Assembly: GCF_000025505.1 (NCBI RefSeq)
Contig: NC_013849.1
Span: 1,770,001-1,802,000, forward strand
DNA: 32,000 nt
Reading direction: 5' to 3'
Source of the DNA: Ferroglobus placidus DSM 10642
GTDB taxonomy: Archaea; Halobacteriota; Archaeoglobi; Archaeoglobales; Archaeoglobaceae
Under the pieces are notes generated by a model, which ran no database searches, was not told the origin of the DNA, and saw nothing but the letters and a program-made list of their open reading frames with translations. This document shows, one piece after another, positions 1 to 32,000 of this stretch (position 1 is the first letter of the stretch; the number at the start of each line of letters is the position of its first letter). The position numbers were made by a program, and so were the translations under genes.

Positions 1-376
1 TCTTAACTTCTTCTCCCTCAAGCGAGTAGATTGCGATGTTTAGGAGGGAGGACGTCGGGACGGTCGTCATTACCGCTAAAGAATAGCATAAAGGCAGAAA
101 GCCGAGAACGTGCGAGATGGGTATTAAGCCCCAGAAAACTCTTTCGAGAACGTGGGACGTTAACAGAACTTTTTTGAGATTGTTGAGCAGAATTCTCCGA
201 ATTTTAAAGAGCACGTAAGCTAAAAGAGTTGCCGCAGCGTAAGCCTGAAGGTTTAGCCAAAGTATGTCGTAGATCGAATATCCTATCGCAGCAAGGAATA
301 CCGGTGCGAGGCTTCTGGTTATGTTCACGTAAAATCCAGCGGCAAGTGACTCAAGAGAGAGCTTGTTCACCGACAT
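1..376 (-). CDS. Polytopic membrane protein, 5' part only (gene runs off the window start); family not recognised
   Basis: Not in the ORF track. The reverse strand has ATG at 376-374 and reads MSVNKLSLESLAAGFYVNITRSLAPVFLAAIGYSIYDILWLNLQAYAAATLLAYVLF..., open through position 1. It contains several hydrophobic helix-length stretches. Confidence 0.4.
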   Translation of the reverse strand, partial: MSVNKLSLESLAAGFYVNITRSLAPVFLAAIGYSIYDILWLNLQAYAAATLLAYVLFKIRRILLNNLKKVLLTSHVLERVFWGLIPISHVLGFLPLCYSLAVMTTVPTSSLLNIAIYSLEGEEVK

Positions 377-463
377 CGTAGTCTCTTCAAATCAGTGGCA
401 TTTTGCTTGTAAACTTTGCGTAGTCTCAAAAGAATTATATCTGGTCAATCAGAAAAAAATATT

Positions 464-1507
464 ATGCACATTTCAAAAGAGCTCGAAAAGAAAATAGCTT
501 TGCCTCCCGCTACACCAGTATTCGTTGGAGAAAAGAAGTCGGAGGAAGTAAAAATCACGGCAGCGATTTACGACGAGAAATCTGCGGAATTCGAGGAGCT
601 AAAAGTTGAAGATCTGGAAAATATACTTAATTACGATAAAAAGCTCTGGATAGACGTTACTGGCATTCACGACGAGGAAGCGATCTCTAAAATCTGCGAT
701 ATTCTCGGAATTCACCCCCTCGCCGCTGAAGACGTTCTCAACACAGCCCAGAGGGTGAAGGTTGAAGACTACGACGATCACCTCTTTATAGTCCTAAAAA
801 TTCTTCTTTACGATGATAACCTCGAAATAGACCAGCTCAGCGTGGTTTTGAAGAAGAACCTTGTTGTGACTTTCAAAGAAAGAGAGTACCAGATTTTCGA
901 TTTGATTCGTTCAAGGCTGAAGAAGGGAGGTAGAATAAGAAAATTCGGCGTCGATTATCTTGCCTACGCAATAATGGATGCGGTTGTCGACAGCTACTTC
1001 GAAGCGCTTCTGAAAATATCGAGTGAGGTTGAGGTTCTGGAAGATGAGGTCGTTTCCGGAAATAGCGCCCTCATCGGGAAAATTCACGGTCTGAAGAGAG
1101 AAATACTCGCTTTCAGAAACGCTGTATGGCCTCTTAGAGACGTTCTCAGCTTCTTTACAAGAGTCGAGCACGATTTAATAGGAGAGGAGGTGAAAGTGTA
1201 TTACAGAGACGTTTACGATCACGCCGTCAGGCTTATGGAAGTCCTCGAAACCCAGAGGGAGCTTGTTGTCGGTCTGAGAGAGCTGCTACTGTCGGTACTG
1301 AGCAACAAGCTGAACGAGATTATGAAGGTTCTGACGATGATCGCAACGATCTTTATTCCTCTCAGCTTCATCGCAAGCGTATACGGCATGAACTTCAAGT
1401 ACATGCCGGAGCTTGAGTGGGAATACGGATATCCCACAGTCCTGATCGTAATGGCTGTCATTGCCTTGGTTGAAGTAGTATTCTTCAAGAAAAAAGGGTG
1501 GATCTGA
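464..1507 (+). CDS. corA: CorA-family magnesium/cobalt transporter
   Basis: The C-terminal YGMNF (GMN) motif lies between two terminal TM helices, preceded by a long soluble N-terminal domain. The track start at 416 is TTG; the first ATG (MHISKELEKK) at 464 is preferred. Confidence 0.9.
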   Translation: MHISKELEKKIALPPATPVFVGEKKSEEVKITAAIYDEKSAEFEELKVEDLENILNYDKKLWIDVTGIHDEEAISKICDILGIHPLAAEDVLNTAQRVKVEDYDDHLFIVLKILLYDDNLEIDQLSVVLKKNLVVTFKEREYQIFDLIRSRLKKGGRIRKFGVDYLAYAIMDAVVDSYFEALLKISSEVEVLEDEVVSGNSALIGKIHGLKREILAFRNAVWPLRDVLSFFTRVEHDLIGEEVKVYYRDVYDHAVRLMEVLETQRELVVGLRELLLSVLSNKLNEIMKVLTMIATIFIPLSFIASVYGMNFKYMPELEWEYGYPTVLIVMAVIALVEVVFFKKKGWI

Positions 1508-2292
1508 TGGTGAGAGTCAGAAAGAAGGACGGAAGACTTGAGGAGTTCGACAGGACGAAGGTTCTGAAAACTTGCTTAAGGAGCGGGGCAAACGTTGAGA
1601 TTGCTGAGAAGGTTTTGAGGGATGTGGAAGAAAGACTTTACGACGGAATAACCACCGACGAAATACTCGAAATCGTGATCGAATCTTTGCTAAAGCACGG
1701 ATACGAAAAAGCCGCTACTTACGACCTCAAGCAATCTTTACTCCGCTTAGGTCCGGCTGGCTTCAACTTCGAAAAGTTCGTGGCGAGAGTTCTTGAAGAA
1801 TGGGGTTACAGCACGGAGACAAACGTGACTATGAAAGGTAGATGCGTGATGCAGGAAGTCGACGTGATCGCGAGGAAAGATGAAGAGGTTTACATGATCG
1901 AGTGCAAGTTCCACAACCAACCGATTTACACGGGGCTTAAGGAAGTGATGTACACCTACGCCCGCTTCCTCGATCTTTCCGATCACTTTACCGCCGCCTG
2001 GGTCTTCACGAACACGAAGTTCTCAGAGGAGGCTAAGCAATATGCTTCTTGCATGGGAATAAAGCTCACCGGATGGAGGTATCCGGAGGGCGAGGGTATA
2101 GAGGAACTACTCGAACGCAAGGGTATGTATCCGATAACCATACTGAAGGTAGATAAGGAAACGATCGAATCAGCCATCAAGGCTGGAATCGTCTTCTGCA
2201 AAGACGTCTTAAACGCTGGGGTGGATAGGCTGAAAAAACTCGGTGTTAAAAACGTTGAAAAGCTCGTTGAAGAGGCGAGGAAGGTTGTATGA
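1507..2292 (+). CDS. ATP-cone domain protein fused to a PD-(D/E)xK (Mrr-like) nuclease-fold domain
   Basis: The N-terminus VRVRKKDGRLEEFDRTKVLKTCLRSG is a typical ATP-cone. The central QEVDVIARKDEEVYMIECKF fits a D...ExK nuclease core. The ATG at 1507 overlaps the corA stop (TGATG); the track start at 1498 is GTG. Confidence 0.7.
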   Translation: MVRVRKKDGRLEEFDRTKVLKTCLRSGANVEIAEKVLRDVEERLYDGITTDEILEIVIESLLKHGYEKAATYDLKQSLLRLGPAGFNFEKFVARVLEEWGYSTETNVTMKGRCVMQEVDVIARKDEEVYMIECKFHNQPIYTGLKEVMYTYARFLDLSDHFTAAWVFTNTKFSEEAKQYASCMGIKLTGWRYPEGEGIEELLERKGMYPITILKVDKETIESAIKAGIVFCKDVLNAGVDRLKKLGVKNVEKLVEEARKVV

Positions 2293-3227
2293 GAAAGTTC
2301 GTCGTCAGGGCAAGGAAGGAAGACATGGAGAAGGTTAGGGAATTCCTCGAAAAAGAAAAGCTCCAACACTACGTCTACGAAGACAGGCTGGAGTTCTACG
2401 TTCTCGATTCCCAGACAGAACAGATTGTGCAGAAGATTAAGGAGCTCATCGATTTGAGATTTGCACAGAGCGTTATAGAGGTTTTGAAGCCTGAGTTCGT
2501 AGTTTCGATAAAGGCGAGAGACGAGAAGCCTGAAGAGAGAACTCCCATAGAGGTTTTGATTGAAAGCGTAAAGCGCTTCTCAGAATTCGATCCAGAAATA
2601 GTTATTCTCACAGCTCTTGCAAGTGTTGTCGCCTTCTCAGGCTTGGCTCTCAACAACGCAGTAATCATCATAGGAGCTATGCTCCTATCGCCCTTGCTCG
2701 GCCCAATTCACGGCTTCACGATTTTCCTCTCAGCTGGAAAAATCAGGTTAGCTTTTAGCTGTCTCAGAAATCTCGTTGCCAACCTTTTTGCAGCTATAGC
2801 CGTCTCAGCCCTCATCGCATTATTTTTCTACAATCCAGCCATCTTAAACGATGAGATAGCTTTGAGAATTGTCTCAAATCCCTACTACACGATTATGGCA
2901 ATTGCTTTAGGCTTTGCCTCGCTGCTTTCAATCTCAAAAGGCGTAGCTGAGAGCGTTGCCGGAGTGGCTGTCGCAGCCTCTCTTGTTCCACCAGCTGTTG
3001 TTGCCGGAATGCTATTGTGGAGCTACCCTGTTCTTGCTTCTAAAGCCTTTATTCTGATGCTGGAAAACGTTGTAGGATTGCTTTTTGGAGGGGTAATAGC
3101 GGTGCAGCTCCTTGAAGTGAAGCCAACGAAGTATTACGAGCGGAAAGTTGCAGCTCGATACATTTTCAGAAGCATCTTTGCTCTTATTGCTTTGATAATT
3201 CTCCTGATTTTTCTTTCCGCGATTTAA
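2289..3227 (+). CDS. DUF389 / TIGR00341-type membrane protein (soluble N-domain plus hydrophobic domain)
   Basis: Contains a GAMLLSPLLGPIHGF signature and multiple TM helices. There is an ATGA start/stop overlap with the upstream gene. Confidence 0.7.
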   Translation: MRKFVVRARKEDMEKVREFLEKEKLQHYVYEDRLEFYVLDSQTEQIVQKIKELIDLRFAQSVIEVLKPEFVVSIKARDEKPEERTPIEVLIESVKRFSEFDPEIVILTALASVVAFSGLALNNAVIIIGAMLLSPLLGPIHGFTIFLSAGKIRLAFSCLRNLVANLFAAIAVSALIALFFYNPAILNDEIALRIVSNPYYTIMAIALGFASLLSISKGVAESVAGVAVAASLVPPAVVAGMLLWSYPVLASKAFILMLENVVGLLFGGVIAVQLLEVKPTKYYERKVAARYIFRSIFALIALIILLIFLSAI

Positions 3228-3323
3228 TCATTCTGAGTTCTGCTTTTCATCCCTTTTCAGTTTTCATTCCTTAAGCTTTCTTGCGTAAGAAATTGTTTAT
3301 TAAACAACATACAACCAAAGAGC

Positions 3324-3560
3324 ATGTCGGTGAGGGGCGAAGTCCTCGACAAACTTTCCACTTTGGCGAACTCTGCATTTGGTTTGGTTGCTGCTTTGGC
3401 GTGGAACGATGCTGTAAAAGCGTTATTTAAGCACGTTTTCGGCACACCAGATAATCTCCCCGTAATGTTCGCTTACGCATTTTTTGTGACAGTTTTGGCA
3501 GTTATATTTTCAATATGGATCGGAAGGGCTGTTGCAAAGGCTAAGGAGCTCGTCAAGTGA
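3324..3560 (+). CDS. Small conserved membrane protein (resembles the DUF5654 family)
   Basis: 78 aa. Contains LANSAFGLVAALAWNDAVKALF followed by a TM helix. The AT-rich TATA-like ttgtttattaaac lies about 25 nt upstream of the ATG. Confidence 0.6.
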   Translation: MSVRGEVLDKLSTLANSAFGLVAALAWNDAVKALFKHVFGTPDNLPVMFAYAFFVTVLAVIFSIWIGRAVAKAKELVK

Positions 3561-3672
3561 TTGTGACAACTGATTTGAATAATTTAATAATTTTTTATAT
3601 ATTATTTCATGGGCTCATACCTGTCTGCTTCTTTGTTCTGGAGCTCAGTAATCGCATGAGTGAAATACAGGC

Positions 3673-5103
3673 TTACCCAAGAAAACCCCTCAAAATTCCT
3701 GCCTCGGCGACCCTCTCTTTTAAGTCCAAACCTTTACCGAGCGTGTTTATGATTTCGTTAGTAACTTTTTCGTGCTCCTCGTCAACTTCGATTTCAAACA
3801 GCTCTTTAGCCCTTTCCACATCCTTTTCAAGCTTCGAATTCAGCACTTTCAAAGAATTCGGATTGAAATATTTCAATGCTTCTCTCATCATATTTTCAAA
3901 GCCTCTAAAAACTTCCGTAACTACTTCGTAATCTTTATCGCTGAGTTCAGCTATCCCGAGCAACTCCGGCGGAAAACCTATGGAGTAAAGAGCCGCGCAG
4001 AACGTAATCGCCCTCGGAAGTTTAACTCCTTCCCCTCTCGAGTAACCGAAGAGACCGATGTGAAGCTTTCTCATTCTTCTCCTCGGAATGTTTTTCGAGA
4101 AAGAGTTTACGAAGTTAGCTATGAGCGGAATTCTCATTCTGTAAGCTTCTGTTAGTTTTTCAGCCACTTTTAAATGCTCCTCGTCGATTACCTCGGCTTT
4201 TCCTCTCCTCTTTTCCTTTATCCTCTCTACGGCTTTTCTAACTTCAGAAAATTCGTAATCGTACTTAAAAGCTGATTGTACTGTGAATGTCTCTACTGAA
4301 GGAAATTCATCCACTGGCTGTAGATTCTTTGGTGAAAGTCCTCCCCTGAAAGGACAAGAGCCTACGCCGAGTATCGGATAAACTTCGGCGTTAACGTCTT
4401 CCAAGCGCATGAGAGCGTATTTTACGTAGATCGTCGCGGAAACGAAACCGTAGTTTAAAGCCGGATCGGATCTCGCTAAAAACACTCGGATGTTTTCGCT
4501 ACCAGTCTCTTCAACGATCTTGCTAACGATTTTTTCAGCGTTCAGTAGCGAATTTTTGTCTTCTAAGAGAGGTATAACTTTAATTTCTTCCGGCTTAAAC
4601 TCACCGAGCCATTCGGATATCTTCGTTCCGTCTCTCAAACTCAGCTTTCCCTTTCCAGCAACGAAGTCCTTGTAAAAGTAGTAGATTCTCAGAACTTCTT
4701 CGTGAGTTCTCGTCATCGGCAAGATAACTTCGAAAATCGGCTCATGATCGATGTCGAAGGATTTCACGTAGTCGTAGCTTCTCGGAATCATCTCCAGAAT
4801 TTCCGATAAAAGCTTCGCCTCTTCTTTTTCAACGCTCGGGTTTGGGATTCTCGGAGTTAACCTGAAGCACTTTCCGAGAGGTTTCTTTTTGAAAAAGTCT
4901 GGATAATTCGAGAGGAGCTTTCTAACGACGAAGTCGTCAACCTCTTTTCCCTCAAAATCCCACATCTGTTCATCGCAGCCGAAGTGAGAGAAGACGTAAT
5001 ACGCCTCCTTTACTTCATCCTCTCCGTTTAAGTACTCTCCTCTGGCAAAGAAAGGCACGTTTGCATTATCTGGGTGCTGCGTGCTCATTACCCTCGGAAC
5101 CAT
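3673..5103 (-). CDS. ppcA: Archaeal-type phosphoenolpyruvate carboxylase
   Basis: The N-terminus [14 protein letters not shown] is the hallmark of archaeal-type PEPC. The length of 476 aa also fits. Confidence 0.9.
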
Positions 5104-5178
5104 CCATACAAACGCATACGTATTGATATAAATGCTTTGTGGGGAAACGATTTAAGCTCGGAGAGAAGAAAAAGCTGG

Positions 5179-6270
5179 GTGAAAGTATGCGTTGTGGGAG
5201 GTAGAGTAGCTGGAAGTTTGACCGCTTTAAATCTCGGGGAAAGAGATGCAGAGGTCGTTGTGTTTGAAGAGCACAGGGATTCTGGGTTTCCAGTCAGTTG
5301 CGCCGGCTTGATAAGCGAGGATTGCTACGAAAGACTGAGAAATTTCGGAGTTAACGCCAAGCAGAACGAGATAAAAGGAGCTTTCTTCTTTTCTCCTAGT
5401 GGAAAATACGTCGAAGCAATTGGAAAGAGTAGAGGAGTTGTCGTTGAGAGGAAACTAATGGATTCCCAGCTTTTAAGAAGAGCTTCAAAGGTTGCTGAGG
5501 TGAGGATGAGTTCAAAGGTAGTTGGAGTTGAGAGAGGAGAAGTGACGTTTATCGTTAATGGAAGAGAAAAGAAAGAGAGTTTCGACGTGCTCGTAGGAGC
5601 TGACGGAGTTAACAGCGTCGTCGCTAAGAGTTTTGGATTTAAAAGACCGAAAATTTTCTTGGCTGTTCAAATTCTTTCCGAGTTTGAGGCGATTGACGAA
5701 AAATTCGTTGAGCTTTACTTTGGAAGAAGGTATTCCGAGGGGTTTTTCGCCTACGCTGTTCCCATCGAAGAGGACTTGGCAAAAATCGGCGTGGTTTCGA
5801 AGACGAATCCTATGGTGTATTTGCAAAGGCTCATCAACGAGCATCCGTCGGTTTCCGAAAGGATCGGGAAGGGATTTTTGGAGCTGAACGTGGGAGCGAT
5901 ACCAATAGGTCTTGTGGATTTTGTTAGGGAAAATGTGGCTTTAATCGGTGATTCGGCTGGAATGGTAAAGCCATATACTGGGGGAGGAATTTACTACACG
6001 CTAATAGGGGCAGAGGTTCTCGGAAAGACTTTTCCAAACCTGAAAGCTTTCGAGAAAGCGTACAAAAAAAGGATGTGGAAAGAGTACTATTTCGGAGAGA
6101 AGATCAGAAAGCTGTACGAAACGCTGAAGGATGAAGATTACGAGGAGCTCGTCAAAATAGCTTCCGATTTAAGCTTCGAGGATTTGCACATGGACAAGCC
6201 GAGCTCTATCCTGAAATTTTTGATTAAAAATCCGAAAATATTGAAAGTGGTTAGATTCTTCTTCCCCTAA
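5179..6270 (+). CDS. FAD-dependent oxidoreductase of the geranylgeranyl reductase family
   Basis: Has an N-terminal Rossmann segment VKVCVVGGRVAGSLTA...VVVFEE, then GADGVNSVVA and a C-terminal GDSAGMVKPYTGGGIYY motif. The start is set at GTG 5179; the 35-codon upstream extension in the track overlaps ppcA and looks non-coding. Confidence 0.75.
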   Translation: MKVCVVGGRVAGSLTALNLGERDAEVVVFEEHRDSGFPVSCAGLISEDCYERLRNFGVNAKQNEIKGAFFFSPSGKYVEAIGKSRGVVVERKLMDSQLLRRASKVAEVRMSSKVVGVERGEVTFIVNGREKKESFDVLVGADGVNSVVAKSFGFKRPKIFLAVQILSEFEAIDEKFVELYFGRRYSEGFFAYAVPIEEDLAKIGVVSKTNPMVYLQRLINEHPSVSERIGKGFLELNVGAIPIGLVDFVRENVALIGDSAGMVKPYTGGGIYYTLIGAEVLGKTFPNLKAFEKAYKKRMWKEYYFGEKIRKLYETLKDEDYEELVKIASDLSFEDLHMDKPSSILKFLIKNPKILKVVRFFFP

Positions 6271-6910
6271 CTCTGTCTATGTCGAATTGAGCTCTTTCGG
6301 ATATGTGCATCACCGCAAGAGTTCCCGCCATAACTGGATCGCTCACGACGAGGTCGCTTACTTTTGGCACGTCTCCGAACATGTTGAGGCTTATCACTCT
6401 TATTCCAGCCTTTCTTAGTTTCTTAACTTCCTCCGCTATCTTACCCCCCATGATTCCTCCAGCCAACACTAAGATTTCCGCTCTGTGAAGTCTCGAAACA
6501 GCCTTCACGGCTTCGGCAAGCTCTTCTTCTCCTACTAACGGCATTGTGTCAACGCTGATCCTTTCTCCCCTTAAGTTGTGTCTGTCCGCTTCAGTTATAG
6601 CTCCGAGAGCCACCTGCGAAACAAGTGCTCCACCGCCGAAGATTATGACCCTCTTCCCGAAAACTTTCTCGAAGGGTTTTTCCTCCTCAACTTCTATGAC
6701 CGTCGGCAATTCTTTTATCTTTTCCACGATTTTTTCAAATTCTCCTCCATCGATTTCGAAGTAGATCAGAGCGTTACCTCTGTATTCTCCGTGCTTTATT
6801 ATGAACGTCTGAGCGTAGGTTATGTTTCCGTTGTGCTCGGCGATTATAGTGGTCAAATCTCTTAAAACTCCTATCTGGTTCTTCGCTATTATCCTTAACC
6901 CCCTGATCAT
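6251..6910 (-). CDS. ACT-domain protein with a C-terminal Rossmann-like domain (uncharacterised archaeal family)
   Basis: The N-terminus LRIIAKNQIGVLRDLTTIIAEHNGNITYAQ is ACT-like. The C-terminal half has RVIIFGGGALVSQVA...LVLAGGIMGG. The start overlaps the stop of the upstream Lrp-like gene (TGATGA). Confidence 0.6.
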   Translation of the reverse strand: MIRGLRIIAKNQIGVLRDLTTIIAEHNGNITYAQTFIIKHGEYRGNALIYFEIDGGEFEKIVEKIKELPTVIEVEEEKPFEKVFGKRVIIFGGGALVSQVALGAITEADRHNLRGERISVDTMPLVGEEELAEAVKAVSRLHRAEILVLAGGIMGGKIAEEVKKLRKAGIRVISLNMFGDVPKVSDLVVSDPVMAGTLAVMHISERAQFDIDRVRGRRI

Positions 6911-7143
6911 CAGAACTTCGCTCCCGTGAGGGTTTTTGTTTCGAGAACTCCGTCGATCGACCTTATCTTTTTCACAACCACGTCGCTTAAATGCTCGAAG
7001 TCCCTGACGACTATTTTTGCTATAAGGTCGTACTCCCCGAAGAGCGGGTAGAGTTCCTCCACTTCCTCTATCTGCGCTATTTTTTCGTAGACTTCTCTTT
7101 CCTTTCTCGGAGACACTTTTATCAAAACGAAACCCAGTGCCAT
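6910..7143 (-). CDS. Stand-alone Lrp/AsnC ligand-binding (RAM) domain protein
   Basis: 77 aa. FVLIKVSPRKEREVYEKIAQIEEVEELYPLFGEYDLIAKIVVRDFEHLSDVV matches the C-terminal effector domain of Lrp/AsnC regulators. No HTH is present. Confidence 0.75.
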   Translation of the reverse strand: MALGFVLIKVSPRKEREVYEKIAQIEEVEELYPLFGEYDLIAKIVVRDFEHLSDVVVKKIRSIDGVLETKTLTGAKF

Positions 7144-7242
7144 AGCCGAAATTAGTCCCTACTCCTTTAAAAACTTTTTAGGTGTTCACTTCCTACTTCC
7201 CATTACTACAGTACTGGAAATTTTGCTTTTGAAATATAAATA

Positions 7243-7314
7243 TGCCCCGGCCGGGACTTGAACCCGGGTCCGGGAGTCCGCAGCCCCCGAGGATATCCGC
7301 TACCCCACCGGGGC
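7243..7314 (-). tRNA. tRNA-Arg (anticodon GCG), no encoded CCA
   Basis: The reverse complement GCCCCGGTGGGGTAGCGGATATCCTCGGGGGCTGCGGACTCCCGGACCCGGGTTCAAGTCCCGGCCGGGGCA folds as a cloverleaf. The acceptor stem is 7 bp (GCCCCGG/CCGGGGC). The anticodon stem is GGGGG/CTCCC with loop CTGCGGA. The T arm is CCGGG-TTCAAGT-CCCGG, and A14, G18G19 and A21 are in place. Confidence 0.9.
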
Positions 7315-7565
7315 TTTTGAGAACAAACTTGGCTCGCTGTAAATATGTGTTTTTCCCTTCACATTCAAAACTTATGGAAAGCTGTGTGAAAAACGTTCAA
7401 TTTAAAACTTAAATTATTTTTCACAAATTATAATTAAATAATTAATTTTGTTAATCTTATTATTTCTATCCTTTTGAGCTATCCTTACTTTTGAAGCTAT
7501 TTATAATCCTTCGATAACAAAAGACACACACGAAAAATCATTGAAAAATTGGAGGTGCAGAATAA

Positions 7566-8446
7566 ATGGTTAAACGATCGTTTAAGGTTTCATCAGCAGC
7601 GACAATGATACTCATATTAACATTTCTATTTGTAATTTTACATCTCGCTACAGCAACTCCAGAATTCGGTGCGAAAGAAAGCAGAAATTGCGATTTTTGC
7701 CACGTAGAAGGGGACTACTCTCAGCTTAACGAGAGGGGAATTTACTATCTTCGGCACAACTACTCCTTTGAAGGGTACGTTGAGAAAGAGGAAGAGCTGA
7801 ACGGTGGGGAAGGATTGTATAAAAAGTACTGTAGAGGCTGCCACGGTGAAGTTCCAGAGGAATTTAGGTATAAAGATTTGAATGAGGCTGTCATTGAAGC
7901 GATAAAAAGCGGGAGAATGCCACCTTGGGGTATTGATGAGGAACTAAGCGAGGAGGAAATTAAAGAACTCGCATCCTATATTGGCAACTGGTGCAACTTA
8001 TGCCATAAACGGATTGAGACAAATCCTACTCCGAGAGAACTTGTTAATGCTCCTCCAAATCACAGATTCAAGCTTGAACACGGCAACTTCTGGTGCTTCG
8101 CCTGCCACAATCCTGAAAATAGAGATACATTCCTTCTTGTTAATGGTTCAGCTATACCTTTCAGCAAATCTCCAGAGCTGTGTAGGCAGTGCCATGCTGT
8201 GATATACAAAGACTGGAAAATGCCATCCACGGTAGATGGGTGGGCAACATATCAAACCCAACTCCCGATGTCATCTGCACAGACTGCCACGATCCTCACG
8301 ACATTAATCCAGCATTTAAACCGATCACTCCTGAAAAACCCCCAGAAAAACCACCCTCGCCTCCTATTCCTTTAACTTTCCAATACTTCGCAACAGCCAT
8401 TATGGCGTTTAGTTTGGTTTTGATGCTATACTCTGCCAGAAAATGA
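7566..8446 (+). pseudogene. Membrane-anchored multihaem cytochrome c (six CxxCH), disrupted by a frameshift at the A4 run 8217-8220
   Basis: ORF 7566..8375 carries CDFCH, CRGCH, CNLCH, CFACH and CRQCH. Sense is lost after ...CRQCHAVIYKDWK. ORF 8189..8446 (-1 frame) continues with NAIHGRWVGN...CTDCHDPH, a PEKPPEKPP linker and a C-terminal TM anchor. The GGAGGTG Shine-Dalgarno at 7551-7557 and the N-terminal signal/anchor support the 7566 start. Confidence 0.8.
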
Positions 8447-8457
8447 GAGGTGATTTC

Positions 8458-9420
8458 ATGAAAAGGAGGGATTTTATCAAGAAGGTTGTTATGACTTCTG
8501 CAATAGCTCCTGTAGCTTCCCTCAGAATATCGTTCCTGAACGTTTCAATTGAAGAGCTAACTCAAAAGCATTTCAAAGAGATGAGCGAAGAGGAAAAGAA
8601 AGCGGTTATAGAAAGACTCGAAAGAGAGTACAAAGAAAGGTATGGCGTTGATGTGAACATAAAAACCACCCCAGCAAAAGAAGGCGTGGTTTGGGGTTAC
8701 GCTTTAAACATAAAAAGGTGTATAGGCTGCAGACGTTGCGTTTACGCTTGCGTTAAGGAGAACAATCAGTCCAGAGCTTCTCCCGACGATCCTACGAGCA
8801 ACGAAATCCACTGGATACGTGTGTTGGAGGTGGCACAGGAGAAACTTGAGCCGGGGACTGAAGAGCAGGGAATTGGTACGAAGTTCGGGGATGTTGTTGC
8901 GGGTGTCGTTTTAGAGGAGAGCGAACACTACTATGATCCCGAAAAAGTCCCAGAAGACGGGAAGATGTACATCCCCATTCAATGTCAGCAATGCGAAAAG
9001 CCGCCGTGCGTTAAAGTTTGCCCAACAAGAGCCACTTGGAAAGAGCCCGACGGGATAATCGTCATAGACTACAACTGGTGCATAGGTTGCAGATACTGCA
9101 TGGCAGCCTGCCCTTATTGGGCGAGGAGATTCAACTGGAGCTGGCCGTACATTCCAAAAGAAGAGATTAATCCGAATCAGCATTATCTGGGCAATCGAAT
9201 AAGGTATAGAGGTGTGGTGGAGAAGTGTACTTTCTGCATTCAGCGAACGAGGGAGGGAAGATATCCCGCATGCGTAGAAGCATGTCCGGTTGGAGCGAGA
9301 AAGTTTGGAAATCTTCTCGATCCAAATAGCGAGATAAGGAAAATAATCAGAGAAAAAAAGGTGTTCAGGCTGAAAGAGGAGCTTGGCACGGAGCCGAAGT
9401 TCTTCTATTTTATGGACTGA
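8458..9420 (+). CDS. Tat-exported 4x[4Fe-4S] ferredoxin-type subunit (NrfC/DmsB/PsrB/HybA family)
   Basis: Has the twin-arginine signal MKRRDFIKKVV. There are four Cys clusters: CIGCRRCVYAC, CQQCEKPPCVKVCP, CIGCRYCMAACP and CTFC...CVEACP. GAGGTGA lies upstream of ATG 8458. Confidence 0.85.
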   Translation: MKRRDFIKKVVMTSAIAPVASLRISFLNVSIEELTQKHFKEMSEEEKKAVIERLEREYKERYGVDVNIKTTPAKEGVVWGYALNIKRCIGCRRCVYACVKENNQSRASPDDPTSNEIHWIRVLEVAQEKLEPGTEEQGIGTKFGDVVAGVVLEESEHYYDPEKVPEDGKMYIPIQCQQCEKPPCVKVCPTRATWKEPDGIIVIDYNWCIGCRYCMAACPYWARRFNWSWPYIPKEEINPNQHYLGNRIRYRGVVEKCTFCIQRTREGRYPACVEACPVGARKFGNLLDPNSEIRKIIREKKVFRLKEELGTEPKFFYFMD

Positions 9421-9433
9421 TGAGGTGGAGAGA

Positions 9434-10027
9434 GTGAAAGGTATTTTGAGGGAAATTCGTTACTTTCTGGACTTCGTGCTTGCATCAATAAAAATAGCTC
9501 TCACCGGCGATCGAAGGTATTACGTATGGCTCGCGAGCTTGGTTATGCTCGTCGTTCTCGGGACTTATGCGTACGTATACCAGCTCATGCATGGTCTAAT
9601 TGTTACCGGAATGCGTGATCAAGTGAGCTGGGGGCTTTACATCTCAAACTTCACGTTCTTCGTTGGTGTTGCAGCTTCAGCAGTTCTAATCGTCGCACCC
9701 CTCTATCTCTACAACTACAGGGAATTTGAGTACATTGTCACTTTCGGAGAATTCTTGGCAGTGGCAGCTCTGATAATCGCACTTACAAACGTTTTAGCTG
9801 ATGTGGGTAGAGTAGAAAGGTTGTGGCACATGTTTCCGCTGATCGGAACTCCGAACTGGCCTGATTCGATGCTTGTTTGGGATGTCATTGTGCTGAACGG
9901 ATACCTGCTTTTGAATCTCTTGATTCCGGGATACAAACTTTACAAGAAGTACATAGGCTCAGAGCCAAGTAATTGGATAAAGTTCTTCATATTTCTTTCC
10001 ATTCCCTGGGCAGCCCTGTCAACTTAA
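9434..10027 (+). pseudogene. NrfD/PsrC-like integral membrane quinol-interacting subunit, 3'-truncated by an IS remnant
   Basis: It follows the NrfC-like gene with GAGGTGGAG before GTG 9434. Only about 198 aa (4-5 TM helices) remain, whereas the family is typically well over 300 aa. The last codons overlap the end of the IS6-type transposase reading frame (stop at 10019-10021 on the minus strand). Confidence 0.65.
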
Positions 10028-10600
10028 CCACCTCAGATGATTGTAATAGAGCATGAAGAGTTTGCAGAATAGATTCCAGTTTTTAATTGGATTTTTAGTG
10101 GAAATCGAACAGAAGAACAGCTTAACTCTCTGTTTAAATGAGCTGAACGTCGCTTCAACCAGACTTCTCTTTCCGAAAGGTTTGGTGTTCAAATTCCAAG
10201 CCTAAACTTTCTATTGCTTTTCTCAGCCATGGTGCTTTGTCTATCAAAAACTTGGGTTCGTTCTCGCAGTAATTAAGAACTTCTTTGACGAAAGACCTTG
10301 CTGTAAGAATGTTTCTCGTCGTGTTCTTCTCAGTCGAAATCGGCAGTTTTTTAAACTTCTTTATCCACTTCCACACAGCCGTATGGGAGACCGGACGAAA
10401 CTCTGAGAGAATTTTAGCCGTTCTCCTCGTCGAAGAAGTTTGAACGTAAGTGGCTACGCCAAGAATTCTAATGTCGTTCGGAACTCTTTCCCTCTCAAAC
10501 AACTCAAGCTCCTCTATAAGCTTCTTCAACTTCATCAAAATTGTCTGAATAATATTCTGGGAAGGTAAAGTTTACGGGTCTAACTTGAAGATCGATTGGC
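10005..10600 (-). mobile_element. IS6-family insertion sequence remnant (internally deleted, non-autonomous); boundaries approximate
   Basis: Contains a degenerate transposase (next feature). The left end GGGCAGCCCTGTCAAC (about 10006-10021) resembles IS6/IS26-type terminal repeats (GGCAC TGTTGCAAA). I could not find a matching right inverted repeat by eye. Confidence 0.55.
10019..10538 (-). pseudogene. IS6-family transposase, internally deleted (DDE core missing) and frameshifted
   Basis: ORF 10155..10538 has an N-terminal HTH (TRRTAKILSEFRPVSHTAVWKWIKKF). It then jumps directly to the C-terminal IS6 block TRNILTARSFVKEVL...FLIDKAPWLRKAIESLGLEFEHQTF. After a frameshift near 10170-10185 the next frame reads FGKRSLVEATFSSFKQRVKLFF...LFMLYYNHLRW to a stop at 10019. 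Confidence 0.6.
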
Positions 10601-10630
10601 TTTTATACTTTCGTTTACAACACACGAAAC

Positions 10631-10843
10631 ATGAAAACTATAACAATATCGGATGAAGTCTACGAGAAGCTCGTTAGGATCAAGGGAAAGAAGAGTTTCA
10701 GTGCCATCATAGATGAGCTGATAAAAAGAAATGTAGAGAAAAGGATTGAAATGTTAATTAAATCCGCCGAGAAGACGGGATATGAGGATGAACTAGAGAA
10801 AATCTCCAAGGAAATAAGAAAGAGCTTCAGGGTGAGAATTTGA
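10631..10843 (+). CDS. vapB: VapB-type antitoxin (small archaeal UPF0330-like family)
   Basis: 70 aa, MKTITISDEVYEKLVRIKGKKSFSAIIDELI. It overlaps the downstream PIN-domain gene by 4 nt. Confidence 0.75.
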   Translation: MKTITISDEVYEKLVRIKGKKSFSAIIDELIKRNVEKRIEMLIKSAEKTGYEDELEKISKEIRKSFRVRI

Positions 10844-11256
10844 ATCTCATACTCGATACGTCGTTCCTAATCGAGCTTAAAAAGGGTAATAAAAAAGCTG
10901 TAGAAGCTTTAAATGAGCGAAAAGAAGATTGCGAAGATATAGTTGTCAGCACGCTAACTGTCTACGAGCTACTCGTAGGAGCTAACTACATCTGGAAAAA
11001 GCACGGTAATGCAAAAGAGATGATGATAATCAGCGACATGCTGAAGGCTCTAACAGTTGTTCCAGTCGATTTAGATGTTGTAAAAAGAGCATCCGAGGTA
11101 AAAGCTGAACTGATTCTTAGAGGTATTGACGTTCCAGACTTGGACATTCTGATAGCTTGCAGTACCGACGGGGAAATTTTAACATTTGATAAAGACTTCA
11201 ATCCGTTAAAGGAATTGGGGTTTAAGATTTCGTTTTTAGGTGATGAGGATGAATGA
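10840..11256 (+). CDS. vapC: VapC PIN-domain ribonuclease toxin
   Basis: Contains LILDTSFLIEL (first acidic residue), TVYELLVGA, and DLDILIACS...TFDKDF. The only available start is TTG at 10840, overlapping the vapB stop (ATTTGA). Confidence 0.8.
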   Translation: MNLILDTSFLIELKKGNKKAVEALNERKEDCEDIVVSTLTVYELLVGANYIWKKHGNAKEMMIISDMLKALTVVPVDLDVVKRASEVKAELILRGIDVPDLDILIACSTDGEILTFDKDFNPLKELGFKISFLGDEDE

Positions 11257-12708
11257 ATTTCCGATAAAAAAGGACTTTCATAGAGGAGACTTTCCTAGTT
11301 AAAGAGGTTAGCGAGAAGTCTGCGAGGGAGAAGAACATAAGGCACGGTCACATTTCGACTTTGCACATCTGGTGGGCGAGGCGACCTTTAGCTGCTTCGA
11401 GGGCAACAGCCTATGCTGCTTTAATTCCAGCTCCAGAGGATGTCGAAGAGGCTGAGAAGGTAAAGCAGTTTATAGCCGAGCTTTGCAAATGGGAAAATTC
11501 GCTGAACCCAACATACGTCGAGAAAGCGAGAGAGGACATCAGAAAGGCTCTGGGTTATACACCAAGAGTTCTCGATCCTTTCGCTGGTGGTGGTGCAATT
11601 CCTTTAGAGGCTTTGAGGTTGGGCTGTGAAGTTTACGCTTCGGACTACAATCCAGTTGCGGTTTTGATTCTGAAGGCTGTTTTGGAGTATCCGCAGAAGT
11701 ATGGTAAAAAGCTAGTCGAAGATGTCAAGAAGTGGGGAGAGTGGGTTCTTGAGGAGGCGAAGAAGGAGATTGGAAGGTTTTACCCAAACGATGTGATTGA
11801 GCAGAAGGGATACTTCGGCGAGAGTGGGGAAGAGTATATTCCCGTTGGCTACATCTGGGCGAGAACTATTCCATGCCAGAACCCAGCTTGCGGAGCTGAA
11901 ATTCCCTTAATGAGGCAGTTCTGGTTAGCGAAGAAGAGCAACAAGAAAGTTGCTCTTTATCCTTACGTTGAGGGTAAGGAAGTGAGGTTCAAGGTTGTTG
12001 GAGATGGTTATGAAAAGATGCCGGCTGGATTCGACCCGTCTAAGGGAACTGTGAAGGGTGCAATTGCAACATGTCTTGTCTGCGGTTCGACAGTTGATGC
12101 CAAGACAACGAGAAGACTGTTTCAGGAAGGCAAAGCAGGAGAGAGGATGGTTGCTGTCGTTTTGCATCATCCCAAAAAGAAGGGGAAGTTTTACAGGGTG
12201 GCGAATGAGAAAGACATGGAGGTTTTCAGGCAGGCTGAGGAGTACTTGGCTGAGAAGATTGAGGAGCTGAGAAAGAAGTGGGGGATTGAGCCTGTTCCTG
12301 ATGAACCTTTAAGGAGAGTGCCAGTACCTTTTGGAGTCATAAACGTTTGGGTTTATGGCATGAAAACATGGGGCGATTTGTTCAATTCAAGGCAAAAGCT
12401 TGCATTGATTACGTTTGTGGATAAGGTTAGGGAGGCTTACCGCAAGATGGTTGAGGAAGGCAATGAGGGGGTATGCGAGGGCCGTTGTGACGTATTTGGG
12501 GTTGAATTTCGATATTTTCGCCACCTACAGTTGCTCTCTTGCAAGATATAGAGGTGACACCGAGTCGATAGAAAGAATCTTTGATAGACAAGCTCTTCAA
12601 ATGGTTTGGGATTATGGTGAGGTTAATCCATTCGGAAAATCAAGAGGGGACTGGTTAGAAATTATCAGTTTTAGCATAAGGGTCATTGAAGGCAATTCGA
12701 AAATCTAA
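11253..12708 (+). pseudogene. DUF1156-type (COG1743) Zn-ribbon DNA methylase, N-terminal ~480 codons only, with three lesions
   Basis: Has the signature REKNIRHGHISTLHIWWARRPLAASRA and a Zn-ribbon CQNPACGAE...CLVCGS. Lesion 1: ATG 11253 is in frame but codon 5 is TAA (11265-11267). Lesion 2: a frameshift in the G5 run 12467-12471 joins ORF 11361..12551 to ORF 12415..12708 (..EEGNEG|YARAVVTYLGLNFD..QALQMVWDYGEVNPFG). Lesion 3: homology stops at 12708, before any catalytic methyltransferase motifs. Confidence 0.8.
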
Positions 12709-13648
12709 CAATCTTCTCTAGTCTCAATCTCAAAGGTGGATGTGTTTTGGGTAAGGGTCTGTTAAAAATAATCTGGGGGTTGAGGTAAACAATGACAGAC
12801 TTTATTATTTCCCTGAAAAGTGCTTTGTAAGATACTCCCTCGACTAATAAGTTACCTGAAAATTCAACATTCTTTAAAAAAGACTCATAGCCTCTCAAAT
12901 TGTTGTAAATATGCAATTTAACAAGTGCCATTGCAGTTGGCTTAAATCCTACCATCTGCGTTGCATAAACGTCCGCCTCGTGCTCGTTTATCCAGCTTGA
13001 AATCATGAATGAAATGGCATACATTGGCAAAAATGCTACGAATGTCAAAGATAAGCTAATTTTCAGAGAAATATTAATATTCGAAAATAGAATTAACTGA
13101 GTTATAGCTATAATAAACGACGCTAACACGAGCCACAAACCACGCATGATTACCGTTGTAACGAACCAGAATTTGTTTTTAGAGTGCCCAATCTCATGAT
13201 AAATAATAGCTTCTCTTTCTTTCTCCGATAAAACTTCAAAAAGACTCTTGGTAATGTGTATATCCCTTTTCCTCGGATTAAACCACGCATTGTAAATTTT
13301 ATTAGCGTCATAGCATAGAATAATCGGAATCCCATTAATTTCGCTAATTTTCTCCGTATTCATGCATTTGAATTCTGAATATTCCCACCAGATTAGGAGG
13401 GTGATTAACAAAAAGAAAATAAAATACGCCATGACTGTAATAAGTAGGTTTGAACTAATCGCTGATAAAATCACACCTGTTAAAATCGAAAGAACCAGTA
13501 ACACAATAAAAAACTGCAAAAGAGTTAACAGTGACTTTCCCTTTTTGAGATATCCCACATATGTCAGAATAAGCGAAATGCAAAATAGGAGAGTCATCAA
13601 TAAAATTCCAAACAACAAATTTGTGACCAGAAAACTGGTGATATTCAT
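12683..13648 (-). CDS. M48-family (HtpX/Ste24-like) membrane zinc metalloprotease
   Basis: Has HExxH in AIIYHEIGHSK, a downstream NEHEADVYA (third ligand region) and a C-terminal KTHPPLRLRLEKI. There are 4 or more TM helices. The gene is very AT-rich. Confidence 0.75.
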   Translation of the reverse strand: MNITSFLVTNLLFGILLMTLLFCISLILTYVGYLKKGKSLLTLLQFFIVLLVLSILTGVILSAISSNLLITVMAYFIFFLLITLLIWWEYSEFKCMNTEKISEINGIPIILCYDANKIYNAWFNPRKRDIHITKSLFEVLSEKEREAIIYHEIGHSKNKFWFVTTVIMRGLWLVLASFIIAITQLILFSNINISLKISLSLTFVAFLPMYAISFMISSWINEHEADVYATQMVGFKPTAMALVKLHIYNNLRGYESFLKNVEFSGNLLVEGVSYKALFREIIKSVIVYLNPQIIFNRPLPKTHPPLRLRLEKIVRFSNCLQ

Positions 13649-13755
13649 ATGCTCTAGTTACTGTCATTTTCTTAAAAATTTTTGGCATACTTATCAAGAT
13701 TTAAGGATTTCTAACCCCACCAACAAGTCAATCTCATTTAAAGAAACAGAAACAA

Positions 13756-13771
13756 AAGATATTAATATCTT
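13756..13771. promoter_or_regulatory. Perfect 16-nt palindrome AAGATATTAATATCTT in the divergent intergenic spacer
   Basis: Read directly from the sequence; all 8 pairs are complementary. It is flanked by the near-direct repeats TTAAAGAAACA / TTAAAGAACA. Its function (operator?) is inferred only. Confidence 0.35.
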
Positions 13772-13848
13772 AAAGAACATTTAACAGTATGTTTGAGCAA
13801 GCAATTAAGACAGTAGAATTTTTAACCAAATAATCAGGTTGCCAAAAT

Positions 13849-14013
13849 ATGATATTCGGCTTCATCGTCCTTGCATTGCTCTATCCAATTTTGAAACAAA
13901 TGGCTCCAGACCCACAAACTCAGAGCTTTCTGCTCACTGTTTTAGCTGTGGCGATCATTTCACTTTCACTAATCAGTATTGCCTCAGAGGATGCTCGTGC
14001 AATCATAATTTAG
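13849..14013 (+). CDS. Candidate 54-aa two-TM peptide (below the ORF-track cutoff)
   Basis: ATG 13849 to TAG 14011-14013 encodes MIFGFIVLALLYPILKQMAPDPQTQSFLLTVLAVAIISLSLISIASEDARAIII: two hydrophobic helices joined by a Pro/Gln loop. It competes with the TTG-started Cys-rich ORF 13839..14078 in another frame. No clear Shine-Dalgarno. Confidence 0.3.
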   Translation: MIFGFIVLALLYPILKQMAPDPQTQSFLLTVLAVAIISLSLISIASEDARAIII

Positions 14014-14135
14014 TTGCTCATACCTTTGCATTCTTCAGAATCTTAACAATTCTCAGCACTAACACCGCCAAGTTTTAAAAGTTTAAATGACTATAAACAA
14101 ACAGACAATCAGAAAATGAAAAAGGGAGATGAAGT

Positions 14136-14876
14136 ATGACTTTACACAAATCGCTGGAAGCCAACATAAGAAAAATCACTCCTAAAGAGTTGCTGGGGCG
14201 AAAGCTTAACGATTTTGAGAGGAGATACGCTCCAAAGGAGCTTTACATTGCAGGTTCGATGAAGATACCTCTCCCAGAGCCGAGGGTGGCTGTAATTGGA
14301 ACAAGAAAACCATCGCCTAAGGGAATCGAGGCTGCATCAAAAATTACGAAGGTTCTTGTTGAGCACGGTGTTGTGGTCGTAAGCGGTCTCGCAAGGGGAA
14401 TTGACACCGTTGCACACAAAACAGCAATTGAAAATGGCGGAAAAACAATCGCTGTGTTGGGGACTCCTCTCAACAAATTTTATCCTGCGGAAAACAAACC
14501 TCTGCAGGAGCTAATCATGAAAGAGCATTTGGCTATCAGCCAGTATCCCATCGGATACATCACCAAGCCGAAACACTTCGTTCTCAGGAACCGAACTATG
14601 GCTTTGATATCCAACGCAAGCATCATTGTTGAGGCAGGGGAAAGCAGTGGGGTGATTTCTCAGGGTTGGGAGACTTTGAGACTTGGCAGACCACTCTTTT
14701 TCTGGAAATCACTTGTGGAAAAGGACTTTAAATGGGTCAGAGAAATGATGAAGTATGGGGCTTGCGTTCTTCAAAATGTCAATGATTTGAAGCGTGCCAT
14801 TCGTGAGATGCTCCCTCCTCCTGCAGAAATTCCAAAATCAGAGTTAAGGGTTGTAGACCTCAGTAGTTTTCTATAG
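14136..14876 (+). CDS. DprA/Smf-like Rossmann (SLOG superfamily) protein, stand-alone core domain
   Basis: RVAVIGTRKPSPKGIEAASKITKVLVEHGVVVVSGLARGIDTVAHKTAIENGGKTIAVLGTPLNKFYPAENKPL...FVLRNRTMALISNASIIVEAGESSGV matches the DprA core (GxARGID..AH, GG.TIAVLG, RNR, SG). It lacks the bacterial SAM and winged-helix extensions. GGGAGATGA lies before the ATG. Confidence 0.8.
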   Translation: MTLHKSLEANIRKITPKELLGRKLNDFERRYAPKELYIAGSMKIPLPEPRVAVIGTRKPSPKGIEAASKITKVLVEHGVVVVSGLARGIDTVAHKTAIENGGKTIAVLGTPLNKFYPAENKPLQELIMKEHLAISQYPIGYITKPKHFVLRNRTMALISNASIIVEAGESSGVISQGWETLRLGRPLFFWKSLVEKDFKWVREMMKYGACVLQNVNDLKRAIREMLPPPAEIPKSELRVVDLSSFL

Positions 14877-14881
14877 GATTT

Positions 14882-15601
14882 ATGAACGTAGAAGAAATTT
14901 TAAAAAAGCTCGAATTTTGCTCAATGTTCTCCTATTGCCCCAAGGACGATTCTGAAGAAGGGTCGTTTGCGAAGAAGGTTATGAGCTGGATAAAAAATGA
15001 TACCGTTGTAGCAGTCAAAAAACCAGTAGTTAGAGAAGGTAAGACGAAAATGATTCAGCAAGAAATGCCTATGTCCTGTTATGTGGCTGAGCAATTGAAA
15101 ATTTTGGTCGACAAAGGTTATTTCTCAGACTTCTTCCCTAAAGATGTGATTTTAGTCCCCATGCCTCGATCATCACCAATTAAGAAGGGACAACTTTGGC
15201 CAGCATATCAGATAGCAAAAGCGATGGAAGACGAAGGATTAGGAGTTGTTGAGCCACTAATCCAAAGAGTGTCCCCTATCCAAAAGTCATCTTATGCTCC
15301 ACCAAACAAAAGACCAAAACCTGCAGACCACTTTAACAGCATGAGAGTTAGCCAGATTGTGGATTTGGATTGTAACCATGTTTTGCTTGTCGACGACATC
15401 GTAACCAGAGGACACACATTCATGGGTGCAGCTTGGAGAATTAAGGTTGCATACCCCGAAGCTGAAATAAAAGCATTTGCAGCAATGCAAACAATCAGCG
15501 ATAAATCAAAATTTAAGAGATACTTCTATCCGGCAAAAGGAACAATAAATTATTGGCCAAATTCCGGAACCTGCAGACGCGATTGGGAACCTATTAGATA
15601 A
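14882..15601 (+). CDS. ComF/GntX-like phosphoribosyltransferase-fold protein
   Basis: Has the PRPP-binding loop HVLLVDDIVTRGHTF, and the upstream VILVPMPRSS...WPAYQIAKAM resembles ComF-type PRTases. It starts 5 nt after the DprA-like stop, so the two form an operon. Confidence 0.75.
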   Translation: MNVEEILKKLEFCSMFSYCPKDDSEEGSFAKKVMSWIKNDTVVAVKKPVVREGKTKMIQQEMPMSCYVAEQLKILVDKGYFSDFFPKDVILVPMPRSSPIKKGQLWPAYQIAKAMEDEGLGVVEPLIQRVSPIQKSSYAPPNKRPKPADHFNSMRVSQIVDLDCNHVLLVDDIVTRGHTFMGAAWRIKVAYPEAEIKAFAAMQTISDKSKFKRYFYPAKGTINYWPNSGTCRRDWEPIR

Positions 15602-15750
15602 ATCTAAATTAGATGATGGCTAAAATAGGAAATCAGGAAATATGTAAAAATCTAAGTTTTTGCTGGATGCAAACATTGGCTTCAAGCACAGAGGTGATTA
15701 GATCTTTTGGTTAGTTCAAGATAGTTTGAAAACTCATGCACCAAAACAAG

Positions 15751-16863
15751 TTACTCATACTTATGCAACCTCACCACAACTTTATCTCCATCTTCCAAAT
15801 CCCAACCATTCACCTCCAGAATACCTACAAAATTGCCATCAAATGACTTAGCCATTATAACGTAATCTCCATAATTTCTCAGCACAGTTTGATATTTTCC
15901 ACTCTCATCTGTCTCGCCTCTTTCAATCAGAGGGTCATACCAGTTTTTCAATGCGAAAATCTCTACTTCAGCATTTTTTGCTGGTCTATCGTTTGCTTCA
16001 CCTGCAGCAGGGTCGATTATCGCAACAATCGTGATATTCACGGCTTTAAATCCGTGTTTAGCAAGAACAGAAGTTCCAGTTTCATCTTCTCTCAGATTGT
16101 ATAAATTTTCGTAAACATTTCTTTTATTCTTTTTTAGATATTCAGCGTATGATTCTGCTTTCACAGGATAACTGGGTGTTGTAAAAATCCCGTCGAAAAC
16201 CCACCAACTTCCATTCCAGTAAATTTCTGGGAAAGCGTGGTCGAATCCTTCCATGTTGACCTTTCTTGTTTCCAGTCCAGTAACATCTCGTAAAAAGGTT
16301 TTAATCGCAATGGCAAATTCGCCGCAATTTCCCTTTTTCTGCAGAACTATTAATTTTTCGTATCCATCAAACCAGACAAGGTATGCTGCAAATAGTGGTG
16401 TGAATCCGAGGTAAAATCCTGAATCTCTCGTTATAATTCTGTTGGGCAGAGTTTCATCGCTTCCGTAAGTCCCTTCAAATTCATCCCTGTATGCTACAAC
16501 AACCGCCCAGGAAGAGTCCATTTTACTTTTCTCTTTGAGATTTTCTTTGAAAAACTGTGCGTACTCGTTTACGGTACCACGATACTCAAACTCCACAGCA
16601 ACAAGCATTGTAATTTGAGAAAGAAACCAGAAAATTATGAACAAAGCCATTATTTGCTTTGTCAATCTCTTCAAGCTCCTCACAGATTTTTGAAACTTAT
16701 ATGCGAAAACTGCCAGTGAAAGAATTAGGGAGATTAGCAGTGGATAAATCGTTATAACTTCAATTAACGGATAAATTACAGACAAGACTGGAAACTCGAC
16801 GAAAACGATAAACACGATAATTGACAAAGATGGCAATAAGCTCTTCCTACCTTCAATGCTCAT
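15751..16863 (-). CDS. Membrane-anchored transglutaminase-like (papain-fold) protein with a C-terminal beta-sandwich
   Basis: Has N-terminal TM helices. A Cys-His-Asp triad is suggested by KKGNCGEFA, GFDHAFPEIY and WWVFDG. The C-terminal AEVEIF...ETDESGKY is carboxypeptidase-regulatory-like. Confidence 0.65.
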   Translation of the reverse strand: MSIEGRKSLLPSLSIIVFIVFVEFPVLSVIYPLIEVITIYPLLISLILSLAVFAYKFQKSVRSLKRLTKQIMALFIIFWFLSQITMLVAVEFEYRGTVNEYAQFFKENLKEKSKMDSSWAVVVAYRDEFEGTYGSDETLPNRIITRDSGFYLGFTPLFAAYLVWFDGYEKLIVLQKKGNCGEFAIAIKTFLRDVTGLETRKVNMEGFDHAFPEIYWNGSWWVFDGIFTTPSYPVKAESYAEYLKKNKRNVYENLYNLREDETGTSVLAKHGFKAVNITIVAIIDPAAGEANDRPAKNAEVEIFALKNWYDPLIERGETDESGKYQTVLRNYGDYVIMAKSFDGNFVGILEVNGWDLEDGDKVVVRLHKYE

Positions 16864-16914
16864 GTAAAAAATTTAAGAAGCAAAAAATATTAACTTTGCA
16901 CTGATAAAACAAAC

Positions 16915-17286
16915 ATGGAACCCAATCCAAAAATCTCAAAAATCATCGAAACCATCAAATCCCATCCCAACGTAATTGCAATCTACCTCTTTGGATCTCA
17001 CGCTAAAGGAGAAACCACTCCGCTATCAGACATCGACATTGCAGTAATCCTCGAAAACCCAACTCCGGAAAGCGAAGCGGACATCGGAAGCTTATCATCT
17101 CCAGAAATAGATGTCGTCCTTTTCCACCGCCTACCTTTGCACATAAAATACGAAGTCTTCAAATACGGAAAGGAGATATTCGTTCGAGACGAGGAAAAGC
17201 TCTTGGAGATTAAGCTAAAGGTTATGAGAGAATACCTCGATACGGTTAGAATGTATAAAATGATATCATCAGAGGTGCTCGGATGA
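16915..17286 (+). CDS. MNT-type nucleotidyltransferase (antitoxin of HEPN/MNT modules)
   Basis: Has the LFGSHAKGETTPLSDIDIAV minimal NTase motif (GS...DxD). Confidence 0.8.
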   Translation: MEPNPKISKIIETIKSHPNVIAIYLFGSHAKGETTPLSDIDIAVILENPTPESEADIGSLSSPEIDVVLFHRLPLHIKYEVFKYGKEIFVRDEEKLLEIKLKVMREYLDTVRMYKMISSEVLG

Positions 17287-17477
17287 GGCTTGTTGAATAC
17301 ATCCTAAGATTCGAAAGACATCTTGAAGGAGCCAAAAATCTTAAGTCGAAAGACGTAAGAGACTATTTTGTATACAATACGCTCGCAATGGAATGTTTGC
17401 AAGCTGAAATTGTAAACCTCCTTGAAAAATGCTCCGATTTTGTTAACAGAGTGAAAGAGGAAGCTTGCAGAATCTGA
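17283..17477 (+). pseudogene. HEPN/DUF86-like partner, apparently C-terminally truncated (no Rx4-6H motif)
   Basis: ATGA overlap with the MNT gene. The N-terminal helices (ILRFERHLEGAKNL...NTLAMECLQAEIV) resemble the DUF86 N-terminus. The ORF is only 64 aa, and I found no continuation in any frame downstream. Confidence 0.45.
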
Positions 17478-17713
17478 ACGCGATTAGAACTCCAAACGTT
17501 TTCCAAGCCTCTGCCACCGAGCTTCCTTTTCCAGACAACTAACTTCGACGCTGTTTTCATATGACTACATTTATTACGACAAAACCCTTTTTAAGCTTCT
17601 TTTATGTCCGGTTTAAAAGAGCTATCGGAGATTTTTTATCTAGAGCCTTTCCTAACATCCAACTCCAAAATCCAAGGATATTTTTGAATACATGAAGAGT
17701 AAGAGCAAAGCCA

Positions 17714-18667
17714 TTACTTCCACGCCTCCGGATGCAAAAACCTCGACATGACTTCAACAGCCTCGGCAAGTCTGTAGGAAGGGCGGGAGATTATGTCAGC
17801 ATTTATAACATAAACTCTTCCGCTCTTTACCGCCTCTACACTCTTCAGTCTTTCATCGCTGACCACCCATTCGTAAATAATGTTTCTTCCTCCACCCATT
17901 CCGCTTCCGCTGTTCACGACTATCACTTCAGGATTTGCAGCGATGAGATCTTCTACGCTCACTATCTTCCAGCCGGTAAAGTTGAACACGTTAACTCCGC
18001 CAGCCAATCTTATCACGTCGTCAGCAAAAGTCTCCCTTCCAGAAACCCATATCGGATCGTGCCATATTATGTGAGCAACCCTCACCTTTTTTTCGTTTTT
18101 AACTTTCTCTCTAACTTTATCAATTCTCTCAGCCATCTTTCTCACAAGCTCTTTTGCTTCATTTTCTTTTCCTGTGGCAACTCCGATTAAGTAAATACTC
18201 CTCATAACGTCTTCAATCGACTTGGGATCGAAAGCTATAACGTAAACTCCAAGGCTTCTCAAAGTTTCGATCGTTTCGAGTCCATTCCCATAGCTCGCTA
18301 CCACGAGATCCGGTTTTAACGCAAGCACTCTTTCGATGTTCACGGTAGAGTATCCTCCTACGCTGACGAGTTCTCCTTTTTCTTTCTTTTCCACCACCTC
18401 TGGAGGATAGTTGCAGTAGTCCGTTACTCCAACAACCTTGTCTCCAGCCCCTATCGCAAAGAGGATTTCGGTGTTGCTCGGGGCGAGGGAAACAATCCTC
18501 TCTGGCTTTACGTTTTTAATTGGATATCCGGTATCATCGATAAGAGACGTGTTGAAAACTTCGGAAAGGTTAAAATGTTTCTCAACTTCGATCTGTTTTT
18601 TCTCCTCGCACAGTGAAAGCAGGGGTAGGGAGATTAAAATTAAAAAAATGAGAATCCTCGTTTTCAT
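17714..18667 (-). CDS. btuF: BtuF/FhuD-type (class 8) substrate-binding protein of a corrinoid/siderophore ABC importer
   Basis: Has a signal/anchor MKTRILIFLILISLPLLSLC. ERIVSLAPSNTEILFAIGAGDKVVGVTDYCNYP and LKPDLVV are typical of periplasmic binding protein family 8. It clusters with btuCD and cbiZ. Confidence 0.8.
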   Translation of the reverse strand: MKTRILIFLILISLPLLSLCEEKKQIEVEKHFNLSEVFNTSLIDDTGYPIKNVKPERIVSLAPSNTEILFAIGAGDKVVGVTDYCNYPPEVVEKKEKGELVSVGGYSTVNIERVLALKPDLVVASYGNGLETIETLRSLGVYVIAFDPKSIEDVMRSIYLIGVATGKENEAKELVRKMAERIDKVREKVKNEKKVRVAHIIWHDPIWVSGRETFADDVIRLAGGVNVFNFTGWKIVSVEDLIAANPEVIVVNSGSGMGGGRNIIYEWVVSDERLKSVEAVKSGRVYVINADIISRPSYRLAEAVEVMSRFLHPEAWK

Positions 18668-20934
18668 TTTCTCACAGCCCTCGCTGCAAGCACGAGCAAA
18701 GCTATTACAGCTTCGAATCCCGGAATTCCTTTCTTCTCCTCTGTCGGCTTTGGAATTGGAGTTTCTTTAATTTCCGGAGCTGGCGTTTGGGTAGGAGTTT
18801 CTTCCACTATTTTCTCAGAAGTTTTTTCGGGTTTTGGAGTTTCTAATACTTTTGCTGGAGTTGGTGTTGGGGCAGACACTTCCTCTTTTTCCATAACCTT
18901 AATCGGGTGAGGTTTTCCGAGCAAAGCCATTATCGCGCTGACGGTCATGTAGCCGGGGTTGGAGGTTTGATGAGAAGTGTATTTAAAGTAACTCTCTTCG
19001 GTTTGAAGGCTCAGCAGATGATCCACAACGCTGATGTTGTTTTTCTTCCACTCCACTGGATTTATTCCAGCTGCAACCAATGCTTGAATAGTCCAGGAAT
19101 CGCTTGCGGCGTTGCTTGCGGAATTTCCAAAGTATCTCATTCCCCCATCTTCGTTCTGTCCTTGTTTCAGATAGCTGAGAGCTTTCTTTATAACTTCCGA
19201 GTCTTTAGACTCTCCAGCAGCTATCAAAGCTTGTATTGCCGCGGCAGTATCGTCAAAATCGCTCTTCTCTCCGACAGCCCACGCAAAACCACCGTCACCG
19301 TTTTGCTGCTCTTTCAACCAATCAACAGACTTGTTTACGTCCTCTCCAACGGAGACGAGAGCTAAGATGCCCCAGATTGTTGTGTAGATGTAATCGCCTA
19401 TTTGCCCGTTCTCCTTAACCCTTTCCTTCAACTTTTCAACGAGATTTACTCCTGCGAAACTCCTTGGATCTTCTCCGGCTGCCACGAGAGCTAAAATAGT
19501 TCTCGCGTAATCAGCTGTGCCCATTTTAGGAAGCTCATCTTCTAAGTTTTCCCGAAGGTAATCAATCGGGCTCTTTCCGTTCTTCTTCCACTTCTCTGGA
19601 TCTTCGCCAGCTGCAACTAAAGCCATTATCGCCCAGGAAGTTTTCGCAACGCTACTTTCCTCTCCCGGATTCGAAAATCCACCATCATCGTTCTGAACGC
19701 TTTTGAGCCAGTTGAGAGCTTTGACTATTCTTTCGTCCTCCGGTTTTAGCGGGAAGTTGTCCCATTTCACGATGATCGCAAACAGGCTGAAGTTTGTTAT
19801 TTTCGAAGAGAAGAAGTAGTGCGTTTCGTTCTCGTCAATAAGATTTGTTTTCAGACACTTCCACTCATATTCAACGTATTTTGCGAGACATAAGTTTTCG
19901 GGAGATTTGTTTTCGAGAAGCTCCTTCTTTACGGAGAAGTTCAGCAAAATTTTTGCGCTTTCGTTAACTTTAAGCTCGAAGGCTTCGAGAACATCACCGT
20001 GAACGTTTCTAAACTCAACCCCACCAACCTTTCTCTGAGCGAGTTCAATCAAAACGGGTTTTTCTCCTTCAATCTTAAGCCTCATCGGAATTTTGAGATC
20101 GATAGCTAAGGTTTCGTTTGGTTTAACCACCTCAGCTCTCTTCGTTAGGTTTAATTCAATCACTCTCTCTTTCTTTTCCGGAGCGGGAGTTGGCGTAGGC
20201 GATGGTGTTGATGCTGGAGCTTCAGCTTCTTCGTAAGAAGGAGTTTTCCAGTAAACGTTCACGCTGAAAGTCCAGTCCGGGAATGTGATTATTTCTATTC
20301 TGTACGGTGAACTTTCGGGAGTTTCGCTCATGCTTCGGGAGAAGTACCAGACGACTTTATCTCCAGCATTTAGTTCGTACTGCTCCGAGCTTACGCTCGG
20401 AATAACACCATCCACCGCATACATCCAGCCGGAAGTTGCTCCGAGATCTCCCGTGCAGACACCTTTGATGCAATCAACGAACAAACCGTAGCTCCACTTC
20501 TTCACCTTCACGCTGAACCCTTTGACTTCAGCAGCCCTTATCAAAGCTCCGAGAGCCGTTCTATATTTTATCGACACGCTCTCTCCATCGGCGGAGATAG
20601 TAGTTGTGCCAGAAGGAAGGGTATAATCTCCCATTGGCTCACTACCACCTTTTGTTTGGCAGGAAACGACGTCAACAAGCTTTGACGCCTTTTCGCTCCC
20701 GCTTATTGCCTCTATGTATAGCTTTCCGGTAAGCTGAGGTGTGAAGTATGCAGTGGTTCCGTTCGCGTATATGGGAGTTCCGTTGTTAATTCGAATTACT
20801 ATGAAGGATGGTTTATCGACCGTTATCTTCAGCTTCTCTCCCACGCAGTTTCCGCTGACGTCGATGGTTAGACCGTTTGAAGTCTGAATCAGCAGTAAAG
20901 CCGAAACTAAAAGTAATATTGCACCTTTCTTCAT
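18664..20934 (-). CDS. Secreted, PGF-CTERM-anchored protein: DUF4430 domain plus prenyltransferase/terpene-cyclase-like alpha/alpha-toroid repeats
   Basis: Has a signal peptide. The DUF4430-like block is TALGALIRAAEVKGF...GATSGWMYAVDGV...NAGDKVVWYF. There are four or more Q-x-DGGF repeats (SVQNDDGGF, EQQNGDGGF, GQNEDGGM). Thr/Pro-rich linkers are present. The C-terminus GIPGFEAVIALLVLAARAVRK is an archaeosortase PGF-CTERM signal. Confidence 0.75.
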   Translation of the reverse strand: MKKGAILLLVSALLLIQTSNGLTIDVSGNCVGEKLKITVDKPSFIVIRINNGTPIYANGTTAYFTPQLTGKLYIEAISGSEKASKLVDVVSCQTKGGSEPMGDYTLPSGTTTISADGESVSIKYRTALGALIRAAEVKGFSVKVKKWSYGLFVDCIKGVCTGDLGATSGWMYAVDGVIPSVSSEQYELNAGDKVVWYFSRSMSETPESSPYRIEIITFPDWTFSVNVYWKTPSYEEAEAPASTPSPTPTPAPEKKERVIELNLTKRAEVVKPNETLAIDLKIPMRLKIEGEKPVLIELAQRKVGGVEFRNVHGDVLEAFELKVNESAKILLNFSVKKELLENKSPENLCLAKYVEYEWKCLKTNLIDENETHYFFSSKITNFSLFAIIVKWDNFPLKPEDERIVKALNWLKSVQNDDGGFSNPGEESSVAKTSWAIMALVAAGEDPEKWKKNGKSPIDYLRENLEDELPKMGTADYARTILALVAAGEDPRSFAGVNLVEKLKERVKENGQIGDYIYTTIWGILALVSVGEDVNKSVDWLKEQQNGDGGFAWAVGEKSDFDDTAAAIQALIAAGESKDSEVIKKALSYLKQGQNEDGGMRYFGNSASNAASDSWTIQALVAAGINPVEWKKNNISVVDHLLSLQTEESYFKYTSHQTSNPGYMTVSAIMALLGKPHPIKVMEKEEVSAPTPTPAKVLETPKPEKTSEKIVEETPTQTPAPEIKETPIPKPTEEKKGIPGFEAVIALLVLAARAVRK

Positions 20935-22787
20935 TTCGACACCTCGCAGCTTACGGGACCGTATAAGAACAGCAGCTTTTCCGGATACTCATCGAATCTG
21001 TAAACTCCCGCATACAGCTCGTAGCTGCCGGCGCTGTTTCTTTGTGGAACGTGAAGCAGTACCGGAACTTCCAAGCTCTTCTCGCCACCAACGTAGAACG
21101 TGGAAACTCCCGCTATATAATCACCTTTTTCATTCAAACCGCTTACAACGACAACGAACAATCCCTTTTCCCATACTTCAACGCTTACCCAAGCCGTAGC
21201 GTTCCCTCCAAGTTTTGCCGAGCTCACGCTGATGTTGCTTATTTCTACTGGCTTCACGCTCGCGTCAATTTCCAAAACCACGGAACAGTTTTCTAAGCTG
21301 TTTCCGTCACCGTATCCGTAGTAAATCCTCTCTCCGTCTTTGAGGTAGTAAAGATTCGCTCCGACGGATAGCAAGGATGTTTCGTTCCAGATTGACCAGT
21401 AAATCCAGCTATCTCCAACGCTTTTCGTTGTTAGCCCCATTATCGAAGTTACGAAAAACGAACCGTAGCTTTCGTAACAGCTATCATCAAGCGTTACTTC
21501 AAACCACACCTCCGCATCTTCCGTGGTGTAGTTGAGTGCTTTCATTAAAGCTCCAAGCGCCGTGTCTTCTCTAACCTCGTATTCTTTGCCATTCACCACT
21601 ACTGACACGTTTATTGGACTGAGAATTACGCTGACGTTAATCTTTCCCTTACTGTCGAAGCAGTAGATGAATCCGCTGTCGGTGCCGATGTAAAGCTTAT
21701 CCTCAGCCACGAAAGGGGAAGACATTATGTTATAGTAGCTTCCTTCCGGCGGTTTCAATCTGTAGTACCAGAGCGCCTTTCCGGTGAAGGCGTCTAAAGC
21801 GTATATCGTCCCTTCTGGAGTGTTTGTGGCGAAGTAAACTACTCCTCCAGCTACTGCTGGAGATGAGTCGATTTTTCCGTTTGCAGTGAAATTCCAGAGC
21901 TCTTCGCCGGTGGTTGCGTTAAAGCAGTAAAGCTTGCCGTTCGATGAGCCGATGAAAACTCTACCGTAGGCAACAGCTGCAGTGGACATCGAACCGTTAA
22001 AACTCACGTTCCAGGCTTCGCTTCCGTAAAAGTTTACAGCGTAGAGCTTCTTCTCAGTAGCTACGAAAATTTTGCCGTAGCCTATCGACGGAGAGTTCGT
22101 AATCTTTCCGTCGACGGGAAATTCCCAGGCTATGGTTCCGTTCTCGTGGATGGCAAATAGCTTGTGCACACCGCTTTCGTTACCGGCGAAGAAAATCAAT
22201 CCGTTATAAGCTGCTGGAGATGTGTAGTGAGAGATCTCTCCTCCGGTTGTGTGGTTCCACAGAACGTTTCCCTCAAGATCTAGCTTCCACAGCGTTCCAC
22301 TCGAAAAAGTCGTGACGTAAACGGAGTCGTTGTAAATCAGAGGAGAGGAAGCTATCCCCCACCACGAAGGAGAGGTCTCGAGGAGAATTGACTTCTCTAT
22401 TCTTCCATTGCTCGCGTTAACGTAGTAAAGGTGCCCTGAAAGATTTCCCACAATCAAAACCTCTCCGTTCGCAGCTACACTCGAAGCTCCGGTTATGTTC
22501 GCGTTTCTCCACTCTATGATGCCGCTGGATGCGTTGAGCGAGTACAGCCCCGGACTCCATTCGCCCCATCCGTACCAGTTTGCCACGTAAATGTGTCCGT
22601 TGCTGTAAATCGGAGAAGCACCTACAAGACCCGTCAGCTCCGTCTTCCACGCAACGATTGGTAGAATCGTGCTGTTTGCGGTGAAGTTGCCGGTTCTCGC
22701 TTCGTCTCCGTGAAAAGTTGTGGCTGAGGCTGCTGACATAAGCATTAACAATGCCATCGTTACGATCAACACCCTTAACTTCAGCAT
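20931..22787 (-). CDS. Secreted PQQ-like beta-propeller protein with DUF4430 domain and C-terminal Ig-like domain
   Basis: Signal peptide MLKLRVLIVTMALLMLMSAASA. Repeated propeller blades are seen (SSPxxxxGxVYVxxxxGxLYAL-type repeats). The DUF4430-like block is TALGALMKALNY...GDSWIYWSIWNE...LKDGERIYYGYG. ATG 22787 is preferred; the track start at 22796 is GTG. Confidence 0.7.
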   Translation of the reverse strand: MLKLRVLIVTMALLMLMSAASATTFHGDEARTGNFTANSTILPIVAWKTELTGLVGASPIYSNGHIYVANWYGWGEWSPGLYSLNASSGIIEWRNANITGASSVAANGEVLIVGNLSGHLYYVNASNGRIEKSILLETSPSWWGIASSPLIYNDSVYVTTFSSGTLWKLDLEGNVLWNHTTGGEISHYTSPAAYNGLIFFAGNESGVHKLFAIHENGTIAWEFPVDGKITNSPSIGYGKIFVATEKKLYAVNFYGSEAWNVSFNGSMSTAAVAYGRVFIGSSNGKLYCFNATTGEELWNFTANGKIDSSPAVAGGVVYFATNTPEGTIYALDAFTGKALWYYRLKPPEGSYYNIMSSPFVAEDKLYIGTDSGFIYCFDSKGKINVSVILSPINVSVVVNGKEYEVREDTALGALMKALNYTTEDAEVWFEVTLDDSCYESYGSFFVTSIMGLTTKSVGDSWIYWSIWNETSLLSVGANLYYLKDGERIYYGYGDGNSLENCSVVLEIDASVKPVEISNISVSSAKLGGNATAWVSVEVWEKGLFVVVVSGLNEKGDYIAGVSTFYVGGEKSLEVPVLLHVPQRNSAGSYELYAGVYRFDEYPEKLLFLYGPVSCEVSK

Positions 22788-22796
22788 TTTTGACAC

Positions 22797-22818
22797 CTAC
22801 TCAAATTTTTTTGAGTAG
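22797..22818. promoter_or_regulatory. Perfect 9-bp inverted repeat CTACTCAAA-TTTT-TTTGAGTAG abutting the start of the propeller gene
   Basis: Read directly from the sequence. It lies between a TATA-like ATTTAAATAG (minus strand, about 22831-22840) and the start codon, about 100 nt downstream of the cbiZ stop. It could be an operator, a 5' hairpin or a terminator. Confidence 0.4.
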
Positions 22819-22919
22819 TTGCAAGCACAGCTATTTAAATGTTATCCATTTATCTTGACTAGTTAACAAGAAATTTTAAGTAACTTCAAAAGTATCTTAC
22901 AATAAAACGTTAAAAGTTT

Positions 22920-23498
22920 TCACTCGAAGTTTTTCCACTTTTTTAAGCTTCTTTTAACTCCCTCGCATACGCAACTCCAAATCTTCTTTCCAATTTCGCT
23001 TGCCGGTCCCGAGAAGCGGTGGTACTTTCCTCTTTGGGTTGATAGCACTATCACCGCATCCGTGTTCGTTCCGGTGAAGCTGTATCCGCTTTCAATTAAA
23101 GCCTTACTCTTAGCCTCGGTGATCGTTATTATCGAGTTTAGCAAAGCGGACTTGCTCATTCTCGCATCTATTGCTGCTATAATGTTGATAGTCCCTATTT
23201 TTTCGTTCGGGTTGTTTACACCGGCAGTTACGAAAACCACCACGTTGTCTTTTCTTTCAACGCTCAAATTCTCTATGGGGACTGCTGTCAGCAATCCGAA
23301 GTACGACTTTAATCCAAGTTTTTTCGCAACGCTTCTCAAGTAATCTGCCGGGTCTGAAGAGTAGAATTCCTCCCCCACTTTGTGGTTGAAAGCGTATCTA
23401 ACCTTTTTCCATCCACCTAAAAGCCCGGTGCTGACTCCGAAAAATCTACCTTCTACTATTAGCGTGTCCTCCTCGATCCAGTACCTTACGTATCTCAT
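22920..23498 (-). CDS. cbiZ: Adenosylcobinamide amidohydrolase
   Basis: MRYVRYWIEEDTLIVEG...NTDAVIVLS, about 190 aa, in the typical archaeal cbiZ-btuFCD context. ATG 23498 is preceded by GGGAGG; the track start at 23525 is TTG. Confidence 0.75.
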   Translation of the reverse strand: MRYVRYWIEEDTLIVEGRFFGVSTGLLGGWKKVRYAFNHKVGEEFYSSDPADYLRSVAKKLGLKSYFGLLTAVPIENLSVERKDNVVVFVTAGVNNPNEKIGTINIIAAIDARMSKSALLNSIITITEAKSKALIESGYSFTGTNTDAVIVLSTQRGKYHRFSGPASEIGKKIWSCVCEGVKRSLKKWKNFE

Positions 23499-24693
23499 AC
23501 AGAGCCTCCCTTTCAGATCTGACAACTCTGGCTTTTCTCACAATTTCCTCATAAATTTCTTCAGCTTCTTTTCCGAAAAAGTTTCTTAATTCAAATCGAG
23601 TTTTTTCAATAACTATCAGCTTTCCGAGTTCGGCAGCTTTCTTCGCAGCTACTAAATTCTTGAGGTTCCCTTTACCGACAACCAGATTCGAAAGCACGAC
23701 CACGTCAGCTTTTTCGATAAACTTCAGATTTTTTTCGTGTGCTTCATCGCTTATCGGAGAAAAAGGAGCCTCCTCTACGAACTCTCCGTCAACGTCAATT
23801 ACAGCTTCCCAATCCGAATCGAGAACGTTGAGAACTCCGGCAGAAACGGAATACCCTTCTTCCGAAAGCATGTAGATTAAATCTCTCCCGCTACCTCCTC
23901 CGCAGATGATGTGAACTCTTCTCCCGTTCCTCTCTCCTCTCGTCTTCGGAATTACGTAAACCGACCTTCCAACTTTTTTTATTCTTACGTCAGCTCCGTA
24001 AACATCTTTTATCGATTCTTCTGTTAAAACCTCCTCAGCCTCTCCAGCGTAAACGACTTTTCCATTTTTTACCATAATAATCTTGTCGGAGAACATTGAA
24101 GCGAGATTTATATCGTGCATAGCCACCAAAGCCGAACATCCTGAGCCGACTTTCCTCCTCACGATTTCCATTATGTCTATCTGAGCCGATATGTCGAGGT
24201 GAGCTGTCGGCTCGTCTAACAGCATGAGCTTTGGCTGTTGAGCGAAAACTCTCGCAAGTAAAACTTTCTGCTTTTCCCCTCCGCTTAATTCGGAAAACTT
24301 TCTTTCAGCGAATTCAGCCATTCCAACTTCTTCGAGAGCTCTCTTCGCTATTTCCAAATCACGGTTTTTGGGAAGCTTGAATCCCGACAGATGAGGTGTC
24401 CTTCCTAAAAGGACGACATCTAAAACCGTGAGATTGGTGTCAGAGGACTCTTGTGGAAGGTAAGCGGCGATCTTGGAAATTTCCTCAATTTTCTCGATTC
24501 TTTTTCCGTCAAAGAAAACAACTCCCTTCACGGGCTTGAGAATTCCGAATATCGTCCTGAGCAATGTGCTTTTTCCACTACCGTTCGGACCGAGTAAAGC
24601 CACTATTTCCCCTTTCTCAACCTCTAAAGTCACGTCTCTCAGAATTTCCCTGCTTTCGATTTTTACAGTTACGTTCTCAACTTTCAGCCTCAT
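23446..24693 (-). CDS. btuD: BtuD/FepC-type ABC ATPase with an extra ~160-aa C-terminal domain
   Basis: Walker A GPNGSGKST, signature LSGGEKQ, Walker B LMLLDEP and H-loop AMHD are all present. Residues from about 256 to 415 (RVHIICGGGSGRDLIYMLSEEGYSVSAGV...) form an additional Rossmann-like domain. GGAGGAGGT lies before the ATG. Confidence 0.85.
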   Translation of the reverse strand: MRLKVENVTVKIESREILRDVTLEVEKGEIVALLGPNGSGKSTLLRTIFGILKPVKGVVFFDGKRIEKIEEISKIAAYLPQESSDTNLTVLDVVLLGRTPHLSGFKLPKNRDLEIAKRALEEVGMAEFAERKFSELSGGEKQKVLLARVFAQQPKLMLLDEPTAHLDISAQIDIMEIVRRKVGSGCSALVAMHDINLASMFSDKIIMVKNGKVVYAGEAEEVLTEESIKDVYGADVRIKKVGRSVYVIPKTRGERNGRRVHIICGGGSGRDLIYMLSEEGYSVSAGVLNVLDSDWEAVIDVDGEFVEEAPFSPISDEAHEKNLKFIEKADVVVLSNLVVGKGNLKNLVAAKKAAELGKLIVIEKTRFELRNFFGKEAEEIYEEIVRKARVVRSEREALYEIRKVLDRGGHANSRR

Positions 24694-24694
24694 T

Positions 24695-25660
24695 TTACCT
24701 CCTCCAGAGTAAGTACAGGAAGAAAGGTCCTCCGAGGAGAGCTGTTAGCGCTCCGACTGGGATTTCTCCGGCTGTCGATATTCTCGAGGCGAGGTCAACT
24801 AAGGGCATGAAAACAGTTGAAAAGAGTATCGTCGCTGGAAGGAGCTTTCTGTAATCCTCTCCAACCATCAGCCTCATCGTGTGGGGGACTATTATTCCCA
24901 CAAATCCGATAACGCCGCTCACTGCAACGGCTGAGGCTGTTAAGAGAGAAACGACTCCTATCAAATACCTTCTGAAGTTCTCAACGTTTAACCCCACTGC
25001 CATCGCGTGCTCCTCTCCAAGCAAGAGTGCGTTGAAGTTCCAGCTGTTGAATAAGAGAAAGAGAAGTCCGAAAAAGGCTATTGGTAAAGAGAAATACACC
25101 TCTTCCCATCTCGGATTCGAAAAGCTTCCCATTATCCAGAAAACTACTTTGTGCATGCTTTGAGCTGAGAAGTATATGAGCAGCGAAGTTAAACCTGAGA
25201 GAGTAGTAGCTATGGCTATTCCCGCAAGCAAAATCGCGTAGTTCTGATCTTTAAATCTCGCTAAAGTCCCGAGTTTGTACACTGTGAAGGATGTCAGAAG
25301 GGCGAAAACGAAAGCCGAGATCAAGATGTTGCTCATAGTGGCTATTCCCAAAACGTAAACTATCGCGGCACCAACGCTTGCACCGCTCGCCACTCCGAGA
25401 ACGTACGGCTCAGCTAATGGATTTCTGAACAAAGCCTGCATAGCGCAACCAGATGACGAAAGAGCAGCTCCGACGATCATCGCAAGTATAAGCCTCGGGA
25501 GCCTCACGCCGAAGAAAATGCTAACGTCACTTTCCTTAGCAACTCCATAAACGATTCTGAAGAAAACGTCAACACCGAAAATTCCAGAACTGCCGACGGT
25601 AAGGCAGAGTACTGCTACAAGAATGTTTAGAGCCGTTAGCGAAGCTATGAGCTTTTTCAC
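24695..25660 (-). CDS. btuC: BtuC/FecCD-family ABC permease
   Basis: About 9-10 TM helices. RLPRLILAMIVGAALSSSG and GEIPVGALTALLGGPFFLYLL are typical FecCD motifs. GTG start. Confidence 0.85.
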   Translation of the reverse strand: MKKLIASLTALNILVAVLCLTVGSSGIFGVDVFFRIVYGVAKESDVSIFFGVRLPRLILAMIVGAALSSSGCAMQALFRNPLAEPYVLGVASGASVGAAIVYVLGIATMSNILISAFVFALLTSFTVYKLGTLARFKDQNYAILLAGIAIATTLSGLTSLLIYFSAQSMHKVVFWIMGSFSNPRWEEVYFSLPIAFFGLLFLLFNSWNFNALLLGEEHAMAVGLNVENFRRYLIGVVSLLTASAVAVSGVIGFVGIIVPHTMRLMVGEDYRKLLPATILFSTVFMPLVDLASRISTAGEIPVGALTALLGGPFFLYLLWRR

Positions 25661-25664
25661 AATG

Positions 25665-25699
25665 TCAAGAAATTTTAAAGTTTATTAAAATTTTCTTGA
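25665..25699. promoter_or_regulatory. AT-rich inverted repeat TCAAGAAA(T)TTT...AAA(A)TTTCTTGA between the regulator and btuC
   Basis: The outer arms are a perfect 8 bp (TCAAGAAA / TTTCTTGA), with 13 complementary positions overall. It fills the 40-nt gap between the regulator stop and the btuC start. Confidence 0.3.
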
Positions 25700-25700
25700 A

Positions 25701-26363
25701 TTAAACGAGGTCTTCGATTGACAAGCTCGGCTTCTTCCTTTCCTCAAGCAACCTCGTAATTATTAGAGTTCCCAAGTATTCTCCGTTACTGTCCCTTATC
25801 GGGAAGTAATGCTTTTTGAAAACATAGTCTCCTTTTACTATTTCCCTTTCGAACTTGTTTCTCCTTCCCGATTTGAAATCTTCTATTATTTGCCGGACGA
25901 AACCTCTTACTTCCTCGGGATGGAACTCGTAAACGCTCCTTCCGATTATTCCCTCTATTTTTTTCCCGGTGGCTGTGAAAAAGAAAACGACTTTGTCGTT
26001 TCTATCCACGAAGATCAGGCTTTCTTGAACTCCGTAAACGTACGACCTGTCTATCTTGTCTTCGATGTGATGAATTTCATACTCTCCGAAGATTCTTATG
26101 AAGTTCTCGAGGATTTTTTCAGCGAATAGGTCTTCCAAGCTTTTTTCGACGTAATAAACGTATTTTTTCCCGAGCCTTCCTCTGGATTTGACTTCTTTTC
26201 TCTTAACAAATCCCTTCCTGTATAGCCTTTCGAGCGTTGAAGCTATTGTAGTGTACGGGATTTTCCCGTTTTCCTTCGATAAAACTTCTTTCACTTTTTT
26301 TACGTCAGCCTCTCCTATTTTGCTTAGCGTATCTATAATTTTTTTCTCAAACTCTGAAAGCAT
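25701..26363 (-). CDS. Winged-helix (BlaI/TrmB-like) plus PAS-domain transcriptional regulator
   Basis: N-terminus LSEFEKKIIDTLSKIGEADVKKV...YTTIASTLERLYRKGFVKRKEV is a winged HTH. C-terminus GRSVYEFHPEEVRGFVRQIIEDFKSG...FPIRDSNGEYLGTLIITR is PAS-like. It is divergent from the cbiM operon. Confidence 0.65.
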   Translation of the reverse strand: MLSEFEKKIIDTLSKIGEADVKKVKEVLSKENGKIPYTTIASTLERLYRKGFVKRKEVKSRGRLGKKYVYYVEKSLEDLFAEKILENFIRIFGEYEIHHIEDKIDRSYVYGVQESLIFVDRNDKVVFFFTATGKKIEGIIGRSVYEFHPEEVRGFVRQIIEDFKSGRRNKFEREIVKGDYVFKKHYFPIRDSNGEYLGTLIITRLLEERKKPSLSIEDLV

Positions 26364-26517
26364 GTTATGCTAAATTCATCCGAAAAGATTTTTATTTTTT
26401 ATGCGGCTGTGCATCGCAGAATTTATCCTTTCTCACTTTTGTTATCAATTTAATTTTACTTCAGATGTAGTGGTACTAAACGAAAAGTTTTTAATACAGA
26501 TGAGCTGTGGATTGACC

Positions 26518-27393
26518 ATGCACATCCCGGATGGGTTCCTTGATTTGAACATCGCAGCTCTATTCTACTTGCTCAGCGCCGCTGTGCTGATTTACTCTTT
26601 CAGAAAAGCAAAAATAAATCCTGCCACGCTTGGAGTTGTTGCAGCAGCAATTTTCGCTGCCCAGATGCTTAACTGGCCGATTCCCGGAGGCACTTCGGCA
26701 CACTTCGTCGGCGGAGCCTTAGCTGGGATTTTACTCGGACCTTACGCCGGTTGCGTAGCGATGAGTCTTGTTTTGATAATACAGACGCTCGTTTTCGGAG
26801 ACGGAGGAATTACAGCTTTAGGAGCGAATCTGTGGAACATGGCAATCGTAAACGTTTTTGTCGGATACTACGTTTATTCGATCTTTAAAAAGTACAGCGA
26901 ACATATAGCGAGCTTCTTAGCTGGATGGATTGGAATAACTTTGGCAGCAGTAATGGCTGGAGTCGAGATTGGCTTGTCTTCAGCTTTCAAGTACGGAGTA
27001 GTCGAGGCAGCTTCAGTAATGTTCGTCTGGCACGGAGTTCTCGGAATAATCGAGGGAATCATCACTGCTGCTGTGGTAAGTTACATATCAACAAGAGCCG
27101 AAGTCAAAGCTCCCACTCCCAGCAAAACAGCTTTGATAGTAGTGGCTGCGATGATAGTCCTGGCACCTCTATTTGCGTATCTCGCTGAGTTGGTTAACTA
27201 TACAGAACCACTGGAAGTAGCTGCAGAAAACCTTGGATTAAGCGAGAACAGCATATGGAGCGGTATATTTCCGGACTACACTGTTCCGGGACTCAACGAG
27301 TACATAGGTGCTTTCATTACCGGAGCGATAGGCGTTGTTTTAATTCTTGCGATAGATGTTGCGTTTGCACGAGCTAATAGAGAGGAGCATTAG
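26518..27393 (+). CDS. cbiM: CbiM/NikM-type ECF substrate-capture subunit fused to a C-terminal PDGLE/N-like TM module
   Basis: The protein must start MHIPDGFL, because the N-terminal Met-His is the metal ligand in this family; this sets the start at ATG 26518, not 26401. The C-terminal ~90 aa (YTEPLEVAAENLGLSE...PDYTVPGL...TM) resembles PDGLE/CbiN-NikN-type accessory modules. Confidence 0.8.
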   Translation: MHIPDGFLDLNIAALFYLLSAAVLIYSFRKAKINPATLGVVAAAIFAAQMLNWPIPGGTSAHFVGGALAGILLGPYAGCVAMSLVLIIQTLVFGDGGITALGANLWNMAIVNVFVGYYVYSIFKKYSEHIASFLAGWIGITLAAVMAGVEIGLSSAFKYGVVEAASVMFVWHGVLGIIEGIITAAVVSYISTRAEVKAPTPSKTALIVVAAMIVLAPLFAYLAELVNYTEPLEVAAENLGLSENSIWSGIFPDYTVPGLNEYIGAFITGAIGVVLILAIDVAFARANREEH

Positions 27394-28078
27394 AGCTTTT
27401 TCCGAATACTTTCAAAATTTTTTCGTTTATGAAGAAAACCTGCTGTCGAAGGTAGATCCGAGGGTGAAAGTTATAGGGTTTACAATTTTAGCTGTTCTTT
27501 CCGTTTCAACCTTCGAAATCGAGAAAATTCTCTTTACAATTGTTTCAATATACCTCCTCGCTTTTCTGAGTGGAATCAGCACGATTAAGCTTCTGAAACG
27601 CTCTTACCTCTTTCCACTGTTTTCCTTTTTCGTAGTTTTACCAACTCTGTTTTTCGGCGAGCCTTTTTCTTACGTCTTAATTTTTTCTCTGAGGGTTTTC
27701 GCTGCTATATCTTCTCTGCAGCTTCTCATAATCTCCACCCCTTTCAACGAAGTTATCTCCGCTTTAAGATCTCTGAAAGTTCCGGAGAAGCTTTTGAACT
27801 CTTTGTGGATAGCTTACGTTTACTCCTACATTCTCGTTAGAGACTTGCTCGCAATTTTAATAGCGAGGGAAAGCAGGAGAGTCAAGAGAAGCGGACATTT
27901 AGAGACTATGAAGAGAGGAGGAGAGGCTCTCGGTTTGTTCATGCTTAGGAGTATGGAGAAGGGAGAGAAAGTCGCACTGGCTATGAAGCTGAGAGGAGAG
28001 CCGGTGGGAAGCGTTGGAGGGAGTAAGCTATTAATCCCCTACTTTTTACTCGTGGTGGTATGGTGGACGATATTGTAA
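27356..28078 (+). CDS. cbiQ: ECF transporter T component (CbiQ family)
   Basis: Contains DPRVKVIGFTILAVL, multiple TM helices and an ARESRRV-type coupling helix region. It lies between the M and O subunits. Confidence 0.8.
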   Translation: MLRLHELIERSIRAFSEYFQNFFVYEENLLSKVDPRVKVIGFTILAVLSVSTFEIEKILFTIVSIYLLAFLSGISTIKLLKRSYLFPLFSFFVVLPTLFFGEPFSYVLIFSLRVFAAISSLQLLIISTPFNEVISALRSLKVPEKLLNSLWIAYVYSYILVRDLLAILIARESRRVKRSGHLETMKRGGEALGLFMLRSMEKGEKVALAMKLRGEPVGSVGGSKLLIPYFLLVVVWWTIL

Positions 28079-28761
28079 TAGAGGCTGAGAACATAAGCTA
28101 CACTTATCCAGACGGCACCCTCGGTTTCGACGAGTTGAGCGTGAGGATAAGGAAAGGAGAGAGAGTCGCAATAGTAGGGGCGAACGGAAGCGGAAAAAGC
28201 ACCCTTCTTCTCGTTCTCTCCGGGCTATTGAAGCCAACGACTGGAAAAGTTAGAATTTTCGGCATCGATCCGGAGGAAAATGTCGAAGAAGTAAGGAGAA
28301 ACGTTGGTTTTCTTTTTCAAGACCCAGACATATTCCTCTTTAACTCCACCGTATTTGATGAGCTGAGATACGTCCCTTCCCAGCTCGGGTGGAGTGAGGA
28401 AAAGATTAGGAGAGAGGTCAGCAAAATAGCGGAGGAGTTCAAAATTTCGGGAATACTGAAAAAACCCCCTTTCAGGCTGAGTGGTGGAGAGAAAAAGAGA
28501 GTCGCTTTAGCGAGCATTCTGATATACTCTCCAAAGATTCTTTTTCTCGACGAGCCCTTTGCTAACGTCGATGCGAAGACGAAGAGAAAGATTTTCGAAA
28601 TCTTAAAGAATTACGACGGCACGGTGGTTTTCACGAGTCATGAGCTTGAGCTGGTTGAAACTCTTGCCGACAGAATTATTGTAATGAGTTTGGAAAAGAA
28701 AGTCATCGCTGAAACGAACGAGTTAAACGAAGAGATTTTAAGAAGAGCCGATCTGCTCTGA
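28060..28761 (+). CDS. cbiO: ECF transporter ATPase (CbiO family)
   Basis: Walker A GANGSGKST, Q-loop FQDP, signature LSGGEKKR and Walker B ILFLDEP. Confidence 0.9.
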   Translation: MVDDIVIEAENISYTYPDGTLGFDELSVRIRKGERVAIVGANGSGKSTLLLVLSGLLKPTTGKVRIFGIDPEENVEEVRRNVGFLFQDPDIFLFNSTVFDELRYVPSQLGWSEEKIRREVSKIAEEFKISGILKKPPFRLSGGEKKRVALASILIYSPKILFLDEPFANVDAKTKRKIFEILKNYDGTVVFTSHELELVETLADRIIVMSLEKKVIAETNELNEEILRRADLL

Positions 28762-30012
28762 TTTCATATATTCTCTTAAGAAGACGGTTGCGTAGCAACC
28801 TTTCGGCAGGAAAAACTCGAAAACTCCGTCAGAATAGAAAAACTTTTCAAAATCGAAAGGGATGTCTGCGACTCTCAAACTGCCTTTCGAAGAAAACTCG
28901 GGATACTCGGATTTGAAGCTCTCAAGGTCTATCTCTTCTTCTTCGAGAATCTCCTTCAACTTTTCCCCACTCCAGCCAATTAGCTTCGTTTCGTAGCCGG
29001 GAAGGGGTAAAGCGAGAACGGCGTAGCCTCGCTCCTTCAGGAAAGAAACCCTCGGAGAGTTGAATTCCGTGAGAATTGAGAAGTCCTCGGAGTAAACTTT
29101 GTAGCCCTTTCTGAAGTTCACGAAGTCGACGAAGTCGTCTCTTTCGATCTCTTTCAGGTTTCCGTACTCCCTTATCCTTTCCGAGAGAAGCCTGTTGAAG
29201 AGGTAGGACTGGTAGGCGTGGATGAACATAAGCTTCAGATTTTTCGGCAGGCTGAGAAGAGCTTCGAGCTCGCTTTTTCCCTCTCTCAGCTTCTGGAGAA
29301 GCAATCTTTCGTACCTCAAGTACTTCGGCAATTCTCTTAGCCCAAATTTTGCATCTCTCTCGTTCCACAAAATTTCTCTTATCCTCCTAACCTCTTCCCT
29401 CTCCCCTTCGAAGGGCTTTGCCACGTAAACCCAGAAAGCGTCTTCGTATTTCCTCTGAATTATCAGCTTACCTACCTCGTGGGTTATCAATCTAAGAGAG
29501 CCGAACCTCTGAATGCCGAAAAAGTTCGGAATTCCCTTCTCTTTAAGCTCTTCGGTAATCTTCTCAACTCTCTCCCCGTTTTCAGCGTCGCTCACTCTCA
29601 CTCTGAAAAAGTTTCCTATTAAATCGCCGAGCTCTAAATTCTTGCTCGTGAAGCAAACGACTTCGATTTCAGCATCCTTTAGCTTCACGCTTTTGAGCTT
29701 TTCAGCAATTCTTTCGTCTGCGTTGTATATCATGAAGTACTGAACGCTCACGGCATTCTTATCCTTCGTTCCGGAATAACCGACTCTTTTCTGACTTATT
29801 CCGAGAACGTTCGAAAGAACTCTCGCAAAATTCAGAGTTTCCCAGTTCTTTTTCCTAACCTTTATCAGAAGATTTTTCCCTTCCTTCTCTTCGAATTTTT
29901 CCAGATCTATTATCTCCTCGACGTAAAAGTCTTCAGCGGACTCTTTTATTCTTCCCCCTATTCCCGGAGTTTTTGTAATGTATTCTTCTATTCCAACTCT
30001 CTCTTCTATCAT
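28738..30012 (-). CDS. truD: tRNA pseudouridine(13) synthase TruD/Pus7 family
   Basis: Contains GIGGRIKESAEDFYVEEI and YSGTKDKNAVSVQ (catalytic Asp motif GxKD). 424 aa. ATGA overlap with the rfcL stop. Confidence 0.85.
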   Translation of the reverse strand: MIEERVGIEEYITKTPGIGGRIKESAEDFYVEEIIDLEKFEEKEGKNLLIKVRKKNWETLNFARVLSNVLGISQKRVGYSGTKDKNAVSVQYFMIYNADERIAEKLKSVKLKDAEIEVVCFTSKNLELGDLIGNFFRVRVSDAENGERVEKITEELKEKGIPNFFGIQRFGSLRLITHEVGKLIIQRKYEDAFWVYVAKPFEGEREEVRRIREILWNERDAKFGLRELPKYLRYERLLLQKLREGKSELEALLSLPKNLKLMFIHAYQSYLFNRLLSERIREYGNLKEIERDDFVDFVNFRKGYKVYSEDFSILTEFNSPRVSFLKERGYAVLALPLPGYETKLIGWSGEKLKEILEEEEIDLESFKSEYPEFSSKGSLRVADIPFDFEKFFYSDGVFEFFLPKGCYATVFLREYMKSEQIGSS

Positions 30013-31529
30013 GAGAAGAATTCCTCTAAGGACATGTCTTTTCCTTTCTTTTCTTTCTTTCTTCTCTTTCTCTTTGTCTCTTTTTTCTCTTCTTCCTTCT
30101 TCTCCTCTTTAACCTCCGCTATTTCTACTTCCCTTTTCTCCTCCTCTTCTACTTCTTCTATTTCTACCTCTTCCTTTTCCTCTTCTTTTAGTTCAACTTC
30201 CTTTATTTCTGCAGCATAGCCCTCAAGAAACGTCTCGTCCTCAATTCTGTGGTAGTTGTGCTTCTTCATGTAGTTGTAAATCTCCTCTCCTCTCTCATCG
30301 CCAACCAAGAACTTAAGCTCTTCCTCGTTTAAGTCGTAGAATGCGGCAATTTTTGCTGCCGTATCTGTGTCCAAGGTTGAGAGGAGAAACCTAACGTAAT
30401 CGTAGAGCTCCGTATTCGCTTTTCTCCTCGACATGTGGGAATACTTGGCGAGTTTTTTCAGGATGTTTCTCCTCAACTCCCTCTTCTTCTGGAACGTCAC
30501 GAGCTTCTGCCAGAACGTCGGGCGGGTGTACTTTGTGAAACCTTTCTTCACCTTGCTCTTCGACTGCTGAACTCCTACTGTCATTAAATAGCTGGCGTAC
30601 TTCCAAAGTCTGTAGAACTGCCTTCTTTTCACTCTTCCAAGGAACATGTCCGCCCTCGAAAGAACGAGTTGAGCTTTGTAGAGGTCTTCTCCTTCGTATT
30701 CGAGTGGCACGTTTGCGTCGATCCAGTAAATTAGGTCTTCGGGAGACTCGTCAAGAAGCATCGCTTCCGAATAAACCGTTGAGTAGTAAGTTTTGAATAT
30801 CTTCTGCATCACCTTGAAAACGTCAGTTTCCTGAGTTCTCTTAGCCACAATAACGTCTTCGGCTTTCACAACTTTTCTTCCTTCTGCAACAGCTTGCAAA
30901 TCGTTTATCGCCGCTCTCAAATCTCCTCCTGCATTGTCCGCTATTGCGTAAAGAGCTTTCTTATCTATTTCGATTCCCTCAAGCTTCGCTATTCTCTCCA
31001 AAACCTTCACGACCTGATCTCTTGTCAGTCTTCTGAAGTTTACCATCGTCACGAGGTTCCTCAACTCTGGCGAAAGGTTGTAGGGTTCGTTCGCTATAAG
31101 TATCATTGGCTGAGGTGGATTTCTCTTCAGAATTTTTATCAGTGCACTCTCTCCTCCAAAATCCTCCTTTTTGCTTATGTTGTCGACTTCGTCGAGAACT
31201 ATGAGCTTGAGCTTTCCCTCCCTCGAGGATAGAAAATCTCCCTCATCGCTCAGCGTTTCGTTAAAAGCGCCTTCTCCGACAATTCTGTAAATAACGCTCC
31301 AGTTTCTCTGATCAGAAGCGTTTAGCTCTACAACCTCCCAGCCGTAAGTGTTGGCTAAAGCTAAAGCGAGAGACGTTTTTCCAACTCCCGGAGGACCGGC
31401 GAAAAGAAGAGGTTTTTGCTTAACGCCTCTCTTCCAGTTTTCAGCCCAAGTTACGACAGTTTTGATTATATCTGAAGGAGCGACAACGTCTTTGATCGTT
31501 TTCGGGCGGTACTTTTCAACCCACAGCAT
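30009..31529 (-). CDS. rfcL: Replication factor C large subunit
   Basis: Contains MLWVEKYRPKTIKDVV, Walker A GPPGVGKTS and the DEVD box. It has a long Lys/Glu-rich C-terminal tail ending in the PIP-like MSLEEFFS. Confidence 0.9.
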   Translation of the reverse strand: MLWVEKYRPKTIKDVVAPSDIIKTVVTWAENWKRGVKQKPLLFAGPPGVGKTSLALALANTYGWEVVELNASDQRNWSVIYRIVGEGAFNETLSDEGDFLSSREGKLKLIVLDEVDNISKKEDFGGESALIKILKRNPPQPMILIANEPYNLSPELRNLVTMVNFRRLTRDQVVKVLERIAKLEGIEIDKKALYAIADNAGGDLRAAINDLQAVAEGRKVVKAEDVIVAKRTQETDVFKVMQKIFKTYYSTVYSEAMLLDESPEDLIYWIDANVPLEYEGEDLYKAQLVLSRADMFLGRVKRRQFYRLWKYASYLMTVGVQQSKSKVKKGFTKYTRPTFWQKLVTFQKKRELRRNILKKLAKYSHMSRRKANTELYDYVRFLLSTLDTDTAAKIAAFYDLNEEELKFLVGDERGEEIYNYMKKHNYHRIEDETFLEGYAAEIKEVELKEEEKEEVEIEEVEEEEKREVEIAEVKEEKKEEEKKETKRKRRKKEKKGKDMSLEEFFS

Positions 31530-31558
31530 CGCTCTACTTTACTCCTCAAGACAATATA

Positions 31559-31879
31559 TTATTTTTCCAACCAGAAGGTGTCGTTCTCTTTGTAGTTATA
31601 TTTGAAAACCAAGACTTTCATGTTTCCTTCTGCTGAGTGAATCGCTCCCGGCTTGCAGAGCAGAACGCTTCCACAAGAAACTTCGTATTCCTCCCCATCG
31701 ATTTTCATTTTCCCCTCTCCTTCGACTATGACGAAAACTTCCGTCTGAACTTTGTGGTAGTGATCGCCGACCTTTCCTTTTATTTCCACCAGCTGGATAA
31801 AGCAGTCTTTGCTGAATTCGTAAAGTTTGGACACTCTGTAATTGCCCCGCTCTATCCATTCCTTAGCTTCAAGTTTCAT
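31559..31879 (-). CDS. Cupin-domain protein
   Basis: Contains GDHYHKVQTEVFVIVEGEG...PGAIHSA, the two cupin motifs. ATG 31879 is preferred; the TTG extension to 31927 would overlap the upstream gene's 3' end. Confidence 0.7.
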   Translation of the reverse strand: MKLEAKEWIERGNYRVSKLYEFSKDCFIQLVEIKGKVGDHYHKVQTEVFVIVEGEGKMKIDGEEYEVSCGSVLLCKPGAIHSAEGNMKVLVFKYNYKENDTFWLEK

Positions 31880-31883
31880 AAAA

Positions 31884-32000
31884 TTAAATGAAGCTTGCGG
31901 ATATAATTCCTTTTTTGCTAACTGCAACGCCGACAGCGTTTCTCCCCATTACCGGAATCTGCTTAGTCTCAACGACGATCACATTTCCGTCTTTGCTGAT
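31884..32000 (-). CDS. 3' end of an unidentified gene (runs off the window end)
   Basis: Not in the track. The minus strand reads ...ISKDGNVIVVETKQIPVMGRNAVGVAVSKKGIISASFI then TAA at 31886-31884, 4 nt before the cupin start. Confidence 0.3.
   Translation of the reverse strand: MSKDGNVIVVETKQIPVMGRNAVGVAVSKKGIISASFI

Follow-up and report, generated by a model that had tools for sequence, protein, structure and literature searches.

What a DprA-like gene placed directly ahead of a phosphoribosyltransferase (PRTase) gene does in an archaeon is the question raised by a locus of Ferroglobus placidus DSM 10642. In the window (the whole stretch of 32,000 nucleotides that was analysed), Ferp_2073 (ADC66205.1, 'SMF family protein') spans positions 14136 to 14876 and encodes 246 amino acids, and Ferp_2074 spans positions 14882 to 15601 and encodes 239 amino acids. 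Both genes lie on the plus strand, the DprA-like gene first, with a gap of 5 nt, exactly as an earlier note on this DNA had described them. The motifs quoted there are present as well (GLARGIDTVAH, GGKTIAVLG, and RNR in Ferp_2073; VLLVDDIVTRGHTF in Ferp_2074). Six proteins encoded in the window were looked up, and each is identical to a protein of F. placidus DSM 10642, which confirms the archaeal origin. Current annotation calls the two merely 'DprA' and 'phosphoribosyltransferase' (or 'hypothetical'). The present study identifies the two genes as a compact archaeal version of the known ShosTA system (Shosta, DprA-PRTase), not a new kind of system. Ferp_2073 is the shosA-like gene, encoding the putative antitoxin, and Ferp_2074 the shosT-like gene, encoding the putative toxin. 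With a probability of roughly 0.75, the pair is a compact ShosTA toxin–antitoxin module that acts in abortive-infection defence and/or as a stabiliser of its mobile DNA.

Ferp_2073 matched PF02481 (DNA_processg_A) at 2.3e-49 over residues 31-212 in the Pfam search, and the PADLOC ShosA model PDLC03961 at 1.1e-73, the latter at profile positions 95-294 only. Since just 30 residues precede the Pfam match and 34 follow it, there is no room for SAM or winged-helix extensions; the N-terminal length, the PDLC03961 alignment, and the AlphaFold (AF2) model (pLDDT 90) with its fold search all place the SAM domain as absent. Foldseek with this model retrieved Streptococcus pneumoniae DprA at 1.7e-18 and Escherichia coli ShosA (8zva) at 1e-13, and the Rossmann-only DprA of Helicobacter pylori matched it with a TM of 0.84. 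The short flanks and the H. pylori match support the earlier description of a minimal DprA/Smf core, a Rossmann (SLOG) domain alone, devoid of SAM and DNA-binding extensions. Its assignment to the SLOG superfamily also holds, given the fold and a weak match to SLOG cluster4 (PF18306, 2.2e-6); LOG and MoCo-carrier structures ranked after the DprA structures in the fold search and are thus more distant. With bacterial DprA (Smf), Ferp_2073 shares the Rossmann/SLOG fold (TM 0.71-0.84), the PF02481 domain, and the GTR and RNR ssDNA-binding motifs. It differs from bacterial DprA in having neither a SAM domain nor a C-terminal winged helix, in its constant pairing with a PRTase gene, and in its variable genomic location. 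A canonical DprA of transformation was rejected, as Ferp_2073 scored 137.4 bits against the 191.15-bit cut-off of TIGR00732 and 109 against 495 for NF008007.

For Ferp_2074, the match to PF00156 was weak (8.4e-5, 22.4 bits) and below the 26.3-bit cut-off. Both domain calls made earlier are correct, that of DprA being borne out by Pfam and that of the PRTase by the AlphaFold fold. The PADLOC ShosT model PDLC03962 matched Ferp_2074 at 6.1e-25, and the E. coli-specific model PDLC03012 gave no match. The AF2 model (pLDDT 92.5) comprises one non-canonical PRTase domain, with no N-terminal pyrophosphatase-like domain in the 239 residues. Its top PDB fold match was E. coli ShosT bound to PRPP (8zvc, 8.1e-5; TM 0.42 over 163 columns), and the second, nearly equal, was H. 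pylori ComF (7p0h, 1.4e-4). The PRPP-binding loop VLLVDDIVTRGHT (residues 167-179; positions 15380 to 15418, plus strand) carries D171/D172, which correspond to D331/D332 of E. coli ShosT. Residues D171, D172, T175, R176, G177, and T179 are invariant among 20 homologues. Both hhalign and hmmsearch placed this loop on residues 321-353 of E. coli ShosT, the family profile aligning by hhalign over 33 columns with 10% probability. Outside the loop, direct comparison, hhalign, and hmmsearch detected no sequence similarity between the two proteins. PDB sequence searches with Ferp_2074 and with the 20-sequence profile returned neither ShosT nor ComF, but just OPRT, PRPP synthetase, and APRT, all matched weakly and at the PRPP loop.

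The earlier label 'ComF-type' for this PRTase is unsupported as a family membership. Ferp_2074 resembles ComFC in the PRTase fold with its PRPP loop but, unlike ComFC, lacks the N-terminal four-cysteine zinc finger and any ComFA or ComEC context. Its score on TIGR00201 was 12.4 bits (E=0.11) against a cut-off of 233.55. There is no paired CxxC in the protein; of its cysteines, C19 and C231 alone are conserved in the homologue alignment, and C13 varies. Two further candidates were rejected. PsyrTA (RqlHI) likewise has a DprA-like antitoxin, and PADLOC PsyrA matched Ferp_2073 at 2.9e-24, a match much weaker than that of ShosA, with no PsyrT match for Ferp_2074; a retron-type PRTase effector would come with a reverse transcriptase, and there was none among the ORFs of the window. 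The family of Ferp_2074 counts 2066 representatives in a 50%-identity library, the best 150 of which measure about 144-243 residues, mostly 200-240. A tblastn search with Ferp_2074 against 50,697 phage records gave no matches.

Previously, P2/P4 hotspots of E. coli yielded an anti-phage system made up of a DprA and a PRTase gene (Rousset 2022, PMC9122126), just as the earlier note had stated for DprA-PPRT; PADLOC calls the Ferroglobus genes ShosA and ShosT. The description of its mechanism as unknown is outdated, as ShosTA is now a published toxin–antitoxin/abortive-infection system with structures solved in 2025 and 2026 (PMC11961720; PMC12961424). In E. coli, it guards against T7 and lambda (PMC9122126, PMC11961720). 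The D331A/D332A mutation in ShosT abolishes toxicity, and the pyrophosphatase-like domain merely modulates it, the R56A mutant being marginal (PMC11961720). E. coli ShosA binds ssDNA and RecA, its antitoxin function requires DNA binding, and deletion of the SAM domain destabilised it (published ShosTA work). Published surveys already count ShosTA as frequent in archaea, so that an archaeal version is not new as such; the claim that it is uncharacterised stands as far as experiments go, none on any archaeal or compact-clade member having been found in the literature searched.

The same two PADLOC models hit the validated E. coli P2-prophage pair (PDLC03961, 2.4e-85; PDLC03962, 1.8e-53), and the order of antitoxin (A) then toxin (T) gene in E. 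coli phage P2_4C9 is that of the Ferroglobus pair. Like E. coli ShosTA (PDB 8zva-8zvd, 9vzo), the latter is a two-gene operon in which the PRTase gene follows the DprA-like gene. The PRPP loop with its DD pair, essential in E. coli ShosT, is common to both toxins, and both antitoxins have the DprA Rossmann fold, two of the three ssDNA arginines, and a C-tail that is disordered, by prediction in Ferp_2073. The differences, which together with the loop-only sequence similarity weigh against the ShosTA reading, lie in size and interfaces. The toxin has 239 residues against 424 in E. coli, where alone the N-terminal pyrophosphatase-like domain occurs, and the antitoxin has 246 against about 331, with the SAM domain again in E. 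coli alone. The RecA-contact and dimer-interface residues of E. coli ShosA are not kept in Ferp_2073. The hyperthermophilic archaeal host has RadA instead of RecA.

The distribution of the pair is that of a self-contained unit. Across 57 species-level genomes, 54 of them archaeal, the DprA-like gene lies directly upstream of the PRTase gene on the same strand wherever the contig shows it, and the pair is the sole conserved unit, with differing flanking genes. No flanking gene cluster was common to more than 5 of 80 loci, and no family occurred in more than 3 of the 146 flanking proteins scanned; therefore, a conserved third component is ruled out. In the wider archaeal clade, housekeeping genes stand next to the pair as well as mobile or defence genes, which speaks against the reading as a defence module.

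The two genes also decay unequally. The toxin gene was frameshifted or truncated at 11 of 54 loci (about 20%) against 1 of 54 for the antitoxin gene (Fisher p=0.004), although some toxin frameshifts may be assembly errors because the sequences come from metagenome-assembled genomes, some of them long-read. The toxin gene is truncated in the closest Ferroglobus-like contig as well, and a toxin gene without an antitoxin gene was never seen among the loci surveyed. Among relatives, the antitoxin is more conserved (51-86% identity) than the toxin (31-72%), as would fit if the antitoxin worked on some conserved target in the cell rather than on its toxin.

The surroundings of the Ferroglobus copy are a real defence-island context. 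At the left edge lies the N-terminal fragment of an IS6-family transposase (positions 10155 to 10538, minus strand; NF033587 1.4e-17, profile 1-56 of 202, below cut-off), followed on the plus strand by a vapB-vapC (PIN) toxin–antitoxin pair (10631 to 11256; PF02697 4.1e-18, PF01850 6.7e-13). Next comes the remnant of a DUF1156/HmaB-type DNA adenine methylase (11361 to 12551, plus strand; 396 aa; PF06634, PF02086; PADLOC HmaB 2.3e-65), whose HmaB match covers profile positions 217-451 of 973. It lacks its C-terminal part and, judging from the DUF1156 alignment, probably some of the N-terminus as well; full-length DUF1156/HmaB-like proteins have about 795-970 residues against its 396. At two other loci, full-length methylase relatives of 494-795 residues adjoin ShosAT. 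An M48 (HtpX-like) membrane metalloprotease (12683 to 13648, minus strand; PF01435 7.5e-14) is a neighbour outside the module. Downstream, an MNT nucleotidyltransferase gene (16915 to 17286; PF18765 4.1e-19) is overlapped by a 64-aa ORF, the two together spanning 16915 to 17477 on the plus strand. This ORF had no match in Pfam, PADLOC, or NCBIfam and may at best be a HEPN remnant. The neighbours listed earlier are thus confirmed for vapBC, the methylase remnant, the IS6 fragment, and MNT, and not for the HEPN partner. A search of the island borders gave just short chance-level repeats. In close relatives, the pairs stand beside Hma-like genes, MNT/HepT, MazE/PIN, BrnT, or a resolvase. The best reading is that the Ferroglobus pair lies in a decayed defence island as a toxin–antitoxin/abortive-infection module.

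Could such a pair be purely an addiction module of integrated or plasmid DNA, with a labile DprA-like antitoxin, a stable PRTase toxin, and no antiviral role? On a 24-kb Paracoccus plasmid the compact pair immediately follows repA-parA, and on the Allochromatium plasmid pALVIN01 it adjoins repB; the island around the Ferroglobus copy is decayed and holds IS and toxin–antitoxin remnants; and ShosTA was originally described as a toxin–antitoxin pair (Kimelman 2012, as cited in later papers). However, the protection that E. coli ShosTA confers against T7 and lambda speaks against so narrow a role, the two roles being compatible, and most archaeal copies are chromosomal without obvious element borders. 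We regard an exclusively addictive function as unlikely.

The residues of Ferp_2073 bear on a different proposal, which spells out the nucleotide-centred reading of the earlier note: the SLOG protein would sense or hydrolyse a nucleotide signal and the PRTase make or destroy a modified nucleotide, in the manner of Thoeris-like signalling systems. The family alignment shows no variation at R57 or at R151-N152-R153, and the ssDNA-binding R139 and R234 of E. coli ShosA map to R57 and R151. The third ssDNA arginine, R261, maps to W178, an invariant tryptophan. With two of the three DprA-specific arginines invariant, the role of nucleotide binder or hydrolase gives way; judged by these residues, an antitoxin that binds ssDNA is the best reading of the DprA-like partner. 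The weak PF18306 match, the more distant LOG and MoCo-carrier folds, and the lack of an assigned acceptor substrate for ShosT (PMC12961424) count in favour of nucleotide signalling. On the other hand, the DNA dependence of the E. coli homologue counts against it, and no signal-generating enzyme (TIR, cyclase) is conserved beside the pair. Such a signalling role therefore appears improbable. Least probable of all is a housekeeping equivalent of DprA and ComFC that loads recombinase on incoming or damaged ssDNA in archaeal natural transformation or repair. In its favour, ComFC and DprA interact in transformable bacteria, ComF is the second-best fold match of Ferp_2074, and Ferp_2073 matched a bona fide DprA (S. 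pneumoniae 3uqz, 7e-30) more closely than it did ShosA of E. coli (2e-14). Against it, both proteins fall under the DprA and ComF cut-offs given above, the zinc finger is missing, and the loci surveyed gave no conserved neighbour, nor one linked with the repair or uptake of DNA. The pair is also patchily distributed (the genome scan brought up no cultured type species of Archaeoglobus or Geoglobus), plasmids and defence islands carry it, and it is the toxin-side gene that degenerates, with the DprA-like gene retained. The earlier argument against a role in transformation accordingly holds.

As a toxin–antitoxin module, the pair would work as follows. Both genes would be co-transcribed, antitoxin first, as the gap of just 5 nt and the constant order of the genes suggest. 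Transcription would start from a putative archaeal promoter upstream of position 14136, an A/T-rich stretch (14066 to 14100, plus strand) with TATA-like TTTAAAAG, TTTAAAT, and TATAAA, elements read by eye 35-70 nt upstream of the shosA-like start. A candidate Shine-Dalgarno-like GGGAGATGA (14123 to 14131, plus strand) precedes the ATG at 14136 by 5-13 nt. An Rfam gathering scan of the whole window gave no matches. The 239-aa PRTase would then bind PRPP via the VLLVDDIVTRGHT loop and consume or transfer phosphoribose, which would disturb nucleotide metabolism and damage DNA replication. E. coli ShosT has been shown to be toxic and to need PRPP binding for this, and the same is expected of Ferp_2074 because loop and fold are conserved.

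The DprA-fold protein would offset this damage through ssDNA binding and the recombination machinery, without sequestering the toxin. For E. coli ShosA, antitoxin action through RecA has been shown (published ShosTA work). The RecA-contact residues K200 and R206 correspond to A118 and Q124 (an invariant Q) in Ferp_2073, and L181/F182 of the dimer interface to E99/N100; none of these is conserved. Because the RecA contacts are not kept, the archaeal partner would be RadA or another protein. When an infecting virus stops host expression or fills the cell with ssDNA, the antitoxin with its disordered tail would be lost or titrated, and the longer-lived toxin would kill or arrest the infected cell; such a course has been shown in E. 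coli with T7 Gp0.7 (published ShosTA work). The predicted disordered tail of Ferp_2073 (residues 233-246, pLDDT < 50; positions 14832 to 14873, plus strand), whose alignment columns are variable in the family, would be the counterpart of the disordered C-tail to which E. coli ShosA owes its instability (PMC11961720).

Ferp_2073 and Ferp_2074 belong to a compact, mostly archaeal clade of ShosTA and thereby gain a specific, testable function. The archaeal ShosTA calls in surveys include, in the clade sampled, a compact architecture without two domains of E. coli ShosTA, the one system characterised. The E. coli mechanism (RecA recruitment, PPase-coupled PRTase) is unproven for archaea because the compact clade lacks both domains and the RecA-contact residues. 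We suggest, tentatively and as rather less than an even chance, that this clade is a mechanistically distinct 'minimal ShosTA', with a PRTase toxic without a fused pyrophosphatase and an antitoxin without SAM domain or RecA interface. Its antitoxin may act through RadA or by direct sensing of viral ssDNA. A minimal thermostable pair could also help identify the acceptor substrate of the ShosT PRTase.

The pairs of Allochromatium vinosum pALVIN01 and Paracoccus p7 are compact too (A 228 aa, T 208-216 aa) and share the gene order, with overlapping genes, but belong to bacterial hosts and replicons, unlike the archaeal Ferroglobus pair; the pALVIN01 toxin matched the compact-clade HMM at 2e-68. 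The compact clade could be the ancestral form behind the bacterial and prophage versions. The pair of Burkholderia phage Mana, matched like the bacterial plasmid pairs by the same PADLOC ShosA/ShosT models, is intermediate, with an antitoxin of 282 residues bearing an N-terminal extension and a core-only match for the toxin (8e-12).

The window carries two ORFs on the forward strand, ORF1 at 14136 to 14876 (246 aa) and ORF2 at 14882 to 15601 (239 aa), spaced by 5 nt, exactly where an earlier note had placed a DprA-like gene and a ComF-like phosphoribosyltransferase (PRTase) gene. Exact-sequence look-up identified them as ADC66205.1 ("SMF family protein/DprA") and Ferp_2074 ("hypothetical protein/phosphoribosyltransferase") of Ferroglobus placidus DSM 10642 (Archaeoglobales), so the archaeal origin of the pair holds as well. 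Upstream of the ORF1 ATG, an SD-like motif (GGGAGATGA) and TATA-like elements rich in A/T can be read. Against Pfam, ORF1 matched DNA_processg_A (PF02481; 2.3e-49, residues 31 to 212) and, weakly, SLOG cluster4; the Pribosyltran match of ORF2 was weak (22.4 bits, below the gathering score).

PADLOC assigned ORF1 to ShosA (PDLC03961, 1.1e-73) and ORF2 to ShosT (PDLC03962, 6.1e-25). To see what these models represent, we examined the experimentally validated type from the P2-like E. coli phage Peduovirus P24C9, in which the Smf/DprA-like gene (349 aa) precedes a 424-aa gene, the same order of A then T as in the window. The P24C9 proteins match the E. coli-specific models PDLC02997 and PDLC03012, and also the umbrella models PDLC03961 and PDLC03962 (2.4e-85 and 1.8e-53). 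Since the umbrella models are common to both pairs, the window pair is, as judged from profile matches, a member of the HMM-defined ShosTA family. We put the probability that it is a ShosTA-type toxin–antitoxin/abortive-infection system at about three in four. In line with the earlier note, Rousset et al. found protection against T7 and lambda by a P2-hotspot pair of DprA and PRTase genes (PMC9122126); the name ShosTA was given by Millman et al., after an earlier toxin–antitoxin description. The earlier interpretation is thus supported in part, as to the identity of the pair and its defence/toxin–antitoxin nature. Other identities were rejected: ORF1 scored below the equivalog cut-offs for canonical DprA, ORF2 reached 12.4 versus 233 bits for ComFC and has no zinc finger, and for PsyrTA the PsyrA match of ORF1 was weaker and no PsyrT was found by PADLOC.

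In every locus with its upstream region present, the DprA-like gene (A) lies immediately upstream of the PRTase gene (T) on the same strand. T never occurs without A, the apparent exceptions being two contig-end cuts (L049, L059) and a T fragment (L070). All-against-all ORF clustering of 80 loci gave A and T as the only shared clusters (73 to 75 loci), while no flanking cluster occurred in more than 5 of the 80, and those few came from closely related genomes. Therefore, a core syntenic position with nucleotide-salvage or repair genes, which would have spoken against a defence role, is rejected. Frameshifts or stops interrupt T in 10 loci (L057, L061-L064, L066-L069, L071); in L065 T has lost N-terminal sequence, and 5.2 kb of inserted DNA containing repeated ORFs lies between A and T. 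Interrupted or truncated T was found in 11 of 54 loci (~20%, with assembly error in MAGs possible) versus 1 of 54 in which A falls short of full length (Fisher p=0.004). On the closest Ferroglobus-like contig (L075:8944-9501), T is truncated to 185 aa. Such decay of T with retention of A is as expected of a toxin and its protective partner. A is also more conserved (51 to 86% identity) than T (31 to 72%), which fits an antitoxin that would act on a conserved cellular target rather than on the toxin.

The mechanism, which the earlier note took to be unknown, has been studied in E. coli (PMC11961720, PMC12961424). In ShosT, an N-terminal pyrophosphatase-like domain (1-164) precedes the PRTase domain (165-424); its toxicity requires PRPP binding and D331/D332, a PPase mutant being only marginally affected, and its effects are disturbed purine metabolism, DNA duplications and filamentation (PMC11961720). 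ShosA combines a SAM domain (1-94) with a DprA Rossmann domain and a C-tail that is unstable, and binds ssDNA but not ShosT; the trigger is T7 Gp0.7, via host expression shut-off (PMC11961720). ShosA is a dimer that binds RecA via K200/R206, and ssDNA competes with RecA for it (PMC12961424).

In contrast to this only characterised prototype, both window proteins are single-domain in predicted models, and the compact clade lacks the two additional domains and the RecA interface, which is the point of interest here. The ORF1 model (pLDDT 90) consists of a DprA Rossmann domain alone, with residues 233-246 disordered; it matched S. pneumoniae DprA (1.7e-18), E. coli ShosA 8zva (1e-13) and H. pylori DprA (TM 0.84 on target). 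When functional residues of E. coli ShosA were mapped onto ORF1 and the compact clade, the ssDNA-binding R139 and R234 corresponded to invariant R57 and R151, and R261 to an invariant W (W178). The RecA contacts K200 and R206 are replaced by A118 (variable) and Q124 (invariant Q), and the dimer-interface L181/F182 by E99/N100 (not conserved). The ORF2 model (pLDDT 92.5) is a PRTase whose top PDB match is ShosT-PRPP 8zvc (8.1e-5, TM 0.42, 163 columns), with H. pylori ComF close behind; sequence-level searches with ORF2 and its family profile found no ShosT similarity outside the PRPP loop. In the homologue alignment, D171/D172 and the phosphate loop T175-R176-G177-x-T179 are invariant. In compact ShosT proteins, cysteines close to both termini (N-terminal EFCSxFSYCP, C-terminal DCxRRP) are also nearly invariant, in ORF2 C19 and C231, also C13; the model places them on strands that are sequence-adjacent, and a disulfide or metal site is possible.

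A nucleotide-signal function of the pair draws weak support from the SLOG fold of ORF1 and from the acceptor substrate of ShosT, which is still unknown (PMC12961424). The invariant R57 and R151, counterparts of ssDNA-binding arginines in E. coli ShosA, speak against the nucleotide binder or hydrolase suggested earlier for the DprA-like partner.

Among 1.84 billion cluster representatives searched by HMM, 2066 are relatives of ORF2, of which 538 reach E ≤ 1e-30; the 150 best measure about 144-243 aa, mostly 200-240 aa. Scanning one genome per species gave 57 loci, 54 archaeal (Archaeoglobi, Bathyarchaeia, Nitrososphaeria, Thermoplasmata, Hadarchaeota, Thermoprotei, Caldarchaeales) and 3 bacterial. 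ShosTA is already known from surveys to be widespread in archaea, with Asgard archaea carrying it more often than other prokaryotes do (PMC11291487) and 15.95% of one archaeal host genome set containing it (PMC13465236); contrary to the earlier supposition, an archaeal version had hence been recognised already. Our literature search found no paper testing an archaeal or compact-clade member. Compact pairs also occur directly after repA-parA on Paracoccus plasmid p7 (L074:160-3566) and beside repB on Allochromatium pALVIN01 (L073:5316-7834; toxin 2e-68 against the compact-clade HMM), and an intermediate form is found in Burkholderia phage Mana. The bacterial plasmid copies would suit a pure addiction module, a reading compatible with defence. 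Their position beside replication/partition genes resembles that of a classical stabilisation module.

The ShosTA-like pair forms part of an island that spans about 10.0-17.6 kb of the window, roughly 7.5 kb in all. At 8443-10538, the gene for a DsrO-like Fe-S protein precedes that for a DsrP-like membrane subunit; the latter gene is truncated (profile positions 2-161 of 346) beside an IS6 transposase N-terminal fragment, and this marks the left edge of the island. The island holds vapBC, a DUF1156/HmaB methylase remnant, an M48 protease, a transglutaminase-like membrane protein and an MNT gene. The neighbours named in the earlier note were thus recovered except for the HEPN partner: the 64-aa ORF overlapping the MNT gene end (17283-17477) had no match in Pfam, PADLOC or NCBIfam and, if a HEPN partner, would be a truncated remnant. 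A tRNA-Arg (GCG) was called by ARAGORN at 7243-7314; scanning the entire window with Rfam at gathering thresholds gave no match, tRNA family included.

The related contig L075 (1303-11746; ENA contig NODE_224) reads SNF2 helicase, NOV_C, MNT, MazE/PIN, MNT/HepT, HmaB, ShosA, ShosT, HmaC. There, the pair sits between HmaB (DUF1156 methylase) and HmaC (AAA_15, 3.6e-126) of an Hma-like helicase-methylase-ATPase system, into which the MNT/HepT and MazE/PIN pairs are also inserted; the window retains the HmaB remnant only. In a second close relative, the genes near the pair include a resolvase, BrnT and a DUF1156 methylase of full length, and in a third a resolvase, MazE and an AAA ATPase. The flanks in 53 non-redundant archaeal loci (two ORFs per side) were heterogeneous, mixing mobile/defence with housekeeping genes, and no family recurred more than 3 times; a clade-wide enrichment in defence islands did not emerge from this comparison, made without a background set. 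The pair has no third component. A small hydrophobic 54-aa ORF just upstream (13849-14013, and 13839-14078), with two membrane helices predicted by eye, sits where GC content is low (33.7% at 13001-14000) and is not conserved beside the pair elsewhere. One archaeal copy of the pair (L013:2590-7618, and L014, L015) adjoins a stretch rich in small ORFs, in which PCNA, a histone-fold protein and a DUF87/HerA-like ATPase are encoded; the stretch could be an integrated element or belong to a small-genome archaeon.

What the first reader, a model, noticed from the sequence alone, without database searches (positions are those of the whole stretch)
18664..22796. Two giant secreted DUF4430 proteins inside a btuFCD-cbiZ cluster: candidate archaeal cell-surface corrinoid capture system with transcobalamin-like parts
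Both genes are start/stop-coupled to btuF (ATGA overlaps at 20931-20934 and 18664-18667). Each carries a DUF4430 block (GWMYAVDG...GDKVVWYF; SWIYWSIWNE...DGERIYYGYG). I recognise this domain as related to the cobalamin-binding beta domain of transcobalamin and intrinsic factor. The 756-aa protein combines it with an alpha/alpha-toroid (prenyltransferase/terpene-cyclase QxDGGF repeats), the same fold class as the transcobalamin alpha domain. The order is reversed here (beta then alpha), and the protein is tethered by PGF-CTERM to the archaeal envelope. The 621-aa protein instead fuses DUF4430 to a PQQ-like beta-propeller. This recalls the beta-propeller surface B12-capture lipoprotein BtuG of Bacteroides. 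cbiZ-btuFCD linkage for cobinamide salvage in Archaea is established. These extracellular components, as far as I know, have not been functionally described in Archaea.
Basis: partly seen in the sequence, partly recalled or inferred. Interest (0 to 1): 0.65.

Follow-up and report, generated by a model that had tools for sequence, protein, structure and literature searches.

The report
Archaeal surface corrinoid-capture genes beside BtuF
Two secreted archaeal proteins carry the vitamin-B12-binding domain of animal transcobalamin and sit in a conserved three-gene unit with the B12 transporter's binding protein BtuF, so they most likely catch corrinoids at the cell surface; the idea was predicted by computation in 2007 and has never been tested in archaea.

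Summary
Two minus-strand genes (20931-22796 and 18664-20934) are joined to each other and to btuF by ATGA overlaps. They lie downstream of btuC, btuD and cbiZ.

- **756-aa protein:** signal peptide, Ig-like domain, DUF4430/SLBB, PGF-pre-PGF sandwich, alpha/alpha toroid, Pro/Thr stalk and a PGF-type membrane tail.
- **621-aa protein (more likely 618 aa):** signal peptide, 8-bladed PQQ/BamB-type propeller, DUF4430/SLBB and a beta-sandwich.

The two SLBB domains are homologous to each other. Both match the haptocorrin beta domain at marginal significance (E about 2e-3).

In 80 related loci (Archaeoglobi, Methanomicrobiales, Methanosarcinales, ANME-1), btuF follows the toroid gene in 69 of 74. The propeller gene precedes it in 56 of 57. 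In Methanomicrobiales the toroid is fused to BtuF.

My best reading is a surface corrinoid capture and hand-off module feeding BtuFCD (confidence 0.6).

Three caveats apply:
- The toroid resembles terpene cyclases by sequence and fold, keeps a DxDD-like motif, and is not specifically homologous to the transcobalamin alpha domain.
- The BtuG comparison is only an analogy.
- Burroughs et al. (2007) already predicted prokaryotic transcobalamin-like scavengers of this kind, including in Archaeoglobus.

No ligand has been demonstrated.

The parts
20931..22796 (-). Secreted propeller-SLBB protein. The maximal ORF is 621 aa; the probable start is ATG 22787, giving 618 aa. It ends in an ATGA overlap with the next gene.
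   Evidence: ORF. PQQ_2 E=2.9e-37 and DUF4430 22.2 bits. AF2 pLDDT 93.4, pTM 0.86. Gene callers give 618 aa. SD-like AGGTG at 22798-22794.
21642..22715 (-). 8-bladed PQQ/BamB-type beta-propeller (residues about 28-385 of the 621-aa protein).
   Evidence: Foldseek: Cake8 TM 0.90, BamB and YxaL. PDB phmmer: v31Bagel8, 1e-76.
21267..21635 (-). DUF4430/SLBB (transcobalamin-beta-like) domain of the propeller protein (residues about 388-510).
   Evidence: hhalign against the other SLBB: 99.7%, E=7e-26. The profile hits the haptocorrin 4kki beta domain at E=1.9e-3, and 3u7z weakly. 35/45 orthologues hit PF14478 at E<=0.01.
20934..21263 (-). C-terminal beta-sandwich domain of the propeller protein (residues about 512-621). 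No membrane anchor.
   Evidence: All-strand AF2 secondary structure at high pLDDT. Conserved as 'P621_Cterm' in related loci.
18664..20934 (-). Anchored SLBB-toroid protein, 756 aa. Its stop codon overlaps the btuF start (ATGA at 18667-18664).
   Evidence: ORF; overlap; Pfam; AF2 pLDDT 84.6; 372 homologues, mostly Archaeoglobi.
20245..20622 (-). DUF4430/SLBB domain of the 756-aa protein (residues about 105-230). It follows a signal peptide and an Ig-like domain (residues 22-92).
   Evidence: PF14478 E=1.5e-13. 43/43 family members hit it. The profile hits the haptocorrin beta domain at E=1.7e-3.
19765..20163 (-). PGF-pre-PGF beta-sandwich domain (residues about 258-390), after a Pro/Thr linker (residues 232-255).
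   Evidence: TIGR04213 E=3.7e-10, 40 bits (cut-off 28). AF2 strands.
18907..19752 (-). Single alpha/alpha toroid made of six helical hairpins with QxxDGGF repeats (residues about 395-676). It contains the invariant SDFDDT at residues 558-563.
   Evidence: Pfam SQHop_cyclase_C, Prenyltrans and TED. Foldseek: monodomain class II cyclases 8pak and MstE, SHC, and prenyltransferase beta. Invariant columns.
18667..18891 (-). Pro/Thr/Glu/Lys-rich stalk (residues 682-735) and PGF motif with hydrophobic tail and basic end (GIPGFEAVIALLVLAARAVRK): a probable archaeosortase-type membrane anchor.
   Evidence: Sequence. pLDDT below 50 for the stalk and a terminal helix at 741-755. TIGR04126 only 11.4 bits. 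TIGR04216 C-terminal match E=8e-4.
17714..18667 (-). btuF: substrate-binding protein of the corrinoid ABC importer, with a signal peptide ending in a lipobox-like Cys20.
   Evidence: Peripla_BP_2 E=4e-43. Best named PDB matches are B12-binding proteins: 5ysc 1e-30 and E. coli BtuF 2e-26; heme ShuT 1e-23. The Cys is conserved in orthologues.
22797..22919 (-). Intergenic region between cbiZ and the propeller gene, with a TATA-like TTTAAATA (22839-22832) about 48 nt upstream of ATG 22787. It is a possible internal promoter for the propeller, toroid and btuF genes.
   Evidence: Sequence read directly. Promoter function is inferred, not tested.
22920..23525 (-). cbiZ (adenosylcobinamide amidohydrolase), the archaeal cobinamide salvage enzyme.
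   Evidence: PF01955 E=4.8e-43.
23446..25660 (-). btuD (23446-24693, with a C-terminal extension of about 165 aa) and btuC (24695-25660): ATPase and permease of the importer.
   Evidence: ABC_tran and FecCD. Best NCBIfam hit is 'corrinoid ABC transporter ATPase' NF007082 at 285 bits, below its cut-off.

Best explanation
The two genes encode the extracellular front end of a corrinoid (cobamide/cobinamide) uptake system.

Both proteins are exported by signal peptides. The 756-aa protein is held on the membrane by a C-terminal PGF-type anchor at the end of a Pro/Thr-rich stalk. The propeller protein has no anchor and is assumed to associate with it or with the S-layer.

Each protein carries an SLBB/DUF4430 domain, the fold that forms the B12-binding beta domain of transcobalamin, intrinsic factor and haptocorrin. 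The proposed steps are:
1. The SLBB domains catch free corrinoids.
2. In the 756-aa protein, the flexible linker lets the SLBB close the ligand against the mouth of the alpha/alpha toroid, a transcobalamin-style sandwich with the domain order reversed.
3. The ligand passes to BtuF, which is membrane-tethered, translationally coupled here, and fused to the toroid in Methanomicrobiales.
4. BtuCD imports the ligand.
5. CbiZ converts incomplete corrinoids to cobyric acid for re-use.

**Shown:** domain content, homology of both SLBB domains to each other, their marginal match to the haptocorrin beta domain, gene order, coupling, conservation and fusions.

**Inferred:** export, anchoring, ligand identity, the sandwich geometry and the hand-off.
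For: **Domains.** DUF4430 in the 756-aa protein: E=1.5e-13. It is present in 43/43 members of the toroid family and 35/45 of the propeller family. The two SLBB regions are homologous (hhalign 99.7%, E=7e-26). Each profile independently hits the beta domain of haptocorrin 4kki (E=1.7e-3 and 1.9e-3).

**Established knowledge.**
- DUF4430 is the C-terminal domain of transcobalamins (PMC4350170).
- The isolated TC beta domain binds cobalamin and cobinamide. Separately expressed TC alpha and beta domains assemble only when cobalamin is present (PMC5599065). Split or re-ordered alpha/beta parts are therefore mechanistically plausible.

**Conserved context in 80 loci.**
- btuF lies directly downstream in 69/74 loci, and the propeller-SLBB gene upstream in 56/57.
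- Gaps are <=30 nt in 49/55 and 48/54 gene pairs, with a -4 overlap in 28.
- Fusions: SP-toroid-BtuF-PGF proteins in Methanomicrobiales (P0112, P0115), and propeller + 2 DUF4430 + toroid in one protein (P0098).

**Independent corrinoid links.**
- cbiZ is present here and in 12/47 large loci.
- CobD/CbiB and a class I/II aminotransferase are neighbours in 6-7 loci.
- cbiMQO is adjacent.
- The best named PDB relatives of BtuF are B12-binding proteins.

**Phyletic argument (inference).** The module occurs in Archaeoglobi and in cytochrome-free Methanomicrobiales. This favours a cofactor that both groups use, namely corrinoids.

**Prior prediction.** The same function was predicted for this protein clade in PMC1796856.
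Against: - No binding data exist for any archaeal member, and I found no direct binding data for a bacterial one.
- The SLBB match to haptocorrin is only marginally significant (E about 2e-3).
- The toroid is not specifically related to the TC alpha domain (PF01122 is sub-threshold and hit in 1/43 members; TC is absent from the Foldseek top 50). It keeps an invariant DxDD-like motif typical of class II terpene cyclases.
- AF2 pTM is 0.60 for the 756-aa protein, so the relative placement of SLBB and toroid is not predicted.
- Burroughs et al. noted that archaea carrying these proteins usually make B12 themselves, and suggested a different metabolite might be scavenged.
- A Lactobacillus sakei operon with split TC-alpha/beta-like proteins was linked by deletion to heme uptake (preprint 10.1101/864751).
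- Four loci have the gene pair without an adjacent btuF.
- cbiZ is present in only about a quarter of large loci.
Confidence: 0.6

Rival explanations
1. The architecture and the hand-off to a BtuF-type binding protein are the same, but the ligand is another tetrapyrrole or metallo-cofactor (heme, a siroheme or F430 precursor, or a metallophore) rather than a corrinoid.
For: - Peripla_BP_2 proteins also carry heme and siderophores. Heme-binding ShuT scores only slightly below BtuF (1e-23 against 2e-26).
- The L. sakei TC-alpha/beta-like pair was assigned to heme uptake.
- Burroughs et al. raised a 'distinct metabolite' for archaea.
- cbiZ is absent from most loci.
Against: - The only ligand known for this SLBB clade is B12 or cobinamide.
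- The named neighbours are corrinoid-specific: cbiZ, CobD/CbiB, cbiMQO and a corrinoid-type BtuD.
- The module is present in Methanomicrobiales, which do not use heme cytochromes (established physiology; inference).
- The L. sakei heme claim for the TC-like proteins rests on docking plus a deletion of the whole operon.
Confidence: 0.15
2. The proteins are surface scaffolds or retention factors. They hold BtuF in the pseudo-periplasm, or store corrinoid as a reservoir, without delivering ligand to the transporter themselves.
For: - Several Ig-like/PGF-pre-PGF/PKD domains, a stalk and an anchor are typical of envelope proteins.
- Burroughs et al. suggested that the accessory domains tether to the surface.
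- Extracellular B12 'reservoir' proteins are reported in Bacteroides (BtuJ1 preprint, listed).
- BtuF has its own lipobox-like Cys or PGF anchor.
Against: - A scaffold role does not explain two or more conserved ligand-binding SLBB domains per module (up to four in Methanoculleus).
- It does not explain the invariant polar ring of residues in the toroid.
- The tight toroid-BtuF fusion suggests functional hand-off.
Confidence: 0.12
3. The toroid is a catalytically active, monodomain class II terpene-cyclase-like or prenyltransferase-like enzyme acting outside the cell, and the SLBB serves as a substrate-binding accessory.
For: - The best sequence and fold matches are terpene cyclases, including the monodomain enzymes 8pak, 8paj and MstE.
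- SDFDDT (residues 558-563) aligns with the SDVDDT segment of drimenyl diphosphate synthase, the segment that holds the residue mutated in the D303 variants. It is invariant in 43 and 15 sequences.
Against: - The protein is secreted and anchored outside the membrane, in a transporter operon with no isoprenoid genes.
- The toroid is fused to a solute-binding protein in other archaea.
- The 'DxDD' segment occupies the same position as the N-cap segment of the other five hairpin repeats (TADYART, GDYIYTT, ASDSWT). It may therefore be a repeat or ligand-contact feature (sequence inspection).
Confidence: 0.05

Closest known systems
Animal transcobalamin / intrinsic factor / haptocorrin (PF01122 alpha domain + DUF4430 beta domain)
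   Same: Secreted. The SLBB/DUF4430 beta domain is homologous at marginal E-values. It is paired with a six-hairpin alpha/alpha toroid through a flexible linker. In TC the isolated beta domain binds Cbl and Cbi, and the two domains assemble around the ligand.
   Different: The order is beta then alpha, with an Ig-like domain between them. The toroid is not specifically homologous to PF01122 and looks like a terpene cyclase. The protein is membrane-anchored. It delivers to an ABC-importer binding protein rather than to an endocytic receptor. A second SLBB sits on a propeller protein.
Prokaryotic 'transcobalamin-like clade' of the SLBB superfamily (Burroughs, Balaji, Iyer, Aravind 2007, PMC1796856)
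   Same: This is the family the two proteins belong to. The shared features are signal peptides, SLBB fused to a toroid (either order), to Ig-like domains (Archaeoglobus example) or to a beta-propeller (Clostridium example), and operons with two SLBB paralogues. B12 scavenging was predicted.
   Different: That work linked the clade to CbiO/CbiQ (ECF-type) transporters and left the archaeal ligand open. Here the partner is BtuF-BtuCD with CbiZ. The three-gene unit (propeller-SLBB, SLBB-toroid, btuF) is conserved across orders, and the toroid is fused to BtuF in Methanomicrobiales. These points are not in that paper's main text.
Bacteroides surface B12 capture proteins (BtuG with BtuB; BtuH, BtuJ)
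   Same: The functional logic is the same: surface-exposed accessory binders encoded in B12 transport loci that catch the vitamin and pass it to the transporter (PMC6143338, PMC10404256, listed). BtuG is also a beta-propeller.
   Different: No homology. The propeller here is an 8-bladed PQQ/BamB type. No DUF4465 match was listed in the Pfam scan at E<=0.01. There is no outer membrane and no TonB-dependent BtuB. The presumed binding module here is the SLBB.
Lactobacillus sakei Lsa1839/Lsa1840 with an ECF transporter (preprint 10.1101/864751)
   Same: Secreted TC-beta-like and TC-alpha-like (toroid) proteins are encoded next to an importer and proposed to scavenge a tetrapyrrole for it.
   Different: Alpha and beta are separate proteins. 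The partner is an ECF transporter. The authors argue for heme. It is a bacterial system.
Archaeal BtuFCD-CbiZ corrinoid salvage (Halobacterium; Woodson and Escalante-Semerena, from my own knowledge)
   Same: The btuC, btuD (long form), btuF and cbiZ genes in this window fit that system.
   Different: As far as I know, the described system has no extracellular SLBB, toroid or propeller components.

Membership tests
Transcobalamin/IF/haptocorrin family | C-terminal beta domain of the SLBB/DUF4430 type | tested here: met
   PF14478 E=1.5e-13. SLBB profiles hit the 4kki beta domain at E about 2e-3. Both SLBBs are homologous to each other.
Transcobalamin/IF/haptocorrin family | Alpha domain belonging to PF01122 (Cobalamin_bind) | tested here: not met
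   18.2 bits against a cut-off of 25, over 48 residues only. Hit in 1 of 43 family members. No TC, IF or HC in the Foldseek top 50. Fold class (alpha/alpha toroid) only.
Transcobalamin/IF/haptocorrin family | Order alpha then beta, joined directly by a flexible linker | tested here: not met
   SLBB at residues 105-230 precedes the toroid at 395-676, with a linker and a PGF-pre-PGF sandwich between them.
Transcobalamin/IF/haptocorrin family | One corrinoid sandwiched between the two domains | not testable with these tools
   Needs binding assays, a ligand-bound structure or ligand-aware modelling. AF2 pTM of 0.60 gives no domain docking.
Prokaryotic transcobalamin-like SLBB clade (Burroughs 2007) | Secreted or surface protein with SLBB fused to a toroid, Ig-like domain or propeller | tested here: met
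   N-terminal hydrophobic signal sequences. Domain maps. These architectures are listed in PMC1796856.
Prokaryotic transcobalamin-like SLBB clade (Burroughs 2007) | [quoted passage not shown] | tested here: met
   Two adjacent SLBB genes plus btuF/btuCD, conserved in 56/57 and 69/74 loci. The transporter is BtuFCD rather than the CbiO/CbiQ type named in the paper.
Prokaryotic transcobalamin-like SLBB clade (Burroughs 2007) | Beta-hairpin insert after the beta-grasp helix (clade signature) | tested here: inconclusive
   The AF2 secondary structure shows strands after helices 127-138 and 413-420. I could not superpose coordinates.
Class II terpene cyclase / prenyltransferase toroids | Alpha/alpha toroid with QW-like repeats and a DxDD acid motif | tested here: met
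   SQHop_cyclase_C E=5e-18. SDFDDT aligns with SDVDDT of drimenyl diphosphate synthase. Invariant in the family.
Class II terpene cyclase / prenyltransferase toroids | Cytoplasmic or membrane enzyme in an isoprenoid context; full-length model scores | tested here: not met
   Secreted and anchored protein in a B12 transport operon. TIGR01507 scores 47 bits against a cut-off of 431, and TIGR01787 scores 55 against 323. Single toroid only.
Bacteroides BtuG | BtuG-type (DUF4465) propeller lipoprotein partnered with TonB-dependent BtuB | tested here: not met
   The propeller matches 8-bladed Cake8, BamB and YxaL and Pfam PQQ_2. No DUF4465 hit was listed. No BtuB and no outer membrane in this context.
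PGF-CTERM / archaeosortase A substrates | C-terminal PGF motif, transmembrane helix and basic tail matching TIGR04126/PF18204 | tested here: inconclusive
   The motif GIPGFEAVIALLVLAARAVRK is visible. TIGR04126 scores 11.4 bits against a cut-off of 24.5. PF18204 is hit in 2/43 relatives.
PGF-CTERM / archaeosortase A substrates | PGF-pre-PGF domain upstream | tested here: met
   TIGR04213 scores 40 bits against a cut-off of 28, residues 324-388.
PGF-CTERM / archaeosortase A substrates | Archaeosortase ArtA encoded in the same genome | not testable with these tools
   Only the 32-kb window is available.
Archaeal BtuFCD-CbiZ corrinoid salvage | Peripla_BP_2 binding protein, FecCD permease, ABC ATPase and CbiZ in one cluster | tested here: met
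   Pfam hits for all four. BtuF is nearest to B12-binding proteins among named PDB chains. The BtuD best hit is 'corrinoid ABC transporter ATPase', below its cut-off.

The most novel reading that the evidence does not exclude
Archaea of several orders run a multi-protein extracellular corrinoid relay built from transcobalamin-type beta domains. One SLBB would be clamped against a beta-propeller instead of a toroid, giving a second, previously unseen kind of SLBB 'sandwich'. Another would be clamped against a terpene-cyclase-derived toroid whose invariant DxDD-like ring has been re-used for ligand binding. Ligand would pass down the relay to BtuF. This would be the prokaryotic ancestor-like state of the animal B12 carrier, and a convergent counterpart of the Bacteroides BtuG/BtuH relay.
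Probability: 0.2. Interest if true: 0.7.

Novelty: new variant of a known kind. Interest (0 to 1): 0.45.

Why it matters
Corrinoids are traded between microbes, and uptake machinery decides who wins that exchange. In archaea only the inner-membrane BtuFCD/CbiZ salvage route is described.

A conserved surface capture module would add the missing outer step for Archaeoglobi, Methanomicrobiales, Methanosarcinales and ANME-1. These groups depend heavily on corrinoid enzymes.

It would also give experimental access to the prokaryotic relatives of transcobalamin. Their function has remained a computational prediction since 2007. Testing them would show how an alpha/alpha toroid of terpene-cyclase type can be used for ligand capture.

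The toroid-BtuF fusions and the tight three-gene unit give clear, testable hypotheses about which parts touch each other.

Tried and rejected
- **BtuH as a DUF4430 protein.** I recalled this from memory. The BtuH paper (PMC8941943) mentions neither Pfam, DUF domains nor transcobalamin, so I dropped the comparison.
- **Sequence link between the toroid and the TC alpha domain.** The single PF01122 hit (E=1.3e-3) is not reproduced in any of the 42 relatives. TC is not among the top Foldseek hits. I rejected it as specific homology.
- **Toroid profile against the PDB (A5).** The fused BtuF columns entered the profile, so the output was dominated by binding proteins. It was useful only to show that the fused BtuF moiety is B12-type.
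- **Cobalamin riboswitch or other RNA.** No Rfam family reached threshold in the window.
- **PGF-CTERM by HMM.** Sub-threshold.
- **Literature.** Searches for DUF4430, transcobalamin-like, SLBB+toroid, cobamide+archaea+BtuF and PGF-CTERM+cobalamin found no functional study of the archaeal proteins.
- **Domain docking.** I could not superpose models on transcobalamin or BtuG, or inspect domain docking.

Full report
**Observation**

On the minus strand the window carries the following genes, in order:
- an HTH+PAS regulator (25701-26363)
- btuC (24695-25660)
- a long btuD (23446-24693)
- cbiZ (22920-23525)
- a 123-nt gap
- a 621-aa ORF (20931-22796)
- a 756-aa ORF (18664-20934)
- btuF (17714-18667)

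cbiM, cbiQ and cbiO lie divergently on the plus strand. The ATGA overlaps at 20934-20931 and 18667-18664 are present.

The gap upstream of the 621-aa ORF holds a TATA-like TTTAAATA (22839-22832) and an SD-like AGGTG (22798-22794) six nucleotides before ATG 22787. The annotated 618-aa product is therefore more likely than the 621-aa maximal ORF. The last three genes may also have their own promoter (inference).

No Rfam family, including cobalamin riboswitches, is found in the window.

**Anatomy of the 756-aa protein**

Pfam, NCBIfam and an AlphaFold2 model (mean pLDDT 84.6, pTM 0.60) give the following layout:

| Residues | Feature |
|---|---|
| 1-21 | signal peptide |
| 22-92 | Ig-like sandwich |
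| 105-230 | DUF4430/SLBB domain (PF14478, E=1.5e-13) |
| 232-255 | disordered Pro/Thr linker |
| 258-390 | PGF-pre-PGF sandwich (TIGR04213, above cut-off) |
| 395-676 | six-hairpin alpha/alpha toroid |
| 682-740 | disordered Pro/Thr/Glu/Lys stalk |
| C-terminus | GIPGF + hydrophobic helix + basic end |

The C-terminal tail looks like a PGF-CTERM sorting signal. It scores only 11.4 bits against TIGR04126, whose cut-off is 24.5.

**Anatomy of the 621-aa protein**

The model is very confident and compact (pLDDT 93.4, pTM 0.86). It shows a signal peptide, an 8-bladed propeller (residues 28-385), an SLBB domain (388-510) and a C-terminal beta-sandwich with no anchor.

The propeller is of the PQQ/BamB type. 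Its Foldseek matches include Cake8 at TM 0.90, together with BamB and YxaL.

**Is the second DUF4430 real?**

It scores 22.2 bits, just under Pfam's 23.8 cut-off. Three further results support it:
- A profile of this region from 18 orthologues aligns to the profile of the 756-aa SLBB with hhalign probability 99.7% and E=7e-26.
- 35 of 45 orthologues hit PF14478 at E<=0.01.
- Both profiles independently find the beta domain of human haptocorrin (4kki), at E=1.7e-3 and 1.9e-3.

The DUF4430 assignment therefore holds. Its relation to the B12-binding beta domain of the animal carriers is supported here only marginally by sequence. It is also supported by the literature (PMC4350170; PMC1796856).

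**The toroid**

The toroid is not a recognisable transcobalamin alpha domain.
- The PF01122 hit is sub-threshold (18.2 bits) and is found in just 1 of 43 family members.
- Sequence and fold searches give squalene-hopene cyclase, drimenyl diphosphate synthase, the monodomain class II cyclases 8pak, 8paj and MstE, prenyltransferase beta subunits and complement TED domains.
- The family keeps an invariant SDxDDT (residues 558-563). In the HMMER alignment this pairs with the SDVDDT segment of drimenyl diphosphate synthase.

Reading the six hairpin repeats side by side, this segment sits where the other repeats have TADYART, GDYIYTT and ASDSWT. It may therefore be part of a ring of conserved polar residues at the N-termini of the inner helices (sequence inspection; inference). 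Whether that ring binds a ligand or is catalytic cannot be decided here.

**Comparative context**

Homologues are abundant in Archaeoglobi (Archaeoglobus, Geoglobus, Ferroglobus). They extend to Methanomicrobiales, Methanosarcinales and Methanophagales.

I mapped the window's proteins by tblastn onto 80 loci fetched around relatives of the 756-aa protein. Gene-pair gaps were measured from ORF calls on the same loci.

| Feature | Count |
|---|---|
| btuF directly downstream, same strand | 69 of 74 informative loci |
| propeller-SLBB gene upstream | 56 of 57 |
| btuC present (loci >=15 kb) | 29 of 47 |
| cbiZ present (loci >=15 kb) | 12 of 47 |
| propeller-to-toroid gene gap <=30 nt | 49 of 55 |
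| toroid-to-btuF gene gap <=30 nt | 48 of 54 (28 with the same -4 overlap) |

An unbiased clustering of neighbouring ORFs found only these families as frequent partners. CobD/CbiB and a class I/II aminotransferase also appear in 6-7 loci.

The domain arrangement varies, but the parts do not:
- Some propeller proteins carry two SLBB copies.
- A Methanoculleus protein carries a propeller plus four DUF4430 domains.
- One protein joins a propeller, two DUF4430 domains and a toroid (P0098).
- In Methanomicrobiales the toroid is fused to BtuF, as signal peptide, toroid, linker, BtuF and PGF-type tail (P0112, P0115).
- Toroid-only proteins with a stalk and a PGF-type tail also exist (P0110).
- In four Archaeoglobaceae loci a radical SAM gene replaces btuF.

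**Is the transporter a corrinoid transporter?**

Among named PDB chains, BtuF's closest relatives are B12-binding proteins: 5ysc at 1e-30 and E. coli BtuF at 2e-26. Heme-binding ShuT follows at 1e-23, so the margin is modest.

The best NCBIfam hit for BtuD is the haloarchaeal-type 'corrinoid ABC transporter ATPase', though below its cut-off. CbiZ is a clear match.

Together with cbiMQO next door and CobD/CbiB in other loci, a corrinoid is the most economical ligand. The module's presence in Methanomicrobiales, which do not use heme cytochromes, argues in the same direction (established physiology; inference).

**Mechanism proposed**

1. The SLBB domains capture corrinoid at the cell surface.
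2. In the anchored protein the flexible linker allows the SLBB to close the ligand against the toroid mouth.
3. The ligand passes to tethered BtuF and then to BtuCD.
4. CbiZ recycles incomplete corrinoids.

Two published results make this plausible. The isolated transcobalamin beta domain binds cobalamin and cobinamide, and separately expressed alpha and beta domains assemble only in the presence of cobalamin (PMC5599065).

The steps from export onward are inferred. Only domain identity, gene order, coupling, conservation and fusions are shown.

**Relation to what is known**

Burroughs, Balaji, Iyer and Aravind (2007) defined the SLBB superfamily and its transcobalamin-like clade. They listed SLBB+toroid in either order, SLBB+Ig (an Archaeoglobus protein), SLBB+propeller (Clostridium) and operons with two SLBB paralogues. 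They predicted B12 scavenging, linked to CbiO/CbiQ transporters. For archaea they suggested a different metabolite might be involved, because these organisms make B12.

Their main text does not mention BtuF-type partners.

An L. sakei preprint assigns a split alpha/beta pair with an ECF transporter to heme uptake.

The Bacteroides BtuG/BtuH/BtuJ systems are functional analogues without homology.

I found no functional study of the archaeal proteins.

The finding is therefore a variant of a known, computationally predicted kind. What may be new is:
- the conserved propeller-SLBB / SLBB-toroid / btuF unit
- its coupling to BtuFCD-CbiZ
- the toroid-BtuF fusions
- the archaeal anchoring

**Verdict**

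Interest is moderate. The system is a well-defined and testable candidate rather than a surprise.

Noticed in passing
window 17714-18667 (btuF N-terminus); loci L001-L068: Most Archaeoglobi BtuF orthologues, including the one in the window (…LPLLSLC, Cys20), have a signal peptide ending in a lipobox-like Cys. A few (L031, L047, and the Methanoculleus toroid-BtuF fusions) instead end in a PGF-type C-terminal tail. This suggests two alternative ways of tethering BtuF.
   Followed up: partly
window 23446-24693 and 22920-23525: btuD carries a C-terminal extension of about 165 aa with no Pfam match at E<=0.01. The extension is conserved in many related loci (the 'btuD_Cext' hits). The end of btuD overlaps the cbiZ ORF by about 50-80 nt, here and elsewhere.
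   Followed up: partly
window 25701-26363 (-): A 220-aa protein with an N-terminal winged-helix domain (Penicillinase_R/TrmB-like) and a PAS_10 domain lies between btuC and the divergent cbiMQO genes. It is a candidate local regulator of cobalt and corrinoid uptake.
   Followed up: no
P0235; P0139, P0223, P0224, P0230 (homologues of the propeller protein): One propeller homologue continues into the N-terminal part of a CobN/Mg-chelatase domain (PF02514, E=8e-10). JGI names several others 'cobaltochelatase CobN'. This is another tetrapyrrole-linked association of this propeller family.
   Followed up: partly
L033, L036, L037, L038 (Archaeoglobaceae MAGs): In these four loci the propeller and toroid genes are followed by a radical SAM/BATS-domain gene instead of btuF.
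   Followed up: partly
L052 (Desulfobacteria MAG), L080 (Nitrosotalea MAG): The SLBB-toroid-btuF module also appears on contigs binned to a bacterium and to a thaumarchaeon. This could be horizontal transfer or mis-binning; I did not examine it.
   Followed up: no
window 18664-20934, residues 558-563 (nt about 19246-19263): An SDFDDT segment is invariant across the whole toroid family, including the BtuF-fused forms. It aligns with the segment of drimenyl diphosphate synthase that holds the residue mutated in the D303 variants.
   Followed up: partly
window 13001-14000 and 16001-17000: These stretches have a G+C content clearly below the window average: 0.337 and 0.375 against about 0.44.
   Followed up: no
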